Assembly (NCBI RefSeq): GCF_988243305.1
Contig: NZ_OZ547136.1
DNA: 64,000 nt
Strand: one strand, 5' to 3'
The position numbers and the translations under genes are program-made. Of the stretch, positions 1-64,000 are shown piece by piece; position 1 is the first letter of the stretch, and each line of letters opens with the position of its first letter. Below the pieces are notes generated by a model. The model was not told the origin of the DNA, made no database searches, and was given only the letters and a program-made list of their open reading frames with translations.

Positions 1-234
1 TCGCTGGGATCACACTACACAATATTGAATATTGTTATTGATATATTGCCCACCTAGTATCGACCAAAAGAAAATATTTGTTACAGAGAAATACAAAAAA
101 TCTAAAACCAGTAAAAAATATTCATAACGATTATTATTAATACATTTTAATTCACAAAACAAATTTATTAGCACCACCTCAACAGTCGATATTCATCATT
201 ATTATATATTTGCGTTATATAAGGAGATATATCC

Positions 235-2031
235 ATGTTTGATAAATATAGAAAAACTCTGGTAGCCGGAGCTGTGGCGATAACTCTGGGTTTGTCAGCA
301 CCGGGGGTGATGGCAGCAGGTTTTAAACCCGCACCACCTGCCGGGCAACTGGGTGCGGTCATTGTCGATCCCTACGGCAATGCACCACTGACCGCTTTGG
401 TTGACTTAGATAGCCATGTCATTTCTGATGTCAAAGTTACCGTCCATGGGAAGGGCGAAAAAGGCGTAGAAATCAGCTATCCCGTGGGTCAGGAATCACT
501 AAAAACTTATGATGGTGTACCGATTTTTGGTCTTTATCAGAAATTTGCTAACAAAGTGACCGTTGAGTGGAAAGAAAACGGCAAGGTCATGAAAGATGAT
601 TATGTGGTGCACACTTCGGCCATCGTCAATAATTACATGGATAACCGCTCTATCTCCGATTTACAACAGACCAAAGTTATTAAAGTCGCACCGGGTTTTG
701 AAGATCGCCTCTATCTGGTTAATACCCACACCTTTACCGCCCAAGGTTCCGATCTCCACTGGCATGGTGAGAAAGATAAAAATGCCGGTATCCTTGATGC
801 GGGTCCGGCAACCGGTGCACTCCCTTTTGATATCGCGCCATTCACCTTTATCGTCGATACGGAAGGCGAATACCGCTGGTGGTTGGATCAAAACACCTTC
901 TACGATGGTCGTGACCGCGATATCAACAAGCGTGGTTATCTGATGGGTATCCGCGAAACACCACGCGGCACCTTTACCGCTGTACAAGGTCAGCACTGGT
1001 ACGAGTTCGACATGATGGGGCAGGTGCTCGAAGATCACAAACTACCGCGCGGATTTGCTGACGCCACTCATGAGTCCATTGAGACGCCTAATGGCACAGT
1101 ATTGTTGCGCGTAGGTAAGAGCAATTACCGTCGCGATGACGGCGTACACGTCACCACCATTCGTGACCATATCCTCGAAGTCGATAAATCTGGTCGCGTT
1201 GTCGATGTATGGGATCTGACCAAGATCCTCGATCCGAAACGCGATGCACTGCTCGGCGCGCTGGATGCAGGTGCAGTTTGCGTTAACGTTGACCTTGCCC
1301 ATGCAGGACAACAGGCAAAACTGGAACCAGATACACCGTTCGGCGACGCGCTGGGTGTAGGGCCAGGTCGTAACTGGGCGCACGTTAACTCAATCGCCTA
1401 TGACGCAAAAGATGACTCAATCATCCTCTCCTCTCGCCACCAGGGTGTTGTGAAAATTGGTCGTGATAAGCAAGTGAAATGGATCCTTGCGCCCTCTAAA
1501 GGTTGGGAAAAACCGCTGGCCAGCAAGCTGCTGAAACCGGTTGATGCTAACGGTAAGCCAATTACCTGTAACGAAAATGGCCTGTGCGAAAACTCAGACT
1601 TCGACTTTACCTACACCCAGCATACCGCCTGGATTTCCAGCAAAGGAACGCTCACCATTTTTGATAATGGCGATGGGCGTCATCTGGAACAACCTGCCTT
1701 ACCAACCATGAAATACTCCCGCTTTGTGGAATATAAGATTGATGAGAAGAAAGGCACCGTTCAGCAAGTGTGGGAATACGGTAAAGAACGTGGCTACGAT
1801 TTCTATAGCCCGATTACCTCCATCATTGAATATCAAGCCGACCGTAACACCATGTTTGGCTTCGGTGGTTCTATTCATTTGTTCGATGTCGGGCAGCCAA
1901 CCGTCGGTAAGTTGAACGAAATCGATTACAAAACCAAAGAAGTGAAAGTGGAAATCGACGTGCTGTCAGATAAACCCAATCAGACTCACTATCGTGCACT
2001 GTTAGTCCGTCCACAACAGATGTTCAAATAA
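235..2031 (+). CDS. assT: Arylsulfate sulfotransferase, periplasmic (598 aa)
   Basis: ATG at 235 preceded by AAGGAG; N-terminal signal-peptide-like segment (..ITLGLSAPGVMAAG); length and sequence match AssT as recalled from uropathogenic E. coli; followed by dsbL-dsbI as in the known tricistronic operon. Confidence 0.85.
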   Translation: MFDKYRKTLVAGAVAITLGLSAPGVMAAGFKPAPPAGQLGAVIVDPYGNAPLTALVDLDSHVISDVKVTVHGKGEKGVEISYPVGQESLKTYDGVPIFGLYQKFANKVTVEWKENGKVMKDDYVVHTSAIVNNYMDNRSISDLQQTKVIKVAPGFEDRLYLVNTHTFTAQGSDLHWHGEKDKNAGILDAGPATGALPFDIAPFTFIVDTEGEYRWWLDQNTFYDGRDRDINKRGYLMGIRETPRGTFTAVQGQHWYEFDMMGQVLEDHKLPRGFADATHESIETPNGTVLLRVGKSNYRRDDGVHVTTIRDHILEVDKSGRVVDVWDLTKILDPKRDALLGALDAGAVCVNVDLAHAGQQAKLEPDTPFGDALGVGPGRNWAHVNSIAYDAKDDSIILSSRHQGVVKIGRDKQVKWILAPSKGWEKPLASKLLKPVDANGKPITCNENGLCENSDFDFTYTQHTAWISSKGTLTIFDNGDGRHLEQPALPTMKYSRFVEYKIDEKKGTVQQVWEYGKERGYDFYSPITSIIEYQADRNTMFGFGGSIHLFDVGQPTVGKLNEIDYKTKEVKVEIDVLSDKPNQTHYRALLVRPQQMFK

Positions 2032-2048
2032 TTAAGAAGGGAATAAAA

Positions 2049-2717
2049 ATGTCGAAATTAGGGATCTCATCACTATTTAAAACCATACTGCTTACCGCAG
2101 CTTTGGCTGTTTCATTTACCGCTTCTGCATTTACCGAAGGCACGGATTACATGGTTCTGGAAAAACCTATTCCGAATGCCGACAAAACGCTGATTAAGGT
2201 ATTTAGCTACGCCTGCCCGTTCTGTTACAAGTACGACAAAGCGGTTACCGGTCCGGTATCGGAAAAAGTGAAAGATATCGTTGCTTTTACTCCATTCCAT
2301 CTGGAAACAAAAGGTGAATACGGCAAACAAGCAAGCGAAGTCTTTGCGGTCTTGATCAATAAAGATAAAGCAGCAGGTATTTCATTATTTGATGCTAACT
2401 CTCAGTTTAAGAAAGCCAAGTTTGCTTATTACGCGGCTTATCATGACAAAAAAGAACGCTGGTCTGATGGTAAAGATCCGGCTGCCTTTATCAAAACCGG
2501 ACTGGACGCCGCAGGTATGAGTCAGGCCGATTTTGAAGCCGCGCTGAAAGAGCCTGCAGTTCAGGAAACGCTGGAAAAATGGAAAGCCTCTTATGAAGTT
2601 GCAAAAATCCAGGGCGTTCCGGCGTATGTCGTCAATGGTAAATACCTGATCTACACCAAGAGTATTAAATCTATTGACTCAATGGCAGACCTTATCCGCG
2701 AGTTAGCAAGCAAATAA
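2049..2717 (+). CDS. dsbL: Periplasmic thiol:disulfide oxidoreductase, DsbA paralogue (222 aa)
   Basis: Signal peptide plus CPFC thioredoxin-type active-site motif in translation; position immediately after assT. Confidence 0.85.
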
Positions 2718-2731
2718 CAGGGAAACAGGCT

Positions 2732-3403
2732 ATGGGTATTAAGGGAATGTGGAAAGACCTTCGCACTTCACCGGTGGACACGCTGGTAAGATGGCAAGAA
2801 CAACGTTTTTTGTGGTTGTTAATGGCCATTGCGATGGGCGCGTTAATTATCCTGGCGCACTCTTTCTTCCAGATCTATCTCTACATGGCACCCTGTGAGC
2901 AATGTGTATACATTCGCTACGCCATGTTTGTGATGGTTATTGGAGGATTGGTTGCAGCGATCAACCCAAAGAACATCATCCTAAAGCTAATTGGCTGCGT
3001 GATGGCATTTTACGGCAGCATTTTGGGACTGAAGTTTTCGCTCAAACTGAACGATATCCACCATGCAGTACATAATCCGGATCCCGATTCACTGTTTGGC
3101 GTACAGGGTTGCTCTACCGATCCAACTTTTCCCTTTAACCTGCCGCTGGCACAGTGGGCACCAAATTGGTTCAAGCCTACCGGGGATTGCGGCTATGACG
3201 CCCCAATCGTTCCTGATGGCGTCACACTGAGCAGCATGCAACAGTGGTTTGTGGAAATGTATCAGCAATCTGAAGGCTGGTATCTGCTACCACCATGGCA
3301 TTTTATGAATATGGCTCAGGCTTGTATGCTGGCTTTTGGTATGTGTCTGGTGCTGCTGGTCATTATGAGTGGCGCATGGGCGCTTAAAATCATCAGAGGC
3401 TAA
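2732..3403 (+). CDS. dsbI: Inner-membrane disulfide oxidoreductase, DsbB paralogue (223 aa)
   Basis: Multi-pass membrane protein with paired cysteines (CEQC), third gene of the assT operon. Confidence 0.8.
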
Positions 3404-3448
3404 CTCAGCAACACCCAAAGCCAGTCATTCTGGCTTCGGGTTCTTTTA

Positions 3449-4237
3449 TTAACCTATCTGCACCGACAGCATACTTAAACTGCCCATCTCTATGCCATCA
3501 ACCGGAACAGTCACCGGCTCCTGACCATCCCACGCACCTAATACATACAACAGTGGCAGAAAGTGTTCCGGTGTTGGGTTCGATAACGCCCCTCCTTCAT
3601 GGTCGAGGTAATTCACCAGAGGATGCTGCTCTACCGGCCCTTGCCACGTCAGATTCGCTTTCACATACTCATTAAACGACATCGCCCACGGATACGGTGA
3701 ACTATCACCGTGCCACTTCACTGTGCGCAGGTTATGTACCACGTTACCGCTGGCGACCAACATTATTCCTTCATCTCGCAGCGCTGCCAGTTTACGCCCC
3801 ATCTCAAGGTGCCAGGCGGCGGGTTTGGTGCTATCAATACTTAACTGCACCATCGGGATATCCGCTTGCGGATACATCTTAATCAGCACGCCCCACGAGC
3901 CGTGGTCAAAGCCCCAGGCTTCTTTATCCAGCGTCACCGGGACCGGCGCTAACAGCTCAACCAGATGCTGTGCCAGCGCAGGCGAACCCGGAGCAGGATA
4001 ATGCGTGTCGTACAGCGCCTGCGGGAAGCCACCAAAGTCATGAATCGTGGGCGGCGTCTCCATCGCGGTCACTCCTGTTCCACGGGTAAACCAGTGAGCC
4101 GAAACCACCACAATCGCTTGCGGGCGTGGCAATGTCATCCCCAACTTCTGCCAGCTGCGGGTATACAAATTATCTTCCAGCACGTTCATCGGACTACCGT
4201 GACCTAAAAACAATGCTGGCATACGTGTTGAAGACAT
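3449..4237 (-). CDS. ygiD: Class III extradiol dioxygenase-like protein (DOPA-dioxygenase family), 262 aa
   Basis: Translation MSSTRMPALFLGHGSPMN...; ORF-track start at 4264 is further upstream, ATG at 4237 chosen to match the known 262-aa length. Confidence 0.8.
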   Translation of the reverse strand: MSSTRMPALFLGHGSPMNVLEDNLYTRSWQKLGMTLPRPQAIVVVSAHWFTRGTGVTAMETPPTIHDFGGFPQALYDTHYPAPGSPALAQHLVELLAPVPVTLDKEAWGFDHGSWGVLIKMYPQADIPMVQLSIDSTKPAAWHLEMGRKLAALRDEGIMLVASGNVVHNLRTVKWHGDSSPYPWAMSFNEYVKANLTWQGPVEQHPLVNYLDHEGGALSNPTPEHFLPLLYVLGAWDGQEPVTVPVDGIEMGSLSMLSVQIG

Positions 4238-4379
4238 GATGATATCCTTAACTAAAGGTGTCATTTTGATATCCTCACAATACGCTTGTTCGGCGGAGTA
4301 AGAACCCGGATAACAATGATGATGATCATCAGTTATTTTGACGATCTGCCTGAAGGTGAAGATTTATAAGGAGTTGTCG

Positions 4380-5153
4380 ATGTCAGTACCTCTCATTCTG
4401 ACCATACTGGCGGGGGCAGCCACGTTTATTGGCGCGTTTCTCGGCGTTCTCGGGCAAAAACCCTCGAACCGCTTACTGGCGTTTTCGCTAGGATTTGCGG
4501 CGGGGATCATGTTGCTCATCTCATTAATGGAAATGCTTCCTGCCGCACTAGCAGCCGAAGGAATGTCGCCTGTGTTGGGTTATGGAATGTTTATCTTCGG
4601 TCTGCTTGGCTATTTTGGCCTGGACCGCATGTTGCCACATGCGCATCCGCAGGATTTAATGCAAAAATCGGTGCAGCCGTTGCCAAAATCGATCAAGCGC
4701 ACAGCCATTCTGCTCACTCTCGGCATCAGTCTGCATAACTTCCCGGAAGGGATTGCCACCTTTGTCACTGCGAGCAGCAACCTGGAGCTGGGCTTTGGCA
4801 TCGCACTGGCCGTTGCGTTACACAATATTCCTGAAGGTCTGGCGGTTGCAGGCCCGGTTTACGCGGCAACGGGGTCTAAACGCACCGCGATTCTTTGGGC
4901 GGGGATTTCTGGACTGGCAGAAATTCTTGGTGGTGTGCTGGCGTGGTTAATCCTCGGTAGCATGATTTCCCCGGTGGTCATGGCGGCAATCATGGCGGCG
5001 GTTGCAGGAATTATGGTGGCGCTCTCGGTTGATGAATTAATGCCGCTCGCCAAAGAGATTGACCCTAATAATAACCCCAGCTATGGCGTACTATGTGGAA
5101 TGTCAGTGATGGGATTCAGTTTAGTGCTGCTACAAACGGCGGGAATTGGTTAA
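4380..5153 (+). CDS. zupT: Zinc transporter, ZIP family (257 aa)
   Basis: ATG at 4380 preceded by AAGGAG; ORF-track start at 4338 is a TTG; polytopic membrane protein with HNxPEG motifs. Confidence 0.9.
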
Positions 5154-5163
5154 AAACAACATC

Positions 5164-5192
5164 AGAAGTTGTCCAGCGCATGGACAACTTCT
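5164..5192. terminator. Perfect 12-bp inverted repeat (AGAAGTTGTCCA/TGGACAACTTCT, 5-nt loop), probable bidirectional terminator
   Basis: Read directly in sequence between convergent zupT and the small minus-strand ORF. Confidence 0.6.
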
Positions 5193-5210
5193 GCCAGCTT
5201 CACGAAAGCC

Positions 5211-5381
5211 TTATTCTACCTTTTCGGCTGTCTCTTCTCTCGTACTGTTTAAGTATTTGTTCCGCGCTTCAAGCAGTGCGTCTCTGTCCTGGCGAAACGC
5301 CCGACAATAACGTTTCAAATGCAGGAAATAACCCACCACAACCAGAGCAATCAATACAATCCAGTACCAGGCGATAAACAT
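5211..5381 (-). CDS. Small single-pass membrane protein (56 aa), hypothetical
   Basis: ATG at 5381 preceded by AAGGGTAAAAGG; one hydrophobic helix (FIAWYWIVLIALVVVGYFL) followed by a charged tail; ends at the bidirectional terminator. Confidence 0.45.
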   Translation of the reverse strand: MFIAWYWIVLIALVVVGYFLHLKRYCRAFRQDRDALLEARNKYLNSTREETAEKVE

Positions 5382-5642
5382 CCTTTTACCCTTAATATTT
5401 AACAATACTAAACATTTAGCGCATAAATTTCACATATCCTTTTTCGGATATATTCATATGGTCGCATAATAACGGAACAATTATATGATTTTGATCATAA
5501 TGAAAAAGAATGCCTGATATTAATGAAATTTTCTCATAGAAAGAGAAGCGGAATTAACATCTTGCATAGCAGGGAAAAATAAAAACCGAAGCCTGCTACA
5601 ACTTCGGTTTCTTGATTAAGGCAGTAAATTAAGCAGCGGTTT

Positions 5643-6296
5643 TCAGCTGGCTTTACGCTCATGTGCCTGACGATAAGCCACCAGGTCTTCAATAGTCACG
5701 AGCGCCATATTGTGTTTATTGGCAAACTCAATGCACTCTGGTGCACGCGCCATCGTGCCATCGTCATTAGTCAGCTCACACAGCACACCAGCCGGTTTAA
5801 AGCCTGCCAGCGTCATCAGATCAATAGTCGCTTCAGTATGGCCGCCACGCGTCAGTACACCACCAGCCTGAGCGCGAAGTGGGAAAACGTGGCCCGGGCG
5901 ATTCAGATCAGAAGGTTTTGCGTCATCGGCAATCGCTGCGCGAACGGTCATAATACGGTCAGCGGCAGAAACACCGGTAGTCACACCTTCAGCCGCTTCA
6001 ATGGTCACGGTAAAACCGGTGCCATAGGCGCTGGTGTTATTTTCTACCATCATTGGCAGATCAAGTTGTTTACGGCGATCTTCAGTAATGCACAGGCAAA
6101 CAATACCGCTACCGTGGCGAATGGTCAGCGCCATCTGCTCAACGGTCATGGTTTCTGCCGGGAAGATCATATCGCCTTCGTTTTCACGGTCTTCATCATC
6201 AAGCACCATTACACCGCGTCCTTCACGCAGCGCAGCCAGTGCATTTTCAACACGTTCGAAAGGCGTACCAAAAGAGGAAAGTAGCGTCTGATTCAT
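5643..6296 (-). CDS. ribB: 3,4-dihydroxy-2-butanone 4-phosphate synthase (217 aa)
   Basis: Translation matches RibB full length; upstream FMN riboswitch. Confidence 0.95.
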
Positions 6297-6540
6297 GGTA
6301 AAAAAACCTCACTAAAATTATGGTTACCAGAATCAGGGCAGTCTTAGGAGTGGCGGCATATAGCCAAAATAACGTGAGCGGGTCCATGCCCGACAGAATC
6401 GTTACTCTCTCCCATCCGGACTCTAACCGTCGGCCCCGGAATTACACCGGATCTGCTGTCCTTTGAGTTCGCACCCAAAGCGCTCGCGGGCTTTCAACTG
6501 AGTTGATTTACCGCCGGTGGGGAATTTCGCCCCGCCCTGA
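6297..6540 (-). ncRNA. sroG: FMN riboswitch (RFN element / sroG) in the ribB leader
   Basis: Minus-strand sequence contains the conserved RFN core (AGGGCGGGGCGAAATTCCCCACCGGCGGTAAATCAACTCAGTTGAAAGCCCGCGAGCGCTTTGGGTGCGAACTCAAAGGACAGCAGATCCGGTGTAATTCCGGGGCCGACGGTTAGAGTCCGGATGGGAGAG) at about 6400-6538. Confidence 0.9.
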
Positions 6541-6669
6541 GAATAAGCGGATTCACTATAACGCTAATGATTAGCGGCAGCAACGCATAGCTTCACATAA
6601 TTCTGGTTTATGACTTACCCTTATCGCACTACAATGGCACTCAACACCTATCAGTACAGGGAAACTACA

Positions 6670-6969
6670 ATGATTGACCCGAAAAAAATTGAGCAAATCG
6701 CTCGCCAGGTTCACGAATCAATGCCTAAAGGAATCAGGGAGTTCGGGGAAGATGTGGAGAAAAAAATCCGCCAAACCCTACAAGCGCAGCTGACGCGTCT
6801 CGATCTGGTAAGCCGCGAAGAATTCGACGTTCAGACGCAAGTCCTGTTACGGACTCGTGAAAAACTGGCGTTACTGGAGCAGCGCATCAGTGAACTGGAA
6901 GCGCGCAATAATTCGGTAGCAGATCTTCAATCTCCTCCGGCTATCCCGCCTATTGATAAAGCAGAATAA
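6670..6969 (+). CDS. ubiK: Ubiquinone biosynthesis accessory factor UbiK (YqiC), coiled-coil protein (99 aa)
   Basis: Translation [16 protein letters not shown]... with leucine-zipper-like C-terminus; ORF-track start at 6610 is upstream of the known start. Confidence 0.8.
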
Positions 6970-6982
6970 AGCAACACAAAAA

Positions 6983-6999
6983 CGGGCCAGACGGCCCGT
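6983..6999. terminator. Short GC hairpin (CGGGCC-AGAC-GGCCCG) between convergent ubiK and glgS
   Basis: Inverted repeat read in sequence. Confidence 0.5.
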
Positions 7000-7003
7000 A
7001 ATA

Positions 7004-7204
7004 TCAGTGTTCTAATTCAAGTTCTCTGGTTTGCATCATCTGTTGGCAATACCAGGCATAACGTGCGCAAAACCAGGTTCTATGTTCTTCATCCATGTTA
7101 CCAGTAACGGCCAGAATATCGACCGGGCGACCTTCTGCGTGCATTCTGGCAAAACTACGCGCCAGGAAATCGAAATTATTTAAAGAATTAAGACTATGAT
7201 CCAT
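7004..7204 (-). CDS. glgS: Glycogen synthesis / surface-composition regulator GlgS (66 aa)
   Basis: Translation [36 protein letters not shown]... Confidence 0.9.
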
Positions 7205-7473
7205 AAGCACATCCTCCGGTTATCGCATACCTTTTAAGGCCATATGCTTTTTCTGATTTCAGTATTCCCCAATCAGTGTAGTGCCTTTAAACATAACGTG
7301 CGTAAATATATTGTCCCCGATCACACTTTTTAGTGAAAAAATAAAAAACCATATTAAAAGACTATCTCTTCCAGAACTTATCTAACATGTGTTATTATTA
7401 ACAAAGATAAATGTAAGCAAGGAAACTATCCCAAAGTAAATATTGCGTCACTAAATGGACATTGGAGTGACAT

Positions 7474-8103
7474 ATGATTTTATTCGCCGACTATAACACC
7501 CCTTATCTTTTCGCTATTTCCTTTGTACTGTTGATCGGCCTTTTAGAAATTTTTGCGCTTATCTGCGGTCACATGATCTCCGGTGCACTTGATGCACATC
7601 TTGACCATTATGATTCCATAACCACAGGTCATATTAGCCAGGCACTTCATTATCTCAATATCGGAAGATTGCCAGCTCTCGTCGTTCTTTGCTTACTGGC
7701 TGGTTTTTTTGGTCTTATTGGCATCCTGTTGCAGCATGCCTGCCTCATGGTCTGGCAATCACCACTTTCGAACCTGTTCGTGGTTCCTGTCAGTTTACTG
7801 TTTACGATTATTGCGGTGCATTATACCGGTAAAATAGTTGCGCCCTGGATTCCACGCGACCATAGTTCAGCTATTACAGAAGAAGAATATATTGGTAGCA
7901 TGGCATTAATTACCGGTCATCAAGCCACTTCAGGTAATCCCTGCGAAGGAAAACTCACCGATCAATTTGGCCAAATACATTATTTACTACTGGAGCCTGA
8001 AGAAGGAAAAATTTTCACTAAAGGAGACAAAGTGTTAATTATTTGCCGACTTTCTGCAACGCGATATTTGGCGGAAAACAATCCCTGGCCCCAAATATTG
8101 TAA
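7474..8103 (+). CDS. yqiJ: NfeD-like inner membrane protein (209 aa)
   Basis: ATG with GGAG RBS; hydrophobic N-terminal half plus soluble C-terminal domain; upstream partner of SPFH protein YqiK. Confidence 0.85.
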
Positions 8104-8129
8104 TTTATTAATCAAAAGGAAATTTAATA

Positions 8130-9791
8130 ATGGATGATATTGTTAATTCTGTGCCCTCCTGGATGTTTACTGCGATTATTGCCGTATGCATTCTGTTTAT
8201 TATTGGAATTATTTTCGCCAGGCTCTATCGTCGCGCTTCGGCAGAGCAAGCTTTTGTTCGTACTGGTTTAGGTGGGCAAAAAGTGGTAATGAGCGGTGGC
8301 GCAATCGTGATGCCGATCTTTCATGAAATAATCCCCATCAATATGAATACTCTGAAGCTGGAAGTCAGCCGCTCAACCATTGATAGCCTGATTACGAAAG
8401 ATCGTATGCGCGTCGATGTAGTAGTCGCTTTCTTTGTGCGGGTAAAACCGTCAGTGGAAGGTATTGCCACCGCCGCCCAGACGCTGGGGCAACGCACCCT
8501 GTCGCCTGAAGACTTACGTATGTTGGTTGAAGATAAATTTGTCGATGCCCTCCGTGCAACAGCTGCACAAATGACCATGCATGAGTTACAGGATACCCGC
8601 GAGAACTTCGTGCAGGGCGTACAAAATACCGTAGCTGAAGATCTGTCGAAAAATGGCCTGGAACTGGAAAGCGTTTCACTTACCAACTTTAACCAGACGT
8701 CGAAAGAACATTTCAATCCTAACAACGCCTTTGACGCCGAAGGTTTAACCAAGCTGACGCAGGAGACGGAGCGCCGTCGTCGCGAACGTAACGAAGTTGA
8801 ACAGGATGTAGAAGTTGCGGTGCGTGAGAAAAACCGTGATGCGCTTTCGCGGAAGCTAGAGATTGAACAACAAGAAGCGTTTATGACGCTTGAGCAGGAG
8901 CAGCAGGTTAAAACCCGTACCGCTGAGCAGAATGCGAAAATTGCGGCTTTTGAGGCCGAGCGTCGTCGGGAAGCAGAGCAGACGCGAATTCTGGCTGAAC
9001 GACAGATTCAGGAAACGGAAATCGACCGCGAACAGGCCGTCCGTTCCAGAAAAGTTGAAGCTGAACGTGAAGTTCGCATTAAAGAGATCGAACAGCAGCA
9101 GGTCACCGAAATCGCTAACCAGACGAAATCGATCGCTATTGCCGCCAAATCGGAACAACAGTCCCAGGCAGAAGCGCGTGCTAACCTTGCACTTGCAGAA
9201 GCGGTAAGCGCCCAGCAAAACGTAGAAACAACTCGCCAGACCGCAGAAGCCGATCGTGCTAAACAAGTTGCCCTAATCGCTGCCGCGCAGGATGCAGAAA
9301 CCAAAGCGGTTGAACTGACCGTGCGGGCGAAAGCAGAGAAAGAAGCCGCAGAGATGCAGGCGGCGGCAATCGTTGAGTTAGCCGAAGCTACGCGTAAAAA
9401 GGGTTTGGCGGAAGCAGAAGCGCAACGTGCGCTGAACGACGCTATCAACGTACTTTCTGATGAACAAACCAGCCTTAAATTCAAACTGGCGCTATTACAG
9501 TCGTTACCTGCAGTAATAGAGAAATCCGTTGAGCCGATGAAGTCTATCGACGGCATCAAGATTATTCAGGTCGATGGATTAAACCGAGGTGGTGCTGCGG
9601 GGGATGCGGCATCAGGCAGCGTTAGTGGCGGAAACCTGGCAGAACAGGCATTATCAGCCGCACTCTCTTACCGCACACAGGCACCACTGATTGACTCCTT
9701 GCTCAATGAAATTGGCGTTTCAGGCGGCTCACTGGCTGCATTGACTTCACCCTTAACCTCAACAACTCCCGTCGCAGAAAACGTAGAATAA
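8130..9791 (+). CDS. yqiK: SPFH/band-7 (flotillin-like) membrane protein with long Ala/Glu/Gln-rich coiled coil (553 aa)
   Basis: N-terminal TM segment, SPFH-like region, then extended AEAERR-type heptad-rich segment. Confidence 0.85.
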   Translation: MDDIVNSVPSWMFTAIIAVCILFIIGIIFARLYRRASAEQAFVRTGLGGQKVVMSGGAIVMPIFHEIIPINMNTLKLEVSRSTIDSLITKDRMRVDVVVAFFVRVKPSVEGIATAAQTLGQRTLSPEDLRMLVEDKFVDALRATAAQMTMHELQDTRENFVQGVQNTVAEDLSKNGLELESVSLTNFNQTSKEHFNPNNAFDAEGLTKLTQETERRRRERNEVEQDVEVAVREKNRDALSRKLEIEQQEAFMTLEQEQQVKTRTAEQNAKIAAFEAERRREAEQTRILAERQIQETEIDREQAVRSRKVEAEREVRIKEIEQQQVTEIANQTKSIAIAAKSEQQSQAEARANLALAEAVSAQQNVETTRQTAEADRAKQVALIAAAQDAETKAVELTVRAKAEKEAAEMQAAAIVELAEATRKKGLAEAEAQRALNDAINVLSDEQTSLKFKLALLQSLPAVIEKSVEPMKSIDGIKIIQVDGLNRGGAAGDAASGSVSGGNLAEQALSAALSYRTQAPLIDSLLNEIGVSGGSLAALTSPLTSTTPVAENVE

Positions 9792-9989
9792 ATTTTCAAC
9801 TATGAACATCCCTGGCCCAAAAAGCCGGGGATTCTTTATATCTGCGTTCCGATAAAAAGTGCAAATGATCGGGCTGTTGCAGCATTTTGCGTGACCGCTC
9901 GGGGAAGGCAAAACTGCCTCTGGGTAAGCATTGCGCGGGGTCCGGCGTTCATCAACAATCGGGAAGTCAGCAAGGGGCTGAAACGGGAA

Positions 9990-10135
9990 AGCCCCTCCCG
10001 AAGAAGGGGCCTTGTATAAGGAAAGGGTTATGATGAAGCTCATCATCATACTGATTGTGTTGTTACTGATAAGTTTCCACGCTTACTAACAGCCAATCAG
10101 AGGGGGGAGAAATCCTCCCTCACCCTTGTTCCTTT
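9990..10135 (-). ncRNA. sibD: Sib antisense sRNA (antitoxin) overlapping the first ibs ORF; boundaries approximate
   Basis: Established knowledge that Sib RNAs of ~110-150 nt are encoded fully antisense to ibs; ends not determinable from sequence alone. Confidence 0.45.
10030..10089 (+). CDS. ibsD: Ibs-family type I toxin, 19-aa hydrophobic peptide (MMKLIIILIVLLLISFHAY)
   Basis: ORF read directly; fits the Ibs peptide family; location between yqiK and hldE as for ibsD/ibsE in K-12; D versus E assignment is by order only. Confidence 0.75.
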   Translation: MMKLIIILIVLLLISFHAY

Positions 10136-10365
10136 ACTTTAGGTTGAAAAAAAATCAGCGTCAAGAAGGTTTCATTAACACATATTCCTGGCCCAAAAAG
10201 CCGGGGATTTTTTATATCTGCATTCCGCAAAAAACTGCAAATGCTCAGGTCGTTGCAGCCTTTTGCGTGACCGCTCGGGGAAGGGAAAACTGCCTCTGGG
10301 AAAGCGTTGCGCGAGGTCCGGCGCTCATCAACAATCGGGGAGTCAGCAGGGGGCTGAAACGGGAA

Positions 10366-10510
10366 AGCCCCTCCCGAGGAAGGGGCCTTGTATAAGGAAA
10401 GGGTTATGATGAAGTTCGTCATCATACTGATTGTGTTGTTACTAGTAAGTTTCCAGGCTTATTAACAACCAATTCAGAGGGGGGAGAAATCCTCCCTTAC
10501 CCTTGTTCCT
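10366..10510 (-). ncRNA. sibE: Sib antisense sRNA (antitoxin) overlapping the second ibs ORF; boundaries approximate
   Basis: As for the first copy. Confidence 0.45.
10406..10465 (+). CDS. ibsE: Ibs-family type I toxin, 19-aa hydrophobic peptide (MMKFVIILIVLLLVSFQAY)
   Basis: Second copy in the tandem repeat, read directly. Confidence 0.75.
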   Translation: MMKFVIILIVLLLVSFQAY

Positions 10511-10585
10511 TTACTCTAGGTTGAAAAAACAACAGCGTCAATAGGCCCACCTGCTACGAAGCGAGATCTGTGAACCGCTTTCCGG

Positions 10586-12019
10586 TTAGCCTTTTTTATC
10601 CTGTTGGATCTTCTTGATGATGTTGGTCGTCGAGCAACCGTCTTCAAAGTTGAGCACCAACACTTCGCCACCGTTGGCCCAGACTTCTTTACTCCCGGCA
10701 ATCTCTTCTGGTTTATAGTCGCCACCTTTCACCAGCAGGTCTGGCAGGATCCCGGCAATTAAGCGCTGCGGCGTGTCTTCTTCAAACGACACCACCCAGT
10801 CGACCGCTTCCAGTGCGCCCAGCACAATCATACGCTGTTCGAGCGGGTTAACGGGGCGGGAATCCCCTTTCAGCCGTTTGGTGGAGGCATCGCTGTTCAC
10901 AGCGACAATCAGGCGGTCACCCAGTTTGCGGGCATTTGCCAGATAGGAGACGTGCCCGGCATGGAGAATGTCGAAGACGCCGTTGGTCATCACCACTTTT
11001 TCACCGCGTTTACGCGCTGCCGCTACAGCAAGCTTCAGTTCCTCTTCGGTCATCACGCCAAAGCCGGTATCTGCACGTCCACGTACTGCGTTTTCCAGCT
11101 CGATCGGCGAAACTGTGGATGTCCCCAGTTTGCCGACCACCACGCCTGCCGCCGCATTGGCAAAGAAGCAGGCTTCTTCCAGTGAATTACCCGCAGCCAG
11201 CGTTGCCGCCAGGACGCCAATCACCGTGTCGCCCGCACCGGTAACGTCATACACTTCCTGCGCCTGAGTTGGCATATGCAACGGTGCTTTACCCGGTTGC
11301 AGCAGCGACATACCCTGTTCGGAACGGGTCACCAACAGAGCCGAGAGTTCGTAATCGGCAATCAGTTTCATGCCGCGCTCAACAATCTCTTCTTCGGTCT
11401 TACATTTACCGACAACAGCTTCAAATTCCGAGAGATTCGGCGTTAACAGCGTAGCGCCGCGGTAGCGCTCAAAATCGGTACCTTTTGGATCAATCAGCAC
11501 CGGAACACCCGCTTTACGCGCCAGTTGGATCATCTGCTGTACGCTTGCCAGCGCACCTTTGGCGTAGTCAGAAAGCACCAGCGCGCCAATCGAACTCAGT
11601 GCCTGATTAATCCGCTCGTGCAGCGGCTGCGGATCAACCCCTTCGAAACCTTCTTCAAAATCCAGACGGATCAGCTGTTGGTTGCGGGAAAGTACCCGTA
11701 ATTTGGTGATGGTCGGATGCGTCGGTACAGAAACGAAGTCGCATTTGACGTTGACGTCGGCCAGAGATTTACTCAGTGCGCGCGCCGCATCGTCAATGCC
11801 CGTCAACCCGACCAGGCGTGCATTAGCACCGAGAGAAGCGATATTCATCGCCACGTTAGCCGCGCCGCCCGGACGTTCTTCGATGGTATTCACTTTAACC
11901 ACGGGCACCGGCGCTTCCGGCGAGATACGACTGGTGGGGCCGTACCAGTAACGATCCAGCATCACATCACCAACCACCATCACTCCTGCACGTTCAAACT
12001 CTGGCAGCGTTACTTTCAT
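10586..12019 (-). CDS. hldE: Bifunctional D-beta-D-heptose 7-phosphate kinase / heptose 1-phosphate adenylyltransferase (477 aa)
   Basis: Full-length match to HldE (RfaE); ribokinase-like N-terminus and cytidylyltransferase-like C-terminus. Confidence 0.95.
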
Positions 12020-12066
12020 TCCTGTCTCCTGAGAGATTCAAAATTTGCGCGCGATAATACCATACT

Positions 12067-14907
12067 TCATTCTTCCACCAGCCACTTCTGCCAGCTTACC
12101 CGCACCAGTTCACGCTCTGCGGTGAAGCAATCCTCCGGCACATGGCCCGGCAATTCCTGTAATGCCAGATGATGAAGTTCATCGCGCAGCGTCGTGTAAG
12201 CACGGGTCAGCGCCATCGCTTCCTGCTCTTCCATAATGTCGTTTTGCGCCAGCAGCTCCAGAATACGCACGTTGTCTGACCAGCGCGTTAACTTCGGTTT
12301 TTCATGAGCGTAGCGCAACACCAGATATTGAGTAATAAATTCGATATCGGTAATTCCGCCTTCATCGGCTTTGATATCAAAGCGATCGCGATGTTTATTG
12401 CCGAGATGAGCGCGCATTTTCTCGCGCATTTCCCGCACTTCCGTTTGCAGAGTTTTACCTTCTCGCGGCAGTGTCATAATCTCGCGACGCACCGCGTCAA
12501 AGTGCGCGGTGAGCTGCGGATCGCCGTACACTACACGCGCACGCACCAGCGCCTGATGTTCCCACGTCCAGGCCTCGTTTTTCTGATAATCGGCAAACGC
12601 TTCTGCGGATGTCACCAGCATTCCCGCCGCCCCGGACGGACGCAACCGTGCATCCACTTCATACAAAATGCCGGAAGAGGTTCGCGTACTGAACAGATGC
12701 ATAATGCGTTGCGCCAGACGCAGATAAAACTGTCGCCCGTCGATTTCCCGCTCGCCGTCAGTCATCGCATCCATTGGGCAATCATGGAGGAAGATCAGGT
12801 CAAGATCGGAACTGTAGCCTAACTCCCAGCCGCCCAGCTTGCCGTAGCCGACCACCGCAAAACCACGCCCTTCGCGTTCGTTCAGGTGATTTGGCTTACC
12901 GTAGCGGACAACCATTTGAACCCACGCCTGCTGAACGACGGCATCTATCATAGCCTCCGCCAGCCAGGTTAAGTGATCGCTCACTTTCATTACCGGTAGC
13001 GTACCGGCGATATCCGCTGCCGCAATACGTAACAGTTGCGCCTGTTTGAACTGACGCAGCGCCTCAAGCTGTTGTTCTTCGTCATCTTCCGGCACACGCA
13101 GCAAATACTGGCGCAGTTCATCACGGTAGGCATCCGTCGCCGTCGGTTGGTAGAGAGTGTTTGGATCGAGCAGTTCGTCCAGCAATAATGGATAACGCGC
13201 CAGTTGGCTGGCAATCATCGGCGATGCAGCACACAGAGAAATCAAATGTTTAAGCGCCGCAGGGAATTCACTAAGCAGCTCAAGATAAGTGGTGCGAGTA
13301 ACAATCCCCACCAGCAAGGCGGTAATGCGCGACAGCGTGACAGCAGCGTCTTCACGCGCACAGACATCACTTAGCAGATGCGGCATCAGATGGTCGAGCA
13401 CCTGACGCCCGCGCGGCCCGATGGTACGCTTATCCAGCTCTTTGCGAAAATCGGCAATCAGCGTCAGCACCTGTTTGCGATCGTCCTCGCTAAGATGCGC
13501 CAGCACTGGTGTAGTGTCATCTTCCTGCAACGCGTCCTGCCACAGCTCACGCCACTGTTCCGACAGCGACTCTTCCTGAGTTTCACTTTCGTCGTCGCCA
13601 ATCAATTCATTAAACACCCGGCGCACATTGGTCATATGTCCGGTCAGCGCCCCAGTCAGTTGCTGCCAGTCAGCAAAGTCCATCGCCCACGCCAGCCGCG
13701 CACGGTTAAGCTCATCAGAAGGAAGCGTCTGGGTTTGTTCGTCGTTAATACTTTGCAGCAGGTTTTCCAGACGCCGCAGGAACAGATACGCCACTCGCAA
13801 TTGTTCAGCATCGTTTTCAGAAAGCAGATGCAGCGCGGCAATGGCGCTGAGCGTTGGCAGTAAAGAGCGCGATTGCAGCGATGGTTCGCGCCCGCCGCGA
13901 ATGAGCTGGAATACCTGGACAATAAATTCAATTTCACGAATGCCACCCGCGCCAAGTTTGATGTTGTCGGTCAAACCGCGTCGACGCACTTCGCGGGCAA
14001 TCATCCCTTTCATGTTGCGCAGCGACTGAATCACGCTGAAATCGATGTAACGACGGAAAACAAACGGGCGCAGCATCGCACGCAACTCGTTAGCATAGAC
14101 GCCTTCGCTATCGCCCATAATCCGCGCCTTAACCATCGCGTAACGCTCCCAGTCGCGCCCCTGCTCCTGGTAATAATCTTCCAGCGCCGCAAAGCTCAGC
14201 ACCAGCGGGCCACTTTCGCCAAACGGACGCAGCCGCATATCCACGCGATAGACGAAGCCATCCTGCGTTGGTTGATCCAGCACTTTAATCAGCCGCTGCC
14301 CCATGCGGGTAAAAAACTGGGCGTTATCCAGTTCCCGGCGTCCACCCTGCGTACAACCATGTTCCGGCCAGGCAAAAATCAGATCGATATCAGAGGAGAA
14401 ATTCAGTTCCCCGCCGCCCAGCTTACCCATGCCTAAAATCAGCAGCGGTTGCGCTTCGCCCTGCGCATTGCACGGCGTTCCCCATTCGCGGCAGCAGGCG
14501 TCATACAGCCAGTCACGCGCCGCAACAATCAGCGTCTCCGCCAGATGGCTGAGCTGCTGCAATATGCTCTCTTCAGTAACCAGTGCCAGCGTTTGCGCCC
14601 AGGCAATGCGCACCATAATGCGCCGCCGGAATAGCCGCAGTTCACGCATTAACCCGGCTTCGTCACTCACATTACTGAGCGCCTCCTGCAACCAGGCAGC
14701 GTAATGCTGCCATTCGTCGGCCTGCGGCGGTTGGCTTTCCAGTTCCGTCAGCCACTCTGGATGCGCAATTATGCTGTCCTGCACAAAATCACTAAAAGTA
14801 AGTACTGACTTCGCCTGTGCGCTAAGTGATTCCTCGGCTAAAGGCTCTGGCAGCCGCTCAACAACGGTCTGCCAGTACTGCTGTAACGGTGAAGAGAGCG
14901 GCTTCAT
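12067..14907 (-). CDS. glnE: Glutamine synthetase adenylyltransferase / adenylyl-removing enzyme (946 aa)
   Basis: Translation from [21 protein letters not shown]...; ORF-track start at 15111 overlaps ygiF and is not the real start. Confidence 0.9.
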
Positions 14908-14929
14908 AAGCGATTTTATCCTTGCCTGA

Positions 14930-16231
14930 TTAACGTTTTCCGCTGTGCAACCAGAACGGTTCCTGATTGTTTGCCTCATTACGGAAATGTTCAATTTCGA
15001 TGCGTTGCCCGGTCGCAATAGCGTGACGCAGCCCCTGCCAGTTCTCCAGCCAGGCTTGCGCGACGACAGGATCGTAGTAACCCGCCAGCAACAGGATTGA
15101 GTCAATATCACGCGTCAGGCGTGGCAACTGGTCACGGTAGCGATCGCCCAACGGCTGGCAGAAAACGCTTTTCAGTTCAGCGGCATGGCGGGAAAGATGG
15201 ATATCGGCAAAGCGTTTGAAGGAATCGCTCATTTTACTCTGCGCTTTGGCATCTAAAAACGGCTGCCAGGCTTTGCTTACCAGCCATTCGGTCAATGCCA
15301 GCTTCGCCATTGCCGTTTCGGTAGAGTAGACCGCCGTTACGGCAGACACCGCAGAAGCGATGGTCGCTTCGCATTGGGTCAGCAGGTCACGTAAGTGAGT
15401 GCTCGCTTTACGCGGCACAATGCCACCGAACAGCATCAGCGTATGGCGAACAAGGCCAATGGCTGCCAGCACCTGCTCTTTCGCCGCATCATTGCCGCGT
15501 ACCCATAGTTCTTCATGATACTGCCATTGCGCTAACGCCAGCTCGAGCGCCGCTTCCAGCCCCTGCTCGACATCCGCTTTTGCCGCAACATGTAAAATGG
15601 TGGTCGGTTTGATTTCACGCGCCGGATTGCCCTGCGCCAGATGATAGCCACGCGCCGCTTTGCTCAGGCTGCCCTGGCGTAATCCGGTTTGCGATACCAG
15701 TTGGTTCGCCAGTTTCAGCACCGCGCGCGTGTCGCCGCTAAGCAGTTCCAGTTCCAGCTCGCAGATAGGTTCAGCAAATTCACCCGCTTTCACTTCCCCC
15801 TGGTCGAGGGCGATTTCAATTTGGCTACCATCAACCTCTACCAGCCACTTTTCGCGATAAAAATCGGTGCTGAACAGCGGTTGTACGCGGGAAGCAAGAT
15901 CGGCAGGCAATTCGCCGTTCGGCCAGACTTCCGTCGGTAACTGCGCCAGGTCGAGCGTCGGTTCGCTCAACGCCACGTTATATTCCGGGCGCTGGTGTAA
16001 GCCGCCTGTCACTCTTCCTGCGACTTTCATGGTCATCTCATAGCGACCGTTTTCGCCACGAATACGTAAGCCCATGTCGTGCCCACGCAGCCAGTTATCC
16101 GGCGTTTCGTAGTAAATATTCAGCAACTGCACGGGGTCATGGTGCTCGCCGCCCAGCGTATTGAGATGGTCACGCAACGCCTCAACGGCACTGTGATTAA
16201 CAATAAACTTTAATTCGATTTCCTGAGCCAT
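14930..16231 (-). CDS. ygiF: Inorganic triphosphatase, CYTH domain (433 aa)
   Basis: [11 protein letters not shown]... CYTH-type N-terminus; conserved position upstream of glnE. Confidence 0.85.
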
Positions 16232-16472
16232 GGCCTTTACTTATCGGTTATGTCACATAAGTGACGATGAACGGCGAACTTAATGCGATCTTTTTTGTCA
16301 GTAGATAGTATTTTGCGCCAAATTGCCATGCAACGGGCAATTTGACGGGCGTAAAAGTTTGAAGCAGTGGCAAGACCTGACACAGAGGATTCCGATTGAT
16401 GTCGAATGCTTTGCGTAGCGACACTGATGCCACTACTATCGTTCCACTTTCCATGACAATAACGACAGCCTG

Positions 16473-17093
16473 ATGCCAAAATTACGCCTGATCGGATTAA
16501 CTTTACTCGCACTTAGCGCCACTGCCGTCTCACACGCTGAAGAAACGCGCTATGTTTCTGATGAACTGAATACCTGGGTCCGTAGCGGTCCGGGAGATCA
16601 TTATCGCCTCGTGGGCACGGTTAACGCCGGCGAGGAAGTGACCTTATTACAAACTGACGCCAACACCAATTATGCCCAGGTGAAAGACAGCTCTGGCCGT
16701 ACCGCCTGGATCCCGTTGAAACAACTTAGCACTGAGCCAAGCCTGCGCTCCCGTGTGCCAGATCTGGAAAATCAGGTCAAAACCCTGACCGATAAACTCA
16801 CCAATATCGATAACACCTGGAATCAGCGCACCGCAGAAATGCAGCAAAAAGTGGCGCAGAGCGACAGCGTGATCAACGGGTTAAAAGAAGAAAATCAGAA
16901 ACTGAAAAACGAGCTGATTGTCGCGCAGAAAAAGGTCGATGCCGCCAGCGTACAGCTGGATGACAAACAGCGCACCATCATCATGCAATGGTTTATGTAT
17001 GGCGGCGGCGTGCTGGGGCTTGGCTTGCTGCTCGGTCTGGTACTGCCGCACCTGATCCCAAGCCGCAAACGTAAAGATCGCTGGATGAACTAA
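16473..17093 (+). CDS. ygiM: SH3-domain membrane-anchored protein (206 aa)
   Basis: Signal/anchor N-terminus, SH3-like region, coiled coil and C-terminal TM segment. Confidence 0.85.
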   Translation: MPKLRLIGLTLLALSATAVSHAEETRYVSDELNTWVRSGPGDHYRLVGTVNAGEEVTLLQTDANTNYAQVKDSSGRTAWIPLKQLSTEPSLRSRVPDLENQVKTLTDKLTNIDNTWNQRTAEMQQKVAQSDSVINGLKEENQKLKNELIVAQKKVDAASVQLDDKQRTIIMQWFMYGGGVLGLGLLLGLVLPHLIPSRKRKDRWMN

Positions 17094-17156
17094 ATCGCCT
17101 TCTTCGTTGCACTGTCTTATTATTAGGAATTGTGTATTTGACGAAGGGATGATGGC

Positions 17157-18395
17157 GTGAAGATTTATCTGGTCGGTGGTGCTGTTCGGGATGCATTGTT
17201 AGGGCTACCGGTCAAAGACAGAGATTGGGTGGTGGTCGGCAGTACGCCACAGGAGATGCTCGACGCGGGCTACCAGCAGGTAGGCCGCGATTTTCCTGTT
17301 TTTCTGCATCCGCAAACGCATGAAGAGTATGCGCTGGCACGTACTGAACGGAAATCCGGTTCCGGTTACACCGGTTTTACCTGCTATGCCGCACCGGATG
17401 TCACGCTGGAAGATGATCTTAAGCGTCGCGATCTGACCATTAATGCGCTGGCCCAGGACGATAACGGCGAGATTATCGACCCGTACAACGGTCTGGGCGA
17501 TCTGCAAAATCGTCTGTTGCGCCATGTTTCCCCCGCTTTTGGCGAAGATCCGTTACGCGTATTGCGCGTGGCGCGTTTTGCTGCGCGTTATGCCCACCTC
17601 GGTTTTCGTATTGCCGATGAAACTCTGGCACTGATGCGCGAGATGACCCATGCGGGTGAACTGGAACACCTGACGCCTGAACGGGTATGGAAAGAGACGG
17701 AAAGCGCCCTCACCACCCGCAATCCCCAGGTGTTCTTCCAGGTACTGCGCGATTGTGGTGCACTACGCGTTTTATTCCCGGAAATTGACGCCCTGTTTGG
17801 CGTTCCGGCCCCTGCCAGGTGGCATCCGGAAATCGACACCGGTATTCACACCTTAATGACGCTCTCAATGGCGGCGATGCTAAGTCCGCAGGTCGATGTC
17901 CGTTTCGCAACTTTATGCCACGATCTCGGTAAAGGACTGACGCCACCAGAACTTTGGCCGCGTCATCATGGTCATGGCCCGGCGGGTGTTAAGTTAGTGG
18001 AACAACTCTGTCAGCGTCTGCGCGTGCCAAATGAAATTCGCGATTTAGCCAGACTGGTGGCTGAGTTTCACGATCTCATCCACACCTTCCCAATGCTGAA
18101 CCCAAAAACCATCGTCAAATTGTTTGATTCCATCGACGCCTGGCGTAAACCGCAGCGTGTCGAGCAACTGGCGCTGACCAGCGAGGCTGATGTGCGCGGC
18201 AGAACCGGTTTTGAATCAGCGGACTACCCGCAAGGCCGCTGGTTGCGCGAAGCCTGGGAAGTGGCACAGTCAGTGCCGACAAAAGCCGTCGTTGAAGCGG
18301 GATTTAAAGGTGCGGAGATTCGCGAGGAGCTGACCCGACGGCGGATTGCGGCGGTAGCCAGCTGGAAGGAACAACGTTGCCCAAAGCCTGAGTGA
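17157..18395 (+). CDS. cca: tRNA nucleotidyltransferase (CCA-adding enzyme) with HD domain (412 aa)
   Basis: GTG start read at 17157 (GTG AAG ATT TAT = MKIY); GG(A/S)VRD motif in N-terminus. Confidence 0.9.
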
Positions 18396-18409
18396 GTGTT
18401 GGACACTTT

Positions 18410-18536
18410 GCCGGATGCGATGTAAACGCCTTATCCGGCTACATATCAACGACGGTTGTAGGCCTGATAAGACGCGCGAGTGTCGCATCAGGCGTTGATT
18501 GCCGGATGCGGCGTGAACGCCTTATCCGGCCTACGC
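18410..18536. repeat. BIME: cluster of three REP palindromic units
   Basis: Repeated GCCGGATGCG...CGCCTTATCCGGCCTAC-type motifs between convergent cca and uppP. Confidence 0.85.
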
Positions 18537-18576
18537 AATCGTGGACAATTCCAGGCATCCGACACTATTCTTCACA

Positions 18577-19398
18577 TCAAAAGAATACGACGTACACCGC
18601 AGCCGCCACAATAAAGCGATAAATGGCGAATGGGATAAACGAAATCCGCTTAATCAATTGCAGGAAGGTTTTAATCGCTATCAGCGCCACTACGAAGGCA
18701 GTGATAAACCCAACGGCAAACATCGGGATATCGCCGGTTGTCAGGAAGCCCCAGCTTTTGTAGAGATCAAGCGCCGTTGCGCCCATCATCATCGGCACCG
18801 CCAGCAGGAACGAGAACTCGGAAGCAGCGTAACGGCTCACCCCCATCAGCATCCCACCTGAAATGGTCGCCCCGGAACGGGAGAAACCCGGCCACAGCGC
18901 CAGACACTGGAAACAGCCAATCATAAACGCCTGACGATAGGTCATATCATCAAGACCCGGCGCACGCGGCTCTTTCGGCTTCAGGCATTCAGCGGCAATC
19001 AGCAACAGACCGCCAACGACCAGTGCATACATCACATTTATCGGGTTAAACAATGATTTAATCGTGTCGTGGAACAACAGCCCCAGTACCACCGCCGGAA
19101 TCATCCCCAGCAAAATGTGGATCAGCGTTAAACGGCCTTTGCTTTCTCCTTCGTGCTGCAACGGGCGACCAAAGTGAATACCAATAAGGCCAAACAGACG
19201 TCGCCAGAACATGACAACCACTGCCAGAATTGATCCTAACTGGATCACGACTTCAAAGGTTTTCGCCGTGTCGCCCTCAAACCCCAACAAGTGACCGACA
19301 ATAATCATATGGCCCGTGCTGGATACCGGCAGAAATTCTGTCAATCCTTCGACCACACCCAATATTGCCGCTATCAGCAGCGAGTGCATATCGCTCAT
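18577..19398 (-). CDS. uppP: Undecaprenyl-diphosphate phosphatase (273 aa)
   Basis: [30 protein letters not shown]... matches UppP/BacA. Confidence 0.9.
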
Positions 19399-19488
19399 CA
19401 ATAAACCCCTAAATTATAAAAATGTAACGCTTGTCCGAACTACTGCAGTATGACCAGGTTATAACCGTTTGGTTTAACAGCTGTAAAA

Positions 19489-19857
19489 TTAATTATTTTC
19501 TTTCAGATTATTGCCACGCTCAATGATTACGCCAACATTCGCCGCCCGCGCCACTGCGCCTGGCTTGCTGAGTTTGATACGCACCCACGGCGAGTTGAAG
19601 CGTGCTAACAGCAGCTCCGCCACCTCTTCCGCCACACGTTCCACCAGCGCAAAACGCGCCCCCTCGACGTGGCTGACTACCGTTTCTGCAATGTCAGCGT
19701 AACTGAGGCAATCCGCCACATCATCACTTTTCGCCGCTTTACGGTTATCCCATGCCATTTCGATATCGAACACTAACTTCTGTTCGATGGTCTGTTCCCA
19801 GTCGTAAACACCAATAGTGGTGATTACCGAAAGTTGCTCTATAAATACAATATCCAT
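19489..19857 (-). CDS. folB: Dihydroneopterin aldolase (122 aa)
   Basis: MDIVFIEQLSVITTIGVYDWEQ... matches FolB. Confidence 0.9.
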   Translation of the reverse strand: MDIVFIEQLSVITTIGVYDWEQTIEQKLVFDIEMAWDNRKAAKSDDVADCLSYADIAETVVSHVEGARFALVERVAEEVAELLLARFNSPWVRIKLSKPGAVARAANVGVIIERGNNLKENN

Positions 19858-19961
19858 CACGTCCTGCCTGCTTTTTGGCTAACCGGATACCACTTCCGGC
19901 GAAATGTGCGTATTATCCACAGATTCATCGTTGAACACGAATTTTCAAAACGGAACAGCTT

Positions 19962-20579
19962 ATGAGTGCAATCGCGCCTGGAATGATCCTCATCGCGTAC
20001 CTCTGCGGCTCCATTTCCAGTGCCATTCTGGTTTGCCGCTTGTGTGGGCTGCCCGATCCGCGAACCAGCGGCTCCGGCAATCCAGGCGCAACCAATGTGT
20101 TACGTATCGGTGGCAAGGGAGCAGCCGTAGCAGTACTGATTTTCGACGTTCTGAAAGGAATGTTGCCTGTCTGGGGCGCGTATGAATTAGGTGTCAGCCC
20201 CTTCTGGCTAGGCTTAATTGCCATCGCCGCCTGTCTTGGACACATCTGGCCCGTTTTCTTCGGTTTTAAAGGAGGAAAAGGCGTTGCTACCGCTTTTGGT
20301 GCCATCGCACCAATTGGCTGGGATCTCACCGGAGTAATGGCGGGAACCTGGTTACTGACCGTGCTATTGAGCGGATACTCGTCGCTGGGAGCGATTGTCA
20401 GCGCACTGATTGCTCCGTTTTACGTCTGGTGGTTTAAGCCACAATTCACCTTCCCGGTTTCGATGCTCTCATGCTTGATCCTGCTGCGCCATCATGACAA
20501 CATCCAGCGTCTGTGGCGTCGTCAAGAGACAAAAATCTGGACGAAATTCAAAAGAAAGCGCGAAAAGGATCCTGAGTGA
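19962..20579 (+). CDS. plsY: Glycerol-3-phosphate acyltransferase PlsY (205 aa)
   Basis: Polytopic membrane protein; match to PlsY (YgiH). Confidence 0.9.
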
Positions 20580-20591
20580 TTTTTCGCGAGT

Positions 20592-21524
20592 CTACATAAC
20601 CTGATAGCCTTCGTCGGGCTTGCCCAGCCGTTGCTGGCACCATGCCGCCAGAAATTTCACGCAGACACGTAATTTCATGCTGCGATAGAGCGGCTCCCGG
20701 TAAACAGCCCAGATATTGGCGCTTTGTGCATACTCCGGCAATACTCGCACCAGTTTGCCACTCTCCAGAAACGGCAAAACATCCCACTCAGAACGCAGCA
20801 TAATTCCTTTTCCTTCCAGCGCCCATTGCAGCACAATCTCACCACTATTGGAGGAAAGGTGCCCGCTTACCTTCACCGATTTTTTCTCCTGACCGTTCCC
20901 CAACTCCCATATTCCGTGGGTCATATCACGCTCTTTGGTCACCAGACAGTCATGACGACTTAATTCCTGCAAGGATTGTGGCTGCGGATATTTTTGCAGA
21001 TACTCAGGTGCAGCACATAATATTCGTTTATTTTTTGTCAAAAGATGCGCAATATAATAATCAGGAATTTCGTCATTAATACGAATATCCAGATCAATAT
21101 TATCCTGCACTAAATCAATTTGCCGATCGAACAATTCAAAATGCACCTGTAACTTAGGATAATTGCGCATCAGTTCGGTAATAGCTGGCGCAATATGGCT
21201 GCGCCCAAAACCAAAACTACAGCCAATACGAATCATCCCCTCCGGGCGCGTTTTGATTTGCGTAACGTCATCGACCAGTCGCTGATATTGGGTGAGGATT
21301 TCCAGCGCATGCTCGTAACAACGTTGGCCACTTTCAGTCAGCGCCACGCCGCGGGCGGAGCGGTTCAGCAGCGTTGTTGCCAGCGTATTTTCAAGGATTT
21401 GGATCCGCTTGGTGACAAATGCAGGCGTCTGCCCAAGCGTCGCCGCTGCGGCGCTAAAACTCCCGCTGTGGACGATTTCTACCAGTACCTGCAAATCTTT
21501 GGCTAAAGGCCAGCTATTCAGCAT
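20592..21524 (-). CDS. ttdR: LysR-type transcriptional activator of the tartrate operon (310 aa)
   Basis: N-terminal HTH, LysR substrate-binding domain; divergent from ttdA. Confidence 0.85.
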
Positions 21525-21730
21525 CGTTAATTATCCGCAGTTGTGATAAGCGCAGTGTATTTCGCAAAACATTGCCATTCCCTGCTCTGGCGCAATATTC
21601 ATTCTTATTTTCGCGTTGATTCACGAACTGTGAATTACATATTCACGGCGGCAAAAAATATAAAACCACATTTTTAGTGGTAGTTTGTGGCGGTGAATTT
21701 TTCCAGACAAATACATAAACTGGAGTTGCC

Positions 21731-22642
21731 ATGATGAGCGAAAGTAATAAGCAACAGGCAGTGAATAAGTTGACGGAGATTGTCGCTAACTTTACCGCCA
21801 TGATTTCTACCCGAATGCCTGATGACGTGGTGGATAAACTAAAACAGCTAAAGGATGCCGAAACGTCGTCGATGGGGAAAATTATCTACCATACGATGTT
21901 CGACAACATGCAAAAAGCGATTGACCTGAATCGTCCTGCCTGTCAGGACACCGGGGAGATTATGTTCTTCGTTAAAGTCGGTTCCCGTTTCCCGCTGCTT
22001 GGCGAGCTGCAAAGCATTCTTAAGCAAGCTGTGGAAGAAGCAACCGTCAAAGCGCCACTGCGCCACAACGCGGTGGAAATTTTTGACGAAGTAAATACCG
22101 GCAAAAATACCGGCAGCGGCGTACCGTGGGTCACCTGGGATATCGTCCCCGACGGTGACGATGCGGAAATCGAAGTTTACATGGCAGGCGGCGGCTGCAC
22201 GTTGCCTGGTCGTTCGAAAGTGTTAATGCCGTCGGAAGGCTACGAAGGCGTAGTGAAATTCGTCTTCGAAAATATCTCCACCCTCGCCGTAAACGCCTGT
22301 CCACCGGTACTGGTAGGCGTGGGCATCGCCACCTCGGTGGAAACCGCCGCTGTGCTCTCACGTAAAGCCATTTTGCGCCCAATTGGCAGCCGCCACCCCA
22401 ATCCGAAAGCGGCAGAGCTGGAGCTACGCCTGGAAGAAGGACTCAACCGTCTGGGGATTGGTCCACAAGGGCTGACTGGTAACAGTTCAGTGATGGGCGT
22501 ACATATCGAATCTGCCGCCCGCCATCCGTCAACCATCGGCGTTGCTGTTTCTACAGGCTGCTGGGCGCATCGTCGCGGCACACTGCTGGTTCATGCCGAT
22601 CTCACCTTTGAAAATCTGTCTCACACCCGGAGCGCGTTATGA
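21731..22642 (+). CDS. ttdA: L(+)-tartrate dehydratase alpha subunit (303 aa)
   Basis: Fumarate-hydratase class I N-terminal-domain-like sequence; start overlaps nothing, stop overlaps ttdB start (ATGA). Confidence 0.9.
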
Positions 22643-23244
22643 AAAAGATCCTGACAACCCCGATCAAAGCTGAAGATCTGCAAGATATTCGCGTCGGCGA
22701 TGTGATCTACCTGACCGGTACGCTGGTAACCTGCCGTGACGTTTGTCACCGTCGCTTGATCGAACTCAAACGTCCGATCCCTTACGATCTCAACGGCAAA
22801 GCGATTTTCCACGCTGGCCCCATCGTGCGCAAAAACGGCGACAAATGGGAGATGGTATCCGTCGGCCCGACAACCAGTATGCGTATGGAAAGTTTTGAAC
22901 GTGAATTTATCGAACAGACCGGCGTGAAACTGGTGGTCGGCAAAGGCGGAATGGGGCCGCTGACCGAAGAAGGCTGCCAGAAATTCAAGGCGCTGCATGT
23001 GATTTTCCCGGCAGGCTGCGCAGTACTGGCGGCAACCCAGGTGGAAGAGATTGAAGAAGTGCATTGGACAGAACTCGGGATGCCGGAGTCGCTGTGGGTC
23101 TGCCGGGTCAAAGAGTTCGGTCCGCTGATTGTTTCTATTGATACCCACGGCAACAACCTGATAGCCGAAAACAAAAAGCTGTTCGCCGAACGCCGCGATC
23201 CCATCGTGGAAGAGATTTGCGAGCACGTCCACTACATCAAATAA
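22639..23244 (+). CDS. ttdB: L(+)-tartrate dehydratase beta subunit (201 aa)
   Basis: Translationally coupled to ttdA. Confidence 0.9.
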
Positions 23245-23292
23245 CCCTCCCGGAGAGGCTCACCCCCTCTCCTTTTTCGCAGGCATAACACG

Positions 23293-24756
23293 ATGAAACC
23301 TTCCACTGAATGGTGGCGATACCTTGCGCCGCTGGCGGTCATCGCCATTATTGCTCTAATTCCGGTTCCCGCAGGGCTGGAGAGTCATACCTGGCTCTAC
23401 TTTGCCGTTTTTACTGGCGTGATCGTTGGACTGATCCTCGAACCCGTGCCGGGTGCCGTGGTGGCGATGGTGGGTATCTCCATTATCGCCATTCTCTCGC
23501 CGTGGCTGCTGTTTAGCCCGGAGCAGCTCGCCCAGCCAGGTTTTAAGTTCACCGCCAAATCCCTCTCCTGGGCGGTTTCTGGTTTTTCTAATTCGGTTAT
23601 CTGGCTGATTTTCGCCGCCTTTATGTTTGGCACAGGCTATGAAAAAACCGGGCTGGGGCGACGTATCGCGCTGATTCTGGTGAAAAAGATGGGGCATCGT
23701 ACGCTGTTTCTCGGCTATGCGGTGATGTTCTCCGAGCTGATCCTGGCACCTGTAACACCGTCCAACTCGGCGCGTGGTGCGGGGATTATCTATCCCATCA
23801 TCCGTAACCTGCCACCGCTCTATCAATCACAACCAAACGACAGCAGTTCACGCAGCATTGGCTCGTACATCATGTGGATGGGGATTGTTGCCGACTGCGT
23901 GACTAGCGCCATTTTCCTGACGGCGATGGCACCAAACTTGCTGTTAATAGGACTGATGAAAAGCGCATCTCACGCCACGCTGAGTTGGGGCGACTGGTTC
24001 CTCGGGATGTTGCCGCTCAGTATTTTACTGGTGCTGCTGGTTCCCTGGCTGGCTTACGTGCTGTACCCGCCGGTACTAAAGTCTGGCGATCAGGTGCCGC
24101 GCTGGGCAGAGACGGAACTGCAGGCAATGGGCCCGCTCTGTTCGCGTGAAAAACGGATGCTGGGGCTGATGGTAGGCGCGCTGGTGCTGTGGATTTTCGG
24201 CGGTGATTATATCGATGCCGCGATGGTCGGTTACAGCGTGGTGGCGCTGATGCTGCTTCTGCGCATTATCAGTTGGGACGACATTGTCAGTAATAAAGCG
24301 GCGTGGAACGTTTTCTTCTGGCTGGCCTCGCTTATCACCCTCGCTACCGGACTCAACAACACCGGTTTTATTAGCTGGTTTGGCAAACTGTTAGCAGGCA
24401 GCTTAAACGGTTATTCGCCAACGATGGTGATGGTGGCGTTGATTGTGGTCTTTTATCTGCTGCGCTACTTCTTTGCCAGCGCCACGGCGTATACCTCCGC
24501 TCTCGCGCCGATGATGATTGCCGCCGCGCTGGCGATGCCGGAAATCCCGCTTCCCGTGTTCTGCCTGATGGTTGGCGCGGCAATTGGTCTGGGGAGCATT
24601 CTTACGCCATACGCTACCGGACCCAGTCCGATTTACTACGGTAGTGGTTATCTGCCAACGGTGGATTACTGGCGATTGGGGGCAATTTTTGGGCTGATAT
24701 TCCTCGTGTTGCTGGTGATTACCGGCTTACTGTGGATGCCCGTGGTGTTGCTTTAA
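23293..24756 (+). CDS. ttdT: Tartrate/succinate antiporter, DASS/CitT family (487 aa)
   Basis: Polytopic membrane protein downstream of ttdAB. Confidence 0.85.
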   Translation: MKPSTEWWRYLAPLAVIAIIALIPVPAGLESHTWLYFAVFTGVIVGLILEPVPGAVVAMVGISIIAILSPWLLFSPEQLAQPGFKFTAKSLSWAVSGFSNSVIWLIFAAFMFGTGYEKTGLGRRIALILVKKMGHRTLFLGYAVMFSELILAPVTPSNSARGAGIIYPIIRNLPPLYQSQPNDSSSRSIGSYIMWMGIVADCVTSAIFLTAMAPNLLLIGLMKSASHATLSWGDWFLGMLPLSILLVLLVPWLAYVLYPPVLKSGDQVPRWAETELQAMGPLCSREKRMLGLMVGALVLWIFGGDYIDAAMVGYSVVALMLLLRIISWDDIVSNKAAWNVFFWLASLITLATGLNNTGFISWFGKLLAGSLNGYSPTMVMVALIVVFYLLRYFFASATAYTSALAPMMIAAALAMPEIPLPVFCLMVGAAIGLGSILTPYATGPSPIYYGSGYLPTVDYWRLGAIFGLIFLVLLVITGLLWMPVVLL

Positions 24757-24764
24757 GTGAGGAC

Positions 24765-24790
24765 GGTGCCGGAAGTGACTCTCCGGCACC
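24765..24790. terminator. 9-bp inverted repeat (GGTGCCGGA/TCCGGCACC) between convergent ttdT and tsaD; no clear T-run
   Basis: Read in sequence. Confidence 0.4.
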
Positions 24791-24798
24791 TAATAGTT

Positions 24799-25812
24799 TT
24801 ACGCGGCCGGTAACTCTGCCAGCGGCCAGCGCGGACGCACGCTAACGCCAAGATCCGCCGTCGCGCCTGCTTTAAACCGCACCATTCCGGCATAGGCGAT
24901 CATCGCGCCGTTATCAGTACAAAATTCCGGACGCGCGTAGAACACTTCGCCACGGCGTTTTTTCATCATTTCAGCCAGCTTCGCCCGTAACGTGCGGTTA
25001 GCACTCACGCCGCCTGCCATTACCAGTCGCTTAAAGCCCGTCTGATCCAGCGCTCGCTTACACTTAATCATCAACGTATCGACCACCGCATCTTCAAAGG
25101 CGCGGGCGATATCAGCACGCGTCTGGTCGTCGGTGCCGTTATCACGAATGGTATTTGCCGCGAAGGTTTTCAGACCAGAAAAGCTGAAATCCAGCCCCGG
25201 ACGGTCGGTCATCGGGCGCGGGAAGACAAAGCGCCCGGCAGTACCCTGAGCCGCCATTTTCGACAGTAATGGCCCGCCAGGATAATCCAGCCCCAGCAGC
25301 TTCGCGGTTTTATCAAACGCTTCACCAGCAGCATCATCGATAGACTCGCCAAGCAGCTCGTACTGACCAATGCCAGTCACGCTGATTAACTGCGTATGAC
25401 CGCCGGAAACCAGCAGCGCGACAAACGGAAATTCCGGAGGGTTATCTTCCAGCATCGGCGCTAACAGATGCCCTTCCATATGGTGTACCGGGATCGCCGG
25501 AACGTCCCAGGCAAACGCCAGAGAACGCCCCACGGTCGCGCCAACCAGCAGCGCGCCGACTAATCCAGGGCCTGCGGTATAGGCCACAGCATCAATGTCT
25601 TTTGCCGTTAAACCTGACTCCTTTAGCGCCGCCTGGATCAACGGTACGGTTTTACGCACGTGATCGCGGGAGGCCAGTTCAGGCACGACGCCGCCGTAGT
25701 CAGCGTGCAATTTCACCTGACTATACAATTGGTTGGCTAACAAACCTTTTTCATCGTCGTAAATGGCGATGCCGGTTTCATCGCAGGAAGTTTCAATACC
25801 CAGTACACGCAT
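24799..25812 (-). CDS. tsaD: tRNA N6-threonylcarbamoyladenosine synthase TsaD (337 aa)
   Basis: [20 protein letters not shown]... Kae1/TsaD family. Confidence 0.95.
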
Positions 25813-26010
25813 GACTTGTTTTACCTCGCTTTATTACCGCGCAGTGTAGGACCAATGCGGGTTGATGTAAAACTTTGTTCGCCCCTGGAGAAAGCCTCGT
25901 GTATACTCCTCACCCTTATAAAAGTCCCTTTCAAAAAAGGCCGCGGTGCTTTACAAAGCAGCAGCAATTGCAGTAAAATTCCGCACCATTTTGAAATAAG
26001 CTGGCGTTGA

Positions 26011-26265
<255 letters not shown>

Positions 26266-26375
26266 TTCCCCGAGAGCGTTGCTCTCCGATCAGACCGAGT
26301 TGTAGTTGTAAGGCCGTGCTTCCGAAAGGAATGCGCGGCTTATTTTCGTTTATGAATTGCTAAAAATCGGGGCCT

Positions 26376-28121
26376 ATGGCTGGACGAATCCCACGCGTAT
26401 TCATTAATGATCTGCTGGCACGCACTGACATCGTCGATCTGATCGATGCCCGTGTGAAGCTGAAAAAGCAGGGCAAGAATTTCCACGCGTGTTGTCCATT
26501 CCACAACGAGAAAACCCCGTCATTCACCGTTAACGGTGAGAAACAGTTTTACCACTGCTTTGGATGTGGCGCGCACGGCAACGCGATCGACTTCCTGATG
26601 AACTACGACAAGCTTGAGTTCGTCGAAACGGTCGAAGAGCTGGCGGCAATGCACAATCTTGAAGTGCCATTTGAAGCAGGTAGCGGCCCCAGCCAGATCG
26701 AGCGCCATCAACGGCAAACGCTTTATCAGTTGATGGACGGTCTGAATACGTTTTACCAACAATCTTTACAGCAACCTGTTGCCACGTCTGCGCGCCAGTA
26801 TCTGGAAAAACGCGGATTAAGCCACGAGGTTATCGCCCGCTTTGCGATTGGTTTTGCCCCCCCTGGCTGGGACAACGTCCTGAAGCGGTTTGGCGGCAAT
26901 CCAGAAAATCGCCAGTCATTGATTGATGCGGGCATGTTGGTCACTAACGATCAGGGGCGCAGTTACGACCGTTTCCGCGAGCGGGTGATGTTCCCCATTC
27001 GTGATAAACGCGGTCGGGTGATTGGTTTTGGCGGACGCGTGCTGGGCAACGATACCCCCAAATACCTGAACTCGCCGGAAACGGACATTTTCCATAAAGG
27101 CCGCCAGCTTTACGGTCTTTATGAAGCGCAGCAGGATAACGCTGAACCCAATCGTCTGCTTGTGGTCGAAGGCTATATGGACGTGGTGGCGCTGGCGCAA
27201 TACGGCATTAATTACGCCGTTGCGTCGTTAGGTACGTCAACCACCGCCGATCACATACAACTGTTGTTCCGCGCGACCAACAATGTCATTTGCTGTTATG
27301 ACGGCGACCGTGCAGGCCGCGATGCCGCCTGGCGAGCGCTGGAAACGGCGTTGCCTTACATGACAGACGGCCGTCAGCTACGCTTTATGTTTTTGCCGGA
27401 TGGCGAAGACCCTGACACGCTGGTACGAAAAGAAGGTAAAGAAGCGTTTGAAGCGCGGATGGAGCAGGCGATGCCACTCTCCGCATTTCTGTTTAACAGT
27501 CTGATGCCGCAAGTTGATCTGAGTACCCCTGACGGGCGCGCACGTTTGAGTACGCTGGCACTGCCATTGATATCGCAAGTGCCGGGCGAAACGCTGCGAA
27601 TATATCTTCGTCAGGAATTAGGCAACAAATTAGGCATACTTGATGACAGCCAGCTTGAACGATTAATGCCAAAAGCGGCAGAGAGCGGCGTTTCTCGCCC
27701 TGTTCCGCAGCTAAAACGCACGACCATGCGTATACTTATAGGGTTGCTGGTGCAAAATCCAGAATTAGCGACGTTGGTCCCGCCGCTTGAGAATCTGGAT
27801 GAAAATAAGCTCCCTGGACTTGGCTTATTCAGAGAACTGGTCAACACTTGTCTCTCCCAGCCAGGTCTGACCACCGGGCAACTTTTAGAGCACTATCGTG
27901 GTACAAATAATGCTGCCACCCTTGAAAAACTGTCGATGTGGGACGATATAGCAGATAAGAATATTGCTGAGCAAACCTTCACCGACTCACTCAACCATAT
28001 GTTTGATTCGCTGCTTGAACTGCGCCAGGAAGAGTTAATCGCTCGTGAGCGCACGCATGGTTTAAGCAACGAAGAACGCCTGGAGCTCTGGACATTAAAC
28101 CAGGAGCTGGCGAAAAAGTGA
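26376..28121 (+). CDS. dnaG: DNA primase (581 aa)
   Basis: Zinc-ribbon CHC2 motif (CCPFHNEKTPSFTV...HCFGCG), TOPRIM region. Confidence 0.97.
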   Translation: MAGRIPRVFINDLLARTDIVDLIDARVKLKKQGKNFHACCPFHNEKTPSFTVNGEKQFYHCFGCGAHGNAIDFLMNYDKLEFVETVEELAAMHNLEVPFEAGSGPSQIERHQRQTLYQLMDGLNTFYQQSLQQPVATSARQYLEKRGLSHEVIARFAIGFAPPGWDNVLKRFGGNPENRQSLIDAGMLVTNDQGRSYDRFRERVMFPIRDKRGRVIGFGGRVLGNDTPKYLNSPETDIFHKGRQLYGLYEAQQDNAEPNRLLVVEGYMDVVALAQYGINYAVASLGTSTTADHIQLLFRATNNVICCYDGDRAGRDAAWRALETALPYMTDGRQLRFMFLPDGEDPDTLVRKEGKEAFEARMEQAMPLSAFLFNSLMPQVDLSTPDGRARLSTLALPLISQVPGETLRIYLRQELGNKLGILDDSQLERLMPKAAESGVSRPVPQLKRTTMRILIGLLVQNPELATLVPPLENLDENKLPGLGLFRELVNTCLSQPGLTTGQLLEHYRGTNNAATLEKLSMWDDIADKNIAEQTFTDSLNHMFDSLLELRQEELIARERTHGLSNEERLELWTLNQELAKK

Positions 28122-28315
28122 TTTAACGGCTTAAGTGCCGAAGAGCGATCGGGAAGCCCCCGACAGCCGCACTGAGAGGCAGCGGCAAATATATAAGTAC
28201 GCCCTCGTAATTATCGTTGGCGGTAAACAACCGTTGGATTTCAGCGTTAACGGCTGAAGGACATCGGGTCAATCGCCCAACACCAACCTCATGAAATAAG
28301 TGTGGATACCGTCTT

Positions 28316-30157
28316 ATGGAGCAAAACCCGCAGTCACAGCTGAAACTTCTTGTCACCCGTGGTAAGGAGCAAGGCTATCTGACCTATGCCGAGGTCAATG
28401 ACCATCTGCCGGAAGATATCGTCGATTCAGATCAGATCGAAGACATCATCCAAATGATCAACGACATGGGCATTCAGGTGATGGAAGAAGCACCGGATGC
28501 CGATGATCTGATGCTGGCTGAAAACACCGCGGACGAAGATGCTGCCGAAGCCGCCGCGCAGGTGCTTTCCAGCGTGGAATCTGAAATCGGGCGCACGACT
28601 GACCCGGTACGCATGTACATGCGTGAAATGGGCACCGTTGAACTGTTGACCCGCGAAGGCGAAATTGACATCGCTAAGCGTATTGAAGACGGGATCAACC
28701 AGGTTCAATGCTCCGTTGCTGAATATCCGGAAGCGATCACCTATCTGCTGGAACAGTACGATCGTGTTGAAGCAGAAGAAGCGCGTCTGTCCGATCTGAT
28801 CACCGGCTTTGTTGACCCGAACGCAGAAGAAGATCTGGCACCTACCGCCACTCACGTCGGTTCTGAGCTTTCCCAGGAAGATCTGGACGATGACGAAGAT
28901 GAAGACGAAGAAGATGGCGATGACGACAGCGCCGATGATGACAACAGCATCGACCCGGAACTGGCTCGCGAAAAATTTGCGGAACTGCGCGCTCAGTACG
29001 TTGTAACGCGTGACACCATCAAAGCGAAAGGTCGCAGTCACGCTGCTGCTCAGGAAGAGATCCTGAAACTGTCTGAAGTATTCAAACAGTTCCGCCTGGT
29101 GCCGAAGCAGTTTGACTACCTGGTCAACAGCATGCGCGTCATGATGGACCGCGTTCGTACGCAAGAACGTCTGATCATGAGGCTCTGCGTTGAGCAGTGC
29201 AAAATGCCGAAGAAAAACTTCATTACCCTGTTTACCGGCAACGAAACCAGCGATACCTGGTTCAACGCGGCAATTGCAATGAACAAGCCGTGGTCGGAAA
29301 AACTGCACGATGTCTCTGAAGAAGTGCATCGCGCCCTGCAGAAACTGCAGCAGATTGAAGAAGAAACCGGCCTGACCATCGAGCAGGTTAAAGATATCAA
29401 CCGTCGTATGTCCATCGGTGAAGCGAAAGCCCGCCGTGCGAAGAAAGAGATGGTTGAAGCGAACTTACGTCTGGTTATTTCTATCGCCAAGAAATACACC
29501 AACCGTGGCTTGCAGTTCCTTGACCTGATTCAGGAAGGTAACATCGGCCTGATGAAAGCGGTTGATAAATTCGAATACCGCCGTGGTTACAAGTTCTCCA
29601 CCTACGCAACCTGGTGGATCCGTCAGGCGATCACCCGTTCTATCGCGGATCAGGCGCGCACCATCCGTATTCCGGTGCATATGATTGAGACTATCAACAA
29701 ACTCAACCGTATTTCTCGCCAGATGCTGCAAGAGATGGGCCGTGAACCGACGCCGGAAGAACTGGCTGAACGTATGCTTATGCCGGAAGATAAGATCCGC
29801 AAAGTGCTGAAGATCGCCAAAGAGCCAATCTCCATGGAAACGCCGATCGGTGATGATGAAGATTCGCATCTGGGGGATTTCATCGAGGATACCACCCTCG
29901 AGCTGCCGCTGGATTCTGCGACCACCGAAAGCCTGCGTGCGGCAACGCACGACGTGCTGGCTGGCCTGACCGCGCGTGAAGCGAAAGTTCTGCGTATGCG
30001 CTTCGGTATCGATATGAACACCGACCACACGCTGGAAGAAGTGGGTAAACAGTTCGACGTTACCCGCGAACGTATCCGTCAGATCGAAGCGAAGGCGCTG
30101 CGCAAACTGCGTCACCCGAGCCGTTCTGAAGTGCTGCGTAGCTTCCTGGACGATTAA
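28316..30157 (+). CDS. rpoD: RNA polymerase sigma-70 (613 aa)
   Basis: Acidic region ([14 protein letters not shown]), conserved regions 2-4. Confidence 0.98.
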
Positions 30158-30201
30158 TCGGTAGAGGCGTTACGCCGCACCCGGCACTAGTCCCTCTGCA
30201 C

Positions 30202-30229
30202 AAACGCCACCTTTTCGGTGGCGTTTTTT
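30202..30229. terminator. Rho-independent terminator hairpin (AAACGCCACC-TTTTC-GGTGGCGTTT + T-run) shared by convergent rpoD and mug
   Basis: Read in sequence; overlaps mug stop codon. Confidence 0.75.
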
Positions 30230-30734
30230 ATCGCCCACGCACTACCAGCGCCTGGTCCAGCTCGCGATACGCTTCAACCAGTTTATCCAGTGAAACGCGA
30301 CTTAAACCGCTGGGATTTGGCAGCACCCAAATCTGCGTCGAACCAATGGTGAGCGTTTGTTTCCCCCACTGTGCACCGCGCTGGCTGAATCCCTGTTCAT
30401 ATGCTTGTTTGCCCAGAATCGCCAACGCCTGCGGCTGATAATCTTCAATTTTTTCAATCAGCTTACGCCCGCCTGCGTGTAGTTCTTGCTTTGAAACTTC
30501 ATTGGCTTGCACCGTTGGACGATCTACCAGTTTGGTGACACCACAACGATAATCCAGCAGATACTGCGCCTCTTGCGGCTTCAACTGACGGTCGGTAAAC
30601 CCGGCCTGATATATCACCTTCCAGAAGCGATTTGCCGGATGAGCAAAGGGAAAACCAGTCCCGGCGGATGAAAGCCCAGGGTTGATACCGCAAAACACGA
30701 CCCGTAACCCTGGAGCCAAAATATCCTCAACCAT
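30228..30734 (-). CDS. mug: G/U mismatch-specific DNA glycosylase (168 aa)
   Basis: [20 protein letters not shown]... matches Mug. Confidence 0.95.
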
Positions 30735-30858
30735 ATTTACTCCTTTCTAACATCACCAGGAAAAGTATAACGGATTGAAAATACATTGTTTATAAAAACA
30801 GCAGGCGCGCGGTAATGGCTGGATTGCGACACGGAGTTACTTTATAATCCGCTACCAT

Positions 30859-30934
30859 GGCCCCTTAGCTCAGTGGTTAGAGCAGGCGACTCATAATCGC
30901 TTGGTCGCTGGTTCAAGTCCAGCAGGGGCCACCA
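30859..30934 (+). tRNA. ileX: tRNA-Ile2 (anticodon CAU, lysidine-modified), 76 nt including CCA
   Basis: Cloverleaf sequence GGCCCCTTAGCTCAGTGGTTAGAGCAGGCGACTCATAATCGCTTGGTCGCTGGTTCAAGTCCAGCAGGGGCCACCA; anticodon loop CU-CAU-AA; position between mug and yqjH. Confidence 0.93.
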
Positions 30935-30942
30935 GACATAGC

Positions 30943-30978
30943 AAAGGCTGACGAGAAATCGTCAGCCTTTTTCTTTTT
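30943..30978 (+). terminator. Rho-independent terminator after ileX (AAAGGCTGACG / CGTCAGCCTTT + T-run)
   Basis: Read in sequence. Confidence 0.8.
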
Positions 30979-30987
30979 ATATATCAG

Positions 30988-31752
30988 TTACTTTGCGTGC
31001 CAGTAAGCCGCTGCACGTACCCGCTGTGGATCATACTGTTCCGCTTCAAAGCGGCGGCTTAAATTCTTAACGACTTTGCCTTCGCCGGTTATCCAGATGA
31101 AGTAATCATCGGCAGGGATTTGCATCTGCGCCAGACGCGCATCTACTGCCTGCTCATCATGTGCCAGCCATTCGATATTAAAACCATCAAGGTGCGCGAG
31201 ATAATCCTGGCAGGCGTGATCCCGCACGCTAACCAGTGCGCTAACTTGCGGTTTAACAGCAAGTTTGCTCAACGTTTCCAGGCGGCGGCGCAGTGCGGGC
31301 ATTCCGGATTCATCGCAGACATACAGCTGATACGCGTAATCCTCTGGCACCACCAGCGAACCGCGCGGACCTGCCACCGTGAGTTTATCGCCCGGTTGCG
31401 CCTGCATTGCCCAGCTGCTGGCGACGCCACCTTCGTGAATAAAGAAATCAATCGCCAGTTCATGGCGTAGTTCGTCATACAGCGGCGTATAGTCACGCGA
31501 CGGTGGGCGTGGTCCTTCCGGCCAGACGATACCCTCTTCCGTTACCGTTGGCGGCACAAAGTGAGCATCAGATTGAGGAAAGAAGAGTTTGCTGTGATCG
31601 TCAAAGCCGCGCGATGTAAAACCGTCCAGCGCCTCGCCGCCAAGGACAATGCGCTGAAAACCGGCGCTAATACGCTCAACGCGTAGCACAGTCAGTTCAC
31701 GGAAGCGCAGATCATTGCGAACGCGCTGCGGGTAGCGGGGGGAGTTATTCAT
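30988..31752 (-). CDS. yqjH: NADPH-dependent ferric-siderophore reductase (254 aa)
   Basis: Siderophore-interacting FAD-binding protein family; Fur-box-like site in promoter. Confidence 0.85.
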   Translation of the reverse strand: MNNSPRYPQRVRNDLRFRELTVLRVERISAGFQRIVLGGEALDGFTSRGFDDHSKLFFPQSDAHFVPPTVTEEGIVWPEGPRPPSRDYTPLYDELRHELAIDFFIHEGGVASSWAMQAQPGDKLTVAGPRGSLVVPEDYAYQLYVCDESGMPALRRRLETLSKLAVKPQVSALVSVRDHACQDYLAHLDGFNIEWLAHDEQAVDARLAQMQIPADDYFIWITGEGKVVKNLSRRFEAEQYDPQRVRAAAYWHAK

Positions 31753-31804
31753 TGTTATCGCCTTCGTGATAGTAATCAGATATATCTAAATAAATTTCGT
31801 AAAT

Positions 31805-31823
31805 GATAATGATTGTTAATCAT
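31805..31823. promoter_or_regulatory. Candidate Fur box (GATAATGATTGTTAATCAT) in the yqjH promoter
   Basis: Close match to the GATAATGATAATCATTATC consensus; yqjH is known to be Fur-regulated. Confidence 0.6.
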
Positions 31824-31895
31824 GATAAATGCAAGCGATTTGTAGAACTGATATATCTGAGGTATGAGAAGACATTCAACGTCGTAGAAAGGCTA

Positions 31896-31929
31896 GCGGA
31901 TGCGGCGTGAACGCCTTATCCGGCCTACG
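31896..31929. repeat. REP palindromic unit inside the yqjH-yqjI divergent regulatory region
   Basis: GCGGATGCGGCGTGAACGCCTTATCCGGCCTACG. Confidence 0.8.
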
Positions 31930-32028
31930 TGTGAGATGAGTCCACGTTTAAAAATCATTTTTGTACTTGCAGTAATGCTCATATCAGATATAAATTAGAT
32001 ATATCTAATTAAGCAAAAGGAGGCTGAT

Positions 32029-32652
32029 ATGAGCCATCATCACGAAGGGTGTTGTAAACATGAAGGCCAGCCACGCCATGAAGGCTGCTGCAAAGGTGAG
32101 AAGTCAGAACATGAGCACTGCGGACACGGTCACCAGCATGAACACGGTCAATGCTGCAGTGGTCGCCACGGTCGCGGCGGCGGTCGTCGGCAACGTTTCT
32201 TTGGTCACGGTGAATTACGTCTGGTGATTCTGGATATTCTCTCGCGCGATGACAGCCACGGTTACGAGTTGATTAAAGCGATTGAGAATCTAACCCAGGG
32301 GAATTACACCCCAAGCCCGGGCGTCATCTACCCGACGCTGGATTTTCTCCAGGAGCAGTCGCTGATTACCATCCGCGAAGAGGAAGGTGGTAAGAAGCAG
32401 ATTGCGCTGACCGAACAGGGCGCGCAGTGGCTGGAAGAAAACCGCGAACAGGTGGAGATGATCGAAGAACGCATCAAAGCGCGTTGCGTTGGTGCTGCAC
32501 TCCGCCAGAACCCGCAAATGAAGCGGGCACTGGATAATTTTAAAGCGGTGCTGGATTTACGCGTCAACCAGAGCGATATCACTGATGCGCAGATAAAAAA
32601 GATCATTGCGGTGATCGACCGCGCCGCTTTTGATATTACGCAACTGGATTAA
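32029..32652 (+). CDS. yqjI: PadR-family metal-responsive repressor with His/Cys-rich N-terminus (207 aa)
   Basis: N-terminal HHHEGCCKHEG... metal-binding tract followed by PadR-type winged helix. Confidence 0.85.
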   Translation: MSHHHEGCCKHEGQPRHEGCCKGEKSEHEHCGHGHQHEHGQCCSGRHGRGGGRRQRFFGHGELRLVILDILSRDDSHGYELIKAIENLTQGNYTPSPGVIYPTLDFLQEQSLITIREEEGGKKQIALTEQGAQWLEENREQVEMIEERIKARCVGAALRQNPQMKRALDNFKAVLDLRVNQSDITDAQIKKIIAVIDRAAFDITQLD

Positions 32653-32660
32653 TCACCGAT

Positions 32661-32750
32661 TGCCGGATGTGGCGTGCCCTACCCCCCCGTAGGCCTGATA
32701 AGATGCGCCAGCATCGCATCAGGCATTGTGCGCCAACCGCCGGATGCGGC
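32661..32750. repeat. REP/BIME cluster between yqjI and aer
   Basis: Multiple GCCGGATG...GGCCTGATAAG-type palindromic units. Confidence 0.8.
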
Positions 32751-32757
32751 ATATCGA

Positions 32758-34278
32758 TTAATGCAGCACCGTCACCGCGTCTTCCAGTCGGCTGGCGCGG
32801 TGTTTCACCATCGCCGACACCTGCGCACTCTCTTCCACCAGCTCGGCATTTTTCTGGGTGATGAGGTTAAGCTCATCCACTGCACGGGTCAGGCTGGAAA
32901 GCCCATCGGCCTGTTCCAGCGTTGAATGGCTAATCTGGGCGATCAACTGGGTGACGTTTTTCACCTGTGCCACAATATCTTCCATCGTCCGTCCGGCTGC
33001 GTGTACCTGCTGCGAACCGGATTGCACCTTATCAGCACTGGCATCAATCAGCTTGCGAATATCGTTGGCAGCATTGGCGCTGCGGCTGGCTAAATGACGC
33101 ACTTCCCCTGCCACCACTGCAAAACCTTTGCCTTGTTCGCCGGCTCGTGCCGCTTCCACCGCCGCATTCAGGGCCAGAATATTGGTCTGAAACGCAATAT
33201 CGTTAATCAGCGAAGTAATGGTGCCAATGCGCTGGGTACTGTCGGCGATATCGTCCATTGTCTTGATCACCGTGGTCATCGCCTCCCCGCCCTGCACTGC
33301 CGCATTACTGGCAGTGATAGAAAGTTTATCGGCAGCCGACGCCGTGGCAGAGTTCTGTTTCACCGACGCCGCCATTTGGTTCATGGTCGCCACCGTTTGC
33401 TGAACGTTATCAACTGTCTGCTGGGTATGTTCGTTCAGTTCATCGGTGCCTTTCGCCAGCGTCTCACTGCCATTTCTGACACTGGACACCTGGCTTGAGA
33501 CATCGTTAATTAGCCAACGGCACATCAGGCCAAGCTGCCCTACCGCGCGTAATGTCAGCCCCAGCTCATCGCTGCGATTCAGATGCTCAACACTATTACG
33601 CTCTCCGGTCGCCACCTTCAGTGCCTGACGGGCGACATTTTCTATCGGGCGGACAATCTGCCATTCAAAACAGGCGCTTGCCAACAATACCACTAACGCA
33701 CAGAGGATATACGTCACCACCGGGGCAGCAACAAACCAAAGCATGACCGCCAGCAAGATAAACATCAGGGTCATCACGCCACGCGCCCGCCAGCGAAGCG
33801 GTAATGAAGGCAGTTTACCCAGCCAGCCTTTACGCACCACCAGGCCTTTATGAATACGTTTACTGGTACGTCCGGCGTTCAACGCTTTGTACAGCGGCTC
33901 CACCGCCGCGATCTCTTTATCCGTCGCCCGGGTACGAATCGACATATAGCCACTGATTTTTCCCTCGCGCACCATCGGTACCGCATTGGCCCGCACCCAA
34001 TAATGGTCGCCATTTTTGCGGCGATTTTTCACGATGCCGCTCCATGGCTCCCCTTTTTTCAGGGTGAACCACATATCTGCAAACGCCGCTTTTGGCATAT
34101 CCGGGTGACGCACCATGTTGTGCGGCTGCCCTTGTAACTCTTGCAAGGTATAGCCGCTCACCTGCACAAAAGTGTCATTAGCATGAGTGATATAGCTTTG
34201 CAGATCGGTAGTGGACATCAGAGTGGTATCGTCCGCCAGCGGGGTATTTTGCTGGGTGACATACGGATGAGAAGACAT
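32758..34278 (-). CDS. aer: Aerotaxis receptor, PAS-FAD sensor plus MCP signalling domain (506 aa)
   Basis: N-terminal PAS, membrane hairpin, HAMP and methyl-accepting signalling domain. Confidence 0.95.
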
Positions 34279-34560
34279 GTTCGCGTCCTGTGCAGGTTAT
34301 ATGGTTGTTAACTTCTTGTCAGAGTTTATGTCGGCCCCGCTGCGGTTATCTTTAACTGATTAATTTGATTTAGATCGCAATTTGCGATTAAAGCATAAAT
34401 CTAATCCCTTGATTTAAAATACTTTCACTCTGTTACTATACGAAAACGTTAATTATCTTGCCCAAAAATCAGGCAGTTGTTGCCCTGAAAGTGTGCATTT
34501 GCGCAGCAATCGCCAAATCCATACCCGACAAAAACCGTGCAAAATAACAACAGATGTTAA

Positions 34561-49189
<14,629 letters not shown>

Positions 49190-49293
49190 ATCAGCATACT
49201 TGTCCTTAGCCTTCTGCAGTGACAGCTGGTAGTACAGCGTGCTTCTGGCCAGCCCTGCAGCCTTTAACAGGTCAGACTGGCAGTGTCCGCATC

Positions 49294-49815
49294 TCAGGCT
49301 CCGGATGACTTTCGTTTTTTCTCCAGCTCCTGGCGCTTTTTTTCCAGGAGATGCTCCTGCATGGCTTTCAGATATGCATTTTCTGCGCGAAGATAACGCA
49401 GCTCATTCTTCATCTCTTCCGGCGTCATGTTTGCCTCGTTTTCATGGGTATCATCAGAACGGGTCATGCTTTTCTCCTTCCTGCGCCTGATAAAGGCCTC
49501 ATCACCAGATTTGCGGTAGCCTTTTATCCAGTTTTTAACCGTGTTGTGGCTGGGAATGTTAAACCGGGCAGCTACCCGGGGTAGAGACTCAGAATGCCCG
49601 AGAGCATAAAGAACCACGCAAAGTTTATCTTCAGGAGAATAGCTACGCCTGTGTCTGCAATCCAGTGCCCGAGGACCGTGAAGAAGAAAAAGATTAATCC
49701 AGTGTGAGAGGCTGGTGTGAGAAAGTTGAAAGAGTTTTGCCGTAGAAATGATGCCAGCATGACCGGCCAGGTAATGATTTACAGCGGCAAGTTTTACTTC
49801 AAATGAATGTTTCAT
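49294..49815 (-). CDS. IS3-family transposase OrfA (HTH), 173 aa
   Basis: MKHSFEVKLAAVNHYL... with C-terminal leucine-zipper-like region; A-rich runs near the 3' end are candidate -1 frameshift sites. Confidence 0.85.
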   Translation of the reverse strand: MKHSFEVKLAAVNHYLAGHAGIISTAKLFQLSHTSLSHWINLFLLHGPRALDCRHRRSYSPEDKLCVVLYALGHSESLPRVAARFNIPSHNTVKNWIKGYRKSGDEAFIRRRKEKSMTRSDDTHENEANMTPEEMKNELRYLRAENAYLKAMQEHLLEKKRQELEKKRKSSGA

Positions 49816-49986
49816 AAACTGCACCTTCAGATGTCAGATTATGTCCAACATTTGGGGTGCAGTTCACAAGCGTCGTATCCGGCATTTCCAATGGGCGTAT
49901 TCTTTTTGAATCCCATCACAAACCCCGCACTCCCCTTTTCCCTTTTCTCCGGCGACGGCTAAATTAGAACTCATCCGACCACATAA

Positions 49987-52032
<2,046 letters not shown>

Positions 52033-52047
52033 ATCGTTATTTGAAGC

Positions 52048-52068
52048 GCCGGATGCGACGCATCCGGC
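52048..52068. repeat. REP-like palindrome (GCCGGATGCGACGCATCCGGC) between convergent fadH and higA; likely also a terminator
   Basis: Read in sequence. Confidence 0.6.
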
Positions 52069-52076
52069 ACGTCGCG

Positions 52077-52493
52077 TTAATCAATAAACAAGGCGGGAGA
52101 AATGCCGAATCGCGTTGCCAGTTTTTTAGCGTGTTCCAGCGTTAATTTCCTCTTCCCGCTCAAAACGCGTGACACCATGGATTTACTGCCAATTTCCGGA
52201 AGATCGGAAAGGGTTAAACCATATTGATCCATAAGGGTACGAATCACGGCTATACCGCCAGGCATGGCTTGAGCCATGGCATTAAATTCAGCAAATTCGG
52301 GCGCTGATTCTTCCCACGCGGTTATTTTGGCACACACCAGATCCAGCAAGGGATTTTCAGGATCGTTGAGCAGCAGATGATCTACCAGTTCCAGCGCCTG
52401 GGTGTATTGTTCCTCGTTCTGAATACCCGCCAGAAAAGGTGCCACAGCAGTTAGCTTTTCTCCTGCTTGCAAGATGTCGGCAATCGCAATCAT
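52077..52493 (-). CDS. higA: HigA antitoxin, XRE-family HTH (138 aa)
   Basis: MIAIADILQAGEKLTAVAPFLAGIQNEEQYT...; C-terminal HTH; the ORF track reads it as part of a 177-aa ORF (see pseudogene). Confidence 0.85.
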   Translation of the reverse strand: MIAIADILQAGEKLTAVAPFLAGIQNEEQYTQALELVDHLLLNDPENPLLDLVCAKITAWEESAPEFAEFNAMAQAMPGGIAVIRTLMDQYGLTLSDLPEIGSKSMVSRVLSGKRKLTLEHAKKLATRFGISPALFID

Positions 52494-52610
52494 TTTTTCC
52501 CCTTTGAAATATCCCTTAGCAATCGTGTTCCCCAGAGCCACCAACTCCGTTTTATGTTGCGGGTATTTTTCCGCAGCATCTTTCAATGCTTTTTGAGTTA
52601 TCAGGTGCAT
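52494..52610 (-). pseudogene. higB: Remnant of higB toxin gene: first ~35 codons only, fused in frame to higA
   Basis: ATG at 52610 gives MHLITQKALKDAAEKYPQHKTELVALGNTIAKGYFK, matching the HigB N-terminus from memory, then runs into the higA start; the rest of the ~104-aa toxin is missing. Confidence 0.65.
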
Positions 52611-52753
52611 TCTTCATCACGTCCGTTGACAGATTGGCAACGAATGAATTTATCTGTGTGACGGAAGAATAAACGTAGAAAAATGCTAAACAAGAGAATG
52701 TAGAGGATGGTGACAGGGATTTTTTGTTTTATGGAAGCGCGATTCCAGAACTG

Positions 52754-52845
52754 GGCAGACATTGCCGGATGCGACGCTTGCCGCGTCTTATCCGACCTGG
52801 GGGTAATGTGCTGAACGTAGGCCAGATAAGGCGTTTACGCCTTAT
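52754..52845. repeat. REP/BIME elements between the higB remnant and rlmG
   Basis: GCCGGATGCGACGCTTGCCGCGTCTTATCCG and GGCCAGATAAGGCGTTTACGCCTTATCTGGC. Confidence 0.8.
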
Positions 52846-52865
52846 CTGGCAGGTAGCTGCCAATC

Positions 52866-54002
52866 TTACCGACGACGCCCCAGCTTCACCGCTTTCAGCA
52901 CCACAAATTTATTATTCGTGGCGATGGTGGTGCAGTTGCCGAAAATCTTCTTCAGTTTATGGAAGTAATCCAGGTGACGGTTGGCAACGATATACAGCTC
53001 GCCGTTGATTTTCAGACAGCGGCGGGCGTGGTGGAACATCTCCCAGGCGACGTTATCGGTCAGCGCATGTTGCTGATGAAACGGCGGGTTGCAGAGCACA
53101 GCATTAAAGCGGAAAGGCTCCACGCCGGAGAGCGCGTTGTTGATCATAAACTCGCAGCGATCCAACGCCTCTGGCATGTTGGTTTCAACGTTCAAACGGC
53201 TGGAAGCAACCGCCATCGGCGATTCATCGACAAACACCACTTTCGCCTGCGGGTTTTTATCAAGCAGCGTCAGACCAATAACGCCATTACCACAACCGAG
53301 ATCGACAATCTCACCTTCGAGATTCTCTGGCAGATGCTGCATAAAGAAGCGCGCGCCAATATCCAGCCCGGTGCGGGAGAAGACATTCGCATGGTTGTGG
53401 ATAGTCCAGTCAGTACCTTCCAGTTTCCAGCTAACGGTCTGCGGCGCATCGGCCAGCGGCGGCTCGTTGAAAGTACAGTTAATTAAGCGTGCCTTCTTCC
53501 ATGCCAGCGTGGTGGTGGTAGGGCCGAGCACTTTTTCGAACAGTTCCAGCGTGGAAGTGTGGATGTCACGGGCTTTGGCACCGGCAATAATACGTGTATC
53601 CGGCGTGACCACTTTGCGCAGCGCACGCAGTTGTTGTTCCAGCAACGCCAGTGTTTTCGGTACTTTGATCAGTACCACGCCCGGCTGTTGCGGGTAGTCG
53701 GCGGTGCTGTCGAGAAACTTCACGCTCGACTCATCAATCCCGTTGAGGCGTAAATTCTCGCGCGTCGCCAGTTCGCTGATGTATGAGTCGCCAATGCTGT
53801 ATGGCTTATGTTCCGCCAGCACACAACTTAACGCACCAAAGGCATCATTCAGGATCAACACCGGGCCGCGGATTTCTGTGTCGTCCAACTGTTGCAGCAA
53901 ATATTCATCCGCCGCTTCCCACGCCTGTAGTGGGTTAACGTCATCCGTCGCCGGAAAACGTTGTAGTGTCAGTGAACGGAAACCGTTGTCTAAGTGGCTC
54001 AT
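52866..54002 (-). CDS. rlmG: 23S rRNA (guanine1835-N2)-methyltransferase (378 aa)
   Basis: Tandem class I methyltransferase domains. Confidence 0.9.
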
Positions 54003-54086
54003 CGGCCCTCCTGAATGATAAAATTTCGACGTTGCCCCTGAAAAGGGTGCGTGAGTATACCCTTTTTCTCTTTTTCGTGGGCGGTT

Positions 54087-54590
54087 ATGAGCAATCTTAC
54101 TTATCTTCAGGGTTATCCCGACCAGCTACTTTCCCAGGTGCGAACGCTGATTAACGAACAGCGTCTGGGCGATGTGCTGGCAAAACGCTATCCGGGAACA
54201 CACGACTACGCCACCGATAAAGCCCTCTGGCAATATACTCAGGATCTTAAAAATCAGTTTCTGCGCAATGCCCCGCCGATCACTAAAGTGATGTATGACA
54301 ACAAGATCCATGTGCTGAAAAACGCGCTCGGGTTACATACCGCTGTTTCGCGTGTGCAGGGCGGCAAGCTGAAAGCAAAGGCGGAGATCCGCGTCGCTAC
54401 CGTGTTTCGCAACGCGCCGGAACCGTTTTTGCGCATGATCGTGGTGCACGAGTTGGCGCACCTGAAGGAGAAAGAGCATAACAAAGCGTTCTATCAATTG
54501 TGCTGCCATATGGAGCCGCAGTACCACCAGCTTGAGTTCGACACCCGGCTGTGGCTAACGCAGTTGTCGCTTGGGCAGGACAAAATCTGA
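54087..54590 (+). CDS. ygjP: DUF45-type metal-dependent hydrolase (167 aa)
   Basis: HExxH-like motif ([12 protein letters not shown]); start moved from the ORF-track start (54051) to ATG 54087. Confidence 0.8.
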
Positions 54591-54666
54591 AAATGATGTC
54601 AGGCGTTATCTTTTCTTCCTATAGCGCCTAAAATCGACCTCCCCCCTTTCGTTAAGGATAACGACC

Positions 54667-55350
54667 ATGCAGCCCCGCCTTCTTCTCCGTATTTGTTTTT
54701 CTCGCCGGACTCTTAAGATTGGCTGTTTATTGTTGCTTATAGCAGGAGCGACCATTTTTATTGCCGATCGCGTTATGGTCAACACCAGCAAGCAGCTGAC
54801 CTGGAGCGATGTCAACGCAGTTCCGGCGCGTAACGTGGGTTTATTGCTGGGGGCGAGGCCGGGTAATCGCTACTTTACCCGACGTATTGATACCGCAGCA
54901 GCGTTGTACCACGCCGGAAAAGTGAAATGGCTACTGGTAAGTGGCGATAACGGACGTAAAAATTACGATGAAGCCTCAGGTATGCAGCAGGCTTTGATCG
55001 CTAAAGGCGTACCGGCGAAAGTGATCTTCTGCGACTATGCCGGATTCTCAACGCTTGATTCGGTGGTGCGTGCCAAAAAGGTGTTTGGGGAAAACCATAT
55101 CACCATTATTTCGCAAGAATTTCATAACCAACGCGCCATCTGGCTGGCAAAACAGTACGGCATCGACGCTATCGGCTTTAACGCGCCAGACCTCAATATG
55201 AAGCACGGTTTTTATACTCAGTTACGGGAGAAACTCGCCAGAGTCAGCGCGGTGATTGACGCAAAAATCCTCCATCGCCAGCCGAAATATCTCGGGCCAT
55301 CGGTCATGATTGGGCCGTTTAGTGAGCATGGCTGTCCGGCGCAGAAATAA
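54667..55350 (+). CDS. ygjQ: DUF218-family membrane-anchored protein (227 aa)
   Basis: N-terminal TM segment. Confidence 0.8.
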
Positions 55351-55428
55351 TGCGTATCTGCGCACGTCGAAGATGAAAAAGGCGTGCTACATTGACGACA
55401 GAATCCCTTTATGGAGTATCCACGCGTT

Positions 55429-56415
55429 ATGATACGTTTCGCTGTGATTGGTACGAACTGGATCACTCGCCAGTTCGTCGAGGCCGCCCATGAGAGCGGT
55501 AAATACAAGTTAACCGCCGTATATTCCCGCAGCCTTGAACAGGCCCAGCACTTTGCCAATGATTTTTCTGTCGAGCATCTGTTTACGTCGCTGGAAGCGA
55601 TGGCGGAAAGCGATGCCATTGACGCGGTGTATATTGCCAGCCCGAATGCCCTGCACTTTTCCCAGACACAACTTTTCCTTAGCCACAAAATTCATGTGAT
55701 TTGCGAGAAGCCGCTGGCATCGAATCTGGCGGAAGTGGATGCCGCCATTGCCTGTGCGCGGGAAAATCAGGTGGTGCTGTTTGAGGCATTTAAAACGGCC
55801 TACCTGCCGAACTTTCATCTGTTGCGCCAGGCGCTGCCGAAAGTCGGCAAACTGCGTAAAGTCTTTTTCAACTATTGCCAGTATTCCTCGCGGTATCAAC
55901 GTTACCTGGATGGTGAGAATCCCAACACCTTTAATCCGGCATTCTCTAACGGTTCAATTATGGATATCGGCTTTTACTGCCTGGCGTCGGCGGTGGCATT
56001 ATTCGGTGAACCGAAAAGCGTGCAGGCAACCGCCAGTTTGCTGGCAAGCGGCGTGGATGCCCACGGCGTGGTGGTGATGGATTACGGTGATTTCAGCGTT
56101 ACGTTGCAGCACTCAAAAGTGAGCGATTCTGTCCTGGCAAGCGAGATTCAGGGCGAAGCAGGATCGCTGGTGATTGAAAAACTGTCTGAATGCCAGAAAG
56201 TGTGTTTTGTGCCGCGTGGCAGCCAGATGCAGGATCTCACCCAACCGCAGCATATTAATACCATGCTCTACGAAGCAGAGCTGTTCGCTACCCTGGTGGA
56301 TGAGCATCTGGTGGATCATCCTGGGCTGGCGGTCAGTCGCATCACCGCCAAACTGCTGACCGAGATCCGCCGCCAGACTGGGGTGATTTTTCCGGCAGAT
56401 AGCGTAAAACTATAA
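55429..56415 (+). CDS. ygjR: Gfo/Idh/MocA-family NAD(P)-dependent oxidoreductase (328 aa)
   Basis: Rossmann N-terminus (MIRFAVIGTNWI); alternative ATG at 55411 would add 6 codons. Confidence 0.8.
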   Translation: MIRFAVIGTNWITRQFVEAAHESGKYKLTAVYSRSLEQAQHFANDFSVEHLFTSLEAMAESDAIDAVYIASPNALHFSQTQLFLSHKIHVICEKPLASNLAEVDAAIACARENQVVLFEAFKTAYLPNFHLLRQALPKVGKLRKVFFNYCQYSSRYQRYLDGENPNTFNPAFSNGSIMDIGFYCLASAVALFGEPKSVQATASLLASGVDAHGVVVMDYGDFSVTLQHSKVSDSVLASEIQGEAGSLVIEKLSECQKVCFVPRGSQMQDLTQPQHINTMLYEAELFATLVDEHLVDHPGLAVSRITAKLLTEIRRQTGVIFPADSVKL

Positions 56416-56439
56416 TTGCCAAAGTAAAACAGTGTAAAA

Positions 56440-56690
56440 GGTATGTAACAGACCATTGACTGACTGAATGGTCTGTCATACTTTGTTACCTGCAAAGGGG
56501 AGTAACTTCATTGCCGGTCGATCGTCATTACGATGTGTGAAAAACCACATCCGGTCACCGGGCAACCCGAAAGGAATACGCAGACGTATTCCTTTTTTGT
56601 TGTAAGTGAGACCTTGCCGGAAGGCGAGGTCTATGCATAAAAAGCAGCGGCTGACGTCTTCCGACGTTGGCCGTTTTTTTTATGTGTAAG
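56440..56690 (+). ncRNA. alx 5' leader: yybP-ykoY (Mn2+) riboswitch-type pH-responsive element
   Basis: Long structured leader upstream of alx containing AAAGGGGAGTA; alx is a known yybP-ykoY-associated gene in E. coli; boundaries approximate. Confidence 0.6.
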
Positions 56691-56698
56691 GAACTTCT

Positions 56699-57664
56699 AT
56701 GAATACTGTCGGCACGCCGTTGCTATGGGGCGGATTCGCTGTTGTTGTCGCCATTATGCTGGCTATCGACCTGTTGTTGCAGGGGCGTCGTGGGGCACAT
56801 GCCATGACCATGAAACAGGCTGCGGCCTGGTCGCTGGTCTGGGTGACGCTGTCGTTACTGTTTAACGCCGCTTTCTGGTGGTATCTGGTGCAAACCGAAG
56901 GACGCGCCGTTGCCGATCCACAGGCACTGGCCTTTCTCACGGGTTATCTGATTGAGAAATCGCTGGCGGTCGATAACGTCTTTGTCTGGCTGATGTTGTT
57001 CAGCTATTTCTCTGTTCCGGCGGCGTTACAACGGCGCGTGCTGGTGTATGGCGTGCTCGGGGCGATTGTTCTGCGTACCATCATGATCTTCACTGGCAGC
57101 TGGCTGATTTCGCAGTTCGACTGGATCCTGTATATCTTCGGTGCCTTCCTGCTGTTTACCGGCGTGAAGATGGCGCTGGCCCATGAAGATGAATCAGGCA
57201 TTGGCGACAAGCCGCTGGTGCGCTGGCTGCGCGGTCATTTGCGCATGACCGACACCATCGACAACGAGCATTTCTTTGTGCGTAAGAATGGCTTGCTGTA
57301 TGCCACGCCGCTGATGCTGGTGCTGATTCTGGTGGAATTGAGCGACGTGATTTTCGCCGTGGATAGCATTCCGGCTATCTTCGCCGTGACCACTGACCCG
57401 TTCATTGTGCTGACCTCAAACCTGTTTGCGATCCTCGGCCTGCGTGCGATGTATTTCCTGCTGGCGGGCGTAGCAGAACGTTTCTCGATGCTCAAATATG
57501 GCCTGGCGGTGATTCTGGTGTTTATCGGTATCAAGATGCTGATTGTCGACTTCTACCATATTCCAATCGCCGTCTCGCTGGGCGTGGTGTTTGGCATTCT
57601 GGTGATGACGTTTATTATCAACGCCTGGGTGAATTATCAGCATGATAAGCAGCGGGGAGAATGA
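56699..57664 (+). CDS. alx: TerC-family membrane protein, putative Mn/redox-associated exporter (321 aa)
   Basis: Polytopic TerC-like protein. Confidence 0.9.
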
Positions 57665-57757
57665 TTCGCTGTATATTAAGCCATTACTAGAGATAACTCA
57701 TTCCAGACAAAGGTGAGCTATTAATTATGTAATCGGCTTATAGCTCTTTACAAAAAG

Positions 57758-57985
57758 ACCGCACGGGTGTTGGTGGCGTCAAAATCGCCGAAGCGTTCCC
57801 TGGAGGCCGGGGCGACGCGCATGGATGCGCGGCGAGGGCGCATCTTACAGGGACGTTCCCTTGCGCCCGACCCGGTAGCCGCAAGGGATAAGCTGAGGGA
57901 ACCGCGCAGCGGCGATTTTGTTCGCCAGAGCCTGGGGGTGCAGGGGGCGGCGGCGATTGGCCGCCCCCTGCGCGCTCCCTGCGGT
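57758..57985. other. GC-rich highly structured intergenic element of unknown nature
   Basis: Perfect 12-bp hairpin GCAGGGGGCGGC/GCCGCCCCCTGC (57940-57971); long-range inverted repeat CAAAATCGCCG (57780-57790) / CGGCGATTTTG (57910-57920); several smaller GC stems; both overlapping ORFs have non-protein-like composition. Confidence 0.5.
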
Positions 57986-58279
57986 AGTGACTTTATATGG
58001 CATAGCACATTAAAGGAGCGCAACCGTTCTCATATACCAAATAGTTTTGCCCATATGTTATCTAATCAGCCTTAGTAGCCAGTCCTTCCCTCTGTTTATG
58101 TCAAATAAATGTAACCATTAAGTTGCAAAATATGACCTCTCTTTAAAATCCAGCATTTTTCGCTTCCCGAAGCTGTAACTTTCCTTATACTCGACCTTGC
58201 AAACACTTTGTTACATCCTGAAAGATGCGTCGACAGAACGCACCAGGGATGTGCGACAACACAATGAAAGGATCGAAAA

Positions 58280-59524
58280 ATGACTACGCAACGTTCACCG
58301 GGGCTATTCCGGCGTCTGGCTCATGGCAGCCTGGTAAAACAAATCCTGGTCGGCCTTGTTCTGGGGATTCTTCTGGCATGGATCTCAAAACCCGCGGCGG
58401 AAGCTGTTGGTCTGTTAGGTACTTTGTTCGTCGGCGCACTGAAAGCCGTTGCCCCCATCCTGGTGTTGATGCTGGTAATGGCGTCTATTGCTAACCACCA
58501 GCACGGGCAGAAAACCAATATCCGTCCTATTTTGTTCCTCTATCTACTGGGCACCTTCTCTGCTGCTCTGGCCGCAGTAGTCTTCAGCTTTGCCTTCCCT
58601 TCTACCCTGCACTTATCCAGTAGCGCGGGTGATATTTCGCCGCCGTCAGGCATTGTAGAAGTGATGCGCGGGCTGGTAATGAGCATGGTTTCCAACCCCA
58701 TCGACGCGCTGCTGAAAGGTAACTACATCGGGATCCTGGTGTGGGCAATTGGCCTCGGTTTCGCACTGCGTCACGGTAACGAGACCACCAAAAACCTGGT
58801 CAACGATATGTCGAATGCCGTCACCTTTATGGTGAAACTGGTCATTCGCTTCGCACCGATCGGTATTTTTGGTCTGGTTTCTTCTACCCTGGCAACCACC
58901 GGTTTCTCCACACTGTGGGGCTACGCGCAACTGCTGGTCGTGCTGGTTGGCTGTATGCTGCTGGTGGCGCTGGTGGTTAACCCCTTGCTGGTGTGGTGGA
59001 AAATTCGTCGTAACCCGTTCCCGCTGGTGCTGCTGTGCCTGCGCGAAAGCGGCGTGTACGCCTTCTTCACCCGCAGCTCTGCGGCGAACATTCCGGTGAA
59101 TATGGCGCTGTGTGAAAAGCTGAATCTGGATCGCGATACCTATTCCGTTTCTATTCCGCTGGGTGCCACCATCAATATGGCGGGCGCAGCAATCACCATT
59201 ACCGTGTTGACGCTGGCTGCGGTTAATACGCTGGGTATTCCGGTCGATCTGCCCACAGCGCTGCTGTTGAGCGTAGTGGCTTCTCTGTGTGCCTGTGGCG
59301 CATCCGGCGTGGCGGGGGGTTCTCTGCTGCTGATCCCACTGGCCTGTAATATGTTCGGTATTTCGAACGATATCGCCATGCAGGTGGTTGCCGTCGGCTT
59401 TATCATCGGCGTATTGCAGGACTCTTGCGAAACCGCGCTGAACTCTTCAACTGACGTGCTATTCACTGCGGCAGCTTGCCAGGCAGAAGACGATCGTCTG
59501 GCAAATAGCGCCCTGCGTAATTAA
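58280..59524 (+). CDS. sstT: Na+-coupled serine/threonine transporter (414 aa)
   Basis: DAACS-family polytopic membrane protein; ATG with AAAGGA RBS. Confidence 0.95.
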
Positions 59525-59528
59525 TTGT

Positions 59529-60080
59529 TTAACCCCTTTCGTCTACGGCGGAAGGGGTTTTCTCTACTTTAAACGGATCAATTCCCCTTTTCTGCATCCG
59601 CCAGAAACGAATGATATTCAGACCATTCATCAGCAGAAAACTACCCTCAATCATCGTGCCGCCTATCGACCCCGCCCAGAAGTTGTGAATCACCCAGCAA
59701 CACGTTGAAAACCACATTACGCAGCGCATGGTCAGCCCTTTACAGCGGAATAGCGCCCAGGTACTGACAATCGTGCCGATAACCGGCAATAGTTCGACAG
59801 GATGATGGAACTTCGCGAGGCCAATTCCGCCAGTCAGCACAATAAAAATCGCCATTACCCATAAGCTGCGCGTGCGTAAGGTAATCAATGTACGAATGGC
59901 ATTAAGGATGGCACTGGCACCAGCGGGATAGGTGCCCAGAAGAAAAAAATGTACGCCAATAACGGCGCTATAGACCGAAAGCTGCTTTTTGAAGCGACGT
60001 TCGTCACGATTGAAAAATGTTGTGATACCAATCAGAAAGGCGATGACACCCACGCCCTGGGCCAGCCAATACGCGGTCAT
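59529..60080 (-). CDS. ygjV: Inner membrane protein (183 aa)
   Basis: Polytopic hydrophobic protein. Confidence 0.85.
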   Translation of the reverse strand: MTAYWLAQGVGVIAFLIGITTFFNRDERRFKKQLSVYSAVIGVHFFLLGTYPAGASAILNAIRTLITLRTRSLWVMAIFIVLTGGIGLAKFHHPVELLPVIGTIVSTWALFRCKGLTMRCVMWFSTCCWVIHNFWAGSIGGTMIEGSFLLMNGLNIIRFWRMQKRGIDPFKVEKTPSAVDERG

Positions 60081-60162
60081 GATAAATCCTTAGCAGGTAT
60101 GGAAAAGCAAACGGCGCTTCACATTATGAAACGCCGTTTTTTATTAACAACTCATTTCGACT

Positions 60163-61650
60163 TTATAGCGTTACGCCGCTTTTGAAGATCGCCAGTTCGC
60201 GGAAGTCGTTACGCTCGTTGCAGGTTTGTTTACCATTGGCAAACTCAACGATGGTGTCGATAAATTCTTCCAGCAACTGCGGCATCGCTTTACCGTGGAT
60301 CAGCTGACCCGCGTCAAAGTCGATCCAGTGTTTTTTCTTCGCCGCCAGTTCACTGTTGGTGGCGATTTTCACCGTCGGTACAAAGCCGCCGTATGGCGTG
60401 CCGCGACCAGTACTGAACAGCACCATATGGCAGCCCGCACCCGCCAGGGCGCTGGTCGCTACGGCATCGTTACCTGGCGCACTTAACAAGTTCAGCCCCG
60501 GCGTTTTCAGACGCTCGCCGTAACGCAGCACGTCAACCACGACACTGGAACCGGCTTTCTGGGTACAGCCAAGTGATTTGTCTTCCAGCGTGGTGATACC
60601 GCCCGCTTTGTTCCCCGGCGATGGGTTTTCATAGATCGGCTGGTCATGGGCAATAAAGTACTGCTTGAAGTCATTGACCATGGTGACCAGTTTTTCAAAC
60701 GTTGCTTCGTCGCGGCAATGGTCCATCAGCAACTGCTCTGCGCCAAACATCTCCGGCACTTCGGTCAGTACGGTAGTACCGCCGTTAGCAATCACGTAGT
60801 CAGAGAAACGCCCCAGCATCGGGTTAGCAGTAATACCAGAAAGACCGTCAGAACCACCACACTCCAGACCAAACTTCAGTTCGCTAAGTTTGCCTGGCTC
60901 GCGCTTGTCGTTGCGCATCACGTTATACAGCTGATGCAAATGCTCGATCCCGGCTTCGATCTCATCATCCTGCTGTTGGCAGATCATGAAATGAACGCGT
61001 TCAGGATCGATATCGCCCAGCGTTTCACGGAATGCGGCAACCTGGTTGTTTTCACAGCCCAGACCAATCACCAGCACTGCGCCCGCGTTCGGGTGGCGCA
61101 CCATGTTTTGCAGCATGGTGCGGGTATTGATGTGATCGTCGCCCAGCTGTGAGCAGCCGTAGGTGTGGCTGAAGAGGAACACGCCGTCAGTACCTTCGGC
61201 GTTGTTGGTCTCTTTCAGGAAACGATTTTGGATCTGCCGCGCGATGCCGTTGACACAGCCCACGGTTGGCAGGATCCAGAGCTCATTACGCACCCCGACA
61301 TCGCCGTTAGCGCGACGATAGATCTGCACTTCACGATCTGCCGCTTGCGCAGGCAGATCCTGAAAATCAGGTTGATAGCGATACTGATCCAGATCGCTCA
61401 GATTCGTGCGCGTATTGTGGGCGTGAACGTGTTCCCCCGCCGCAATATCCGCCAATGCATAACCAATCGGCAGGCCATATTTGATGACGTTGGCCCCTTT
61501 TGCGATATCCGTTAACGCAAATTTATGTCCACGAGCAACATCCTGGCGCAGCGTAACAGTCTGGTTATCGACACTGACTTCTGTGCCTTCAGCCAAATCC
61601 GCTAAAGCAACCGCGACGTTATCCAGCGCATGGATCTTGATGTATTGCAT
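60163..61650 (-). CDS. uxaA: Altronate dehydratase (495 aa)
   Basis: MQYIKIHALDNVAVALADL... matches UxaA. Confidence 0.95.
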   Translation of the reverse strand: MQYIKIHALDNVAVALADLAEGTEVSVDNQTVTLRQDVARGHKFALTDIAKGANVIKYGLPIGYALADIAAGEHVHAHNTRTNLSDLDQYRYQPDFQDLPAQAADREVQIYRRANGDVGVRNELWILPTVGCVNGIARQIQNRFLKETNNAEGTDGVFLFSHTYGCSQLGDDHINTRTMLQNMVRHPNAGAVLVIGLGCENNQVAAFRETLGDIDPERVHFMICQQQDDEIEAGIEHLHQLYNVMRNDKREPGKLSELKFGLECGGSDGLSGITANPMLGRFSDYVIANGGTTVLTEVPEMFGAEQLLMDHCRDEATFEKLVTMVNDFKQYFIAHDQPIYENPSPGNKAGGITTLEDKSLGCTQKAGSSVVVDVLRYGERLKTPGLNLLSAPGNDAVATSALAGAGCHMVLFSTGRGTPYGGFVPTVKIATNSELAAKKKHWIDFDAGQLIHGKAMPQLLEEFIDTIVEFANGKQTCNERNDFRELAIFKSGVTL

Positions 61651-61664
61651 ATCAACCCCAGACC

Positions 61665-63179
<1,515 letters not shown>

Positions 63180-63290
63180 TCAATAAACGTAGTTAAAAAA
63201 ATTACTCTCAAAGTGGTAAATCTCGCTGCAGGCCGCGCCAGTACTGGCCTCGCTGTCGTCAGGTAATGTCCCTACAAATATTCCCACATT

Positions 63291-63306
63291 TGTGATGGCT
63301 CTCACC
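63291..63306. promoter_or_regulatory. Candidate CRP site (TGTGA-N6-TCACC) in the uxaC-exuT divergent region
   Basis: Match to TGTGA-N6-TCACA; hexuronate genes are known to be CRP-dependent. Confidence 0.5.
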
Positions 63307-63559
63307 TTTTAAAGTTGTATGACAAGTTATCTTTCTGCCGTCGCAAATCATAAGTCGACGGAATGCAAATTGCCGATTCATTCATTTGTTAGATGAATCG
63401 GGTTAACCGGTACGGAAGCCGAATTAGCACGAAACTTTCATGGCAACGTTCGGGGCGTGCCGGTTTTTTTTCGGTTACCCGGTCGTAACTAACATCTTCA
63501 GCCTCTGGCGGGATGATGGCCGCGCTTCCTGCGGATATAACAAAACGATGAGGTTTTAC

Positions 63560-64000
63560 ATGCGTAAAATTAAAGGGTTACGTTGGTATATGATCGCACT
63601 GGTGACGCTCGGCACCGTGCTTGGTTACCTGACGCGTAACACTGTGGCGGCAGCTGCGCCAACTCTGATGGAAGAGTTAAACATCTCCACCCAACAGTAT
63701 TCCTATATCATCGCAGCCTATTCTGCTGCTTATACGGTCATGCAACCGGTAGCAGGTTATGTACTGGATGTGCTGGGTACGAAAATCGGTTATGCAATGT
63801 TTGCTGTGCTGTGGGCCGTGTTCTGTGGTGCAACCGCGCTGGCAGGTAGCTGGGGCGGCCTGGCTGTTGCTCGTGGTGCGGTCGGTGCCGCGGAAGCAGC
63901 GATGATCCCGGCGGGTCTGAAAGCCAGCTCCGAATGGTTCCCGGCGAAAGAGCGTTCCATCGCGGTAGGTTACTTTAACGTAGGTTCTTCGATTGGTGCG
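63560..64000 (+). CDS. exuT: Hexuronate transporter, MFS (5' partial; runs off window end)
   Basis: ATG at 63560; MRKIKGLRWYMIALVTLGTVLGYLTRNTVAAAAPTLMEELN... Confidence 0.9.
   Translation, partial: MRKIKGLRWYMIALVTLGTVLGYLTRNTVAAAAPTLMEELNISTQQYSYIIAAYSAAYTVMQPVAGYVLDVLGTKIGYAMFAVLWAVFCGATALAGSWGGLAVARGAVGAAEAAMIPAGLKASSEWFPAKERSIAVGYFNVGSSIGA

Follow-up and report, generated by a model that had tools for sequence, protein, structure and literature searches.

The window (the complete stretch of 64,000 nt analyzed here) contains a GC-rich block between the genes alx and sstT, and this locus raises the question of which kind of element is located there. The G+C content is 64–70% at positions 57750–57999 compared to 38–45% in the flanks, which agrees with the abrupt change from AT-rich to GC-rich DNA described in the original prediction. 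There, the block was assigned to positions 57758–57985, and a structured sRNA, an uncharacterised repetitive extragenic element or a remnant of a mobile RNA element were named as possibilities. These limits were found to be too narrow. The homology between copies at different loci extends from about position 57742 to 58026 on the plus strand and defines one copy of a dispersed repeat of approximately 285 nt, whose last stem (P5) lies partly outside the range proposed at first. The element is oriented like alx, and the distance from the alx stop codon is 78 nt to the conserved leader (57742) or 93 nt to position 57758.

With a probability of about 0.9, positions 57742–58026 represent a copy of a dispersed, long-maintained, non-coding family of about 285 nt, which occurs in the Enterobacteriaceae and in some Halomonadaceae and whose plus strand adopts a conserved fold of several domains. 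This region was also considered as a chance palindrome, a REP unit or a gene, and all three identities were rejected. The suggested search for further copies revealed the element to be dispersed in E. coli and other Enterobacteriaceae. Using a 261-nt query, copies were found in 5,425 of 5,426 complete E. coli genomes, with a median of 4 and a maximum of 10 matching places. Four loci harbor copies in E. coli, namely alx-sstT, dusC-yohP, aqpZ-lysO and efeU-putP. In K-12, two full copies (dusC-yohP and lysO-aqpZ) and one internally deleted remnant (efeU-putP) are present. The best K-12 match to the window is the dusC-yohP copy with 87–88% identity, and the similarity starts at about 57742 and stops abruptly at 58026. 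In the five E. coli records inspected, including NC_000913.3, the copies are without any annotation. Literature searches on the element sequences, on yohP and dusC, and on CsrA CLIP data returned nothing specific to the element.

Remnants lacking the two-hairpin core were observed in K-12 between putP and efeU (locus L012, 4855–5005) and between aqpZ and lysO on the plasmid pZ1323HEC0475-2 (L010, 4001–4132), which carries a chromosomal gene block from macA to poxB. The deletion in the plasmid remnant joins CCGGGG to GGGG runs, and this junction suggests slippage between short direct repeats as its probable origin.

The copy between alx and sstT is present in 1,659 of 5,425 E. coli genomes (31%). 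In K-12-like strains, unrelated DNA that contains BoxC-like repeats takes the place of the complete spacer (corresponding to 57665–58095). At least three alleles of this spacer were distinguished in E. coli (comparing the K-12-like locus L003, 201–724, and the MRY15-117 locus L004, 201–649): one with the element and its own AT-rich flanks, one with two BoxC-like CCCTCTCCC...GGGAGAGGG repeats and one with a single repeat of this type. The spacer thus behaves like a landing pad for repeats.

The other loci are polymorphic with respect to orientation. Essentially every E. coli has a copy at dusC-yohP, with the K-12 orientation in 61% of the genomes. In the other sampled genomes (including B2 Nissle 1917 and E2348/69) the region has an equal length and is partially covered, and in both records of this type that were fetched (SCU-301 and THO-015) the element is inverted relative to K-12. 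For lysO-aqpZ, the K-12 orientation accounts for 74% of the genomes, and EDL933 has the opposite one. The 40–60 bp adjoining the element also differ between the alleles. A simple in-situ inversion is therefore ruled out as the source of this polymorphism, and the alleles are best explained by replacements or independent acquisitions. Among the alleles compared, neither a clean empty site nor a target duplication was seen, and each allele has different flanking DNA. A replication-strand bias was dropped as an explanation, since strains can carry opposite orientations at a single locus. Where the dusC-yohP allele is inverted, the 3′-end of dusC reaches into the allele-specific DNA, and the annotated gene is one codon longer (951 nt, L007 2831–3781, compared to 948 nt, L001 2022–2969).

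Beyond E. coli, a pattern scan of one genome per species resulted in 107 stretches. Real copies were identified in Escherichia, Pseudescherichia, Enterobacter, Klebsiella, Raoultella, Leclercia, Silvania, Superficieibacter, Atlantibacter, Pseudocitrobacter and three Salinicola species; the remaining stretches were chance matches in GC-rich genomes and a few contaminated bins. Relatives are thus known from at least 10 enterobacterial genera and from Salinicola. The copy number amounts to 10 in E. asburiae and reaches about 13 in related bacteria, as in one Klebsiella record of the plasmid collection with 13 places. Matches in this collection belong to chromosome-sized records (mislabelled Klebsiella chromosomes) or to records with chromosomal genes, and no match to the element was found in the phage collection. 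Paralogues within one genome are only 83–94% identical and have kept the fold, and they are therefore old. Copies identical to Klebsiella or E. coli versions were also seen on contigs assigned to Desulfacinum, Sporobacter termitidis and Bacillus (L020, L054 and L106), of which the Bacillus contig (583 bp, coverage 0.7) is the same as the window allele over the approximately 140 nt compared. These copies are probably due to contamination or mis-binning.

In the 60 genomic contexts that were scored, the element lies between convergent genes in 21 cases, between tandem genes in sense orientation in 17 and in antisense orientation in 19 cases, and between divergent genes in 3 cases. Copies therefore avoid divergent promoter regions. 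In Klebsiella, they adjoin REP units, which are separate sequences, and can be arranged in tandem. Head-to-head pairs of a copy and a diverged paralogue are frequent in Pseudescherichia, Leclercia, Silvania and Pseudocitrobacter. The resulting composite unit of approximately 700 bp has symmetrical ends (GTTCCGTTCAC...GTGAACGGAAC; loci L021–L024, L040, L095, L097, L069 and L038). Its partner module belongs to the other strand; it is separated from the 5′-end of the element by about 80 nt and lies about 365 nt upstream of the core. In Atlantibacter subterranea (L080), five tandem units of the GAACGGAACA type, one of which is GACCGGAACA, directly follow the P5 stem on its 3′-side, and this tandem motif repeats the element's own 3′-end (GTGAACGGAAC).

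For the analysis of the secondary structure, positions 57750–57990 were folded as RNA. The plus strand reached −136 kcal/mol (z = −4.7) and the opposite strand −121 kcal/mol (z = −4.2), and for both strands none of 200 shuffled sequences was as good. The proposed covariation analysis was carried out with an alignment of 52 non-redundant, diverse copies (A7) and gave a strong signal. RNAalifold identified 49 pairs in A7, 24 of them with compensatory change, and the inner stem of hairpin 2 was added to this structure to give 54 pairs (Table 1). Of 2,795 cells, 96.5% are paired, compared to 86.4% in shuffles and about 43% (38–45%) in slid registers. Compensatory changes occur in 28 of the 54 pairs and changes on both sides in 313 cells; none of 500 shuffles reached the observed values. 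G·U combinations (165) outnumber A·C combinations (7), which identifies the plus strand of the window as the structured and constrained one. This strand signature fits an RNA but is no proof of it, since single-stranded DNA also tolerates G·T.

Table 1. Features of the repeat copy between alx and sstT, with positions in the window.
Feature	Position	Strand	Remarks
Variable alx-sstT spacer allele with the element	57665–58095		three-allele alignment
5′ conserved leader AGCTCTTTACAAAAAGACCGCACGGGTGTT	57742–57771	+	start of the similarity between copies; without supported pairing
P1, 5′ strand	57772–57801	+	contains the 11-nt arm 57780–57790; pairs with 57884–57928
P2, 5′ strand GGCCGGG	57805–57811	+	closes the two-hairpin core; pairs with 57871–57880
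Hairpin 1, CGCGC/GCGCG	57814–57833	+	loop AUGGAU at 57821–57826 (C-AUGGAU-G)
Hairpin 2, outer stem GGG..CGC/GCGCCC, weak inner stem	57836–57868	+	C-AGGGAC-G, loop at 57849–57854
P2, 3′ strand CCCGGTAGCC	57871–57880	+	helices 4–5
P1, 3′ strand AGGGA..GCTGAGG..CGATTTTG..TTCGCCAG	57884–57928	+	helices 1–3
Small hairpin CCGC-GCA-GCGG	57902–57912	+	helix 9, inside the P1 3′ strand; 100% paired, 2 compensatory pairs
P4, GC-rich hairpin	57938–57973	+	12-bp stem GCAGGGGGCGGC (57940–57951) / GCCGCCCCCTGC (57960–57971), 8-nt loop GGCGATTG
P5 stem GCGCUCC/GGAGCGC	57972–58021	+	57972–57978 pairs with 58015–58021; variable loop of ~35 nt
3′-end of the repeat (AAC..)	58022–58026	+	similarity between loci stops; ORFs beyond differ in each copy

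In the resulting structure, the long stem P1 and the short stem P2 enclose two apical hairpins, followed by the GC-rich hairpin P4 and by P5. The P1 helices 1–3 are 91–100% paired in A7 with compensatory changes in 9 of 17 pairs; the outer GGCG/CGCC becomes GGCC/GGCC, CCGGC/GCCGG or CCCC/GGGG in other genera. The exact 11-bp long-range inverted repeat noticed earlier (CAAAATCGCCG at 57780–57790 with CGGCGATTTTG at 57910–57920) was recovered. P2 (99–100% paired) is nearly invariant. The stem of hairpin 1 is paired in 100% of the 52 sequences and has compensatory changes in 4 of 5 pairs (CG/GC, GC/AU), and its closing C-G pair and the GGA are invariant. In hairpin 2, pairing amounts to 98.7% in the outer helix (3 compensatory pairs) and to 77.7% in the inner one (4 compensatory pairs).

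The perfect 12-bp stem with an 8-nt loop corresponds to P4, whose helices 11–12 are 97–100% paired in A7 with compensatory changes in 5 of 7 pairs. Three additional outer P4 pairs proposed by RNAalifold were discarded, being without compensatory support and competing with P5. For P5, a second alignment showed 92.2% pairing compared to 29–42% in slid registers, with compensatory changes in 4 of 8 pairs. The variants of this stem include CGCUCC/GGAGCG, CGUUCAC/GUGAACG, CGUUCGC/GCGAACG and CGCUCU/AGAGCG, and the length of its loop is constant at 34–36 nt across clades. A local stem GATGCGC/GCGCATC had been suggested as well. Both heptamers are present (57824–57830 and 57838–57844, about 2 nt away from the positions first given), but their pairing lacks compensatory support among the homologues and was rejected; in the comparative data GCGC at 57817–57820 pairs with GCGC at 57827–57830 instead.

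A search of Rfam with permissive thresholds resulted in a single match for the element, the TwoAYGGAY motif (RF01731), which was matched over its full length with 33.1 bits (E = 0.0077). The gathering threshold of this 168-nt model is 43 bits, so that the window copy, the K-12 dusC-yohP copy (30.9 bits) and a Salinicola copy (40.7 bits) all score below it. When 18 loci were scanned at the gathering level, one match was obtained, which was the paralogous partner module in Pseudocitrobacter (L038) with 49.2 bits. A copy from E. asburiae whose two loops both fit AYGGAY perfectly had no TwoAYGGAY match in the Rfam scan, and the Rfam model therefore barely covers the enterobacterial clade. In the examined part of the original TwoAYGGAY alignment, in which gap characters hampered the search, no enterobacterial members were found.

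The loops of the two apical hairpins were compared to the motif. Loop 1 (AUGGAU) fits AYGGAY and is presented on a covarying stem. Loop 2 (AGGGAC) departs from it by a purine instead of a pyrimidine in the second position. In copies of E. coli and Klebsiella this loop reads A(G/A/C/U)GGAY or AGGAY, and in those of Enterobacter, Leclercia and Silvania it is C-AUGGAU-G, so that such sister copies carry two C-AUGGAY-G loops. The loop motif is also present in the TwoAYGGAY members from Clostridia and gut metagenomes. The term “uncharacterised” therefore does not hold entirely, considering the TwoAYGGAY architecture and the sub-threshold Rfam match; the repetitive, structured and extragenic nature of the element was described correctly. 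Elsewhere in the window, two tandem SIB RNAs (RF00113, 150 and 142 bits) were identified on the minus strand at 10015–10164 and 10391–10541, which are antitoxin RNAs of the known Sib/Ibs type I toxin-antitoxin repeats. An FMN riboswitch aptamer (RF00050, 121 bits), likewise an ordinary element of known type, is located at 6400–6548, also on the minus strand.

Some copies have gained a third hairpin of the GGA-loop kind. In these (L022, L067 and L052), a module of approximately 80 nt with its own stem is inserted after the GGGATAAG..GAGG segment, and the additional hairpin is CCCC-AGGGAU-GGGG or GGCCC-AUGGAU-GGGCC. The family gains GGA hairpins as modules.

The loop nucleotides and their closing pairs are invariant or nearly so, whereas the stems covary, and this combination indicates a sequence-specific ligand. 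A CsrA-binding RNA module is the best hypothesis for the function of the element, although the proposed mechanism as a whole is tentative and held at somewhat less than even odds. CsrA and RsmE bind the consensus CANGGANG, and the SELEX consensus is RUACARGGAUGU. The window loops CAUGGAUG and CAGGGACG fit the CsrA consensus; in the K-12 copy, the sequence is UUACAGGGAUGU. There are two occurrences of C-A(N)GGAN-G within the 285 nt, compared to a background of 0.54 per kb. CsrA binding was predicted for TwoAYGGAY by Gardner and Eldai (PMC4333381), and the Rfam clan CL00106 holds both TwoAYGGAY and CsrB. On the other side, Potts et al. (2017) give dusC and ybjE as “No” in all four Yes/No columns (headings unchecked) of their CsrA tables at the gene level. 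These tables are uninformative for multicopy intergenic sites, and peaks between genes may be reported elsewhere in that study.

According to the proposed mechanism, the element would be transcribed in the sense direction, either from an own, unrecognised promoter or, at alx-sstT, by read-through from alx, which is possible because no terminator lies between alx and the element. The RNA would present the hexaloops C-AUGGAU-G and C-AGGGAC-G with their GGA triplets 28 nt apart. This spacing is within the range bridged by a CsrA dimer, and one dimer could clamp both loops. In this way, the copies might serve as small decoys for CsrA or recruit CsrA, as tags, to the transcripts carrying them. The capacity for CsrA titration would be small unless the RNA is abundant, since each copy has two GGA loops compared to 10–22 in CsrB.

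The transcriptional signals were examined in three ways. A sigma-70 consensus scan, which is weak evidence, did not reveal a plus-strand promoter next to the element, and inspection of the conserved 5′ leaders by eye showed no convincing −35/−10 pair. A promoter or the RNA 5′-end could be located in this leader. By an intrinsic-terminator scan, none was found after the element or between alx and the element; P4 was not called a terminator by the scan because no T-run follows it.

The overlapping ORFs of 102 aa (plus strand, 57767–58075) and 91 aa (minus strand, 57748–58023) do exist, and one Klebsiella aerogenes record (LR134122; L014, 1926–2507) annotates an “Uncharacterised protein” CDS spanning its copy. 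The probability that either ORF is a real gene is nevertheless negligible, as had been expected when both were judged to look non-coding. Copies differ by single-base indels, the substitutions in the stems come as compensating pairs, Arg/Pro/Ala-rich ORFs are expected from a G+C content of 68%, and nothing is annotated at the copies in the five E. coli records mentioned above. The K. aerogenes CDS is probably an annotation artefact of a GC-rich open frame. A Shine-Dalgarno-like AAAGGAG with a downstream ATG was also tried as the leader of a small ORF and rejected. No two of the copies compared share the same downstream ORF (3, 9, 12 and 27 aa, none in the window), and the sequence GGAGCGC is the 3′ strand of the covarying P5, which explains the AAAGGAG. 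A further reading regards the element as a cis-acting extragenic RNA similar to REP, which at the ends of genes would block 3′ exonucleases or would insulate or attenuate transcription; at alx-sstT, the alx transcript would be protected or terminated before sstT. The position shortly after alx without an intervening terminator, the folding of both strands far better than shuffles, the presence of one or more gene 3′-ends next to nearly every copy and the other, BoxC-like repeats in the K-12 alx-sstT spacer are in line with this reading. It is nonetheless improbable. A barrier needs neither invariant loops nor a branched architecture, a U-tract is absent, and the orientation to tandem neighbors is random (17 sense and 19 antisense), yet the constraint is strand-specific, which points to an own promoter or to a role as single-stranded DNA.

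The main rival is a selfish, non-autonomous repeat similar to REPINs or MITEs, which would be maintained by its spreading alone and would not serve the host. Its hairpins would be recognised by a recombinase or transposase that acts in trans, with one DNA strand or an RNA intermediate as the substrate, and the bias for G·U over A·C would fit a single-stranded DNA substrate too. The presence/absence polymorphism at alx-sstT, the opposite orientations at dusC-yohP and lysO-aqpZ, the deleted remnants in K-12 and on the plasmid-borne chromosomal segment, the tandem copies next to REP units in Klebsiella and the head-to-head composites with symmetrical ends can all be explained in this way, as can the occurrence among BoxC- and REP-type repeats and the avoidance of divergent promoter regions. 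On the other hand, the single modules are without terminal inverted repeats, the alleles compared, each with its own flanks, showed neither a clean empty site nor a target duplication, and no associated transposase gene or phage match was seen. Moreover, the paralogues are old and changed in a compensatory rather than a random manner, at least seven distinct helices and conserved loops exceed the needs of REP-type substrates, and the loop motif is shared with TwoAYGGAY members from Clostridia and gut metagenomes. Taken together, a selfish repeat is considered rather unlikely, and binding of CsrA by the element is retained as the working hypothesis.

The element is real, conserved, dispersed, structured and non-coding, and it is a variant of a known RNA motif without an assigned function. 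TwoAYGGAY has been a conserved motif without function since 2010, and most of its known examples come from gut metagenomes or from organisms that are difficult to study. A well-supported relative in nearly every E. coli, with copies in K-12, makes the CsrA hypothesis testable in the best-developed bacterial system and, if the hypothesis is true, would provide the first function for TwoAYGGAY. The element also adds a repeat family with presence and orientation polymorphism between strains to the intergenic inventory of E. coli. Automated annotation sometimes takes it for a gene, and in RNA-seq and CLIP analyses it may be concealed by filters against multi-mapping reads. A more far-reaching idea, which we regard as unlikely in its full form, is that these elements constitute a third, dispersed class of CsrA-binding RNA, that is portable two-loop CsrA clamps copied into 3′-UTRs and intergenic transcripts or acting as small independent genes. 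If so, the gain, loss and inversion of copies would rewire the availability of CsrA or the CsrA-dependent fate of mRNAs between strains.

Compared to known systems, the element resembles REP/BIME and REPIN sequences in being extragenic, multicopy and palindromic, in its location at gene ends with avoidance of divergent promoters, in its clustering with other repeats and possible inverted doublets, and in its strand-specific tolerance of wobble pairs. In contrast to the REP hairpin of about 35 nt (unit of 35–40 nt), it is branched with at least seven helices in ~285 nt, lacks a conserved tetranucleotide of the GTAG type and is present in 3–13 instead of hundreds of copies, and a link to RAYT is hypothetical only. 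The original statement that it does not look like a REP unit is thus in agreement with both its size and its sequence. Matches of the REP-derived naRNA4/CssrE type (RF02564) were detected in the window at 18461–18531 (minus strand) as well as in L001 (5942–6019) and L038 (4434–4516, ES036); these are ordinary REP/BIME units, distinct from the alx-sstT element. Like ERIC/IRU, BoxC, RSA and MITEs, the element belongs to the short, non-coding, dispersed intergenic repeats of enterobacteria. ERIC/IRU, BoxC and RSA have lengths of 127, 56 and 150 bp and are present in 19, 33 and 6 copies in K-12 (PMC5172473). An identity with one of them was rejected for an element of ~285 bp with two full copies and one remnant in K-12, a distinction based on length and copy number only. 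In addition, no terminal inverted repeats or target duplications were found for the element, and the K-12 copies carry no annotation as a repeat.

With CsrB, CsrC and RsmX-Y-Z the element shares the display of C-A(N)GGAN-G in hairpin loops. These RNAs are encoded at single conserved loci, whereas the element is multicopy and polymorphic. CsrB has 10 matches to this motif and 22 GGA in 369 nt; the element has two loop motifs and 6 GGA in 285 nt, fewer than the approximately 9–22 GGA motifs typical of Csr RNAs. A discrete unit with promoter and terminator was not seen in the consensus scan (weak evidence), with no Rho-independent terminator found and no known UvrY/GacA-dependent promoter.

The closest relationship is that to TwoAYGGAY. 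The clade described here adds the P4 hairpin, the P5 stem and a defined 5′ leader, all outside the 168-nt Rfam model, and differs by loop 2 of the window copy and by its score of 33.1 compared to the threshold of 43 bits. It is therefore treated as a TwoAYGGAY-like variant and not as a member by the Rfam criterion. As in TwoAYGGAY, the core consists of two neighboring hairpins, each with a GGA-centred hexaloop and a closing C-G pair, and is bounded by a short stem and by P1, which is very long; the original description mentions very long P1 stems of 24 bp (Weinberg et al., 2010). The part of its alignment considered here contains several copies from Psychromonas ingrahamii with conserved flanks. 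Both groups thus have several copies per genome in gamma-proteobacteria, and in the 60 scored contexts the element, like TwoAYGGAY, is not consistently placed in 5′-UTRs.
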